Shown here: positions 1 to 64,000 of the stretch, one piece after another
Numbering within the stretch: position 1 is the stretch's first letter
Layout: every line of letters begins with the position of its first letter
Source: Oikopleura dioica
Lineage: Eukaryota; Animalia; Chordata
Length of the DNA stretch: 64,000 nucleotides
Assembly (NCBI GenBank): GCA_907165135.1
Contig: OU015566.1
Coordinates: 5,146,001 to 5,210,000, forward strand
Reading direction: 5' to 3'
Program-made: the position numbers and the translations under genes
The notes under the pieces: model-generated
Database searches by the model: none
What the model saw: only the letters and a program-made list of their open reading frames with translations
What the model was told of the DNA's origin: nothing

Positions 1-960
1 TAACACGACAGACATTGCGCTTCTGACATGGGATCAGACCAAGAACACGAGGAATGCCTTGTTTCGAGAGAGGAGAGACATTCAATACGTTGAACAGATA
101 TCAGGTGAAAATCAGATTTCTGAATCGCGTCTAAAATTTCGGAGATCAAATCATCCATGAAACATTCTAATCTTTTCTTCTTTCGTAGGGGAAGTTGTTC
201 CTTAGGAGGATGAGATAGAACGGGGCTACTTCCGCGTTCGAACGAGATTCGAATCCTTCCCGCCTAACACTTTGTGAACTTTCGATGAAACATCCTGAGG
301 ACGTCGACGCCAGACTGACGAGGAATCTGCACAATAAAAAAGGTCAAGACCCGAAGAAATATGGCGAGCAAGTGAAACACGTGTCCTATCCTGACATGGG
401 GAAGTTTAAGTATCAAGCCCTTGTGGATGGCACTGTTGCGCCTTATCGAACAGCATTGTTGATGCAAATGGACTCGGTGATTCTTAAGCAAAAGTCGATG
501 AATTACGAGTGGTGGTATAGATATATGAAGCCATGGGTGGTAAGCGCTTGAAGCAAATTTCTCTCGTTTGATTATTTCTAGCACTTCATTCCAATTGAAA
601 AAGATCTATCCGACCTTCGAGAGAAAATCGAGTGGGCGAGAAACAATTACGATAAACCTCGCCAAATTGCTTTTAATGCCAATGCTCTTGCTGCTCAATG
701 GATGAATCCAGAATTTATGTACCGCTACTACGCAAAGACAATAGAGCTTTACAGGTTTATCTTTCTCTGAAGCATATTTTGAAGCTTTCTATTTCAGTAA
801 GAAGCAGTCGAGGCCTGTAAAAGTGACAGAAAACCATGAACATCTGACGCAAGAATCTGACCCAGATCTCAACAATCAGTGACAAAAGTACTTCAGTGAG
901 AAACCCTGCGACTGCCAAAAACGATCCCGAGACGAATATCCCTTTAATAGCCTGGACTCC
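1..960 (+). pseudogene. POGLUT2/3 (KDELC, GT90/CAP10 glycosyltransferase)-like 3' fragment, decayed
   Basis: Exons read KFKYQALVDGTVAPYRTALLMQMDSVILKQKSMNYEWWYRYMKPWV|HFIPIEKDLSDLREKIEWARNN, matching the KDELC motif KYQINIDGTVAAYR...HYIPVK.DLSDL.EKI.WA. Short GT-AG introns; in-frame TGA in the last exon. Confidence 0.75.
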
Positions 961-965
961 AGGCC

Positions 966-2019
966 CTGGAGCCCTTGTTCTTTCCGACAACGGTATCTGC
1001 TGCATTGACGAGTTTGACAAGATGACTGAGTCTACTCGCTCCGTCCTCCACGAAGTAATGGAATTCTGCACTTTATCCGTCGCCAAAGCAGGCATCATTT
1101 GTCGCCTCAACGCTCGTACATCTGTCCTCGCCGCTGCCAATCCCGTCGAATCAGCTTGGAACGCAAACAAAACAATCGTGGAAGACATCCAATTGCCGCA
1201 CACGCTCATGTCGCGTTTCGATCTAATCTTTTTGGTGCTCGATCCAAAGGACGAAGCTTACGATCGAAAACTCGCCGCACATTTGTTCTCACTGTATCAT
1301 ACCGACAGAAAAGATGTGATGAACGATGATCAACAACATCTCGACCAAAAGTTGCTGAGAGACTACCTCGGTTACGCCCGAGCCATGGTCAAACCAGTGC
1401 TGAATGTAGAGGCAAAAACAGAGCTTGTCAATTCTTACATCAAAATGCGACAAGTCGGAGCGAATAGAAAAGCAATTTGCGCTTACCCGCGTCAACTAGA
1501 ATCACTCATTCGACTTTCCGAGGCCCATGCGAAGGTTTGACTTTCTGATGTCGTCGACAAAATGGACGTATAAGAAGCTGTTCGGCTCTACCGAGAGGCA
1601 CTGAAGCAGTCCATCATGGATCCAAAAACTGGCGCAATCGATATCTCCATTTGGTAAGAAAGTCTTCCTTGATTTCAAAACCTAAAAATTGCATTTCAGA
1701 CCACTGGAATTTCCGCCCACGCGCGTGCCCAGCAAGAAGAGCACAAGAACGCTCAGTGTTGTGATCGAAAGAGAGGTTCAAGGACAGACTATCAAAGCAA
1801 TCGAGCTTCTTAGCATTTGGAGACGATTTACTGATAAAGCAATTACGACCCTACAGTTTGATCTTGCTGTTCAGGACTTAACTGTAGCTGAAAATTTCTG
1901 AAATATCTTTTTAACCATGAAAAGGCTCTAGTATCCGACGATGTCCTCGCCCGACACGGAGACACTATTTGCGTCAATCACAGTTTACTAGTTCAACGAA
2001 TTCAACTCACTCGCCTTAA
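966..2019 (+). pseudogene. MCM4: MCM4 C-terminal half (AAA+ and winged helix), 5'-truncated, with nonsense codons
   Basis: [66 protein letters not shown] at 1538-1540 falls where MCM4 has R, and another TAA lies in the MDV*EAVRLYREALKQS...DPKTG segment. Intron near 1653-1698. Confidence 0.9.
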
Positions 2020-3335
2020 TCCAACCTGACAAATCCATTTTAGAAACATTTATTTTACACTACCACTTATCGCACAAAGACACTCTTGTTTCTCACTGTT
2101 TCCCATTCTGCAACATCTGCTAAACAACGAAAAAATGACAAATTCTTTGCTTTTGATGCGCTGAGGCATGAAAATTTTTATTGAATAAAAATTAAATAAG
2201 TAAGAGACTGAAAAAGACCGGAAAACTTACTAAGTGGATTAAAAATTGCTCCAAAGGGAACTGCAGCTGATAAGAAGGCAAATGATAAAGTTGCACTGCA
2301 ACTTGCAGATAATAAAAAGGACAAGCCAGAGTCGGGAATTCCAGAGGAAAATGAATTACAAAATGATGAGGACAGAGAACTCAAGTAATTTAGTAACTAT
2401 GAATTCTAAAAAATCTTCCGTGGGAACTATAATCAACATCAAATATTAAATAATAATAATTCTTCGCGTAACTTTGCTTCTATGAATCATTTTTTGTATC
2501 AAAAAATAAGCCTGAACATAACGCTTTCATTTACTCCTTTTCGCTTATCTATAGAAATCAGTTTTTCGCGAAAAGAATCGCTGATTTTGGTGATTCGTCG
2601 CCTCATTCATTGGCGAATCAAATGAGGGATTACAAGATTCAAAAAGAAATCAAAAAAATAAAAAAGAGAACAATGCGAAAATTAGAGAAAATAAAGAAGT
2701 CAGTTATATTTTTTTCTCGCGCGCTAGCTTATTTTGTACTCTCATCCCTCAAAATTTGTACTGTAAAAAAGATTTTTTATTTTTTACGCTTTTAAAACCT
2801 GATAATCGCCGCAAGCTTTTTTTTCAAAAAACGAGAATTTTGTTTTCAGACTCGAGCGGGGTGGAATGGGTCAAGACGCTCGCCCTCGTCCTTCTAGTCG
2901 CTCAAAATGCCTCCCTGGTGCTCGCAATGCGCAAAGCACGAACAGACGAGGTGATTCTTTATTTAAAAACAACTCCTAAGCAAAGTTTTTAGGGAGACAA
3001 GTTCTTCAATACCGCAGCAGTGTTCTTTTGCGAAATCTTGAAAATCGTCGCTTCTTCTTTGATTTCCTCGTCGGCAGCCACAAGGTACCTTTCCAGCCTT
3101 CAAACCGTTCCAGTGCAATGTGCTCTCTTTCTACGGCGAGATCAGCAGCGAGATCATCAACCGGCCCTGGGACACGCTCAAAGTCGCCGTTCCCAGCTTC
3201 ATCTACACCGTCCAGAACAACTTGCTTTATCTGGCGGTTTCCAATCTTCCAGCAGTTACTTTTCAAGGTACTCATTTTTAAACTACTTGATTTCTGGGCT
3301 TTTGTTTGAGCAAGTTCATTGCTGACTGACTGGCT

Positions 3336-3584
3336 GGGCTCGACAACCTGAGTAGAAAACCTGAGTCAGAGTTCTAAAACAGTAAATGAAAAGCCGCTTA
3401 GCGGCTTTATTTAATAAAAAGCCGCAAAGCGGCTTCGCCAAAGTTACCAACTTATTAAGTAAATGATTTACTTTCACTAGCGAAGACGCTTTGCGGCTTC
3501 GTTTTTAAATAAAGCCGCTACGCGGCTTTTTATTTTACTGTTTTAGAACCCTGACTCAGATTTTCCACTAAGGTTGCCGAGCCC
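3336..3584. mobile_element. hAT-type MITE (long-TIR foldback) in SLC35A2 intron
   Basis: About 105-bp imperfect inverted arms (gggctcgacaacc...aagccgc / gcggct...ggttgccgagccc) and an 8-bp TSD gactggct/aactggct. Related pieces near 19317, 20460-20545 and 55217. Confidence 0.8.
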
Positions 3585-4123
3585 AACTGGCTCCGCGAGC
3601 GTTTCCTTGATCCTTATAAATAGTGTCACCCGTTTTTAAATCAATAAGGAAAAAGTCAAATCGATGTTTTCAGTTTCCTACCAGCTGAAAATCCTGACGA
3701 CTGCTTTTTCTCCGTCGCCCTGCTGAAGAAACAGCTTCTCCGCAGTCCTCATTTCCTGCCTCTTTTCTGGCTTCGCCGGCGTCTTTTGAGAAAATCCTCA
3801 AGACAGGACAAGTCTCCATTTGGCTGAGGAACATACAGCTCGGCCTCTTTGCCGCCGTTCGCGCCGGAATTGGAATGATCGCCAAAAACGGAGAACAAAT
3901 TGCCAAAAAGTAAGCGACTCTTCTTTTGAGAAAAGTTGAGATTTTAAAAAGCCGAATTCATCTTTCTCGGTTTTTCTTTCTCGTGCTAAAACTGTTTCAG
4001 GGAATCTTCTTTGGCTTCAACGGCATCGCCCTGGCAGTGGTCTTCAACCAGGCTTTTGGGGGCCTGTTGATCGCTGTCGTCATCAAGTACGCGGACAACA
4101 TTTTCAAGGGCTTCGCATCCAGC

Positions 4124-4358
4124 TAGGGTCCGACACGATTAGGACAGAAAAATTATTTTTCAGAAAACTTCAACTGTGGCTAAAATGAGGTCTCGGAACT
4201 CATTTCCGGCCTTTAATTCTACCTAAAACTCCTCTTTTCAACCCTTTTTAGGCTTTTAAAAATTTCAATTCAAAAACCCTAGAAGCATTTCGATTTTTAG
4301 GGCGCTTATACTTTTTGGCCTTTCGAAAACTTGGGTCCTCCGATCGTGCCGGACCCTA
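4124..4358. mobile_element. hAT-type MITE inserted in SLC35A2 exon
   Basis: TIR tagggtccg(a/g)cacgat at both ends; perfect 8-bp TSD catccagc at 4116-4123 and 4359-4366. Confidence 0.9.
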
Positions 4359-4707
4359 CATCCAGCATCGCCATCATCGTCTCCACCATCCTTTCCGTCA
4401 TCTTCTTCGGCTTCCAAATACAGGCACGGTTCAATACAGTTTCATAATTTGTTTTCCAAAGCCGCAACGACACGGCTTCTCGTCTTAATGAATCCATCTT
4501 TTGAAAATGTGCTGAACTGAATCGACAGAGTTCGTTTGTTTCAGGCGCGGCGCTGGTAATCTGCGCCGTGTATTTATACCTGCCCCAACCCAAAAGATCT
4601 CTTGCCAAACTCGTTCGCCGCCGCGTCGCCTTCTAAACTATGACTGTACTAGTCAATTTATTTATCTGTAAAATCGCCGCACAAAATATGTTTTCCGTTT
4701 TATTTAT

Positions 4708-4953
4708 GGGGGGTCGACGAGAACTTTTCCACGGATGATCGTTATTTCGCTTATACACATAGTCAGGATATGAATCTTATATTTTTGGAATCTACTGATT
4801 CTCCCGAATCTGTTGAGCATAAAATCATTTGATAAAAATTAGTCTAATTTAATTAGATTTAGGGGTCGAAATGAACAAAATTGTAAAAAATTGACCATTT
4901 TTGGTGCATCTTCGCGAAAATGGAATCGGAAATCCCGATTCTCGTCGACCCCC
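4708..4953. mobile_element. Putative MITE
   Basis: 15-bp terminal inverted repeat gggggtcgacgagaa / ttctcgtcgaccccc; no clear TSD. Confidence 0.5.
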
Positions 4954-5011
4954 TTCTTAAATATATCAATTTTCGAAAATATATCGTTTTTCTTGTATAT
5001 TTAGAGTCAAA

Positions 5012-5831
5012 ATGACCTTCTCGTCCCAGGCAGGGATGTACATTTTCTAAAATTTTCAACTGCGGTGCGTTGCAAACTGCGATTTTTTGACGATTTTCTG
5101 CGGTGCGAACTGCGAGATTTAAAATTTTCTCTTCGCAGTGCGGCGCAGACTGCGATTTCCTGCGATCTTCGGAAAAAATTGAAAAATGCGTTAAATTCTG
5201 CGATTTTCTGCGAAACTGCGGAAAATAAGCGGAAACTGCGCTTAATTCTGCGATTTTTTTGTGAAAAAATGCGAAATTTTCTGCAAAATGCGATCCGAGT
5301 GAAAAGAGTGGTCATTATTCTGACGGGCAGAGTTGCATTTTTGAAAATTTTTTCTGAGCTGAGCAAGCTGATCTGAGGTCGAAATTGAGCTGAGCTGGCC
5401 CCTTATAAAAACAGCTTTCTCAACTCAGCTGGATTAAAAAAATTGAGCTGAGCATATTTGAAAATTTTTGAGCTGAGCTGAGCTGACCATTCTTTTATGC
5501 TGAGCAAGCCTTCGGGCCGTCCAGCCCCGTTCCATGATTTTTAAGTTTAAGGGGCTTGACTGCGCTGCGAAGTGCGAAATTCCGCAGTTCGCAGGTCGCA
5601 CTGCGAAGGTTTCTGCGATTTCCCCACTGCGAATGTACATCCCTGGTCCCAGGAGGAATTAGCTTCCTGGCTAAGACGAGTGTACAACACTCATAATCCC
5701 TGGAGACGCTGCATGATTTGTCAGTGGAAGCCGGGCCGCCCTGACGAGCCGATACCACGAGGAGCGATCGAACCAGGTCGAAAATCAGATATTTTCGACC
5801 ATTTCAATAGGGAACACCCTCTCTGTAACAG
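5012..5831 (+). CDS. Exon of a putative C2H2/BED-like zinc-finger protein, interrupted by the 5031 MITE
   Basis: Removing the MITE plus one TSD gives an open frame MTFSSQEELASWLRRVYNTHNPWRRCMICQW...DHFNREHPLCN (CxxC...HxxxxH). Acceptor tttag precedes it and a gtaag donor follows at 5832. Confidence 0.45.
5031..5645. mobile_element. hAT-type MITE in a coding exon
   Basis: TIR cagggatgtacatt / aatgtacatccctg; perfect 8-bp TSD gtcccagg at 5023-5030 and 5646-5653; internal ctgcga and gagctga subrepeats. Confidence 0.9.
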
Positions 5832-7645
5832 GTAAGAAACCAACTTGGGCAGACGGAGATCTTAGGCAAACGGCGATCTTGGGCAGACGGCGATCGAATT
5901 GAAAATATAATCATAATTCAATTTAAAGAGATTAATTCGGTCACACGACGTTTTCATTCAGCGCTGCTGAATTCGTCGGTTTGCTGAAAACGTCGGTATG
6001 CTGAAAACGTCGTGTAACCGACTAATTCAAGGTTTCAGAAATTTATGAGCGCAAAGGAGACTTTGATTTCCGTTTATAATTACTAAAATCGGGAAATTTC
6101 TCATCTTGAATTATGAAATCAATACCAGCACGATAGGATAGCTTTGAAGTGGTAAAGTAAAATCGCTAGTTTTATGTCCGAGGCCTATAGATTGAGGAAA
6201 CAATAGAAGCGCCGAGTCCTCACAAGCGCTAATCCCCAACTTGGTTGAATTGATGGTTTCCCATATAACTGTTTCTTGTGATTCATTTTCGGTTCGTTCT
6301 ATTTTTGGAGTTATTTCTGATTGAAACTGAGGTAAAACAATCATTGTGAGTAGTGAGGAAAAGGGGAAAACTGATGAAACTCTTCCCAAAACCTCCTCCC
6401 AGCGAAGAGGAGTACTCATGCTTGATTTACAAACACATGCACAATCTTCTGACATCCGAATTACGATCCAGTCTCAGTAAACCGGAGCCTTTTTTCTTCT
6501 TGATTAACTCTTCCGGGAATAGTTTATTACGACCTTGATTGAGAATTTAGCGACTCTCATAATAAGACCATCCATTACGAAGGCTCTTCGTTATCAATGT
6601 AAACGATGTCATAATTCGGAAAGCTTCCGTAGAGTCCACGATACTGAATTTTTCATTTCGTCTCTTATTTATGTGTTTATGCTCAAGAATTTTCGAAAAT
6701 CGGATACAACTATTGAAAAACAATATTAGAAAATTGTGGTGGTCTTGTCAAGAATCCACGGTAAATAGCCGTTCAAAAGACATCACAGGACAATTTTTCT
6801 TTTTTTCTTCTCTCAATAAAAAAATCCTTCTATCACTTTAAATATCAATGTTCAAATAATGAGTAAAAATAAAATGAGATTTCGTTATAAGGCTTATTTT
6901 TGAGTTATTCAAGCCTTTATTTAGGCCATTTTGGCAAAGATATTGACTTCAAGCCGAAACTTAGCTGTTTTTTGTTAATCAATTGAGAAACCTCTCTGTT
7001 AAGGTTAAGATCTAGGATTGATCTATTCAATACGCCGATAAAGGGACCGCCTAGATAACTAAGTCCTGAGTTATTCAAGGCTCAACTTGGGGAATCGACG
7101 GTAGTGCCCTTAAGGACCCCCCCATCAAGAATCGTGAAAATGGGGCTCTTTAGTGAAAGGTTTTCTCAGAGACTATCTTAGGTAGGCCCTTAATTTGAAT
7201 TGCAACCTTCAGATTTAACCCTCGACTGCAACCGTTCCCCTTATGATGACCTCTCGATGAACTGTTTAAGGATATACAGGCCCTTAAAGGTAAGGTTGCT
7301 AAGTGCAGGTTTTTTGGGGGTTTTTAGTTGAGGTATACCCTTAATTTTTTTACAGGATAAATGTAAGGCCCTATTACCTAAATTTTCTATAGCAGCAAAA
7401 AAATTTTCAACATAAAGTTTTCTCCTCGTTGTTCAAAAAAACCAAAAAGAACAAAAAATATAAAAAATTTTGACTTTCGCAATTTGAGATTTCGCAAATC
7501 GGACGTTATTTTTACAAAAATAGGTCTTGAGCGAGCGCGAGTGAGCGCGAGCAGAGATCTCGCAATTTTAAGTTGAGCGAGTGAGCGCGAGCAGTGGCCT
7601 TGAAATTTTACGTGAGTGAGTGAGAATGAGCGCTTGCTCGCTCGC

Positions 7646-7887
7646 GGGTGACGGGCGGCCAGAACGGCGTTCTGCAAATACAGAACGGCGTTCTGCAAAT
7701 GCAGAATGGCGTTCTGCATAGGGATTTTTTTTACGATGTAACTTGATTCTTATCAGCATCCAGCGAAGCTTAAAGAGTAACTCCTGACTTAAGAAATTCT
7801 GAGATTTCCTTCAAGACAGGCGCGAAGCGAATATATTTTTTGAGTGCAGAACGCCGTACTGCTGCAGAACGTGGCCGCCCTACACCC
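7646..7887. mobile_element. MITE, 8-bp TSD family, intact copy
   Basis: TIR gggtg(a/t)(c/a)gggcggcca; internal cagaacggcgttctgca repeats; TSD tcgctcgc/tagctcgc; sits in gagcgagcgc-rich repeat DNA. Confidence 0.75.
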
Positions 7888-8851
7888 TAGCTCGCTTACG
7901 CTCGCTCGCGGCTCGCGCTCATCATTTTTTCAAACACTGGTCTCGGTTCACATTTGAACTTGAGTAATAACTTTTGAAAAGTAGAGAAAAGTTATGAATC
8001 TCCTCCGGAAGCTAGTTCCAAGTATGGGAGAGTATAATACTCTGAATATCAGGATATTTTTTAAGAAAATCGAGGCAAGTCGAGTAAGTCTTTGCTATTA
8101 AATATATCGACCGGACTTCCGGACTTGGACAGTGATAAGTCCGTTCCTGTGAAACACAGAAAAGCTTTTTTCAAATAAAAATTCAATTACAGATCGTCTT
8201 TCACCCAAGATCGTCATTTGCTCAAGTTGGGCAGATGACGACCTGGGCAGATAACGACTTGGGCAAATGACGACCACTCAGTTGATTTGCCCTGAGCAAA
8301 TGATTGCTCTGAGCAAGAGAATAGCGGATAGTACTTGAGCTTTTAGAAGTGCTTTTGTACGTCTGGTTTCATGAACGCAAATCGGCTGAATTTCCAGTCA
8401 AAGATGGCCAAAACGGGGTGTGATCCATTAATTTAACTCAGAAATTTTAGCCCAGCCGCTGAAGAAGACAACACTCCTGCTCCTCAAGAAGAAGAGTCAA
8501 TGGACGCTGGATTTGCTTCGGATGCTGCGACTCTGGGCTATGAAGAATCAGAAGATGATTCACATTCCCAAGGTAAATATTATATTTTGAATGAAGTTTT
8601 TGTTTTTGAAAGCATTAAGTTTTACATTTTTCCGAGAATGGAATTTTTCAAATTTTAAAAATAGATTGATTTGTTTTCAAAAGAATATACTCTGAAATCA
8701 AGGAAGAAAACTTTGCTAAAGGAAACTTGAAAAGATCTTATCATGTCGGTTCTGTTAACGCCGAAACGCAAAGCGACCAATTAATTATAACAAGGCCCTT
8801 AAATGGCTCATCAGTTATGTAAAATTTAGTTATAACTTTTAAGTTATATAA

Positions 8852-9406
8852 GGGACTATATGTATTTTGGCCCATCTTAAAAATTTTAAATTAAAATTTT
8901 TTTGGTATGACCACGTGATCACCTGATACGGACCCTCGAAAAGCTACAAAAGCTTGCCAACGTCGATCCCCTGACCGTAGGTGATCATAATGTAGCTCAC
9001 ATGAAAGAGCACAAAAAGTTCTTCCTAAAGAATCCAAAACATTTTTGGTGGTGAGATCACATGACTCGCTAGCGGGAAGTGAAGCGTCCAAAATGGCCCT
9101 TTTTGCAATGTATATTGGCCTGAGTAACCCGTGAGACCTTGATTTTTACCTCAATTTTAGCGAGTTTTGAGTCCTTATATAGCTTCTAGCGTGTCCTGTA
9201 AAGACGGCACCAAGAATTTTTTTGACTAACCCACTAGAACAAACCAAGACCTTTCTTTTTGGCCTAACGAAAAGATGATGCCAGAAGGGGATCAAGCTCG
9301 GCAAGCTTTTCTAGCTTTTCGAGGGTCTGTAACCCGTCATCACGTGGTCAGACCAAAAAATTTTCAATAACAATTTTTTTAGTTGAGCCCAAATACATAT
9401 TGTCCC
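8852..9406. mobile_element. MITE with about 150-bp diverged TIRs
   Basis: gggactatatgtattt...gaccacgtgat...cctcgaaaagcta is mirrored by tagcttttcgaggg...atcacgtggtc...aaatacatattgtccc; TSD unclear. Confidence 0.65.
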
Positions 9407-9554
9407 AAAATTTCAAGGCTTTAACACAAAGGGTTCTTGGGGTTGAATTTTTGCTCGTCGGCCCTACTTATAACTTATAGCCTAAGTTATAGGTAACTCA
9501 ACTTTTAGTTGACGCAAGATGATTTTAAAAAACTTTTTGCAGGCGAAATTCGGT

Positions 9555-9699
9555 AAAACCTGAAAATGGCAACAAAGGCAACAAGTGCAACAAACATGTT
9601 TTCAGCCATTTTCAGCCAACTTGCCATTTTCAGGTTTTGGAGACTTGAAGCTGTTTTTTTCAGATGCCCTTGTTGCCCATGTTGCCATTTTCAGGTTTT
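9555..9699. repeat. Short inverted repeat (small MITE or hairpin)
   Basis: aaaacctgaaaatggcaaca...ggcaacaag is mirrored by cttgttgcc...tgttgccattttcaggtttt. Confidence 0.55.
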
Positions 9700-10234
9700 T
9701 CGCAAAATTCTGACATTGTCAGATTTTCAGCCCTACAGAAAGCCCGTCAAATTTTGGGTAGATTCGACCAAGTCGTTTTCGAAATTTTCCAAAGAATAAC
9801 GTCACAAATGACGTCAGAAATTCCAAAAAAACCAAACTTTGAGTCCTATTTTAACAGTGTTCCTGCTTGAATTTTTCGGTGTTTGATAGCGCAAATGAAA
9901 GCTTATTAAAAACTATACAAAGGTTTTTACGGATAAGGAAAAAAATCGAAGAATTTGGCTCTAGAATTTTCCGAAAAAAAAAATTTCGAGGAAATGAAAA
10001 CTAATCAAAAACCTTAGTAGAATTTTTCATATGGATCAATTTGAGCTATAGAACATGAGAAAATTCCGTCAATAAAGCCCAAAAAACGGGTGACGGGCGG
10101 CCACGTTCTGCCAGAACGGCGTTCTGCAAAAACAGAACGGCGTTCTGCAAATGCAGAATGGCGTTCTGCATGAGAATTTTTTTTTACGATGTTACTTGAT
10201 TCATATCAGTTTTAACGCTTTCAGCTAAGCTTAA

Positions 10235-10662
10235 CTTCTTAATACACGTTTTACCGACCACGGCGACTTTGGCCCTCAATTACTCCAAAGGTTGTAATCC
10301 GTTTGAGCTAATTTTTGCAATGTGCACTTATATGAACAAACCGAACCACTCTGCGAAGTTTCGTGAAGATTGTCAAGAGGGATGGCGCTTTGCACACGAC
10401 CTCTTTCAAGCTCATTATTGAAAAATTGAAAGGTTTTTTCTCCTTGATAATAACATGAGTAAATAGCTGAGTGTTCGGGCTTTCTAACAGTATAGTTTTA
10501 AACTTATTATCTCGACGGAAATATGAATGAGAGATCAAAATAGTCGGCGCTGTTTTTCACACTCCGAATTTGGCGCGCCGCGCGGGGCTGAATAATGCTT
10601 GGTGGTCAGTTTTCCCGACCTCGTGTTTTGAGCGCTTAGTCGCCCGCCCGTGTATTGAGAAG
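10235..10662. mobile_element. TTAA-targeting MITE (nested)
   Basis: ttaa|cttcttaatacacg ... cgtgtattgagaag|ttaa. Confidence 0.75.
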
Positions 10663-10666
10663 TTAA

Positions 10667-11159
10667 GGACGCCTCCGTCATGTGATAATGACTTTTTCAA
10701 ACACGGATATCGGATTGATTTTTGAAATATTTTTTGATTATTCTGTAGCTCGATAGTTGCTTTAGGGCATCAGAAGGAAAACAAGCTCATAGGCCTCTTA
10801 AGGGTGTCGCAACGATAAGTTAAAGTGAAAATATTTTTCAAACATGGATATCATTATGATGACCTTAACTGATCAAAATTTTTTTATGTTGAAAATTTAG
10901 CTGAGACCCTTGTCGAGAGCACCGCATCAAGTGTATGGTGATATGTTAAGGGTTTCACTAAGAAAAAAGGGTTTGAAGATTGGTGATCGACCGAAAAATG
11001 GGCAAATTTAGCTAAAAAAGCCCGAAAATCAAGCTTTTCAAAGTCGATTTTGAGGGTCAAGGAGTCGAAATAGAATTTTACGACAATAGAGAAAAATGAT
11101 CCTCAGAACTCAAAGAATCGATTTCCGAAAATCGTCAAACATGACGGGGGGGGGGGTCC
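10667..11159. mobile_element. TTAA-targeting MITE (nested)
   Basis: ttaa|ggacgcctccgtcatgt ... acatgacggggggggggggtcc|ttaa. Solo left ends of a similar family near 7112 and 52502. Confidence 0.7.
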
Positions 11160-11644
11160 TTAAAGAATAACTCCTGACTTAAAAAATTCTGAGATTTCCT
11201 TTAAGACAGGCGCGAAGCGCATATATTTTTTGAGTGCAGAACGTGGCCGCCCTACACCCCAAAAAATTGACTCAAAATTTTCCCGAAATGGTCATTTTTG
11301 CCAACTTCTAGCGTTATTGATGACGTCATCGTGTGACGGTTTTGGAGTCGCCTCATAATTTTACGGGCTTTCAGCTGAATCTATAAACAGGCAAAGTCAG
11401 GATTTTGGCTGCGAAAAGTTTTTTAAATTCATCTAAGAAAAATATGAACTTATGGAACTATTTTTGATCAAGGAATTCGACTTCGGTTTAAAATTTTTTT
11501 CGAAAATGGTTGAGTTTAGCTATTGAACGAAATTTTTAACTCGGTAATTTTTCCATATTGAAAAATTTTTTTATTGACATGAAAATCGACACATTAACAA
11601 AAATGCATATTTACTCATATTTATGTTGTTAACCATTTAACCCT

Positions 11645-11811
11645 TCCAGCAGCAGAGCCAAATCATGAACGCGCACAACTTGCAGCAAGCCGCCAATCTC
11701 GCACGAGCTATTCCCCAAAGTCTCCAGCTGCCGCAACTCAGCGTCCAGCAAATCCAACTCCTCTAGCAACAGCTCCTTCTTCAGCAATTGGCCAACTCAC
11801 AACAACAACAG
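11645..11811 (+). pseudogene. Gln-rich exon fragment with internal TAG
   Basis: QQQSQIMNAHNLQQAANLARAIPQSLQLPQLSVQQIQLL*QQLLLQQLANSQQQQ, followed by a gtacag donor. Confidence 0.4.
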
Positions 11812-13024
11812 GTACAGTAAAAGTCTAGTATTAAGGTTAAAAATAGAGATATCAAAGGGGCTTACGATCGAAATTCGGCCGTAAATCATGAATGAATCTG
11901 TCGCCCCTTCTTTAATGAACCTTAGCCGGCCAGGGTGCACCATCTATGGAACAGGGGTCAAAGAATTAGGTCTCTTACCGAAGTGATTTTGAGTTTCGAA
12001 AAACGGAAGAAACTGAAGGGCTATTTATCGATTGGCTACCCTAAGGTTACCTTACGGCTACCCTGTGTTAGGGGTAGGGTTCGGAAATAGGCTTAAGGGA
12101 CCAGGCCGAGCTGGCTCGCGCGCCTTTTCGAATAAGGGTTGTAGATTTTCAAAGTTGATGAAAATTTCTGAAAATTTAGAACCTTGTATAGTTTTTTATT
12201 CTCTTTCTTTCCTCATTCTTAGTTAGTCGATAAAAAATTTTTCGACCACCTCCCCCTTAATATGATAACTTTGAATGAAAACCAATAATTATTATTCAGT
12301 TCCGCCTTCTATACTTCGCAAACGTGAGCTCCAAGCTGCAGGAAGACCTCGACATGATCCTGAAAAAAGTGCCCGACGAGTTCGTTTCCAAGATGAAGCT
12401 CAATCCTCGACTGCTAAGAAGCGGAATGCTTCGACTGATGATCAGGTAAATTTTTATCTTGAAGAAATTGTAGTATTTTTACCAGGCAATTCAAAATTTT
12501 TCAATCTTTTCTCTGCCAACTAAGTTAATCGCCGTTTTTAGCGAGAAAACGAGCCAGCTCCAAGAGAAATTGGGTGGACTGTGGTAGATGGCGTCACCAT
12601 TAGTGACCTTATATAACTGCACCTAACGTACCCCAACCCCTTGCTTGCCCACATTTTGTGAACATTTTCCCTTGCTCGCTGAGTTAAACTCCAACAAGAC
12701 CTCCCTTGGTCACTCGCTTTTTGTTACCAAGATCCGTTGGTCGCTTTCCTTCTTTTGCTTTCTACGCCCCCTTGTTCGCCCTCCTTGGCTTCAACGGCGC
12801 ACCTTTGCTCGCCTGCCTTTCTCCGTGTTATCCCTTGTTCGCTCTTGAAGCCCCGCGAGAAGGCTATATAATGCATAGCTAATCTTCGTTTTTACTTTTG
12901 AACGGCTTTTTTAATTGGATTTTCATGTTTTTTTTCCAAGCAAACTTATCTTTTCACCTCCATTTTTGTCAAATTTTCATATCTTCTTCATAAGAAGAAA
13001 ATTTGGTGCGCTCTTTTTGCTCTG

Positions 13025-13040
13025 TTTGGCGCGCGCGAAA
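13025..13040. promoter_or_regulatory. Back-to-back E2F-like sites
   Basis: tttggcgc + gcgcgaaa (TTTSSCGC consensus on both strands) just upstream of exons at about 13110. Motif match only. Confidence 0.35.
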
Positions 13041-13106
13041 ATCAAATTGATTATCCCAAAAACTGGAACAGAGTGAAAGAGAAAGACGCAATTTTCAATT
13101 TTTAGA

Positions 13107-13560
13107 GAAGACTCTTCACCTTCCCATTCCCGCACTTTACGCTGACGACAAAAACCCTCACCGCGGCTACATCTTCTAGAGTCGGAGCGCGCGCTGGAAC
13201 TGCAAGAGGACCAGTCAAGGCGACAAAATCTCCTGTTGAGAAAGTCCCCGAGGAAGATGAAGATGCTGGCCTTTCAAGGTAATGCTTATTGGTGATTACG
13301 TCGCGTAAATTGTATCTATAGTCGAGTCAAACTGACTTCTGAAGGAAAAATCATCGTCAAAGGAGTCAAAAAGTTCGACTTGAAGGAGCGATGCAACGTC
13401 CTCGAGATCGTCCTCGCAGAGAAGATCACCTCAGCAAAGCAGACAGAGCAGCATCTGAAAATGCTCACAGAGGCCGTCGAGAGCATCAAAGGCGAAAAGC
13501 AACAGGCTCAGACTCACGCCAAGGGTCTTGAAGAGTACAAAATGGAAATTTAATCGTTAG
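13107..13560 (+). pseudogene. Coiled-coil protein 5' fragment (weakly reminiscent of a kinesin-14 tail/stalk)
   Basis: Two spliced exons read ...EDEDAGLSS|RVKLTSEGKIIVKGVKKFDLKERCNVLEIVLAEK...KMEI*. The family assignment is weak. Confidence 0.3.
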
Positions 13561-13589
13561 AGACATGGACACAATCGAACGATCCAACT

Positions 13590-16434
13590 TGAACCGACAT
13601 TTCCTCTTCCGCTCCTGGGATGTCGGTAAACATCAACCAAATCTCTACTACCAAATCGCCGGCGAAGACCAAACGCTCCAACTCTGCGAGTTCCGGGAGT
13701 TTTTGGAGAAATACCAGTTTTACAAAAATTTGACGGATGAGAAACTCAAGGAAATGGTCCGCGTTTTTGAACCGACAGGTAAGTTTTTCTTTTCTACTGA
13801 AGCTCCAGTATCAATTCTAGCGACGGAGAGTTATCTTGAAGACCCAAACTTTGAAATCGTTCTCTACGGATTCGCCATGTACATTCGTTCGGCAAAAGTG
13901 ATCGACGATTCGTCTTACGAAAAGATGCAGGACATGAGCCGACCGATGACGGACTACTGGATCGCTTCCAGTCACAATACGTATCTATTGGACGACCAGC
14001 TGACAGGGCCGAGCAGCACAGAAGCGTACAAAAGTGCCCTGTTAAAAGGTTGCCGCTGCGTCGAACTTGACTGCTGGGACGGAGCTAATGGACAGCCGAT
14101 TATTTACCACGGTTGGACCAGGACCTCGAAAATAAGCTTCAAGGTAATATCTCTCTGTGATCTTATCTAAAAGTATTTAACCAGGATGTGATCACAACTG
14201 TCCGCCAATACGCCTTCAAAAAATCGGAGTATCCAGTCTGCCTTTCGCTCGAAAACCACTGCCACATTCCCCAGCGGCAAAAGATGGCCAAATACATGGT
14301 CGAAATCCTTGGAGACCTTCTGCTTCGAGCTCCAGTCGATCCTGATGAAGATTGTCTTCCATCTCCCGAGGCGATGAAGGGAAAAATCTGGATCAAGGGA
14401 AAGAAATTGAAGGAAGCAGCGGGAGATTCGACGAGGAACAAGGCGGAGAATGACGATTTCGTCGTCGACGATGAAGTTTCAGAAGAAGACGAGGGAGAAG
14501 AATACGCACAAGGGAAGGATCGAGACAGCCCAGTTGGAAATGGAAGTGTTCCAGCAGCAGAAGAAGCTGGAAACCAAAAGAAACAGAAAAAGACCGTAAG
14601 TTTAACTTTAGGCCCGACCTGTTTTTTTTTATAATTTCGAATCAACAAAAGTCATTCCCCGAATGATTCAACAACACTAACTAAAGTACAGTGGTACTTC
14701 AGAAGAAAAGCCATCCGCGTTGGGATTTTACAAAGCTTTGGCTTTCGTAAAAACCGTAAAAATCGGCGAAAACACTCTTCTTCCCGAAGAGTGAGCTTAA
14801 AAAGCTCCAAGGTTAAAAATATTTGCCATTCTTGCACTTTGAATTTGTCTCACTTTTTTCTGAACTAACAAAGGAAGCACATATCGATAATTACACAAAG
14901 AGAGTTTTTTGAATTTTGCTTTTTTCGAACGTCACTGTTTGTTTTTTCCCTGAGGAATGGTTTCGGGAAGAATCACTTATTAACCGCAAGAAAAGTAAAG
15001 TTTGATTTAGTTCAAGGACCAGGTTAGAAAGACGAGTTTGTTGCTTCTCGCCACTAGTAAATCCATTACCGCCCCTGTAAGCAACATTTTTAACCCCTTA
15101 TTCTTCGGCTCTAGAATCAGTCTCTTTTCAGTCGACTTCGACAGACGAGGAAATCTCTTCCTTGTTTTCATCGCCCGAATTGCGCCCTTCTTCAAAAACG
15201 AGTAGCTTTCGCTTCCGAAGCTCTCGTTTTCAGGGGCGCTCGCGAAAAGCGGGACTGACTTTTTATTTTGTAAATGTCGTAAATTTACAGTACCGTTTTC
15301 TTGTTTTTTTTCAATATTGCGCGCGTTTGTGTTTGTGTGTTTTTGGTTTCTATCTGTTTTGGCGTTTTCTGAACTAATTTTCTGTAGAAAAAGATCAAGC
15401 TGCATAAAGATCTATCAGACTTGGTGATCTACACTCAATCCCGTCATTTAAAAGACCTCGACGATGCCCAGCAAAACTCGGACTACCGCCACATCAGTTC
15501 CATCGACGACAAAGTCTGCTCTTCCTATGCAAAGAACCAATCAGTAAGCCACTTTTTCACTCTTTTTCTCCATCCCTGCTCTTCTAGAAAGTACTTCTGA
15601 ACCACACTTCCCGACAGCTGATCCGAATTTACCCCAACAAAAAGAAAATAGACTCTTCAAATTACAATCCGATCCCTGTCTGGGTTTACGGATGCCAAAT
15701 CGGTAAGCGTTCTCTTCCTTGATTCCCAATTACGGCTACTCAAGTGGCGCTGAACTACCAAACTGCCTGTGAAGAAATGCTGATCAACAAAGCTCGCTTC
15801 AAACAAAACCAGGGCGCCGGCTACGTCCTCAAGCCCGAGTTCTTGCGAGAAGATGCTCTCCACAACAATAATTTTGACATCAACGATAACTCAACTTTCC
15901 CCCGCTCCCAGCCCTTTTCATACAAAATCAAGGTCGTTTATTCTGTCAAATTCCCTCTAAATCCGTCTTCAAGATCATCTCAGGCTGCCAGTTGCCAAAG
16001 CCGAAGCAGTCCAACAAAGGAGAGGTGGTCTATCCTTACGTTAAAATCCGCGTAGTTGGTCCTCCAGTCGACGACAATCCGAAGAACTCAAGGACGACCA
16101 AATTCATCGACAACAACGGCTTCAGGTGATACCGAATCCATCGTTCCCTTTTGACGATTTTTAAGTCCTTGCTGGAATGAAGAATTCACCTTGACAACTT
16201 GGTTCCCCGAGCTATCGATGCTTGAAATTCTGGTCTAGGACAAAGATGTCGGAACAAAGGTGAGACATCTCTAGAGTTCCTCTTCTAACCCAAACTTAGG
16301 ACGACAAACTGGCAAATTCGTACCTTCCAATAGACAGCATCGTGCCCGGCTACCGACGAATCCCGCTTTTCGACAAAGAAGGCGGCAGTCTCTACCCAGC
16401 CACTCTTTTCTTCCACATTGAAATAAGCGAGTAA
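13590..16434 (+). CDS. Phospholipase C delta-like (EF-hand, X, Y, C2), lacking the 5' PH region
   Basis: [50 protein letters not shown]...[26 protein letters not shown]2 domain ending GYRRIPL...[11 protein letters not shown]. About 10 short introns. Confidence 0.85.
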
Positions 16435-16888
16435 AAAAACACGCCACCACCTTCATCTTCACCTTCAACTCGACCACTCTTCAAACAAAGAAATTAATTT
16501 AAAAATGACCTTGGTGCTTCCTGATCCTCACTTCTTTTTCGAAACTGTTCACTGCATTCACGAGCCTTAAATAATTAATAAAAAAAATATAAACAAAAAT
16601 CTCCTCGCAGCGATTTTACCCAGGCCAGCGGATGTGTACTGTCATCATTACTGGATGTAAACTCGAGTTGACATTTTCAATTTTTCATTTTCTGATCGAC
16701 AGTTTTGACAGATTTCGCGGCGTCTTGTCAATTCTCCGCTGTCAAAAGTACCATCAACGTAAGCTGATTTATAAATGAATTAATAAATTTTCGAACAAGA
16801 TTAAAAAAACAAACATTTTAAAAACTACGCTTGTTTATTTTGAAGAATTTTAATGGCACGATTGTTGAAATAAAGAAGAGTTTAAAAA

Positions 16889-17652
16889 GGCTGCTCCTGG
16901 ATCGCGCGGATCCCGGATCGCGCGAATTCCTTGATCACGCGGATCGGGTGATTCAGGATTCCGCGCGATCCAGGATTTCGAAAAAAATCAGAAATTCAAT
17001 TTACAATTTTGCTTTTCTTATAAAAAATGGCCAGTACTGGTATTAAACCATTATTATCTTTTCAATTCAGAAGTTTAAAAATATCAAATAATATGAACCT
17101 TCGACGAAATCTTCACTCAACTATTTTTGGTTGTTTGATTTCCGGGACCTACTACGCCGGGATTAGCAGCGCTCAAGTTCTATTTGGAGGTGACAGTCCC
17201 GGATTTTTGCAGTGACAGATAAGAATAAAATTTGAGAGGTACTCGTATTTTAAATAAGCTATTTATCATTATAACGATTACCTTCATTTCATTCTGTTGA
17301 TTTTTTCAAAACATTTCTCAAATAACTGTCTGTCCCTTAAATAGAACTTGAGCGCTGCTAATCCCTGCGTAGTAGGTCCCGGAAATCAAACAACCAAAAA
17401 TAGTCGAGTGAAGATTTCGTCGAAGGTTCATTTTATTTGATATTTTTAAACTTCTGAATTGAAAAGATAATAATGGTTTAATACCAGTACTGGCCATTTT
17501 TTATAAGAAAAGCAAAATTGTAAATTGAATTTCTGATTTTTTTCGAAATCCTGGATCGCGCGGAATCCTGAATCACCCGATCCGCGTGATCAGGGAATTC
17601 GCGCGATCCGGGATCCGCGCGATCCAGGATTCCGCGCGATCCAGGAGCAGCC
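16889..17652. mobile_element. Foldback/MULE-like non-autonomous element
   Basis: About 300-bp near-identical inverted arms starting ggctgctcctggatcgcgcgg, about 135-bp spacer, and a 9-bp TSD gtttaaaaa/gtttgaaaa. Confidence 0.85.
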
Positions 17653-17774
17653 GTTTGAAAATGATTCTAGAGCTCGTCATGAATCATGATGAAGAAGGGA
17701 GCTTCCCCAGTGAGTAGCTGGCGATTCAATGAAGGCATCATAAGCTTTTGTCCGTTTTTCTTCAAAAAAACTCA

Positions 17775-18052
17775 GGTTAACCGCGGTTTACCGTGGTTTT
17801 TCATTGTTCTCAGCGTTATGAAATATCTTTAATTTATTCCTTGTTTACCAAAATTATATCCTTTTATCAGAAAACCGCGGCTCACCGCGATTTAACGGCT
17901 GCATTTTATATAAACCGCGGTTAACCACGGTTAATTTTCACTCTCATAAACCGATGTTTACAGTTTTTCTTCTGTTTGACGGTTGTTAACCACGATTTTA
18001 TTCTTTCTCATGCATAAGTTATGCAGCATAACCGTCGTTAACCGCGGTTAAC
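17775..18052. repeat. Cluster of degenerate palindromes ttaaccgcggttaa
   Basis: At least five copies, near 17775, 17873, 17911, 17983 and 18037. Confidence 0.55.
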
Positions 18053-18129
18053 TATCATCTCTAACTGATGATTCATCAGTGATGAACGAGACGAGATGAA
18101 ATTGAAGAAATACGGTTCCTTTTAAAACT

Positions 18130-19260
18130 TCTTGTTTGGAAAGCGTGCTAGATCCGTCACGGTCGGCAGTTGCGATCAGATAATCTGCCTCAGATTGTAT
18201 CACATCGAAGTCCTAAGTCCTAAAGCTACAAATTATGGCTCCTCGAGAATTTCTACCGGCGTATTTATCCAAAGCATCACTTCGGCCATGTTCAAAAAGC
18301 CGTCGCCATCAATGTCTCTTTCTTCGTTGAAAATGCGCTTTTCATTTTCGATCCAATCATCGTCGATTCCCGGCGCTTTCCAACTATTTGGTTCTTCGTC
18401 GAACTCGTCGTCGCCCATCGGAAGAATCGTCTCTTCTTCTTGATCTGGTTCGTCAGAGAACCATCTCGCTCCAATGTCGCCAAGATATTCTGCAAGATCG
18501 ATGTACCCATCGCTGTTTTTATCAAGATCTTCCAAGGTTTCCAAAGCGATCACTTCCATCATCTCCATGTGCCCCGTAGGATGGAGATAATGGGCGAACT
18601 CGTTTCGGGAGAGATGGCGATCTTCGTTTCTGAACAAAAGGGCGATGATCAATACCCTCATTTTCGAACAACAAGAATGATTCTTTTTTCCCGAAGAGTA
18701 ATCTTACGAATCAGCTAAAAAAGCAACGTACGTGTCAGCAGCGTTGAATCTTCGTAAATCCTTCTTTTTCTGGTACATAGCTGTCGCTGCATTGATTGAG
18801 GGATCTTTGTAAAATCGCTCTGTTTTGATTTTGATAAAAATTGAGCTTTTCATTTTTCACTCGTTTTCAGCAACAAAGAGTCGATAAAATCATTCCTGGA
18901 TTATACTTTGCCTCCTTGAACTCCTCCATCGAGACCATCCCGTCTTCGTCCAAGTCCATTTGTTCCATCTTCGCATCCGTGTCCTCAAACACAAATCTGT
19001 TTTCGACATATCTCATCCACTGCTGCAACTCGTCCTCGTCAACTTCCTCATTTTCATCGGCGTCCATTTTCTTGAAGATTTCTTCCAAACTGAAGAGTTT
19101 TTCTTCCTGCGTCATTTTTTGAAACTCTCGCGATTGGTTTTGGTCGAGGATCCCGTCGACGTGGGAGTTAAAGGATTCGCTGGCAGGATCATTTGTGGGT
19201 GTTTGAAGATGACTGGTTCCTCGGGCCAGGATTTGGAATGGAAAAGAAAGCGCTAGAAAT
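18130..19260 (-). pseudogene. Calumenin/reticulocalbin (CREC) multi-EF-hand protein, C-terminus disrupted
   Basis: EF-hands DADENEEVDEDE, DLDEDGMVSMEE, RRFNAADTNEDRHLSRNEFAHYLHP, DKNSDGYIDLAEY, DIDGDGFLNMAE. The frame breaks after WINTP near 18235. Confidence 0.8.
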
Positions 19261-19772
19261 TGAACACATGAGAAAGTCTCTTCCTTGATTTCAAAAGGGG
19301 TCGGAGACCTGTGTAAAAAACCTGAGTCAGGGCTCTGAAACATAAAAGCTTTAATGAAAGATGCTTATTAACGGATCCAGAGTCAGGTTCACGACACAGG
19401 TTTCTGACCCGAAAATATCTAAAATTAAAAGATATTCTTTGACTATGAACTTGCGCCACAAAAAATCCTCGTTTAAGAAATAACAATTACCGATGTTTGT
19501 CATTTTCATTCTCTTTTTTCTCCTTTTGTAGTCCTCACTCGAACAAACAATAAACAACCTGAGCCCTCGTCAACTGACACTCTGACTCAACTTTTTTAGC
19601 ACTATTTTCGGAACAAGTATTTTTTATTTCAGAAATGAAAAAATTTAAACAGTTGGCAAGGACATTGCTGGAGTTTCCACGCTCTTTTTCGACGGAATGG
19701 GCTCTTCGAATTGAAATTGAAAAACGACAGAAAACAAAGTCTAGTAAAAGAGGATAAGAAAAGACGGCAAAT

Positions 19773-20732
19773 CTATTTGAAGATAAACTTCGGGTCCATG
19801 AACATTTTATGATCCATGATAAAGTCATGAATGGTTAGCCCCTCGACCCCGACCGCCTCGGAATGGAGCTTCAAATTCGCGCTTTTTTCAATTTTTCCTT
19901 CAGCGTCTTCCGGTTGGCTCTTGCACATCATCAGCGCTTGAAGATATTCGGAAAATCTCTCTCGCCGGGCTGAACAATTGTTCGAATTGAGAGAACAGAA
20001 AAAAAGCTTACTCATCCAGGGATTTGAGCTGTTGCGGCTTCGATTTATGAGCGGATCTTCTTCTAAAAAATAAAAGAATAAAAAATCAATTATTTCTGAA
20101 GAAACCTGACTCAGGGAACTGGAGGCAGGATCAAGTTGTTTAAGAACCCTAAGTCAGATTTTCGTCACAGTTTTTCGGAAAAACTTTTTCCATCGAAATA
20201 AAAGAGACTCACGCTCATTGTCGATGCAAAAAGTCATAATCTGACCGACCGCTTCCGAGATCTTGAGTCTTTTCATGTTGAGCAGGTTCATCTCCATTTC
20301 GATGATTTTTCTTCCTTCTTCGATGACTTCTCTTTTGAGCTCCTCGAAGCAGCGGCCGTCTGGCTTGATCAGTGTCGTTTTCTCAAACAGCATTTTCGCT
20401 CTGATTCGCCGATCTGCTTGCTTAAAATCACATTTTCAACTTTGAAGAGGTGACCAGCCGGGCTCGCGAATCTGTGTTGCTTAAGGAATTCGAAGAATAG
20501 CCGCGTAGCGGCTCTTTTAAAATCCAAGCCGCAAAGTGGCTTCATCGAGATCGGGAACCCAAAACAAGTTCAAAAATCCGGCCACTATAAAAAAAATTCC
20601 GCATACCTCGAATCTCGGATCCAGCATGGTCTTGACAACTGGCTCTCGAAGACAAACTTGTCCATCCAAGTTCTCTAGAATGAGTTCTTGCGATCCCTCG
20701 CGCTTAAGAAGCTCTTTTTTACCTGGATCCAT
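19773..20732 (-). CDS. Unidentified multi-exon gene remnant
   Basis: Spliced-looking ORFs 20517-20732, 20154-20393 and 19773-20015 with gtatgc-type donors. No family recognised. Confidence 0.3.
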
Positions 20733-23459
20733 GGCGAGTGCTTCTTAATTCAAAGATTATATACGCTGCGGCGATTTAATGACGGGAAAGGGGCACAAAT
20801 GACGAGAATTGATCGCTAGAAAAAGGATCAGCGCGCGAATTTCAGCACTGCGCTGGGGAAAATTTAATCGATCAAAGACGGTTTTATCTTTTTAATCATT
20901 TTTCGAATTCCGTTTTTTGATCATTAATGAAAAAATTGGCGTTTCATAATCGGATCTTCCGCTTTCTTCTTGATGGTAAATTTCCTCCTTGATTTCTTTC
21001 GAGCTTATGCTCTTTTTCAAGACCTGAGTCAATGTCTCCGGCTGAACCATAAATCAGTGTAAAAATGATTTATTTCGAACAACAAAAACAACAAGGAAAG
21101 TCTAACCAGACAAATCAAGAAATGTCTTTCGAAATCAAAATGGATGACCAGAAAACTTGAATACTGTTCAAGCCTCGATCCTCCAGATTAACTCATTCCA
21201 GTTCCAACCGTCTTGACTGCGGAAGAGCAACGACTTTCGAGAAGACGATATCTTTAAGCTGACTCCGGTCTCAGTATAAACGTACCCAATGTGATTTTCC
21301 TGCAGCAAAAACAGGATTTGCAAGCGACATTCGACTAAGCGACATCGACGTCTTCCACGCTGCAGCAAAGCGCTTTGCTTAAATGCACATCATCAGCGAA
21401 GAAGAGAGTCAAAGGCCCATCAAGACCTGCTAGCACGCCTGGCCCTGGAACACGAGAGCGATCAGATCGCACTACAAAACAGCTACTTATCCCGAAAAAA
21501 TTGATCAAAATTTATGTCCAGTGGGGCACAATCTCGACGCCAACGACGGAAGAATTTTCATCCCTCAGAAGGCACATCGATGGAGGAAAGACTGCTGCTG
21601 GTTGACAACGACAACTCAGAATTCGGCACTAGAGCCTTCGACGTCGCCTATAACATTATTCGCTTCTACGAAAAAATCAACTTAGATATTCTCAAGGACT
21701 TCTTGAACATTCACTTGCGAGAGAAAATAGAAACAGCGGATAACGCAAATTTTCCATCGAAGCTTTAACCAAGCAGTGCACGGTCTCGATTCCTTCTAGA
21801 GCTAGAGCAAGAAATGACCAGCGTCTGGCCACAAAATTTCATGGAGCAATCCGAGTTCTACCGCTCAATCGGCGTCGACGAGGAGGATTTCTGCAACTAA
21901 GTGTTCGACGTGATACGAGCAATGCTGGACGAATACGCGAATGGGAAAGCAAGCTCCCCCTAGACCGGCCGATAAAACGAGTTTCCGAAACGCAAGCCGC
22001 CAGCATAATGAGAATTAAATTCCTATATTTGCAGAAACATAAATTCAGTCTTGAAAACTTCGTTTATAAGTAATTAAGAAGCAGGAGAGAACTCTTTGAA
22101 TATTTCTTTCAGAACTGCTATCACGGAACTTTGAATAGACTCCACTATTTGAATTCGCAAAAGGATAAATTCAAACTTCCGGGCAAAATCCATCCTTTGT
22201 GCTCCTGGCGAGGCAAATTCCCGCTGGAAGGCCTAAATCAGCAAACACGCTTCGCACATTCGCATCCAATCGCTTAATCATCTGCTCGATTTCCTGGTCC
22301 GTGGGAATGTGCACGGGCAGCGCGGGTCGGTCGTCATGACTGGTCCTGCCGGCGTTATAAATCAGCAAGCCATCGTTGCCTTCAGAGCAGTGGAGTTTCT
22401 TCGCTCGTCGCTTTCGAAACTCTTGGGCAGTTTCCTAAAAAATCGGCTTTCTTTACTTTCTTCAACAATATCTGCATCTACCCGCAGAAAAAGACGCTCC
22501 AACCGTGACCAAATCAGATCAAAAAAGGAAATCTGAAATTTTTGAATAAATTGACAATTCTCCTCGGCGCAGTAGGTCGCGTCAGAAGTGAAGTTATCCC
22601 ACCACCAGCTCACGGCAAGCCTGGTCTTTCCCTCTTCGATGTTTCCTTCCGCAAAGCCGACGGAAAGCTCTCTTCTGCCGTCTTCAAGTTATCGGCCCAG
22701 GGAGGATGCAGCCAGTTTATTTCCTTCAAGTGGCTGGCGCAGACGAGCGGGAGGATCCAGGACTCGATCGAGGTCATTTCTCGCATCTTTTTTGAGTTTG
22801 AAATGTGCTCCATTGAGAAGCTGATCGGCGCACTTTTCTTTGGTTGTTTCAGCTTCAGAAGTAGCTCCTAGAATAGTGGCAACCACGTTCCAGAGATCAG
22901 GATGCGAGTCGCAGTGGATCATTTGAAGCCTCTTTGCCCCCAATCGACATCGACGGCGAAATCCGCCGAAAGGGCCGAAACTGGCACAAACTTCTCAACA
23001 AGAATTGAATCACAGCCAAGAACCTCTCCATTTCCCCGGCTTAAATATCTTGCAGACCAAGAAACCGATGCAACTCTGAAATTCGAACAAACAGCATGCA
23101 GCTTTTTCTGTCCTGGCAAATTTTTTACTTTTCAAAGAAATTTCGGAAAAGCCGCTTTGCAGCTTCATTTTTGACAAAATCGCAGTTCAACTATGAATTT
23201 AAACTGTTTCAGAACCTGACTCGGGAATTTTTGCTTTTTTCGGAAAGGCGAAAGTTTGGAAAAAGAAAATTATATTTTTTACGCCAAGTCCTTTTTCCAG
23301 TCAACCATTATCTCCTTTTTACGAAAAAAGGCCGAGCGACATTTTAGTTGGAGCGAAAGAAACAGCCACAAAAATAGCCAAAAGCTTCAAATAAAACACT
23401 TTCTCTCGAAATAAAAAGCCAATTCTAGCGGCTGAAAATCCTCCTTTTTCTCCGAGAAG

Positions 23460-23527
23460 TGACAGGAGTGGGATTCGAACCCACGTCCCGGAGAAAATCC
23501 GCGCTCTGGCCGCTGAGCTACCCTGTT
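23460..23527 (-). pseudogene. tRNA-like pseudogene with a shortened anticodon arm
   Basis: Reverse complement ACAGGG-TAGCTCAGCGGCCAGAGCG-CGGATTTTCTCCG-GGAC-GTGGGTTCGAATCCCAC-TCCTGTCA. Acceptor, D and T arms and A/B boxes are present; the anticodon arm is only about 13 nt. Confidence 0.7.
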
Positions 23528-23834
23528 TTATCACTTCCGGTGAAAAAAGGGATTCTCTGCCGCTTGAATTCGGCTTTCTTTTTTAGAATAACTGTGTCAG
23601 GGTCATTAAAAACCTTTTTTGGAGCTTCTTTTCCGAAGGGTTTTCCCCCCCAAATCTTTGAAAAAGCTCGTACAAGAGATCGGGATCGTCGTGGATCATT
23701 TTGAAGCCTTCCAGAGGCAGTTTGCCGCGCTCAAGCAGCCGCTGGATGAAGAAGAGACATTCAGAGTGCTCTTCAACGACTCGCAATTCAATTGGCATTC
23801 TAAAAACGACATTTTCGAAAACTTTCTCGAAAGT

Positions 23835-24443
23835 TCATTCTTCGCTCATTTCCGCTTCTTCTTCAGAACCGTCAGAAATCTCGATAAGGGAGTCTTCGTC
23901 CGAGTCTTGCTCCGACTCGAGTCTAAGTTTGGAATGATCGCCCGCGAAGAAGACTTATTTTCAAGGAAGGGCGGCGGACTGTCGTTATTTCGAAATCGGC
24001 CTCGCTTTTCGCGCTCTTCTGAGAATAATTTATCGAAAATTTCAAAATGACTCAAACCTGCTTCGTGGAAGGAGTCGCGTCTCTTGATCAAATGAACTTC
24101 CTTCATCAGCAGTTTTCTTTCTGTTTTTCCGACTTCTTGGCCGACCATGCTCTGCGCCTTGCTGTTGCCGTCAAAGAAGATCGTCGTCCCGAGCGTCTTT
24201 TCGTAGTTTCCTTTGAAGAAAATGTTGTTGACGGAAGGGCTCTTCCGAGTCCAGCCCGACCACGCGGATTTTCTCTGCTTCCGAAAGCTAAAATTTATCA
24301 ATTTTAGACAACTAGGGAGAAGGATCAGTACATTACTGTACCTTGACAGGGCAGTCAGGAAGTTCCAAATGGCAGTGCGTTTCCTGAACAACTTCCCACT
24401 CGTCGTCATCTTCATCTTCGCCGAATTCTTCTAAATCTGGCAT
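23835..24443 (-). pseudogene. GTF3C6: TFIIIC subunit GTF3C6 (Tfc7-N)-like, frameshifted
   Basis: MPDLEEFGEDEDDDEWEVVQETHCHLELP...KIRVVGLDSEEPF/(shift)VNNIFFKGNYEKTLGTTIFFD matches the TFIIIC_sub6 motif GLDTE.P.LQV....F.G.YE.TLGT..FF; acidic tail. Confidence 0.65.
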
Positions 24444-24597
24444 TTGTTTTCGCGCTCTTCGCTGGCTCAATTATTCTTCGAAATAATTCTCTCCTCTGTC
24501 TTCCCTTTTTTCTTTCTCCTCTTTTCTAATTCTGCTTTCCCAGCGCTAGAATCAGATTCTACCTACATTCAAGATTTTCAGAAATCTCGGTGATTCA

Positions 24598-24650
24598 AAT
24601 CTTTCGCTCCGCGCGCGGACCAATCAGCGCGCGTGGAGATTTCAAAGGCG
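24598..24650. promoter_or_regulatory. Putative bidirectional promoter core between GTF3C6-like and KDM1B-like genes (copy at about 29563-29615)
   Basis: ccgcgcgcgg-accaatc-agcgcgcg...atttcaaa, i.e. a CCAAT box, GC elements and a CHR-like ttcaaa, within about 230 bp between divergent ATGs. Confidence 0.4.
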
Positions 24651-24672
24651 AGAAAAAGAGAAAAGGCGAAAA

Positions 24673-25209
24673 ATGGTGCTAAGGGATGAAAATGAAGAAA
24701 ACAGAGAAGTCGAGAACAAGAAATAAAAAGAAGGGGCTTTCTTCACTGATTATTTTTGATCTGCACTCGATTAAATGTGAAATTACTGTAGCAAGCTAAC
24801 TGAAGCGATCTTTAGAATAAGGCCCAATCGGCCATTTGTCTGATGAGCGGCTAAGATGAGCGTGGCTTATCTGGTAAATGACTTCTTCAGGGCTGAAATG
24901 GAGGGGATCGCGAGCTAATCGACAACAACGACGAGAAAAGAACTCCAAAAAAAGACTCCTCGAAAAATCTACCGCAACCGTTTCTTCCCCTCTCGCAAGC
25001 CAAGAAATACCAACTCAAAAAACAGCTGTTTCAGTCTTCGCAATCGTCGTCCGTTTTACCAGCCCGGTGGCAACCCAGCTGCTTTGACGCTCAAGCCCGA
25101 TTCCTTCGAACCAGATGAAGTGGCGCACTACCAAACCTTTCCACCCGCCGCGCAGAGATTATTCCAGCGCTGAGAAATCTGGTCGTTTCGATGTGGTCTA
25201 TTTCTCTGA
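24673..25209 (+). pseudogene. KDM1B: KDM1B 5' fragment truncated in the SWIRM domain by the duplication junction
   Basis: Identical to 29638-30174 but switches to unrelated sequence at 25210. Confidence 0.75.
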
Positions 25210-28200
25210 TCCGCTTCCGAGATCTTGAGTCTTTTCATGTTGAGCAGGTTCATCTCCATTTCGATGATTTTTCTTCCTTCTTCGATGACTTCTCTTTTGA
25301 GCTCCTCGAAGCAGCGGCCGTCTGGCTTGATCAGTGTCGTTTTCTCAAACAGCATTTTCGCTCTGATTCGCCGATCTGCTTGCTTAAAATCACATTTTCA
25401 ACTTTGAAGAGGTGACCAGCCGGGCTCGCGAATCTGTGTTGCTTAAGGAATTCGAAGAATAGCCGCGTAGCGGCTCTTTTAAAATCCAAGCCGCAAAGTG
25501 GCTTCATCGAGATCGGGAACCCAAAACAAGTTCAAAAATCCGGCCACTATAAAAAAAAATTCCGCATACCTCGAATCTCGGATCCAGCATGGTCTTGACA
25601 ACTGGCTCTCGAAGACAAACTTGTCCATCCAAGTTCTCTAGAATGAGTTCTTGCGATCCCTCGCGCTTAAGAAGCTCTTTTTTACCTGGATCCATGGCGA
25701 GTGCTTCTTAATTCAAAGATTATATACGCTGCGGCGATTTAATGACGGGAAAGGGGCACAAATGACGAGAATTGATCGCTAGAAAAAGGATCAGCGCGCG
25801 AATTTCAGCACTGCGCTGGGGAAAATTTAATCGATCAAAGACGGTTTTATCTTTTTAATCATTTTTCGAATTCCGTTTTTTGATCATTAATGAAAAAATT
25901 GGCGTTTCATAATCGGATCTTCCGCTTTCTTCTTGATGGTAAATTTCCTCCTTGATTTCTTTCGAGCTTATGCTCTTTTTCAAGACCTGAGTCAATGTCT
26001 CCGGCTGAACCATAAATCAGTGTAAAAATGATTTATTTCGAACAACAAAAACAACAAGGAAAGTCTAACCAGACAAATCAAGAAATGTCTTTCGAAATCA
26101 AAATGGATGACCAGAAAACTTGAATACTGTTCAAGCCTCGATCCTCCAGATTAACTCATTCCAGTTCCAACCGTCTTGACTGCGGAAGAGCAACGACTTT
26201 CGAGAAGACGATATCTTTAAGCTGACTCCGGTCTCAGTATAAACGTACCCAATGTGATTTTCCTGCAGCAAAAACAGGATTTGCAAGCGACATTCGACTA
26301 AGCGACATCGACGTCTTCCACGCTGCAGCAAAGCGCTTTGCTTAAATGCACATCATCAGCGAAGAAGAGAGTCAAAGGCCCATCAAGACCTGCTAGCACG
26401 CCTGGCCCTGGAACACGAGAGCGATCAGATCGCACTACAAAACAGCTACTTATCCCGAAAAAATTGATCAAAATTTATGTCCAGTGGGGCACAATCTCGA
26501 CGCCAACGACGGAAGAATTTTCATCCCTCAGAAGGCACATCGATGGAGGAAAGACTGCTGCTGGTTGACAACGACAACTCAGAATTCGGCACTAGAGCCT
26601 TCGACGTCGCCTATAACATTATTCGCTTCTACGAAAAAATCAACTTAGATATTCTCAAGGACTTCTTGAACATTCACTTGCGAGAGAAAATAGAAACAGC
26701 GGATAACGCAAATTTTCCATCGAAGCTTTAACCAAGCAGTGCACGGTCTCGATTCCTTCTAGAGCTAGAGCAAGAAATGACCAGCGTCTGGCCACAAAAT
26801 TTCATGGAGCAATCCGAGTTCTACCGCTCAATCGGCGTCGACGAGGAGGATTTCTGCAACTAAGTGTTCGACGTGATACGAGCAATGCTGGACGAATACG
26901 CGAATGGGAAAGCAAGCTCCCCCTAGACCGGCCGATAAAACGAGTTTCCGAAACGCAAGCCGCCAGCATAATGAGAATTAAATTCCTATATTTGCAGAAA
27001 CATAAATTCAGTCTTGAAAACTTCGTTTATAAGTAATTAAGAAGCAGGAGAGAACTCTTTGAATATTTCTTTCAGAACTGCTATCACGGAACTTTGAATA
27101 GACTCCACTATTTGAATTCGCAAAAAGGATAAATTCAAACTTCCGGGCAAAATCCATCCTTTGTGCTCCTGGCGAGGCAAATTCCCGCTGGAAGGCCTAA
27201 ATCAGCAAACACGCTTCGCACATTCGCATCCAATCGCTTAATCATCTGCTCGATTTCCTGGTCCGTGGGAATGTGCACGGGCAGCGCGGGTCGGTCGTCA
27301 TGACTGGTCCTGCCGGCGTTATAAATCAGCAAGCCATCGTTGCCTTCAGAGCAGTGGAGTTTCTTCGCTCGTCGCTTTCGAAACTCTTGGGCAGTTTCCT
27401 AAAAAATCGGCTTTCTTTACTTTCTTCAACAATATCTGCATCTACCCGCAGAAAAAGACGCTCCAACCGTGACCAAATCAGATCAAAAAAGGAAATCTGA
27501 AATTTTTGAATAAATTGACAATTCTCCTCGGCGCAGTAGGTCGCGTCAGAAGTGAAGTTATCCCACCACCAGCTCACGGCAAGCCTGGTCTTTCCCTCTT
27601 CGATGTTTCCTTCCGCAAAGCCGACGGAAAGCTCTCTTCTGCCGTCTTCAAGTTATCGGCCCAGGGAGGATGCAGCCAGTTTATTTCCTTCAAGTGGCTG
27701 GCGCAGACGAGCGGGAGGATCCAGGACTCGATCGAGGTCATTTCTCGCATCTTTTTTGAGTTTGAAATGTGCTCCATTGAGAAGCTGATCGGCGCACTTT
27801 TCTTTGGTTGTTTCAGCTTCAGAAGTAGCTCCTAGAATAGTGGCAACCACGTTCCAGAGATCAGGATGCGAGTCGCAGTGGATCATTTGAAGCCTCTTTG
27901 CCCCCAATCGACATCGACGGCGAAATCCGCCGAAAGGGCCGAAACTGGCACAAACTTCTCAACAAGAATTGAATCACAGCCAAGAACCTCTCCATTTCCC
28001 CGGCTTAAATATCTTGCAGACCAAGAAACCGATGCAACTCTGAAATTCGAACAAACAGCATGCAGCTTTTTCTGTCCTGGCAAATTTTTTACTTTTCAAA
28101 GAAATTTCGGAAAAGCCGCTTTGCAGCTTCATTTTTGACAAAATCGCAGTTCAACTATGAATTTAAACTGTTTCAGAACCTGACTCGGGAATTTTTGCTT

Positions 28201-28425
28201 TTTTCGGAAAGGCGAAAGTTTGGAAAAAGAAAATTATATTTTTTACGCCAAGTCCTTTTTCCAGTCAACCATTATCTCCTTTTTACGAAAAAAAAGGCCG
28301 AGCGACATTTTAGTTGGAGCGAAAGAAACAGCCACAAAAATAGCCAAAAGCTTCAAATAAAACACTTTCTCTCGAAATAAAAAGCCAATTCTAGCGGCTG
28401 AAAATCCTCCTTTTTCTCCGAGAAG

Positions 28426-28493
28426 TGACAGGAGTGGGATTCGAACCCACGTCCCGGAGAAAATCCGCGCTCTGGCCGCTGAGCTACCCTGTT
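28426..28493 (-). pseudogene. tRNA-like pseudogene (duplicate copy)
   Basis: Identical to 23460-23527, inside duplication copy 2. Confidence 0.7.
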
Positions 28494-28800
28494 TTATCAC
28501 TTCCGGTGAAAAAAGGGATTCTCTGCCGCTTGAATTCGGCTTTCTTTTTTAGAATAACTGTGTCAGGGTCATTAAAAACCTTTTTTGGAGCTTCTTTTCC
28601 GAAGGGTTTTCCCCCCCAAATCTTTGAAAAAGCTCGTACAAGAGATCGGGATCGTCGTGGATCATTTTGAAGCCTTCCAGAGGCAGTTTGCCGCGCTCAA
28701 GCAGCCGCTGGATGAAGAAGAGACATTCAGAGTGCTCTTCAACGACTCGCAATTCAATTGGCATTCTAAAAACGACATTTTCGAAAACTTTCTCGAAAGT

Positions 28801-29409
28801 TCATTCTTCGCTCATTTCCGCTTCTTCTTCAGAACCGTCAGAAATCTCGATAAGGGAGTCTTCGTCCGAGTCTTGCTCCGACTCGAGTCTAAGTTTGGAA
28901 TGATCGCCCGCGAAGAAGACTTATTTTCAAGGAAGGGCGGCGGACTGTCGTTATTTCGAAATCGGCCTCGCTTTTCGCGCTCTTCTGAGAATAATTTATC
29001 GAAAATTTCAAAATGACTCAAACCTGCTTCGTGGAAGGAGTCGCGTCTCTTGATCAAATGAACTTCCTTCATCAGCAGTTTTCTTTCTGTTTTTCCGACT
29101 TCTTGGCCGACCATGCTCTGCGCCTTGCTGTTGCCGTCAAAGAAGATCGTCGTCCCGAGCGTCTTTTCGTAGTTTCCTTTGAAGAAAATGTTGTTGACGG
29201 AAGGGCTCTTCCGAGTCCAGCCCGACCACGCGGATTTTCTCTGCTTCCGAAAGCTAAAATTTATCAATTTTAGACAACTAGGGAGAAGGATCAGTACATT
29301 ACTGTACCTTGACAGGGCAGTCAGGAAGTTCCAAATGGCAGTGCGTTTCCTGAACAACTTCCCACTCGTCGTCATCTTCATCTTCGCCGAATTCTTCTAA
29401 ATCTGGCAT
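28801..29409 (-). pseudogene. GTF3C6: GTF3C6-like (duplicate copy)
   Basis: Same sequence and same frameshift as 23835-24443. Confidence 0.65.
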
Positions 29410-29637
29410 TTGTTTTCGCGCTCTTCGCTGGCTCAATTATTCTTCGAAATAATTCTCTCCTCTGTCTTCCCTTTTTCTTTCTCCTCTTTTCTAATTCTGC
29501 TTTCCCAGCGCTAGAATCAGATTCTACCTACATTCAAGATTTTCAGAAATCTCGGTGATTCAAATCTTTCGCTCCGCGCGCGGACCAATCAGCGCGCGTG
29601 GAGATTTCAAAGGCGAGAAAAAGAGAAAAGGCGAAAA

Positions 29638-32110
29638 ATGGTGCTAAGGGATGAAAATGAAGAAAACAGAGAAGTCGAGAACAAGAAATAAAAAGAAGGG
29701 GCTTTCTTCACTGATTATTTTTGATCTGCACTCGATTAAATGTGAAATTACTGTAGCAAGCTAACTGAAGCGATCTTTAGAATAAGGCCCAATCGGCCAT
29801 TTGTCTGATGAGCGGCTAAGATGAGCGTGGCTTATCTGGTAAATGACTTCTTCAGGGCTGAAATGGAGGGGATCGCGAGCTAATCGACAACAACGACGAG
29901 AAAAGAACTCCAAAAAAAGACTCCTCGAAAAATCTACCGCAACCGTTTCTTCCCCTCTCGCAAGCCAAGAAATACCAACTCAAAAAACAGCTGTTTCAGT
30001 CTTCGCAATCGTCGTCCGTTTTACCAGCCCGGTGGCAACCCAGCTGCTTTGACGCTCAAGCCCGATTCCTTCGAACCAGATGAAGTGGCGCACTACCAAA
30101 CCTTTCCACCCGCCGCGCAGAGATTATTCCAGCGCTGAGAAATCTGGTCGTTTCGATGTGGTCTATTTCTCTGACGATTTTGGTTACTCCAAAGAGCTGC
30201 ATGCAAAATGTGATTGTAAGAGGATACATTCGCGCCGCTCTGCCAGAACTATTCAACCTTGTTATAAAATTTCTTACGATAAAAGGCATTATCAACTTTG
30301 GCATCTTTGAGGACATACCCAGGCCGTTGGTTCTCAAAAACATTCCGCTGAAGAAACGAGAAACGATTGTTGTAATTGGAGCTGCACCATCAGGAATTTC
30401 TTCAGCCAGACAGCTTTCTTTTGAAGATTCTAGAGGCGGGGAAAGGATAGGAGGACGAGTTCATGTTTGGGCACCTTAGGTTCGTTTGAGTGAAAAAAGC
30501 TCACTTATCGTCCATTTTAAGGTAGCTGTAGGAGCAATGGTCATCAACGGCCGCCAAAACAACCCTATCATCACCATGAGTCGTCAAATCTACCACGATG
30601 TCCACATCCTCGGAAGCGAATGCGACCTTTTTGTCAAATCCGAATCGATTGCTCGTGGACCAGACTTGAGAATGGAGCATCATTTCAACACGATTTTCGA
30701 TATTTTATCCGACTGGAGATTAGACAAGAAAAAGGACATTCCACTCATCGACGCTCACAAAGAATACGTCAGCCAAAGCGCGGAAAGATTCTCAAAAACA
30801 GAAATGAAACAGCTCGACTTCCACATCAACAACTTGGAATACGAGCCTTTCTAGCGTTTCAGCGCTCAATTGGGACCAGAACGAGCGTTTTCCGCAATTT
30901 GGCGGGGATCATGCGATCGTGACATACGGATTTTCTGATGTTTTGGAAGAATTGTCGAAACCACTGAATACAGAGTTTGAAATTTTTCGGTTTACCGGTG
31001 GCGAGCATTGATCATTCTGGGGAAAAGGTGGTCGTCGAGACGACTCATGGGGAGAAAATTGAGGTGGATAGGATCGGATACAGATAAATAATAGATCTTG
31101 AAGCCGCAAGTGGCTGACCAATTTTGTAAAATAGCTTGAAATAAGACTTCTGTATCCATTTCAAAGATGCGTCGTGTCAATCCCACTCGCCCTCATGAAA
31201 AAGAAAACCATCAATTTCTTCCCCGACTTATCTCAGCGAAAATGGCGCGCTGTAGAAAACATCGGCGCCGGCCTGATAGAAAAATGCCTCCTCCGCTTCG
31301 ATTCGAAATGGTGGAGTTACAAGATCGGTGGCGCTGATTTCTTTGGCTCCATCAGCGTTTCTGGCTCCGACTCAGGCGTCGAAGCTGATGATGAACACGA
31401 TACGTCGGGAATTTTTAATGTGTTCTACGATATCAATCGCCTGAGAGTGATCATTTTACGCTCATGTCGATCGCAGCTGGAGCTTCGCTTGATATTTATC
31501 ATTCGATGAGTAATAAACAGCTCGTTTCCAGTGCGATGGCGACGCTTCAAGGCAAGAGTCAATTAACAAGCTCCTTTTTACTTGAATTTTCGCCATTTTG
31601 TGACTCTTAAAAAAGAAATCTTCAAAGAAAACACGAGCCCAGAGCCCCTGAGCTTCCACATTACACACTGGGGAAAAGAAGAATACTCCCATATGAGTTA
31701 TTCGTTTATCAAACTCGGTTCAACCGGAAAAGACTACGACAAATTGGCGGAACCAGCTTCCGATCGATTATTTTTCGCTGGAGAAGCCACCAATCGGTAC
31801 GTTAAAGCGCATCCCTCTATAAAAAATGTTTGATACGTATTTCCCACATACAGTGACAGGAGTGACAGTCCCTACTTATCCGGAGTTCGCGAAACAGCGA
31901 GAATTTTCAAGCTAGAACACAAGAAACTCAACCCTGATTCGAAATTCTACGGCGACTCGATTTTCGAACAAACTTCTCTTCATCCCGAGGTAAAGAAATC
32001 ATCCCTTTTCTTCCCTCATCGTTCTCTCAGAAGCGAAAGAGCGAGTCAATCAACCAAAAACCGCCTTCAAAGAAGATTGAACGACGAAAATCCGAGCCAA
32101 TTCCGACCAT
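29638..32110 (+). pseudogene. KDM1B: Lysine-specific demethylase KDM1B/LSD2 (SWIRM + amine oxidase), frameshifted
   Basis: PFYQPG...ALRNLVVSMW...IVRGYIR...KGIINFG, VVIGAAPSGISSARQL, ERIGGRV, INGRQNNP, RMEHHFN, LDFHINNLEY, GAGLIEK, GADFFG, YSFIKLG, LFFAGEATNR. The order matches LSD2; several deletions and frameshifts. Confidence 0.9.
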
Positions 32111-32459
32111 GTAACCTCTTAAGAAAAATCTTGTTTCCTTTTTTTCATATTCACATGTTTTTTCTTCTTCCAAAGCTTTACCTTTTTCTCAATGCCTTCA
32201 TTGTTCTTTTTTTTTTTGCTGCAATATCTTTAATACATTTTCTTATAATTGAATGAATGCTCAAAATATTGGTTCAGGAATTCGGATATTTCAATTTTCA
32301 GATGAACTGACAGAGAAAAAAAGAAAAAGGATTGAAATGGCCCGATTTTGTCATGTTTCAGGACTGATTCTTTTTTTTCTAGCGCTGGTTTCTTCTTATA
32401 ATCGACTTGCATAGGTAAGCTCCTTTCCCGACCCCTGTTTCTACATATTTTTTAGTAAA

Positions 32460-33368
32460 TCTTCAACTGCCAGAAGCCTCAAAGATCGTCTCTCCTTTTC
32501 CAACCCTCAAGAATCACCAGCTGTACTTCATGAAGAATTCGTCTCGTCGCTAGAAAAGTCACTTGAAATTGCGAGAACGATCAGCAAACGAGAAATCGCC
32601 ATTCAAACTCTCTTCCTTGGGTAAAACAAAGTCATATTTCCTCGGCAGCGGAGTTCGTCGCAGGTATAGAAAAATTCTTCGACAACAAGCGAAAGACGCG
32701 CGTGTTGCTCAAGTAGCGGCCGAAGAGAGCAGCTAAGAATGCATTCGAGCTTCAAAGGCAACTCAACTTGAGTTACCCAAGGACATGGCGCTACAGAATA
32801 AGCCGTTTTTCAGGTAAGATTTAGTCTGTTATTTTCTTTTAAAAACTTTTTCACTAGGATGTCAGAAAGGAATTCTGCGGGAGACTAGATAAAATCGTCG
32901 AAAAATACTTGAGTAAGGCGCGACAAGAAAAGCCTTTCGCGGAGATTTTCTTCTTTTACAAACTCAAACTGGTCGACAACAAGATGGTCCCTCCGCTGGT
33001 CAAAAACATCGAGCGCTCTCTTAAGAATCCGTTTCAATACACTAAGTAAGCGACTCGCACATTTCAAAAGATTGAATATGAAATTAAGGGACGTAAAGAT
33101 GCATCTGGTAAACGCAGATAGCAGTAATCTCAATCTTCCGCCTGTGTGTGTTGCTTTCAAGCTCTTCACTCAAATGGGTTCAATGGTGAGTGTCGCAGAC
33201 TGGCTTGACTCCTTCGAGTGTATTCTTGAAAGCAGAAACCAGAAAATCAAGAAGGAAGACTTGGATGCCACGTTTTTTCAATCAGTCAGCGATCTTCAGT
33301 TCCTCGGCCTTCTGAAACCCACACAGCGAAAAACCGATCACGTCCAGAAAGTCACCTGGGCACTTTGA
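32460..33368 (+). pseudogene. ORC3: ORC3 3' portion
   Basis: PPVCVAFKLF...VADWLDSF...FFQSVSDLQFLGLLKPTQRKTDHVQKVTW* matches the ORC3 winged-helix end ([23 protein letters not shown]). Upstream exons contain stops. Confidence 0.85.
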
Positions 33369-33461
33369 ACATGAGAATTCACTTGTTTATCTAATTATCA
33401 CTGCCTCTCAAATTAAAAACTAAGTCTCTCATCCTTTTGACTCTCAAAGGTCACTTTCAGC

Positions 33462-34781
33462 ATGACTCGGGCGAAATGCAAGGATGCCATCAAGAATATC
33501 TTGAAGTTGAGTTCTTGCGGCATCGTTCCACCCGCCTTGTATGTATCTGGCGCGGCTGGTTAGGGCAAGACGCACGTTCTGAAGCAGATCATTGCGGAAA
33601 GGCGGATGGAGGAGCCAGTCGATGGGTTTTTTTATAAAATCGAATGAAATCAATTCTTCGCGGCTCTTTTACGAAGCCATTGTTAACGGTGTTCATGAGG
33701 CGCCTGAAAGTGACACGAAACTACCGGTCATAGGCGACAATCCAAGGTGAACATCTATTTTCCCTCAATTCAGTCGAGTTACCTCTATAAAAGCTCAATG
33801 TTCTACGTTGTTGGAGAACTGCTGGCTACACATGAGCGTCCAGTTTTCGTCGTGATCGAGCGGGCAGACTTGTTCATCAAGAATCAGCCAGAAGCAGTGA
33901 CATCTCTCGCTCAACATGAAAAGTTCATACCAGACAATCGCTTGTGCGTCATTTTCGAGTTTCGAGTTGCCTTTCACTCCGCCATCTATCCAAAATCGGC
34001 CGTGTCACCAGTGATCTTTTCCCTCCCGGAGTACAGCTCTCAACAAGTTGAAGCTATTCTGCGCAAAGAGAAGCCCGCTGACATGTCCGATGTGCTCTTT
34101 CACAATTTCACCCAAGCGACTATGACTCATAATTTATGGGTTATTTCTACTTATCGACGCACAATTTGTGCTTGCTCAAGTACGTGGTGCAGGAGCAGCT
34201 GCCAGTGTATGCAAAGCCCGTGCTAGATGGAGACGGAAAATTGAGCCGACATTCAGAACGGCAAGGCCAAGTTTGTTCTTGAAGTCGAGTCAAGAGGAAG
34301 ACAATCATGTGTAAGCTTATACAACACAAGCATCGTTCTCTTTCTCACAGCGCTTTAGAATCGACTTGCCTTACTTCTCCAAACACCTGTTAATCGCTTC
34401 TTATCTTGCTTCCTTCAATCCTCCAAAAACAGACAAAAGATACTTCCCGAAGAACGCCGGCAAGATTAAAAGAAACGAACTTTTCGAGGACCTGAAGTGA
34501 AACAGCGACTGATCGGGCCTCTCCAGTTTTCTATGGACCGGCTGATTGCCATTTTCGAATCGATTAAAGAATCTGAGGACCGCAGCATTTCCATTTTATC
34601 ACAACTCAGAACTCTCGTTAAGCTCAAGCTTATCTCTATTGGTAAGGAAGTTAGTTGGTGCTTTGATTAAAAAATTTCCCGTTCAGCTTCGAGCAACATA
34701 CAAGTTCTTCAACCAAAGATGAAATGCGATCGCTTCGAAGACTTCATGCGCAAAATTGCCCACTCTGTCCGCTTCGAGTAG
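33462..34781 (+). pseudogene. ORC5: ORC5, nonsense and frameshift lesions
   Basis: Walker A LYVSGAAG*GKT, FVVIERAD, LPEYS, IDLPYFSKHLLIASYLASFNPPKTDKRYF, LIGPLQFSMDRLIAIF, SQLRTLVKLKLI. Confidence 0.9.
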
Positions 34782-34982
34782 GCTAATCTGGTGAATGACT
34801 CCTTCAGGGCTGAAATGGAGGGGATCGGAGCGCCTTTCCAGTCTCTACCGCTCCGCGCTGCAAAAGGCAGCTGAGGTCACTGAGAGACTTTTGAGCAAGA
34901 CGCCGAAAACGCCTCGTGATAAACCAGCAGAGTCGAAGACACCTGCTTCTTCCTCTGGATCTATGAAAGCGAAAACACCAGC

Positions 34983-35790
34983 TGGCGGAACCAGCTTCCG
35001 ATCGATTATTTTTCGCTGGAGAAGCCACCAATCGGTACGTTAAAGCGCATCTCTTTATAAAAAATGTTTGATAGGCATTTACCACAGACAGTGACAGGGG
35101 CTTACTTGTCCGGAGTTCGCGAAGAATTATCAAGCTAGAATACAAGAAACTCAACCCTGATTCGAAATTCTACGGCGACTCGATTTTCGATCAAACTTCT
35201 CTTCATCCCCAGGTAAAGAAATCATCCCTTTTCTTCCCTTATCCAGGATAAGTTATCCTTCTCAGGAAGAAGCGAAAGAGCGAGTCAATCCACCAAAAAC
35301 CGCCTTCAAAGAAGATTTAACGACGAAAATCCGAGCAAATTCCGACCATGTAACCTCTCATCTAAAATCTTGTTTCCTTATTTTTTATATTCACATGTTT
35401 TTCTTCTTCCAATGCTTTACCTTTTTCTCACTGCCTTCATTGTTCTTTTTTTGCTGCAACATCTTTGATATATTTTCTTAATAAGAGCATAATATGCTTG
35501 AATGAATCCTCAAAATTTTGATTTAAGACTTTAAACATTCAATTTTTAGATGAACCGACAGAAAAAAGAAAGGGGATTTAAATGGCCCGATTTTCACATG
35601 TTTCAGGACTGATTATTTTCCTTCTAGCGCTGGTTTTCCTTTTATCATCGACTTGCATGAGACAATGGTATGTTAACTCTTTGCCCGACCCCTGTTTCTA
35701 CATGTTCAAGCCTCAAAGATCGCCTCTCCTTTTCCAACCCTCAAGAATCACCAGCTGTACTTCATGAAGAATTCGTCTCGTCGCTAGAAA
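34983..35790 (+). repeat. Diverged duplicate of the KDM1B 3' end, intergenic DNA and ORC3 start (source about 31745-32557)
   Basis: Colinear match from tggcggaaccagcttccgatcg to cgtctcgtcgctagaaaa, with scattered substitutions and indels. Confidence 0.9.
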
Positions 35791-35951
35791 ATCCCATTGT
35801 GCGCCTTTCCAGTCTCTCCGCTCCGCGCTGCAGAGTTTTCGCTCCTTGAAATTCGTCCTCGCTTCACTCACCGCAAACGCTGCTTATAGGCTATGAAGTA
35901 TAGCGATTTCGGAGAAGCGATGCTAGAGAATTTGATAGTTTCTATTGGCAG

Positions 35952-36418
35952 ATTCGCAGGCAACTGCTCGAAATGTCTATTTCCGAAGCCTACTGGCTCG
36001 TACCACTGCTCCGTCTGTGCCAAATTCGTCATTCAGATGGGTAACCATTCTCTCTCAATTCATCCCTTTTGAACCTCTTCGCTTTAGACCACCACTTGCC
36101 CTGGATCAACAACTGCGTCTGCCATTTCAACCGGCGCTTCTTCTTGAACTTCTGCCTCTGGACGACGATCGGCTGCGGCTACTTCTCGCTGGTCGGCTAT
36201 CCCTATCTTCGGCAAAATAAACCAAGAAGACGACGACAAAATCAGCAACCGTCAGCGCGCCAAAACGACCGGTCACTTCTCGTCCCGCTTTTGGATCTTG
36301 CGCGAAACCGGCAAAACCAGTTGTTACTTCTTGACCGGCGAGTGTGAAACCAATGGTCAATTGGCAATGATTGATCGAGCGAAGAGCACGCTGAATTCTC
36401 GACTTGATACTGGATTAA
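35952..36418 (+). pseudogene. ZDHHC16: DHHC palmitoyltransferase ZDHHC16-like fragment
   Basis: CSKCLFPKPTGSYHCSVCAKFVIQM|DHHLPWINNCVCHFNRRFF. The catalytic DHHC reads DHHL and one conserved His is lost. Confidence 0.7.
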
Positions 36419-36509
36419 GGCGTACATTCTTTTCAAAATTTAGCCTTCTGAAATATCCAAGAACACTCCCTGCAGGAAAATAAATCGCTCTAATGACTCT
36501 CTTTTTTCA

Positions 36510-37755
36510 GATGCGGCCGCTTTATACCTCGAACTAATTGAATGCGGAGAGGATAAACCGTAGTATGGAAAAATGTTTCGGTAAAAGCGACCGAAATATA
36601 AATCACTTTCAAGGGGTCAAATGTGATAAATATTTCGGCAGGCAGCCGAAAGAATCTTACAAAAATTTTTAGGAAAAAATATTAATAAAAATATATTAAT
36701 AAAAAAACGTTTTTAGGAAAAATATTTCGGTACGAGCCGAAATAAAAATCAGAAATTGATGTCTTTTGAGCAATAAAGTTTCGGCAGGTTTCTCAATTCT
36801 CATCCTGATGAACCCTTGTATGTGCATTGAATGAGTTTGGCTTCTGATGAGTTTTCACCTCAAAAATCTCGAGTTATTTTCTGTTCTCATATTAGAAGAA
36901 GATCATTTCTCGGGCATTATTTTGGAAAAATGGTGGAACCCGATGGTTAAAAATTAAAATCGTAGTATTTGCTAAAATAAAGGTTAGGGTTAGGGGGCAC
37001 CAGCAGAAATGACGGAACAAACTTACCCGAGGGGGATAGGCTAGGGTTAGTTAGGGTTACTGAAGGTGACCCTAATTAACCCTAGACTGGACCCCGGCAT
37101 CTTAGGCCCGAAGGGGCGGAGCCCCGAGGTAGGGGCAATTAGATATGATAATTTTCTTCCAAAAGCATCGATGAGATTATATGATCGTCAACGCATTTTT
37201 TGCCGAAATGTTTTTGCTTGATACGGACTAAAAAGTGAAAAAGATTTCGGTTGCCTGCCGAAACATTTTGCTCAAAAAGGGGTAAAAATGAAAGAAAGTT
37301 TCGGCTGTTACCGAAATATTAATCAGAAAATAAACTCACCATATTTCGGTAGTTTTACCGAAACATTTTTCCTTACTACCGGATAAACCACGAACCGTCA
37401 TTTCCGGCCTTGTCAAGCATGTTCCCTTGGAAGAGATGCAGAACAGAATGGTCGTCCTTCTGTGCAACCTCAAGCCGGCGAAAATGAGAGGAATCGTTTC
37501 CGAAGCAATGATCATGGGCGCTTCTACGCCAGAGTAGTAGTCCCGGGCGATCTTGTCAAAGTGCCAGGCTTCGAAGGTGAGTGTCTTCCTTGATTGCAGT
37601 GGCAAAAATTAAATTCAGGCGAACCCGACGAACTAATCAACCCAACGAGTAAAAAAGCAGTCTTCGTGTTCGAGCAAGTTGTCCCAGGATTAAAGACGAA
37701 CGACAAATGCCAAGCCACATTTAACGTAACTACAGCTGAATTAAACAAGTCCTAA
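36510..37755 (+). pseudogene. AIMP1: AIMP1/EMAPII-type tRNA-binding (OB) domain fragment, MITE-interrupted
   Basis: LYLELIECGEDK[MITE][41 protein letters not shown]...VPGD...GEPD...TND.C.AT. MARS1/YARS1 C-terminal domains are alternative identities. Confidence 0.7.
36559..37380. mobile_element. MITE with 8-9-bp TSD in the AIMP1-like exon
   Basis: TIR gtagta(t/a)ggaaaaatgtttcggtaaaa...ccgaaatat; TSD ggataaac(c) at 36551 and 37381. Confidence 0.85.
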
Positions 37756-38151
37756 ATAGCTTTTTAAGGATGTCGCCTGGGAAGTTGCCGGAAAGGGCTT
37801 TGTCCCCTCCGCTAATTTGACTAATGTTCAAGTCAAATAAGCGATCTAAAGAAAGACCGTCGATTCACTAGGCTGCTACTCAAAATACTTGATAGGGACA
37901 ATTTGAAATTAATAATAATCACCTTTCTACTTTAAGAATTTTGATGAATCGAATCGTTTTTCGCCGAATCGTTCCTTTTGCTAGTTTATCCTCGATCCAG
38001 GTAAAAAGAACGATTTAATTCGAGGTGATTTTAAAGCGATTGAAAGCTCTTCTGGAACGAGAAGGAATCGAGAAATGTGTTGGCGAAAGATAGAAGCTAC
38101 ATAATCGAAGATTCCTCTGGAACGATTGAATATTGAAACTCGTACAAGAAA

Positions 38152-38940
38152 ATGCGATTATTTGGGTATTTCGGCTGTCCTTACTGCGCCAATGTAAGGG
38201 CCTATCTTAAATTTCGGGGAATCGACAACAAAGACGTCGAAGTCAGCATTGGCAAGCCAGAGCTGAAAGGTGTCATTGAAAACTACTTACAGTGGCATGC
38301 GCGGGTTCCGCCCTATCCAAGTTCTTCTAGACAGGGCGGCAACGCAGCACGATTTTTGTTCAATTTCAGAAAGAGCTAATACAAAAGTTCTTCTAGATAG
38401 GGCGGGAGTCGTGCACGCTCGAATAGGGCGGAACCCGCGCATGCCACTGTACAAGGTAAATTGCTTGTTCCTTTTGGCAAAGAATAGTCATTTTTAGTGC
38501 CCGTCCTCGCCTTCTACAACAACAGCAGTAGCGAGCCCGACGCAGTAGTGAAGGACTCCGGAGCGATCGTCTCGACTCTGGAGCAAGTGCTCCGATTAGT
38601 GGCCGAGCCGATGAGCGAAATCGCCAAATAATACTTCGACGAAAAGGGCAAATTCATCAAGAGCAAGGTGCCGATCCTGACGAAAGACAGTAAATTCGTT
38701 CAAGACGGAATTCTATATATCGAAGCTTTTGCAGTAATCAACTTGACGGAAGGGACGAGCGCTTGGGAGCAGTACGAACAGAGTCCCGAGCTGATGCAGT
38801 GGTACTACTCAGTCCAGCACGCGGTCGACACTCATCAGGGCATGCTCTAAGCACTGGCCCCACTGAATCACTTTTACACTTGAAAAACCGTCCAAACTTC
38901 ATTCTTCAAAAGATAACTAACCAAGGAATCAAGGCCCAAG
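38152..38940 (+). pseudogene. PTGES2: Prostaglandin E synthase 2 (glutaredoxin/GST-N)-like, disrupted
   Basis: MRLFGYFGCPYCANVRAYLKFRGI...VEV...K|VPVL...DSGAIVSTL; internal stops and an exonic MITE. Confidence 0.65.
38290..38449. mobile_element. Tc1/mariner-type MITE
   Basis: Perfect 27-bp TIR cagtggcatgcgcgggttccgccctat; TA TSD on both sides. Confidence 0.9.
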
Positions 38941-39025
38941 CTTGTAAAATTACTAGATGTTTTGAATGCGGTGATGGTTGATTTTTACAAGCTTTGAAGC
39001 TGTTATCATTCGTCTTCATTTTAGA

Positions 39026-39870
39026 ATGTCAAGCAATGTCACAAAAATCGTTGAAGAAAACAAGAAAAGCAGACACTACAGTCTTTCTCTCAGCGACAAG
39101 AGCATCACCCAACTGACGCAGATTTCTTCCGACTTCAGCCAACTGCAGCACCTCTCCGAGCTCATTCTCGCGCACAACGGCCTCAAACAGCTCGCTGCTT
39201 CGATCACAAACTTAAAGAATCTCAAACTGCTCAACTGCTTCAACAATGAGCTCGTCGAGCTTCCCGGAAACTTCTCGGAGGTGAATTCAAGAGCGCGATT
39301 CTTTTCTAGAAGCCCTTGTTTTAGCTGCAAGAGCTGAGTAATCTCAATTTGGGAATGAACAAGCTTCAGCGCCTGCCGAACAGCTTCCACAAACTCGCCA
39401 AGCTCGAAATACTCGACTTGACGTAAAACAACTTCAACGAAACAGTTTGCGAGCTCCTTTATAAGGTAACTCTCAGTCAGTCGCGTTTTTCCTATTTTTG
39501 TAGTCGCTGCGCGCGTTGTACGTTTCCGACAACGACTTCCACCATCTTCCTTAAAAGTGGCCCAATTAAAGAGACTTCAAATTCTTTGCGCAAGAGATAA
39601 CGAGATAACGCTCATTCCGCCGGAAATCGCAATAATGGACAATTTAACAGAGCTTCATTTACAGGTACTTGATTACTTCGTTTAGAATCGTATTTCATTT
39701 GGATCTTGCAGGGCAATTTGCTGAGTCTACTTCCGCCGCAGCTTCCAGTGCTCGTCGGGAAGAAGCTCAAAATTCTGAGAGTGGAGAGGAACTAGTTCGT
39801 CCGACCGATCGAAGAAAACAGGAAAAAGGCCAACAAGCGCTGTAGATTATCTCCGCTCCGACCGTAAGAC
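39026..39870 (+). pseudogene. RSU1: Ras suppressor protein 1 (LRR), nonsense and frameshift lesions
   Basis: MSSNVTKIVEE..., LILAHNGL, LNCFNNELVELP, LNLGMNKLQRLP, LEILDLT*NN, SLRALYVSDNDF, LHLQ|GNLL; colinear with RSU1. Confidence 0.9.
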
Positions 39871-40871
39871 AGCTCTTCTTGATAGGCTTCCTTTGAGGCT
39901 CAAAGTTTGAGCGCAATTCAGAGTACTGCATCTTCTACAACCGCGAAGGAGGCGACCAGAACGCGAAGCCCTCTGCCGAGCGGCGCAAAGAGCGGGAGAA
40001 GAAGCGGCAAGTCACCCGCCCAGTCCAGGCTTGATCTGATTCTGTACCTTTTTTGCATGTTCTGTCTGGCAGCACTTCCAATATCCACCAGCGCTACTTT
40101 CATCGTCATCAAAAACTCCCTTCAGTGCACTGACCTCTCTCTCTTCTACGCTTGATCATTCTAACTGGCCAATTTAAGGAACTCCCGTTGAAACTGGTCC
40201 ACTTTTGAAAGGTTGCTGGGAAGTTCCTTAATTGGCAAATGGTTCCTTTTCTTCTAATAAATTCGGTTTCTTCAAAATATTTTTTATTCGTATTTTCAGA
40301 ATTGGCGATTGAAATAAGCCATCCCTTTTGTTTTTACGAATATTGAGAATGATTACTAAAGGAGGAATCAAACGAGGAATTTACGGGTGTATGGCGCCCA
40401 GGTTATGCGGCCGTCCTTGAGTTCCTGAAAGACATGGCCAGCGCGAAGGAAGACGAAGACTCGGCCTTCCGGTCGGTAATGTCGATGGACAAGTCAGCGT
40501 TTAGCCGAAACGATCGGAACTAAGAGAACCTCTCGCAAAACAGTGTAACGGTTACTTCTATCTCGTCGAGTAGATCGCGGCCGATCGACGCCGAGAGAAT
40601 TAACGCAGGCTTCGTTGTCAACTTCAAAAAGAAATACTCTATCAAGGTCACTATTTTCTGCACAAAGAATTATCCAAACTTGTTTTCAGTACAACTGCGA
40701 AAGCAACGGGCTCTGGCGGCTCTTTGAACGTCTCTCAAGCGGGTCTCATTCGAGAAACTCTTTTCGCTATGGAAAACATCCCCGGCCTCTTCATTTGCTA
40801 CGACGACAACGTCAATTCACTTTACAGATACCGACTCAAGGAGAAATGACAGAGTAGACAGTCGCGATCGA

Positions 40872-40925
40872 TCAGATGTGGAGTCGCTGGGCGCGTTGGG
40901 CTTTCACGGGGAGACGCTCGGTTCG
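40872..40925 (+). pseudogene. MutL-family (MLH/PMS) ATP-lid motif fragment
   Basis: SDVESLGALGFHGETLGS resembles the DL....TLGFRGEAL.S motif; no further MutL sequence recognised. Confidence 0.4.
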
Positions 40926-41172
40926 TGTACCAATTGGTATTCGAATACCAAAATTGGTATTCAAATACCAAAATTGGTATTCGAATACCAAATTTCCTCA
41001 AAAGTCCAAATTTGATGTAGCAAAAGAGACCCTATGCGCTCCGCGCCTGTCTTGTAGGAACTTTTGCGAGTAGTTTAGTAGTTTTTTGAAGGAAAAAATA
41101 TGATCTGGTAAAAATATGGTATTCGAATACCAATTTTTGGTATTCGAATACCAAAAAATTTTGGTACACGAA
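40922..41172. mobile_element. Putative MITE with palindromic subterminal repeats
   Basis: 12-bp TIR ttcgtgtaccaa / ttggtacacgaa; five copies of the palindrome tggtattcgaatacca (three left, two right). Confidence 0.65.
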
Positions 41173-41570
41173 TCGAGCGTCCCCGCTTTCACGTTCGCGA
41201 AATCAGCGCCTTTATCGCGCAGCACGAGAAGCAGGAAGGATGATTGGAAGCGCTGGTCAGCAGAATTCGAGCTGGGACTTTTCCAAGTTTATGCGGCGGA
41301 GTATGATGGCAAAAAGACCAAGAAAGAGGACTTGCGAAATTGATGCTTCCGAAGCACGAGAATAGACAACTTTAACCGCTGCTGTTTAAGATTTCCAGAA
41401 TGACTAAATTATAAACACCATAACAGTGTTTTCGGCTTGGTCTACGGGAGTTTTTCTGAAAACGGGTGTGGGTGGGGATGGGGACAGGCAAAGTCATGAT
41501 GTCTCATTATTTGGCGGGAGACTCTGTCTGTCTGCGATCAGGCAGGCTCCCTTTAATGTTATGCTTGTAG

Positions 41571-44500
41571 TGTAGAGGGCCCAAGTTAGTCTTAGAGCGT
41601 GGGCGCGACTAGGGTTATGCTTGTAGAGGGCCCAAGTTAGTCTTAGAGCGTGGGCGCGACTAGGGTTATGCTTGTAGAGGGCCCAAGTTAGTCTTAGAGC
41701 GTGGGCGCGACTAGGGTTATGCTTGTAGAGGGCCCAAGTTAGTCTTAGAGCGTGGGCGCGACTAGGGTTATGCTTGTAGAGGGCCCAAGTTAGTCTTAGA
41801 GCGTGGGCGCGACTAGGGTTATGCTTGTAGAGGGCCCAAGTTAGTCTTAGAGCGTGGGCGCGACTAGGGTTATGCTTGTAGAGGGCCCAAGTTAGTCTTA
41901 GAGCGTGGGCGCGACTAGGGTTATGCTTGTAGAGGGCCCAAGTTAGTCTTAGAGCGTGGGCGCGACTAGGGTTATGCTTGTAGAGGGCCCAAGTTAGTCT
42001 TAGAGCGTGGGCGCGACTAGGGTTATGCTTGTAGAGGGCCCAAGTTAGTCTTAGAGCGTGGGCGCGACTAGGGTTATGCTTGTAGAGGGCCCAAGTTAGT
42101 CTTAGAGCGTGGGCGCGACTAGGGTTATGCTTGTAGAGGGCCCAAGTTAGTCTTAGAGCGTGGGCGCGACTAGGGTTATGCTTGTAGAGGGCCCAAGTTA
42201 GTCTTAGAGCGTGGGCGCGACTAGGGTTATGCTTGTAGAGGGCCCAAGTTAGTCTTAGAGCGTGGGCGCGACTAGGGTTATGCTTGTAGAGGGCCCAAGT
42301 TAGTCTTAGAGCGTGGGCGCGACTAGGGTTATGCTTGTAGAGGGCCCAAGTTAGTCTTAGAGCGTGGGCGCGACTAGGGTTATGCTTGTAGAGGGCCCAA
42401 GTTAGTCTTAGAGCGTGGGCGCGACTAGGGTTATGCTTGTAGAGGGCCCAAGTTAGTCTTAGAGCGTGGGCGCGACTAGGGTTATGCTTGTAGAGGGCCC
42501 AAGTTAGTCTTAGAGCGTGGGCGCGACTAGGGTTATGCTTGTAGAGGGCCCAAGTTAGTCTTAGAGCGTGGGCGCGACTAGGGTTATGCTTGTAGAGGGC
42601 CCAAGTTAGTCTTAGAGCGTGGGCGCGACTAGGGTTATGCTTGTAGAGGGCCCAAGTTAGTCTTAGAGCGTGGGCGCGACTAGGGTTATGCTTGTAGAGG
42701 GCCCAAGTTAGTCTTAGAGCGTGGGCGCGACTAGGGTTATGCTTGTAGAGGGCCCAAGTTAGTCTTAGAGCGTGGGCGCGACTAGGGTTATGCTTGTAGA
42801 GGGCCCAAGTTAGTCTTAGAGCGTGGGCGCGACTAGGGTTATGCTTGTAGAGGGCCCAAGTTAGTCTTAGAGCGTGGGCGCGACTAGGGTTATGCTTGTA
42901 GAGGGCCCAAGTTAGTCTTAGAGCGTGGGCGCGACTAGGGTTATGCTTGTAGAGGGCCCAAGTTAGTCTTAGAGCGTGGGCGCGACTAGGGTTATGCTTG
43001 TAGAGGGCCCAAGTTAGTCTTAGAGCGTGGGCGCGACTAGGGTTATGCTTGTAGAGGGCCCAAGTTAGTCTTAGAGCGTGGGCGCGACTAGGGTTATGCT
43101 TGTAGAGGGCCCAAGTTAGTCTTAGAGCGTGGGCGCGACTAGGGTTATGCTTGTAGAGGGCCCAAGTTAGTCTTAGAGCGTGGGCGCGACTAGGGTTATG
43201 CTTGTAGAGGGCCCAAGTTAGTCTTAGAGCGTGGGCGCGACTAGGGTTATGCTTGTAGAGGGCCCAAGTTAGTCTTAGAGCGTGGGCGCGACTAGGGTTA
43301 TGCTTGTAGAGGGCCCAAGTTAGTCTTAGAGCGTGGGCGCGACTAGGGTTATGCTTGTAGAGGGCCCAAGTTAGTCTTAGAGCGTGGGCGCGACTAGGGT
43401 TATGCTTGTAGAGGGCCCAAGTTAGTCTTAGAGCGTGGGCGCGACTAGGGTTATGCTTGTAGAGGGCCCAAGTTAGTCTTAGAGCGTGGGCGCGACTAGG
43501 GTTATGCTTGTAGAGGGCCCAAGTTAGTCTTAGAGCGTGGGCGCGACTAGGGTTATGCTTGTAGAGGGCCCAAGTTAGTCTTAGAGCGTGGGCGCGACTA
43601 GGGTTATGCTTGTAGAGGGCCCAAGTTAGTCTTAGAGCGTGGGCGCGACTAGGGTTATGCTTGTAGAGGGCCCAAGTTAGTCTTAGAGCGTGGGCGCGAC
43701 TAGGGTTATGCTTGTAGAGGGCCCAAGTTAGTCTTAGAGCGTGGGCGCGACTAGGGTTATGCTTGTAGAGGGCCCAAGTTAGTCTTAGAGCGTGGGCGCG
43801 ACTAGGGTTATGCTTGTAGAGGGCCCAAGTTAGTCTTAGAGCGTGGGCGCGACTAGGGTTATGCTTGTAGAGGGCCCAAGTTAGTCTTAGAGCGTGGGCG
43901 CGACTAGGGTTATGCTTGTAGAGGGCCCAAGTTAGTCTTAGAGCGTGGGCGCGACTAGGGTTATGCTTGTAGAGGGCCCAAGTTAGTCTTAGAGCGTGGG
44001 CGCGACTAGGGTTATGCTTGTAGAGGGCCCAAGTTAGTCTTAGAGCGTGGGCGCGACTAGGGTTATGCTTGTAGAGGGCCCAAGTTAGTCTTAGAGCGTG
44101 GGCGCGACTAGGGTTATGCTTGTAGAGGGCCCAAGTTAGTCTTAGAGCGTGGGCGCGACTAGGGTTATGCTTGTAGAGGGCCCAAGTTAGTCTTAGAGCG
44201 TGGGCGCGACTAGGGTTATGCTTGTAGAGGGCCCAAGTTAGTCTTAGAGCGTGGGCGCGACTAGGGTTATGCTTGTAGAGGGCCCAAGTTAGTCTTAGAG
44301 CGTGGGCGCGACTAGGGTTATGCTTGTAGAGGGCCCAAGTTAGTCTTAGAGCGTGGGCGCGACTAGGGTTATGCTTGTAGAGGGCCCAAGTTAGTCTTAG
44401 AGCGTGGGCGCGACTAGGGTTATGCTTGTAGAGGGCCCAAGTTAGTCTTAGAGCGTGGGCGCGACTAGGGTTATGCTTGTAGAGGGCCCAAGTTAGTCTT

Positions 44501-45098
44501 AGAGCGTGGGCGCGACTAGGGTTATGCTTGTAGAGGGCCCAAGTTAGTCTTAGAGCGTGGGCGCGACTAGGGTTATGCTTGTAGAGGGCCCAAGTTAGTC
44601 TTAGAGCGTGGGCGCGACTAGGGTTATGCTTGTAGAGGGCCCAAGTTAGTCTTAGAGCGTGGGCGCGACTAGGGTTATGCTTGTAGAGGGCCCAAGTTAG
44701 TCTTAGAGCGTGGGCGCGACTAGGGTTATGCTTGTAGAGGGCCCAAGTTAGTCTTAGAGCGTGGGCGCGACTAGGGTTATGCTTGTAGAGGGCCCAAGTT
44801 AGTCTTAGAGCGTGGGCGCGACTAGGGTTATGCTTGTAGAGGGCCCAAGTTAGTCTTAGAGCGTGGGCGCGACTAGGGTTATGCTTGTAGAGGGCCCAAG
44901 TTAGTCTTAGAGCGTGGGCGCGACTAGGGTTATGCTTGTAGAGGGCCCAAGTTAGTCTTAGAGCGTGGGCGCGACTAGGGTTATGCTTGTAGAGGGCCCA
45001 AGTTAGTCTTAGAGCGTGGGCGCGACTAGGGTTATGCTTGTAGAGGGCCCAAGTTAGTCTTAGAGCGTGGGCGCGACTAGGGTTAGGCTTGTAGAGGG
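41571..45098 (+). repeat. 51-bp subtelomeric tandem satellite, 69 units
   Basis: Unit tgtagagggcccaagttagtcttagagcgtgggcgcgactagggttatgct; (45090-41571)/51 = 69. Units look identical except the last (ttaggct). Confidence 0.97.
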
Positions 45099-45656
45099 TT
45101 AGGGTTAGGGTTAGGGTTGGGCGCGTTAGGGTTAGGGTTAGGGTTAGGGTTAGGGTTAGTCTTAGAGGTTAGCGGTTAGGGTTAGGTTGGGTTAGGTTAG
45201 GGTTAGGGTTAGGGTTAGGGTTAGGGTTAGGGTTAGGGTTAGGGTTAGGTTAGGTTAGGGTTAGGGTTAGGGTTAGGGTTAGGGTTAGGGTTAGGGTTAG
45301 GGTTAGGGTTAGGGTTAGGGTTAGGTTAGGGTTAGGGTTAGGGTTAGGGTTAGGGTTAGGGTTAGGTTAGGGTTAGGGTTAGGGTTAGGTTAGGGTTAGG
45401 GTTAGGGTTAGGGTTAGGGTTAGGGTTAGGGTTAGGGTTAGGGTTAGGGTTGGGTTAGGGTTAGGGTTAGGTTAGGGTTAGGTTAGGTTAGGTTAGGTTA
45501 GGGTTAGGGTTAGGGTTAGGTTAGGTTAGGTTAGGTTAGGTTAGGGTTAGGTTAGGTTAGGTTAGGTTAGGGTTAGGGTTAGGTTAGGTTAGGTTAGGTT
45601 AGGGTTAGGGTTAGGTTAGGTTAGGTTAGGTTAGGTTAGGTTAGGTTAGGTTAGGG
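45099..45656 (+). repeat. Telomeric array (TTAGGG)n mixed with TTAGG
   Basis: About 560 bp, G-strand pointing right toward the gap; satellite fragments embedded in the first 80 bp. Confidence 0.95.
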
Positions 45657-46156
45657 NNNNNNNNNNNNNNNNNNNNNNNNNNNNNNNNNNNNNNNNNNNN
45701 NNNNNNNNNNNNNNNNNNNNNNNNNNNNNNNNNNNNNNNNNNNNNNNNNNNNNNNNNNNNNNNNNNNNNNNNNNNNNNNNNNNNNNNNNNNNNNNNNNNN
45801 NNNNNNNNNNNNNNNNNNNNNNNNNNNNNNNNNNNNNNNNNNNNNNNNNNNNNNNNNNNNNNNNNNNNNNNNNNNNNNNNNNNNNNNNNNNNNNNNNNNN
45901 NNNNNNNNNNNNNNNNNNNNNNNNNNNNNNNNNNNNNNNNNNNNNNNNNNNNNNNNNNNNNNNNNNNNNNNNNNNNNNNNNNNNNNNNNNNNNNNNNNNN
46001 NNNNNNNNNNNNNNNNNNNNNNNNNNNNNNNNNNNNNNNNNNNNNNNNNNNNNNNNNNNNNNNNNNNNNNNNNNNNNNNNNNNNNNNNNNNNNNNNNNNN
46101 NNNNNNNNNNNNNNNNNNNNNNNNNNNNNNNNNNNNNNNNNNNNNNNNNNNNNNNN
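45657..46156. other. Assembly gap (500 N)
   Basis: Exactly 500 N, suggesting a fixed-size scaffolding gap. Confidence 0.99.
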
Positions 46157-46579
46157 GGGGTCACAGTGTCAAGCCTCAAAGAGGAACTCGGCTAGGGGTT
46201 GAATCCATCAAGCAGCAGCAAATCGTAATAACCTGTTAAGCTATTTAAATCAAGGAGGAAAATATCAGAAATAGTAAATAAAGGGATGATTTGTGATTTT
46301 CATGCGACCTAAAAGTGTGAGAGAAAAACGCCCAAAGGGCGGTGGCTAATGTGCCTTCGGAGAATGAAATTACGCGTACGTAACAAGAACTACAGTCAAA
46401 TCTGACTCAGATTGACCTTCTAAGATTTTTCTTTTTTTTCTTTTTTGTTATGCGATAAGGCTCAATATCGCTATTAAATATATGTGATTTCCATGCAAAT
46501 AATCAACCAAATTGGCGCAAATGGACCGTGAGTTTTTCGATTCAATTTTATTTTTTGTGTTCTTTTCTTATCGTTATCA

Positions 46580-47160
46580 ATAGCAAAGACCATCAAAAAA
46601 AAAATTTTTTTTTTTTGAATTTTTTATCTGTTGTTTTTGAGAGGCACAAAATCAACCAAAATGACGCTCAGAAGACGACGGAACTGCTACGAATAAAATA
46701 AGGGCAAAATACGGAGTTTCAAAATTTTGACCTCGTTTTTGGGCGATTTGAGATAGCGAAAACCATCGAAAAAAAATTTTTTTTTTGAATTATTTTTTCT
46801 GTTGGTTTCGAGAGGCTCAAAATCAACTTAAATGACGCTTAGAAGACGGCGAAAACGATGCAAATAAAATAAGGGCAAAATACGAAGTTTCAAAATTTTA
46901 ACCTCGTTCTTGGGCGATATGAGATAGCGTAGACCATCAAAAAACAATTTTTTTTTATTTTTTTCTGTTGGTATTGAGAGGCTCAAAATCAACCAAAATG
47001 ACGCTCAGAAGACGGCGAAAACGCTGAAAATAAAGTAAGGGCAAAATACGAAGTTTCAAAATTTTGACCTCGTTCTTGGGCGATTTGAGAAAGCTGGTTT
47101 TGAGAGGCTCAAAATCAACCGAAATGACGCTTAAAAGACGGCCAAACGCTGCAAATAAAA
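46580..47160 (+). repeat. Diverged AT-rich tandem repeat, period about 166-171 bp, about 3.3 copies
   Basis: gagaggc(t/a)caaaatcaacc...gacgct.agaagacg...agggcaaaatacg.agtttcaaaatttt.acctcgtt recurs at 46639, 46810, 46976 and partly at 47102. Confidence 0.8.
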
Positions 47161-47329
47161 AAACTGCGGGTTAACCGGAAAAAAATGCGAGTAATTTCAA
47201 AGGACTCGAAATCGACAGCTATGAAGACAACATAAGCTCAACAACGCGATGTTCAGGATAGATAGTCAAGCAGTTAAGGCGAATGTTACTCATCTCGAGA
47301 TACTGAAGTACAGTTATCTTTTTGAAAAA

Positions 47330-47740
47330 CTTTTTGAATAACTTTTAGATCGAACTTGACAACGCCGATGCAGCAGACTTGGTGACATAAGGCAATAAAG
47401 AACAATCAAACAACGAGGAGATTTCCAATAAAATGCCCTCTTTAGCTGAAGATCTGGAGGAAGCCCACTTGGAAGATGAAGAATGGACGGAACTTGAGAA
47501 GGAAAAAAGCTCATCTACAGGAAAGTCTGTCAACCCAAAGACTCTTAAAAAAGAACGACTAGAGGCTTTCATGATGTGTCAAATCTGCTTTGAGTAAGAT
47601 TTATGCCAACATTTATCAAATCAAGAAATTATTCAGATACTACGATGATGGAAACGCGCAAAATATTCGCATGCCTGTGGCGATTGTTGTTGCTGGACAT
47701 GCATGAAGATGGAATTTGCTCGTCAACGAGGAAGTAAATA
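47330..47740 (+). CDS. RING-finger-like protein exons
   Basis: ...KERLEAFMMCQICF|...HACGDCCCWTCMK..., with a gtaag/cag intron. The frame is uncertain. Confidence 0.35.
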
Positions 47741-47975
47741 ATGATAATTGAATATTCTTGTCAAAAATGTTTTTAGTTGGAAGGTGTTACAGGGTTACAT
47801 GATTTGAGCTAAATTCAAAAGATGCGCCAAGCCCGAGCGAAGCTGAGAAGCGCGAGGCAGCCGACTCTCTGGCGCCCTTGGGTGTTGTGCAGGGAATTTT
47901 GTAGGGGCGTTGGCTGAAAAGTTATTCCTTTCTTCATTTTTTGTTAAGCAAGTAAATAACATTCAATATTGTAGG

Positions 47976-48043
47976 AGTTTATTGCAGTTTGCTGAACGTT
48001 TTCGGTCGTGAGACCATCATCAGAGCTTGTTCCTTGATAAACT
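47976..48043 (-). ncRNA. Type I hammerhead ribozyme in the 3' pLTR
   Basis: Sense strand agtttat..gct-CTGATGA-t-ggtc-tcac-gacc-GAAA-acgt-TC-agc..ataaact: catalytic core, stem II hairpin, palindromic stem III and bipartite stem I. Confidence 0.85.
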
Positions 48044-48278
48044 TGAAAATTCTTAAAGGAAAGCGTACCTTCTTTTGTAAGACTGCAGAACTGATTTAAA
48101 AACCCAAAATAACTTTGTCCCAGACTAAGGTTCTAGAAAATGTGGTGATAACTTTTAAGGTAATCGATATTTTTATCAGAGGCTCCTTACATGGTTCGAA
48201 AATGCCTCTGATCGGTAAAACAATTTAATATACTTAATTCTATTGTTAAGCAGTCCTTTAAGGACTGTGAATTTGGAG

Positions 48279-50768
48279 TTAGATTATATAAACTTGTTGA
48301 TGTTGAATTTGCTTGTTCAACGGAGGATTATGAAGACGAATTTCTAATGCTTCCATTTGTACTCTCTTTTTGTATGCTAGATTTCGGTGTAAAACTGAAA
48401 ACATTTTACTGAGATAGTCAAATCTAGATCTAAAATTATTTTGCTCATATTCTCCATTGAATCGAGCTTGAAAAATTTCATAATTTTCAGTATGAGAGAA
48501 AACTGCTGTTTGTTTCGATTTTTGTTGATGGTCAATAATTCTAGATTTTAGGCATTCACTCTCACCGATGTAAACTGCGCCGCAGTGACATTCAAATCGG
48601 TAAACAGCATTTACAGCCATATTATTATCAATCTTAGGTAACAGATTGGCAACAATTAAATTACGAATAGATACTGTCCTCAATGCCGTGTGCAGATTGT
48701 AGGAAGGGAGAAAGGTTGAAATCGTTTTTATCATTTCACTGGTAATTTTACTGACTCGTTGAGAAGTGAATGGAATGCACATAGAAAAATTTCTTTCAGA
48801 AAACTCGCTTTTTTCGAGTTTCCAATCTTTCTTCTCAATTTTACCTTCTTTAATCACTCTAGTTGCATCACGGATAATTTCTAAAGGGTAACCTTGGGCA
48901 TGATATTTCTCCTCAATTTCTTTTCGCTCTTCCTCCTGAGTTTTTGGATCCGAGTGTTTGAAAAGTGATCTTTTCAGTTCAGAAATCAAGACCCCTTTTT
49001 TCATGGATGTCGGAGCAACATCAATTTCAAAATTCATTGGGATAGTGTGTTTTCTATTGTTTCGTATTGCAATCATGTTTTTGTCATTGACATACACATT
49101 AAAGTCTAAAAACTTTATACCCTGCGGGCATGATTTTTCAACAGTAACTTTAATTTGAGGATGGAGATTTTGGAAAATATGATTGACCTGATCAAATGAA
49201 TTACGTTTGAAAAAAACAATTGTATCGTCTTGAAATCGCCTATATCCCAAAATAATTTTTTGATCAATTAGTTTTTGGATTTTTTCACGCTCAAAAATAA
49301 ATAGAAAGAAATCAGCCAAAATTGGTGAACTTGAGTCTCCCATAGCTAAACCACAAACTTGCTTATATGTTTTGTCAAAACATCTAAAGGATGTCAATCT
49401 TTGTAAGACTGATTTAAGAACTGGCTTCAAAATTGTTTTTGGAATTGGTCTTAAAAGCTTATCATTAGAATCTCTATATCTAGGTAAAATTTTTAATGGT
49501 GAATACTCAATATAAATATATTTTATCAAAAATTCAATTAAATCGTCTGTACAAACGTTAGGATAAAGCTTTGAGACATCAAATGAACAGTAATCAATTT
49601 CATTAAAATCAAATTTTTGTGATTGGATCCAACTCGAAAATTCTTTAGAGCTTCGGAAAGAAAATTTTGTTTTTATATTTCTTAATAATTTTGATAAAAA
49701 ATTACGATGGAAATTTTCTGTGATTGAATTACGAGCACTTATGATAGGTCGCATGTTTTTTCTTCGTCAAATGTCGATTTATGAACTTTCGCTAAGCCAT
49801 TCGATGTTTTTATGTTCATTATTGGTTTATTTCTATTGTAAAAATTTTTGTCTGTGAATTTTTCTAAAGAACGTAAATTTTTTCTCATTTCCGCTGAATC
49901 CTCTTCCGTCGGGTCATTTTCTACAAGAATAAATTTCTTTTTATCAGAAAATTCATTTAAAAGTGATTTCTCATTTTGTTTGCGGTCGAGAACCACAATA
50001 ACCGAATCCTTATCTCCAAGTATGAAAACTATGTCCTGATTGTTTTTAAGGAAATTTTTGATTTCCTTATTTGAACTATCTTGTCCGAAACAGCAAGAAA
50101 GTTTTTCATGAAAAACAGAAATTTTCGACTTCAAATGAAATCGAGTTAATGGTGTGAGAGCTTTAAAATCGTCATTTTTCTCTAAATGTTGTATTAAAGA
50201 ATCAAATTCACTCAGTAAATTAAGACAATGAGGACGCCCACCTGTTGGTGCACGCCAGCCTCTTTCTAGAATCGAAATAATGTTTTGAGGTATATTTTTA
50301 TTCGAAAAATTTTTGATTTCAAATTTAAGTGGTCTTTTAGATGAAGTAAATTTCTTTAATTTTTCTAATTTTAAATTCCGTTTAAAATCTCTTTCTTCAT
50401 CTCGCATTCTTGCGCGATTTTCTAGATCAATAATTATTTTCATTTTCTCTCTTTCACACGTAATAGCCTGATTTTCAAAAAATCTTGAAAGATTTTCATT
50501 AAAGATTATCCGCTTCTCTTCAACTTTTTTTGAACATTTTTCTAATTCTCTTAAAAGTATTTTATGTCTCTCCCTATTAATCCTAGATTTTCCCCAATTT
50601 TACAACAGTTGCTGGAACTTTAGTAAAAGTAGGCTTTAAATCATTTTCCGCACAGTCGCTTACGAATTCATGTGCTTTCCTGGCCCGGTGCAATCGACTT
50701 GCATGGTTTTCCAAGTTTTTCAAAAGTTGACGTCGTGTTCCATAAATTGCGTGATTGATAATTGACAT
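48279..50768 (-). CDS. PLE polyprotein: RT + C-terminal GIY-YIG endonuclease (two 1-nt shifts in A-runs)
   Basis: GLAKVHK...MRPIIS, SFDVSKLYPNV, KQVCGLAMGDSSSPILA, YRRFQDD, IKFLDFNV, AVYRFECHCGAVYIGES...RIIDH, MEALEI. ORFs 50583-50768, 49739-50443 and 48279-49754 join with single-base corrections near 50590 and 49760. Confidence 0.92.
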
Positions 50769-50786
50769 CGTGTTGATAAATGTAGG

Positions 50787-50854
50787 AGTTTATTGCAGTT
50801 TGCTGAACGTTTTCGGTCGTGAGACCATCATCAGAGCTTGTTCCTTGATAAACT
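50787..50854 (-). ncRNA. Type I hammerhead ribozyme in the 5' pLTR
   Basis: Identical copy, ending about 20 nt upstream of the ORF ATG at 50768. Confidence 0.85.
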
Positions 50855-51073
50855 TGAAAATTCTTAAAGGAAAGCGTACCTTCTTTTGTAAGACTGCAGA
50901 ACTGATTTAAAAACCCAAAATAACTTTGTCCCAGACTAAGGTTCTAGAAAATGTGGTGATAACTTTTTAAGGTAATCGATATTTTTATCAGAGGCTCCTT
51001 ACATGGTTCGAAAATGCCTCTGATCGGTAAAACAATTTAATATACTTAATTCTATTGTTAAGCAGTCCTTTAA

Positions 51074-51352
51074 CCCTACGCCGCCAAATGTGCCATATAT
51101 GGCACAACGTCTTTCCAACACCCATTTTTCTCTCCGTCATCATTTCGGTTTCTTCCACTTTTATTCATTTTCGGGCAATAGTCTGGGCTTGGGTTTGGGT
51201 TCATTTTTGAGCTCGGGTTCTGGTTCGAGTTCGGATCATGGTTAAGGTTCGGGTTCGGCCATTATATGGGGCCTAGGACGACGGAAAAGATAATGTGCCA
51301 TATATGGCACATTTGGCGGCGGGGGGTGAAATTTTAGTTTGGCGGCGTAAGG
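51074..51352. mobile_element. piggyBac-type MITE inside the 5' pLTR
   Basis: ttaa|ccctacgccgccaaa ... tttggcggcgtaagg|ttaa. The 3' pLTR has the empty site cctttaaggactg. Confidence 0.9.
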
Positions 51353-51690
51353 TTAAGGACTGTGAATTTGGAGTTAGATTATATAAACTTGTTGATGTTG
51401 AATTTGCTTGTTCAACGGAGGATTATGAAGACGAATTTCTAATGCTTCCATTTGTACTCTCTTTTTGTATGCTAGATTTCGGTGTAAAACTGAAAACATT
51501 TTACTGAGATAGTCAAATCTAGATCTAAAATTATTTTGCTCATATTCTTCATTGAATCGAAAATATCGATTACCTTAAAAAGTTATCACCACATTTTCTA
51601 GAACCTTAGTCTGGGACAAAGTTATTTTGGGTTTTTAAATCAGTTCTGCAGTCTTACAAAAGAAGGTACGCTTTCCTTTAAGAATTTTCA

Positions 51691-51758
51691 AGTTTATCAA
51701 GGAACAAGCTCTGATGATGGTCTCACGACCGAAAACGTTCAGCAAACTGCAATAAACT
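51691..51758 (+). ncRNA. Type I hammerhead ribozyme in the inverted pLTR segment
   Basis: CTGATGA at 51711-51717, GAAA at 51731-51734, predicted cleavage after C51740. Confidence 0.85.
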
Positions 51759-52259
51759 CCTACATTTATCAACACGATGTCAATTATCAATCACGCAACA
51801 TTCAATATTGTCAAACTGAGTTAAAGTTTACAAGCAGCTTTACTTCTTGGCCATAAAGACCAAATTTTGATTGTCCGATTTCATACAGTAAAACAGTGCA
51901 CAGTTTATACAAATCATTTTTTACTTTTTACAGTTTGAAAATCAGTCTTTGATGGATCTCGAATCAAGGGATTCCCGTTTTCTTGCTCTTCTGAAATTTC
52001 GCGGCTTAAAAACAGTACAAAAAGGGAGAGCTCGATTTTTACCGAAACTAATGGAAAATAATTTCGGTTCTTAGAGCTGGACGTGCTTGATTGACGAATC
52101 CTCTTCTGCGGGAAGCGCTGAGTGTTCACGTAAGCCTGCTCAGGCACGGTCGCAAGAGGCGTCCTTGAAGAAGTTGGAGTCACCAGGCTGGTGTAGAGCG
52201 TGTCGGGAGACGAGACTCCGCCGTCCTGGGAAGTGCTGTTGAGCGGCGAGAGCCTGAAA

Positions 52260-55200
52260 AGAAATGTTGGTCTAAAGGAAGTCCCTCTTCCTACGGTTGA
52301 TAGTTGTAACGATTCTTGGAGAAGAAATTTAAGTCATCGCGAGAGGAAGAATCGGCGAAAGACAGCGGTAACGGACTTGCCACTGAGAAAAGCGGACTGT
52401 CGGAGCCAATCGACACTTTCTTCAACATTCTGAGCGCCTCGTCGAAAGAGCATCTTTACTCGGTTTTAAATTAATGAAAACAAATCCCTTTTTTAGGTTA
52501 TTTAAGGACCCTCCCCCCTCAATTTTCTGCAAATCAATTTTTTTTAAATCTAACTGAAGCCATTTTCGACCCTTCTTTGCGATGAAGATCTTAACTAATG
52601 CTGTCCTTACACAAGAATATTTTCAGTATCATTTGCGAGATTACTATTTTCAAAGATTTAAAACCTCTACTGAGCGCAAAATTGATTCTCAGACAGTCAT
52701 CCATCACTTTTTCGACTTCTTCGGGCATAAAGTCAGGCTTCTTGAGTCCATGCTCTTCTTGGCAAAAGCGGAAGTCTCTGGTGTAGTACTCGATCATCTC
52801 AGCAAGGGTTTTCTCTTTGAAGACTTGTTCTCCCCAAGAGTATGCCTCCCACAGGAGAATTCCGAAACTCCAAACATCCGAGAACTCGGAGAACTTGGAA
52901 GGAAGAGATAGCACTTCCGGTGCGCACTGTCTCCACGGCAGCTGTTCGGACGCTTCCGAAATCAAGAATCTCGTCCCATCCACTTTTCTCGCCATACCGA
53001 AATCGCCGATCTTGGCGATGAAAAACTTCTGCGTCTCGGAATTCTCAATTGATGAAATGAATATGTTGCGACAAGCAATATCGCGGTGGACCACATTCAT
53101 CGCCGCTATATGTCGACAGCCTTCCGCAATTTGAGTGACTATTTTGTTCAGACAAACTTGGAAGCTTTCTTTTACTTTTAAAAGGCATTTTAAGAGTCAA
53201 ACCTAAGGCACACATTTAATTTTAGTCTTAACAAATCTCTCGAAAAATTGCCTTTCCTATTTCCGAGTTATCTTTGTCCGCCGCATTCAAATAATTCGGG
53301 CTCATCATTTTTTCCAAGAATGTCAGCAAATCCATATGGTCGCAGTACTCGGTGACCATGTACAGGGAAATTCCGTGAACGCAAAAGCCAAGCAGCTTGA
53401 TCACATTTCGATGCTGGACCAGTTCAAGAAAAGCGCCTTCCGTTATAAACTCTTTTAAGTTTTCCTGGAATTCTTTTTGCGAATTGAGTCCGTAGTGCAC
53501 CACTTTTATCGTTTTTATAGCCACTTTTTTGCCATTGGCCGTTTATTCGTGAGTTGATGCAGTAAACGTAGCCGAAGTGGCCCTGGCCGAGCTCTTCTTG
53601 CGATGACTCGTCGAAATCCTCGGTCTTCATGAACTTGTCCTCGATGCCTTCTACCGTCATATTGAGACACAAGTCCTGAATGTACCGCGTCGTTGCTCGC
53701 TCGATCTGGCAAAGCTGCGTGTCCAGCTCTCGCTGCTTGTTTTTTCTTCTTTTGTAAATATACAAAGAATGCGCTGCTACCAACATTATCACGCAGCAGA
53801 CAATCAGAGCGATGATCACACTTTTAGACTTCTTGCATTTGAAGCCAGCAGACTTTCTGTTGATTTCCTTGATGATTTCGGAATATCGAGTAGACGCGTT
53901 TTTGCCGAGCTCTTTCTCGAGCCACTTTGCAATTACTTGATTGTCGATTACTTTTTTCTGGTAAATAATTCGATTCGCAGAGTTCCCGTAAGCATCGCAA
54001 ATTTTCACTAAAACGAAATTTTTACGCATAAATAAACCGATGAAAATAACCATTAATGTTAGTTCCGTTCGTAAAAATGGTTTCCAAAATGCTCATTACG
54101 TTTTCTAAACTCTTCAGGTCTGCGCCAGTGTCCAACGACTTGTTCACATATTTATCGTGAATTCTAAGAATGCGAAAATCACAAACAAAAGAAAACTAAC
54201 TTGTAAATATCCAAGAGAGCTTGAATTGTCACAGTTCTCTCAAAAGTGCTAAAAGGCTGGTTTAAATCTGCACCTAGCGAGACAAGCTCTTTAAAGTGAT
54301 CCGGATAGCCCTTAAATTGGCTGTTTAATTTGTGGAAAAACGTGAATAAGAATTCGACAATCCTTATTTATTTAATATTTAAATATTATTATATAATATT
54401 TATTTCATTACAGGTTGCCGAGCCAAAGGCCTGAAGCAAGAGATATCCAAGTGGTGTTAGTCTGTGAGGCGTATTGCCGAAATTCAGGTTTTGGAAGGAA
54501 GATAGTTTCAGCCCATGCTTGACCATCATTCGCGAAAAAATAGAGAACGGCGAGCCGCCACGCGAAGATAACGAAACCTGCATGATTGATGGCGAGTTTA
54601 AAATAAGCCAGATGACGCTTCCATCGAAGGAATTCATCGAAATCTCGGGATGCATGAAGAACGAGATTCTCGACAAATTCGCATACGTACTGATCGGCAG
54701 ATTTATGAAATAATTCAAATGTTTCCCGAAGAATTTTTCTTCTATGGAGCTGATTACTCGGAGGTACAGCGAGATGTTTCCATTTACGTCTGGAAAGACA
54801 TCGCCTTGGACGACGTCGACTCCGACAACATTTGTTGCAAAAAGGAGATTGCGGATGACGTAGTTCAACGCGCAATCAAGGCACCGTCCATCGATACTTT
54901 TGTTTTTGCAGAATTTCAATTTCACGCACTCAGCCGAGTCAAGATATTTAAGCAGTTGGCTAAAATCTGAATTGCCTCCTTTCTCACTGGCCAAATTTCC
55001 ACTGAGAATTTGTCGAATAAAAATTTCGTTTTCCAAAAAATCCGAAATAATCTCCAGTTCCCAGGGGGACCATTGCGGCGGAGCTTGGCTCGTCAATTGG
55101 AATTTTAGTCCGTAGAGAGTGGAGAATATCACAATATCGACTGCGTCCATTATCATCAAGTTTTCCTCTTCAAACTGAATCGTTGTCAGAAACTCTGTTT

Positions 55201-58200
55201 TTTCTGGAAAGTCCTGTGCTTGGCTCGGCAGCCTTTGAAGATAACCTGGGTCAGGGTTCGGAAAATTTCAAGAAAAATGCGCGGCTATTTTAAAAAGGAA
55301 GCCGCATTAAGTTTGCCAAGCCAAGTCCTGCGTCAAATGAACAAGCTCCGTAATGTTGAACTGATCAGAGTCAAAAGTTGACATAAACAAGTGATGTTGG
55401 CTTTTTAAAATGACTTTCAGGATTTTTATGATTCTTTTCCCACTAATATTGAGTCTGTCCAATTCTTGCAGAGACCAATTAGCTGCATTGAGGCCGCGAA
55501 GAAACTCCGTCAAAACAAGCCCAATCGGATTTTCTGGAAAGGCGAGCTCGACATCTTCAATCAGCGAGTCAAAATACACATTTAAAAAGTTGAGTATTTC
55601 TTGAGTTTTGTAATGCGGCCAGCTCGGGTCAATGTACCTTCTGATGAGCTGGACAATCGCGGTTGGCTGAAGTTCTGTGGGAAACTCGCCAATTATTTTC
55701 AGAGTGTCGGAGATATCTTCCAAGTGTTCCAGATTCCACAATAGCAATTTTAATGGTGGCACTTCTCCAAGAGCAGCTAAAATTGGAACATCTTGGGAGG
55801 ATAAAAAGCTATCAAATAATAAGGGTTATTATAAGCAGACCCTAATAGACTTTGAGTACTAAACAAAATTCTAATTTAAAAAATCAAAATCGAAAGTAAC
55901 GATTTTTACCCAGAACTGGGAAAGTGCATTTATCCTCGTTAAATTGACTTTTCATAATATTCTTGATTCCTCGCTGCAAATTGCTGTGATGCGTAAAGAT
56001 CGGATGCCTTATAATGTGTTCGTAAGAACTGGTGATCATCAAGTAATGTAGAATCGTGCAATTGTTAACGTCGCGCGAATTAATTAGCTGCGTGCGAATT
56101 TCCAACACAGAAGGGTCCGAATTTACTTTGCGTGCTAGATGAGTCAGCATACTTTCGATGTCTTTTATGTAAGTCTGATAGCCAGTCCATCCTTATTTGT
56201 TATTAGAAAAGATGGCTGCTTTTTGGTTTTCGTCAAATTGAATTATGAGTTTTGATTCTGATAATTTGAAAAATAATTTCTTATTCATATTATTAATATA
56301 TTTTTTAAAAATATAATATGAATATTTAAAACTAAAGTTTAACTTTATCGTTTACATATTCTTATCATGTCTTACCAAAGCCGCCACCGAAAGAATCCTC
56401 CACAAAGTATTCCATCGGATTTGAAAAAAGGACCCACATGAGAATATTTCTTCGAAAAACAGGGTCATGACTAACAAGGGTGCTGTGAGTCTGTTCTCCT
56501 GTTTGGCCGAAGAGTTTTTCGAAGCTGTAGCTTTCAAAATTGTGAATTTTGAGGGAGGCGTAGAGTTGAAGCGGACTCATTTCGTAGAACACACCTGTGC
56601 ATGTTTCCGCATCTCCAGACCAACTGTTTGTTGACTCGTTCGTTATGCAGAGCTGCGAAGAATCCATCGAAATCCAGGCCCTGTCGCAGCTCAAAAACTG
56701 AACCAACAGATCTTCCTTGTTATAAATAAGCGCGAAACTAGCAAGATTTCCGTAAAGCCGAATGTACTTGTTTTTCAGCAAATGCTTGATCGGATGAAGG
56801 TAAAGATGTTTCTCGCGAAGCAGTTTTTCGTCTTGCTTTTGACAAGGCTGCATCGCGTTTTGAATTCTCCTCCGTAGCGTTCTTTCCCCGCAAAAATCTT
56901 GATTCGCTTCTTTCGGCTGAGAACTGACAGACACAATTTGACTCTTGGCCGGAATGCGCTTTGCAACGAGGCTTTTTAGGCTGTCGCGATCGAGACAAAT
57001 CGACTTTTGAATGAGTTTGTTTCTATCGCAGCCCGTTTCCGCGAATTTCTTCCGATTGATTTCGAAGAGAGACACCACGTCGTACATTAGACATTTTTCG
57101 GCAAAGTCGAACAAGATTCGGCAGAGTTTACTGTGATCGGAAGTGTTTTTCATGCGAGTTCCGTCTATCGGCGCCTTTTAATGGTTTCGAAAAAAAGAAA
57201 TGAAAAACGGAAAATATTTCGAATCAAACCATTTCATAAATCAACTCTGCTGGAAGTGTATTATTTCTTCGTTTTTCGTCCTTGATGAATTCCACCTCGA
57301 AGAAGTGGTGGAAGAGATCATTCAGTTCCACCCAACCAGCTTGCGACAAAAACCAATTCTTGACAAACTGTTTCTCAAGCAGCGGCGTCAAAAAGCGCAA
57401 AACACTTGTCATCACTTTGACGCTCCGGACGTCATTTATGTATTCTACGTACTCGAGATTCTCGACGATTCTCAGCAGCAATTTGATGATGTCGATCATT
57501 GAGTCGTTGAAATTCCTCATGATCTTTTCCGAAAACTTGTACTCCGAGCCGTAATGATCGACAAAAAGCAGCGTGGAATTGACGACGGAGTCGAGCACGC
57601 TCGCCATGGCGATCAGTTGGTAGCACTCGAAGTTGTCCTGCGAGCAGCTGTCCGGAGAATTGAAAAACGTATCCATGCTCTTTTGGAAGCGATTGACTCG
57701 CTCGCGGATAAAATTGCCTTCTCCCGAAAAGGTCTCTTCCATCCGTTCAATGCTCAGAAGCGAGTCCACCACTGGCCGCAGATTTTCAGGCTGAAGGTAA
57801 TTCATGAAGTTGAGGTGGAGTCGCTTGCTGACGTCCATTTCGAATTGCGGAAACATAGAAGAGAGCTTGAACTCGTTCTCGATCGGGGCGAAGGAACGTT
57901 TTCGGCGCTCAAGCGAATCCATCAACGAGTCGAAGAGCTGGCGCGATTTGAATGTGTCGTAAAGCTTAATATTTATGAAGAAAATTTTTACTTTTTTAAC
58001 CCATCACTAGAGCCCGAAACGATTTAATAAATATATTCTTGTTTAAACTTGCAAATTCAACCAAAAACGACTGAGAAGATGAAAAAAAAAGTAGTGCATC
58101 CCCTTAATTTTTAACTTTGGGCCGATTGAAAAATCGCCGATTTTATTTGAACAGAATTGATCTTTCTTTAAAAATCTAAGCCTGCTGGAACGTCGGCCGC

Positions 58201-59426
58201 ACCCTTAACCCCTATACGGGAGCGCGCCTAAAGAACCCCCTTACGGGAGCTGTACAATTTTTGTCGATTTGGCCTTTCTCTTGAGATAATCTTCTGAAAA
58301 TTCAAGGTTATACATAAACGAATATTCTCTTTTAAACTGCACTTTTAGATTTTTCGAAAACAAAAGATTTAGCGCTAGAATTTGTTTTTTTCATAAATTT
58401 ATTCTGCCATTTTTTTTGTTAAATATTCATGATATCACTCTAAAAGTACGATTTTTGAATTCTACATACTTGAAAACCTATAAATAAACTATAAACGAGA
58501 CCTCAGAGACTTCCAAAAGATGCAGTCAATTTTTTCTTTCCTCGAAGCGCGCGGGTTTAGGTGAGAAAAACGGTACTTGTACAGTGCTCGCGTTGCTTAT
58601 CAGACTGAAATTTTGCGGAAAGGTGTGTAAGGCGTGTGCAAAAACTCATTAGAGTTTTCATGTCATTCCGATTCACCAGTTCCATTTGGCTGGCGATTAT
58701 ATCCCGAAATCGACAAAAATTGTACACCTCCCGTATAGGGGTTAAGAATGTTCCAACAAAGAAAAAAAAAATAATGCATACTTATAATTGCTAAATTTGG
58801 GCCGAGCGAAAAATTACCATCCTATTGTTTGTCACGGCCGAGATAACTCCGATGTTGTGGTAAAGAAGTCCGCAGTCCAAAATGTCGAATCCAAATTTGT
58901 CTTTTGCCTCGACATCTGCGCCAAGATCGATCATTTTCGAGAGAAGAGAAACATAATCATTTGTGCGAAGAGTCTGCTTGTAAGGATCTGTCTTGGGTCC
59001 TTGAAAACAAGCGAGGCTGAGAAGAGCAGTTTGCCCGAATTGATTTAGCAAGTTCAGAGTGCTTTGATTGAGATCTGTTCTTTTGAGAAAACTTTCGACT
59101 TGCAAAAAGGAGCTGTCTGTGGTGGCGAAACTCAGGACCGGTATTTTCTCGCCGGCGAAAGAAGTTCCACACAGATACATCGTTCGATTCGACTTTTGTT
59201 CGCAAGGCTCGCATAGCTCCAATAAGAACTCATTTGTTATTCCCTCGTTAGAGTTGATCCTGTCTCTCTGCGAGTGGCAATAAGTGGCGAATCCGTCACA
59301 TGATTTCTCAGTACAGTAATTGAAGAAATCGGCTGCCAGGGCAATAAAGTGCTCGTACTGAAGATAATCACCTACGTTTCTTGCTTCTCTGAGAGGAAAG
59401 AATAAAAATAAAAAACATGCTCTCAT
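52260..59426 (-). CDS. Putative receptor tyrosine kinase: signal peptide, Cys-rich segment, ankyrin-like ectodomain, TM, TK (about 1,800 aa estimated; a few lesions)
   Basis: In-frame GT-AG joins link ORFs 58791-59426, 57224-57925, 56365-57153 and the exon containing 55884-56150. TM VIIALIVCCVIMLVAAHSLYIY followed by KRRKNK. Kinase motifs LGQGHFG, VAIK, HRDIACRN, DFG, SDVWSFGILLWE. Lesions: TAA near 56192, shifts near 55810 and 53525, and an unresolved join near 54400. Confidence 0.7.
55217..55322. mobile_element. Internally deleted hAT MITE (3336 family) in the RTK coding exon
   Basis: Ends tgcttggc / gccaagcc; perfect 8-bp TSD aagtcctg at 55209-55216 and 55323-55330; shares ctcggcagcc, cctg.gtcaggg and aagccgc motifs with 3336-3584. 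Confidence 0.85.
58209..58741. mobile_element. piggyBac-type MITE in RTK intron 1
   Basis: ttaa|cccctatacgggag ... ctcccgtatagggg|ttaa (14-bp perfect TIR). Confidence 0.9.
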
Positions 59427-59648
59427 TCTTTTTTTTCTGAAAATTCCGATTTCAGAAAAATCTTATTATGATTTTCCCTATTGCGGAAGCTTTCGAACGA
59501 AGACCGGCCAACGCTCCTTATTCAATCGATTTTATGCTTCTCGTTTCCTCCGGTGAGAGAAATTAAAATTAAGAAGATCAGTTGAAATACAAAAATAATT
59601 TATTTATGAAACAAAAATACGAAATGCAAGTCTTTTTGATTCTGACGG

Positions 59649-62600
59649 TCAATTGTCAAGTGCGCAAAGTGCCGCGACTCCTCGGTTGATCCAGTGTTGC
59701 TCGCTCTTTGAAAAGGCTCATAAAATAAGCCTTTTGAAAATATAAAAAAAAAAACTTTGAAGCCTTTTCCTGCTCAGTCGGTAGTTGAAGCCACAGCACA
59801 AAATTCGTTGAATGGCCTTAAAAGAAGAATTGATACTCTATTCGCTAAATCTTAAGATTACCTGTTGTCGAAAGAGTTCCTTTTCTCGCACTGGTTTTGT
59901 AAACGGGACATGCATACATTCCCTTGCTAGAAATATTTGATTTTTCCGTCGGCTTCAACAACACAACTGGTAGCGGATCGTAAAGAGCCTGAATAATATT
60001 TAGCCGGAGTCCAAGATAGGAGACACCAAAATAAGGGACTTTTGGCTCAAAATGCAGAAAATCCGCGGCACGATTTAAAAAATTACCTTTGGCTTTGACT
60101 CATTGAGTTTCTGAGCTCTGCGGTCCCATCTTGAACCTTCCAGATAGAGGCCAGAAATGAAGGCACCATCATCTGGCGCGGTTGTAATGTCTTCCGGGGC
60201 CTCTGCTTCGACCACTTCAAAGGTAAAGCCAATCAAGTCGATCGGGATTTGGTACTTTCGGGCGTAATTTTGGTTCACAGCAGTTAAGAAACTCTGCGGA
60301 AAATAGAATCCAGAAATCCAGAAACAGTCTGGCGCGGCTCCGTTGTTGATCCAAGTCTGAAGGAAGTCCAGTCGGGCTGTCAAATCAGCGATGTAGCCTC
60401 CCAGTTTTTTAAGAGAAGGATAACTGCGCTTCGCCCAGGCAGGAGGTATTCTAGCGATCAGCATCGACTCGAATACATCTTCTAACTCAGAGTTCATTAC
60501 GACCAATCCCTTGATCGCCTTGCACAAGTTCTGTAAGCTCAGCCTTATTGTTCGAATAAGACTGTTGTATCGAATGAGCTCTTGTTTGAGCACTGTGTTC
60601 ATGCTATCTTCGTAGATAATTGGAAATTTTTTATAGATTGCTTCATTGTCAAAGACATTTGGAAGCTTCTGGAGAATGTCCTCAGCAATCTGCTGCACCT
60701 GTTCTTGTGGGGTCAATCCCGCACTCCCTGTCGCTCGAGGAAGAGTGATCAGAACATTGTCGAAGAGTTGTTGAGTTTCTGCTTGCTGACGGGAAATGTC
60801 CGCGTTTTCATGGAGGCCGAAGACTTCGGGAAGTGGCTCCAGAGGCAGCGATTTAATGTATTCAAGATAGCTTTCATAAGTTCCGTTCGGCGGGGCAAAA
60901 TAGTGACCGCTCGGCGAGAACTTGTAAAAGTCGTCTTCAATAGTCTCTGTTCTGTAGAAAAGCGAGAGAATCGAGCCCAGTAGGCGTCTGTCCTTGTCAT
61001 CTGTAACGCGGCCGCCATAATTGCACTCGCCAGTGAGATAGGTCAGCGCCGGCAAGGGGATCTCGTCGTACTCGTCCAAGAACATCGATATTTGTCGCAT
61101 GGAGATTCTCAGATCTGACTCGTTGAATTCATAAGCAATGTTCCATCCCAGCGGCCCGAATTTCCGTCTTTCTTGAATCAAGGCATGAAAGAAACAAAGC
61201 GCGAAAAGAAGCTTTTTCCAAGGTTTTTCTTTCGTGCAGCCGCCGAAAAAATCCGGATCGGAGATCGGATCAGACGAGTAAGATCGGATAACGTTTGCTC
61301 GCAGACCTCGCGGGGGCTCGTTGGTCATTTTGATAGAGTTTTGGAGAATAGAAACCGGGAAGTCGCCGGATGGATAGGAAGTCAACCAAAGACGGAAATC
61401 TTCGTGGAGGTCCTTGCGATCTCCGAACTCTTCACAAACGCGCTCCAAAGTCGGCATCCACGAAGCGGCTAAATGGCAATTCTGAAGAACTGCCCAGCCA
61501 CCATACTTGGCGGCTTTTTCGATGATTCTTAGTGCTATTGGTCCTTGACCTTGACCGAGCGAAATTGTTTCCATTTTCTCGTTGAAACTTCTGTCCGCTG
61601 CAAATTTGAGCAGCGCGGCCATCGGATCGGCTCCAGGTGACAGAACGAACACAAGAGGAGTTGTATTTGTGGAATCGTCAAATGATCCAGCAAGATCAAA
61701 CGTTGGTGGCTCGACAAACGCTCTATTGTTCAGTTCAGTCTCGATAAATTGCTGAACAGCTGGAACGACCTTGTCCGGTCGAAAACATCGGAGCAGGACA
61801 AGACGAGACATGGACGAAATCGAGTCATACGGCGCGGGAAAAGTCATATTGTGTGGATCAGAAGCGTCAAAAACTTTTTCCCAACAGGCAAGATCGAGAT
61901 TTTTTCGCGTCGAAAATAGCTCATGATCTTTTCCGAGCTCAGTTAGATTGCCAAGCTCGGACCATGTTTTGTCCGGCAACCAATGCGGCGCTGGATTAGG
62001 TTCGAGGTCTTCCACTAGACTAACGCCTCCAGTTAGAAGAAAGCGGTATCCAGGCTCGTCCAATCTTCCCGCTTGTTTCATCAGCGCCGTCGTCAGCGTG
62101 AACGAGAATAAGAACTTGTCTTTTTCGAATAAAGAGCGGCAAATGTTTCTGTACAATCCCAGAGTAAAGTGATCGTTTAACTGGCAACTTCGCTTGGAAA
62201 TATCCACTGTTTTCGCGTCGTAACCAGGCGCTCTCGATTTGACGATACTTTTCAGAAAAAGGTTAACAAACCATGTCAGACTGTATTGATACATTGGCTC
62301 GATGGCAGCCAAATCCTGGACGCAGAAGAAAAGAACAGACGCGTGAATCGCTGTTGGCAGATATTCTGCTCGTGTCTGATCAATCTTCGCTTCCGTTAAT
62401 GTTGCTTCCTTCTGCTTCGCTTGAATTTCTTCAGAAAGCGTCTTTGAGGAGCTCAGGATTTTAATCGCCGTCTCGTCTTCCAAAATATTTCCGTCCGACG
62501 AAAGCACCTCCAAAATTTTGTCCTCGATTTCTTTTAATTTGTTTTTATTTTGAGCGCCTTCTACGATGAGTTTACTCTTCACTTCTGCCAAGTCCGGACG

Positions 62601-64000
62601 CTCCTCTCCCGTCACAATTCCAAGAAGCTGGTCTGTGAGTCCATCGGGCGTGATCATGAAGTTCAAAATGCAAACTTTCACGGAAACCTCGGGCAAGTAG
62701 TGAGGATTCCGGAGAACAGTCGTCAGATACAGTCGGAAATCTTTGTTCCACTCGATTGTCGAGTCTCCAAGTTTGATGCATTCGACTCCCTGCGACTTAA
62801 AAGTCTGTTTCAATAAGACTGGTTCCAAAACCGAGTCAAGCTCTTCGCCAACATTTTCCAAGAGCATTGGCTGGCCGAATTGGATCGCAGTTTCGAGAGT
62901 TCTCAAGTAATTCGGATTCGACATTTTCAGAACATGAAGCCCCTTCTCCATGTTTTTCACCCACTTGTTAGCTTGTCCTTGCGGATCAATCATAAGCGGC
63001 CAACGACGACTGGAGCTTTGGATGATCGCATTGTCTGTCGAGTACGCGTCAGCAGGGAGGCCGGCCAATCGCCAGTTGCGGATTTTAACTGGATCTCCGA
63101 GAATATCAGAAAGCGAAAAAACTGGGTTGTGTTCGATACCGACACTTTTCATTGCAACCATCCAGTTGTCGATCGCTTTTCTTCTAAAATCTGAAGTAAA
63201 GGGGCCGACATAAGCAGAATAGGCAGAAGCAAGAAGGACGTCGCCAGTGAGTCTTTCTAGCTGCTCTGTGAGTTCTTCCGCTCTCTTTTTCCAAGCTGCC
63301 TTTTCTCCGCCTAAGCCGGAAAGAAGTTTTTCCGCTCGATCAAGCTTCAATTCGCACATGTTGATGTCCTCTTCAAGCTCTCTTTTCTTCTGCTTCTTTT
63401 CCTCCAGTTCGTTCTCCATGGCTGTCAGTTTGTCGACGACCTCTTTCAACTCTGCCTGTTTGATCTTCAAAGTATCCATCTGAACCTTCAAATCATCTTC
63501 TGCCTGTTTGAGTGCGATCTTCTTTGGCGCCACGACTTTAGCTACTCTCTCGTAGACTTCCATTGCGATAATCCATTTGACCATTCCTTCACATGCGGTC
63601 GACACTTTTGCCACTGTCTCGGGCTTGAAGTCGTCCATCGGAATGTATTTCTCGCGGATCTTTTTAATGATCGCAGGAGGAATGTTGTCTTTGTCGTAGT
63701 TTTTGAGTGAGTCAAGGAATTTCACGTCTCCGACCATTTTCTGCGAGGGTCCCCAAAAGTCGTCCATCATTTTTCCATCGGGGCCTGGTTTTCGCTCTGA
63801 CTTGACGCCCTTCATCACGCAAACAGCCTCCAAAACAAGTCTGACCAGTGTCGGTGGGTTTTTGAATGACTTCAAGTTGGTTATATCGGCTGGCTTGAGC
63901 GTGTTCAGCGCGGAAATGGCCGATTTAAGTGCTGGCATTGCCACTGCCAGCTCAGCCTCGCAATCGTCTTTGATGGCTTTCGCCGCTGTGGCTGCTTCGT
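59649..64000 (-). CDS. DNAH3: Axonemal inner-arm dynein heavy chain (DNAH3/7 class): stalk, AAA5, AAA6, C-terminal domain; 5' part outside the window
   Basis: 1289-aa open exon (RRWPLMIDPQGQANKWVK, GGWAVLQNCHLA, DFRLWLTSYPS, ERRKFGPLGWNIAYEFNESD, CNYGGRVTD), then three small exons ending [25 protein letters not shown]...HWINRGVAALCALDN*. No lesions seen; paralogue assignment is by eye. Confidence 0.93.

Follow-up and report, generated by a model that had tools for sequence, protein, structure and literature searches.

The window, by which we mean the whole 64,000-nucleotide stretch of Oikopleura dioica contig OU015566.1 that was analysed, carries on its minus strand a multi-exon open reading frame that starts with an ATG at 59426. 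In our sequence-based model the gene spans 59426 to 51942, has 13 exons and encodes a protein of about 1,900 residues. A tttcag acceptor, read from the sequence 10 nt 5' of the ATG (59437..59442, minus strand), is a candidate spliced-leader acceptor; a preliminary description of the locus had pointed to both this element and the signal-peptide-like start behind it, and both were found. The same description ended the gene at 52260. This proved too short by about 320 bases, as further exons, conserved in a diverged relative (L050), extend the gene to 51942. The corrected model has three additional 3' exons and two or three non-canonical introns, and the majority of its exon joins are in-frame GT-AG, as had been proposed for several of them.

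Exon 1 (58818..59426; this and all following features lie on the minus strand) has 203 codons and ends at a GTAATT donor. It holds the signal-like N-terminus, a six-Cys segment and about two ankyrin-like units (approximately residues 120-200), and is followed by intron 1 (57965..58817; 853 nt, GT-AG). An element with terminal inverted repeats is located inside this intron (58204-58270 and 58707-58746). Exons 2 (57230..57964, 245 codons) and 3 (56376..57174, 266 codons plus a split codon, 9 Cys) are orphan sequences, and so is exon 5 (55328..55791, 154 codons), which contains no Cys at all; exon 4 (55910..56191, 93 codons) bears a single, marginal ankyrin-like motif. A TAA near 56192, singled out earlier for checking, lies at 56195-56193, within intron 3 and immediately before its acceptor AG. 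The intron after exon 5 is non-canonical and can be read either as GA-AG, spanning a small insertion, or as GG-AG. Exon 6 (54431..55213, 261 codons) is orphan except for its last 40 or so residues, with which a membrane-proximal ankyrin-like cluster begins.

Exons 6 and 7 are separated by a GC-AG intron of 120 nt (54311..54430), without which the relatives P0006 and L050 are collinear. Together with the end of exon 6, exon 7 (54201..54310) makes up a gap-free, full-length ankyrin-like repeat (TPLGYLLLQ, continued by GYPDHFKELVSLGADLNQ). One of the ankyrin units quoted in the preliminary description ended in IVEFLF, which would require a GG-AG join; this candidate was rejected, as the sequence is intronic and P0006 and L050 lack the 120 nt, reading LLL(Q/H) followed directly by GY. 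Exon 8 (54051..54163, 37 codons) is weakly ankyrin-like, and both of its sequons are retained in L050. The end of the ankyrin-like cluster, a basic stretch, a membrane span of 22 residues (53819-53754), the sequence KRRKNK, the juxtamembrane region, the glycine loop, VAIK and the kinase N-lobe are all encoded by exon 9 (53233..54007). The kinase C-lobe, with HRDIACRN, DFG and APE, follows in exon 10 (52613..53174), which ends at 52667 by homology (with a non-canonical AG-AG intron) or at 52613 (GT-AG, with 18 extra residues). Exon 11 (52295..52453) supplies the last kinase helix (CSFDEALRML) and the start of the tail, and is 87% identical in L050, where it occupies the expected position. Exon 12 (52043..52253) encodes a Ser/Thr/Pro-rich tail with YTSL, YVNT and NYFP; it is 77% identical in L050, which retains YVNT and NYFP. 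The final 20 codons (PRNFRRARKRE...) and a TGA stop at 51944-51942, common to L050, form exon 13 (51942..52004).

L050, a metagenome contig in JGI, stems from an O. dioica lineage that has diverged deeply, and is 85% identical to the window across exon 9. It carries exons 6-13 in the same order, with short introns, is contiguous across the exon 6/7 join and across both halves of exon 9, and ends within exon 6. Its comparison with the window establishes how the exons are arranged over the 3' two thirds of the gene. For exon 6, P0001-3 are 97-99% identical to the window, and P0006 and L050 72-79%. In every exon compared, pN is 0.016-0.29 and synonymous sites are saturated (pS 0.65-0.9). The fastest-evolving of these exons are the outer ones. 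Exon 6 has a pN of 0.14, with pS saturated; exon 7 is 92% identical to L050, with a pN of 0.048. In the first 11 codons of exon 13 there are six synonymous and no non-synonymous differences from L050. As judged from these substitutions, the gene is under strong purifying selection.

The kinase was the only match when every exon was scanned against Pfam, also at E<=10. PF07714 (PK_Tyr_Ser-Thr) matched exon 10 with 100.7 bits, exon 9b with 43.5 bits and the relative P0005 with 57.3 bits, its curated cut-off being 23.1 bits. The best PDB relatives of the domain are all tyrosine kinases, and its scores are nearly equal over JAK, EGFR, CSK, Trk, DDR, PDGFR and Eph (67.8-74.6 bits); the nearest kinase paralogue in the genome reaches 44% and is of a different build. 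The motifs GxGxxG, VAIK, HRDIACRN, DFG and APE are all present both in the window and in L050. The preliminary description had called VAIK, HRD and DFG intact, which is true of HRD and DFG (and of APE), but in the assembly VAIK and the glycine loop stand in different frames. It had also stated that the activation loop is free of Tyr, and indeed the interval from DFG to APE lacks this residue in the window as well as in L050. The tail is rich in Tyr, with one of these residues in a YxN (Grb2-type) context. The kinase is predicted to be catalytically active.

The N-terminus consists of MR and 10 hydrophobic residues, and is thus short and signal-like; the six Cys reported to follow it are present. 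The membrane span has a Kyte-Doolittle value of 2.87, every other segment of the protein being at or below 1.83; it is conserved in the relatives and is followed by KRRKNK. N-terminal to it there are 17 N-X-S/T sequons, compared with 11.5 +/- 3.1 expected (p 0.055), and only 2 occur in the 523 cytoplasmic residues, in agreement with the earlier count of at least 15 before a single span and KRRKNK. All four sequons covered by L050 are retained despite identities of 51-85%, and the 28 Cys on the exoplasmic side make an even number. Next to the membrane, on the presumed outer side, the flank is very basic (KCKKSKS), an unusual feature in an exoplasmic segment. We would predict a cleavable signal peptide and an exoplasmic position of the outer part. 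The overall plan supports the earlier reading as a receptor tyrosine kinase of the single-pass kind, whose N-terminal region is very large and unusual.

This outer part is about 1,360 residues long and belongs to no Pfam family in any of the scans; the usual receptor modules (Ig, FN3, LRR, Cys-rich, discoidin) are absent from it by the same scans. A full HMMER search of 1.84 billion representative proteins with exon 6 returned two matches, both O. dioica fragments of the same gene. Word searches with exons 6 and 9 gave solely O. dioica ORF fragments that derive from ENA assemblies, and one with exon 1 gave no match. Exon 2 produced no Pfam, PDB or ankyrin signal, and in the ESM Atlas it had weak language-model leads to alpha-solenoid proteins; for exon 3 the ESM Atlas, Pfam, PDB and ankyrin tests were all empty, and exon 4 had no match in the PDB. 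The paralogue search suggested in the preliminary description was run on the gene's own genome with six pieces of the gene, and no paralogue of the outer exons or of the juxtamembrane part was found. Literature searches, of incomplete coverage, gave no account of the gene or of a receptor ectodomain bearing ankyrins. These results support the view that the gene is single-copy and restricted to its lineage, and in this respect the earlier idea of a lineage-specific receptor holds up well.

The claim that the outer part is a giant ankyrin-like ectodomain fared less well. About six units in two clusters fit the 33-residue consensus TPLH...G....V..LL..GAD.N, two or so, of degenerate sequence, lying close to the N-terminus and some four more forming a conserved group that adjoins the membrane. 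As some of the repeats are split by introns, they were tested via P0006 and L050, which are naturally contiguous. PDB searches (phmmer for the end of exon 1) returned ankyrin-repeat proteins almost exclusively for the end of exon 1 and for the exon 6/7 unit (P0006), and only such proteins for exon 8; the exon 6/7 unit aligned without gaps along the whole 28-32 residue repeat. Exon 1 scored 8.5 bits against an independent, local Oikopleura ankyrin HMM, a value reached by none of 400 shuffles, and the score of a second segment was reached by none of 1000. With hhalign against an Oikopleura ankyrin profile, two segments obtained probabilities of 87% (exon 1) and 43%; the hhalign E-values were 4e-6 and 2.5e-4. 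The motif in exon 4 is marginal (local HMM p about 0.02; hhalign 8%), and in exons 2, 3, 5 and 6, which make up about 930 of the 1,360 residues, the ankyrin signal was absent in every test. Within the outer part, local ankyrin similarity is present in exon 1 and in the exon 6/7 unit; it is weak in exon 8 and marginal in exon 4. Because it amounts to a few units in a region otherwise without known relatives, we regard the product as an unusual lineage-specific receptor and not as a "giant ankyrin" protein.

It might be argued that even these units are only a motif-level echo, produced by chance or convergence in Leu-rich helical sequence, and that the outer domain contains no ankyrin folds. Neither any exon nor P0006 matched the Pfam Ank models even at E<=10, and the locus was not among the matches of a genome-wide Ank_2 scan at E<=1e-5. 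Against PDB ankyrins, the E-values of single domains stand at about 1, and the small values for whole sequences arise because one query segment matches all repeats of its target. A BLAST self-comparison detected no internal repeats, and AlphaFold2 yielded no usable model of exon 1 (pLDDT 38.7) or exon 6 (pLDDT 40.2). It is, however, difficult to reconcile such an echo with three separate segments each retrieving ankyrin-repeat proteins almost exclusively, with a gap-free match over a complete repeat, with HMM scores above those of all shuffles or with the hhalign E-values; moreover, the exon 6/7 unit is conserved like the kinase (pN 0.048). We thus consider this explanation unlikely, albeit one to be taken seriously. 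A more speculative reading, to our mind less likely than not, is that ankyrin repeats act outside the cell as a conserved membrane-proximal piece of a chordate receptor tyrosine kinase. This receptor could owe its origin, in the Oikopleura lineage, to the fusion of a cytosolic ankyrin or helical-repeat gene with a gene for a membrane span and kinase, and to the gain of a signal peptide.

A separate question is whether the locus holds one intact gene. The assembly requires a change of frame between GQWQK and VAIK, at an A6 run (53525..53530) with one extra A, and two frames are therefore used in the window, as might be expected if the gene were a pseudogene in the sequenced individual and the frameshift real. 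A 49-nt GC-AG intron bridging the site was rejected, as it deletes kinase strand beta-2 and the relatives read straight across. P0005 and L050 both read ...NWQKVAIK... in a single frame, all other exons are open and the gene is strongly constrained; besides, one-base homopolymer errors are common in long-read assemblies. A pseudogene seems very improbable to us, and the extra A is probably such an error, which we flag in the assembly. One could also suspect that two genes were merged, with exons 1-5 coding for a distinct helical protein, probably of the cytosol, and the start of the receptor proper lying at or near exon 6. Intron 1 is 853 nt long, the non-canonical intron between exons 5 and 6 crosses an inserted element, L050 ends within exon 6 and the Atlas leads of exon 2 are cytoplasmic alpha-solenoids (ankyrin repeats and alpha-solenoids are typical of cytoplasmic proteins). 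Since exons 1-5 have no orthologous sequence, the link of exon 1 to the remainder is drawn entirely from open frames and splice phases. The ankyrin-like units crossing the exon 6/7 and 8/9 joins tie those exons to the kinase exon. Against a merger, the frame is maintained at all joins, the introns are short, exons 2, 3 and 6 are open for 245-266 codons, and exons 2-6 have no plausible start with a signal at its beginning. Without exon 1, several hundred residues before the span would lack a means of crossing the membrane, yet they must face the side opposite to the kinase. We find two genes improbable, and would expect exons 1-5 to be part of one mRNA with exons 6-13. As to the surroundings, a dynein heavy-chain gene on the same strand has its stop codon, as read from the sequence, about 224 nt ahead of the ATG (about 220 bp in the preliminary description, which had suggested that the receptor is possibly a downstream cistron of the ciliary dynein gene). 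The tttcag acceptor 10 nt before the ATG speaks in favour of this idea. O. dioica operons are, however, defined by an intercistronic gap of at most 60 bp (PMC7986045). The gap found here exceeds this limit, and about 150 nt are left after the AATAAA of the dynein gene, so that a shared operon appears doubtful at best.

Our preferred reading, to which we assign a probability of roughly 0.6, is that the locus is a functional gene, present in one copy and confined to Oikopleura, whose product is a type I membrane tyrosine kinase of about 1,900 residues. The outer 1,360 or so residues of this product are mostly orphan and probably largely helical. In such a receptor, a ligand, or contact with a cell or matrix, would pair two molecules; the kinase might then be switched on via juxtamembrane release or an allosteric dimer rather than by activation-loop phosphorylation, and phosphotyrosines in the juxtamembrane segment, which is highly conserved, and in the tail could recruit SH2 adaptors. 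The classes of receptor tyrosine kinases are set by the domains that these carry on the outside, and the repertoire of animals is generally regarded as largely fixed; to our knowledge, ankyrin repeats are otherwise an intracellular module in animals. If true, this would be a new receptor design, a chordate receptor with a relative-less outer part of 1,360 residues whose best-conserved piece is ankyrin-like, and a clear instance of receptor birth in a fast-evolving genome.

The predicted protein shares with animal receptor tyrosine kinases (Trk, DDR, PDGFR/CSF1R, Eph, EGFR) a signal-like start, one span, a basic stop-transfer sequence, a juxtamembrane region, a HRDxAxRN-type loop and a Tyr-rich tail; it differs in that its kinase fits no subfamily best and has no activation-loop Tyr, and in that Ig, FN3, LRR, Cys-rich and discoidin modules are missing. 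Cytoplasmic kinases of the SHARK/HTK16 type (SH2-ankyrin-SH2-kinase) likewise have ankyrin units in the same chain as a tyrosine kinase. However, SHARK lacks a membrane span and possesses SH2 domains as well as clear Pfam ankyrin repeats, while in the Oikopleura gene the ankyrin-like units lie across the span from the kinase and there is no SH2. The Oikopleura SHARK-type gene (L034), which is the sole site with Ank_2 and kinase matches together, is unrelated; between the two kinases there is only a distant match (E 1.3e-4, 37 residues). Finally, unlike the designed and consensus ankyrin repeat proteins (DARPins, NI3C), the present protein has just six or so degenerate units spread over 1,360 residues, with no match to the Pfam ankyrin models. 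What it has in common with them is the repeat consensus (...V.LL...GADVNA.D..G.T...), which both the end of exon 1 and the exon 6/7 unit follow, a cap-like last unit included.

The gene lies on the minus strand of the window (G000:C4:5146001-5210000), where short introns, non-canonical splice sites and a neighbouring dynein gene are consistent with O. dioica. A model of 13 exons was obtained by translating the strand in three frames, scanning it for splice sites and comparing it with two natural relatives: the protein fragment P0006 and L050, a JGI metagenome contig (3,088 nt) from a deeply diverged O. dioica lineage. Exons 1 to 5 occupy window positions 59426-58818, 57964-57230, 57174-56376, 56191-55910 and 55791-55328; exons 6 to 9 follow at 55213-54431, 54310-54201, 54163-54051 and 54007-53233; exons 10 to 13 lie at 53174-52667 (to 52613 with a canonical GT donor), 52453-52295 (the last kinase helix, CSFDEALRML), 52253-52043 (a tail bearing Tyr) and 52004-51942 (stop included). 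The predicted protein has about 1,900 residues; searches and folds were run piece by piece rather than on the joined spliced protein. Introns are mostly of the GT-AG type, with lengths of 37-184 nt. Intron 1 reaches 853 nt because it contains what looks like a MITE, ~540 bp in length, whose terminal inverted repeats (58204-58270 / 58707-58746) measure 37 nt (92%) and 19 nt (100%) and which is flanked by a 54-nt direct repeat of 80% identity (58081-58134 / 58761-58814). The TAA at 56195-56193, which the preliminary description wished to see checked, immediately precedes the intron 3 acceptor and is thus intronic. The exon 5/6 intron is GA-AG or GG-AG and spans a small insertion, and the exon 6/7 intron is GC-AG. 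If the homologous junction is taken, the exon 10/11 intron (213 nt, 52454-52666) is AG-AG; this junction is exact in L050 as a GT-AG intron of 53 nt, and the sole canonical alternative in the window would add 18 residues within the last kinase helix region.

L050 contains counterparts of exon 6 (last 95 codons) through exon 13, arranged as in the window and separated by short introns. There and in P0006, exon 6 runs directly into exon 7, the intervening 120 nt of the window being absent from both; the junction therefore joins LLLQ to GYPDHF, and "IVEFLF", formerly listed as an ankyrin-like unit, is intronic. As exons 11-13 are matched in L050 and the stop is shared, the gene extends about 320 nt beyond the limit first proposed (the first 11 codons of exon 13 carry 6 synonymous and 0 non-synonymous changes). 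Positions 1-120 of L050 show no relation to exon 6 and have a very high GC content; they may stem from a chimeric end of the contig or from an insertion specific to that lineage.

Nei-Gojobori counts between the window and L050 gave saturated synonymous sites (pS 0.65-0.9). Non-synonymous divergence (pN) was 0.14 in the compared part of exon 6, 0.048 in exon 7, 0.29 in exon 8, 0.19 in the outer part of exon 9 (the exon is 85% identical overall), 0.08 in the membrane span, 0.016 in the cytoplasmic juxtamembrane segment and 0.05-0.09 in the kinase. The outer part, N-terminal of the span, is the fastest-evolving region of the gene, which is common to many receptors. This comparison indicates that the gene has long been present in the species complex and is under constraint.

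The kinase matches Pfam PK_Tyr_Ser-Thr (100.7 and 43.5 bits), and its best PDB relatives are tyrosine kinases without exception; JAK, EGFR, CSK, Trk, DDR2, PDGFR and Eph all score 67.8-74.6 bits and no subfamily stands out. GQGHFG, VAIK, HRDIACRN, DFG and APE are present, and, as had been noticed, the activation loop lacks Tyr (0 in the 30-residue DFG-to-APE stretch, in the window and in L050). VAIK had been described as intact, and the motif is indeed there, but in the window an extra A puts it out of frame: a frame change is required inside the A6 run at 53525-53530 (minus strand), while L050 and P0005, another protein fragment from a relative, read the glycine loop and VAIK in a single frame (...NWQKVAIK...). 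The run therefore holds one base too many, probably an assembly error, most plausibly of the homopolymer kind, or a private allele. Within the genome, the nearest kinase paralogue shows 44% identity and a different architecture. It lies in L049 (G000:C1:11391000-11400999; ORFs 5532-6113 and 6085-8655 on the plus strand, 173-2845 on the minus strand), where an 856-codon open frame encodes a tyrosine kinase that continues into a long helical extension at its C-terminus. An exon lying before this frame carries a coiled coil and a membrane-span-like segment, and a large multi-span protein of channel-like look is encoded alongside on the opposite strand. O. dioica also has an SH2-ankyrin-SH2-tyrosine kinase gene of SHARK/HTK16 type (G000:C1:8384835-8388095).

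A single strong span of 22 residues followed by KRRKNK was recovered, as originally reported. Ankyrin-like units cross the exon 6/7 and exon 8/9 joins and exon 9 runs on into the span and kinase, so that, in the predicted protein, a stretch of at least ~400 residues adjoining the span on its N-terminal side must lie across the membrane from the kinase. For the N-terminal region, we infer an exoplasmic location. In its favour we count the span, the signal-like N-terminus (MR and ten hydrophobic residues, followed by six Cys), 28 Cys and 17 sequons in the 1,357 whole codons before the span (at least 15 sequons had been claimed; shuffles give 11.5 +/- 3.1, p 0.055; the 523 predicted cytoplasmic residues hold 2), and the retention of 4 of 4 sequons where L050 allows comparison, though exon 8 is just 51% identical. 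Against it stand the very basic flank immediately outside the span and the failure of word searches to find an exon 1 orthologue.

How far the outer part resembles ankyrin repeats was assessed in several ways. Pfam ankyrin models matched no exon, nor P0006, even at E<=10. In PDB phmmer searches, the C-terminal 100 residues encoded by exon 1, as well as P0006 and exon 8, retrieved almost solely designed or natural ankyrin-repeat proteins, with whole-sequence E-values (1e-8 to 1e-10) that are inflated because a single query segment matches each target repeat, the single-domain values being near 1; exons 2, 3, 4, 5 and 6 retrieved no ankyrin protein and no coherent match. A local HMM built from 29 Ank_2 segments of the same genome scored exon 1 (8.5 bits) and exon 7 (3.8 bits), each reached by 0 of 400 shuffles, P0006 (7.1 bits; 0 of 1,000) and exon 4 (1.5 bits; p ~0.02), and gave no score to the remaining exons. 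With the local profile, hhalign probabilities were 87% (end of exon 1), 43% (P0006), 8% (exon 4) and <1% (exons 2, 3, 5, 6 and 8). BLAST found no internal repeats. AlphaFold2 yielded no usable fold (pLDDT 38.7 for exon 1 and 40.2 for exon 6), and weak leads to alpha-solenoid proteins came from the ESM Atlas for exon 2. The best unit, at exon 6/7, aligns gap-free over a full repeat, and its conservation equals that of the kinase. These comparisons point to about two ankyrin-like units close to the N-terminus plus about four adjoining the membrane. The "giant ankyrin-like ectodomain" first described thus holds locally at these two places, but not for the middle ~930 residues, where no ankyrin character was detectable, nor by Pfam.

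No paralogue of the outer exons or juxtamembrane part was found in the species' own genome (64.3 Mb, 19 contigs), and exon 6, searched against 1.84 billion representative proteins, matched fragments of the same gene only, in agreement with the proposed lineage-specific receptor class. Word searches returned only ENA ORF fragments, 72-99% identical; no annotated full-length protein was among the database matches, and a literature search found no paper on the gene. On sequence grounds, we regard the gene as real, under constraint and lineage-specific, encoding a receptor tyrosine kinase whose huge outer domain is an orphan apart from a few ankyrin-like units. The outline of the preliminary description stands, with the gene end, IVEFLF, the VAIK frame and the ankyrin extent corrected.

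The upstream dynein heavy chain ends in ...HWINRGVAALCALDN (stop 59651-59653, minus strand), about 224 nt before the kinase ATG. By definition, operons of O. dioica have gaps of <=60 bp (PMC7986045), and the suggested operon with dynein is not borne out by this spacing, co-transcription not being indicated. An AATAAA lies ~45 nt downstream of the dynein stop, at ~59605 (minus strand), leaving ~150 nt to the kinase gene's tttcag acceptor. Spliced-leader addition may well occur at this acceptor, the one spliced leader of O. dioica being also added to monocistronic genes (PMC7986045). On the other side of the gene, 48279-50443 (minus strand) holds a retroelement whose two ORFs, of 491 and 234 aa, adjoin; RVT_1 matches it weakly (E 0.0011) and a GIY-YIG-like motif was recognized by eye at the C-terminus, so that it may be Penelope-like.
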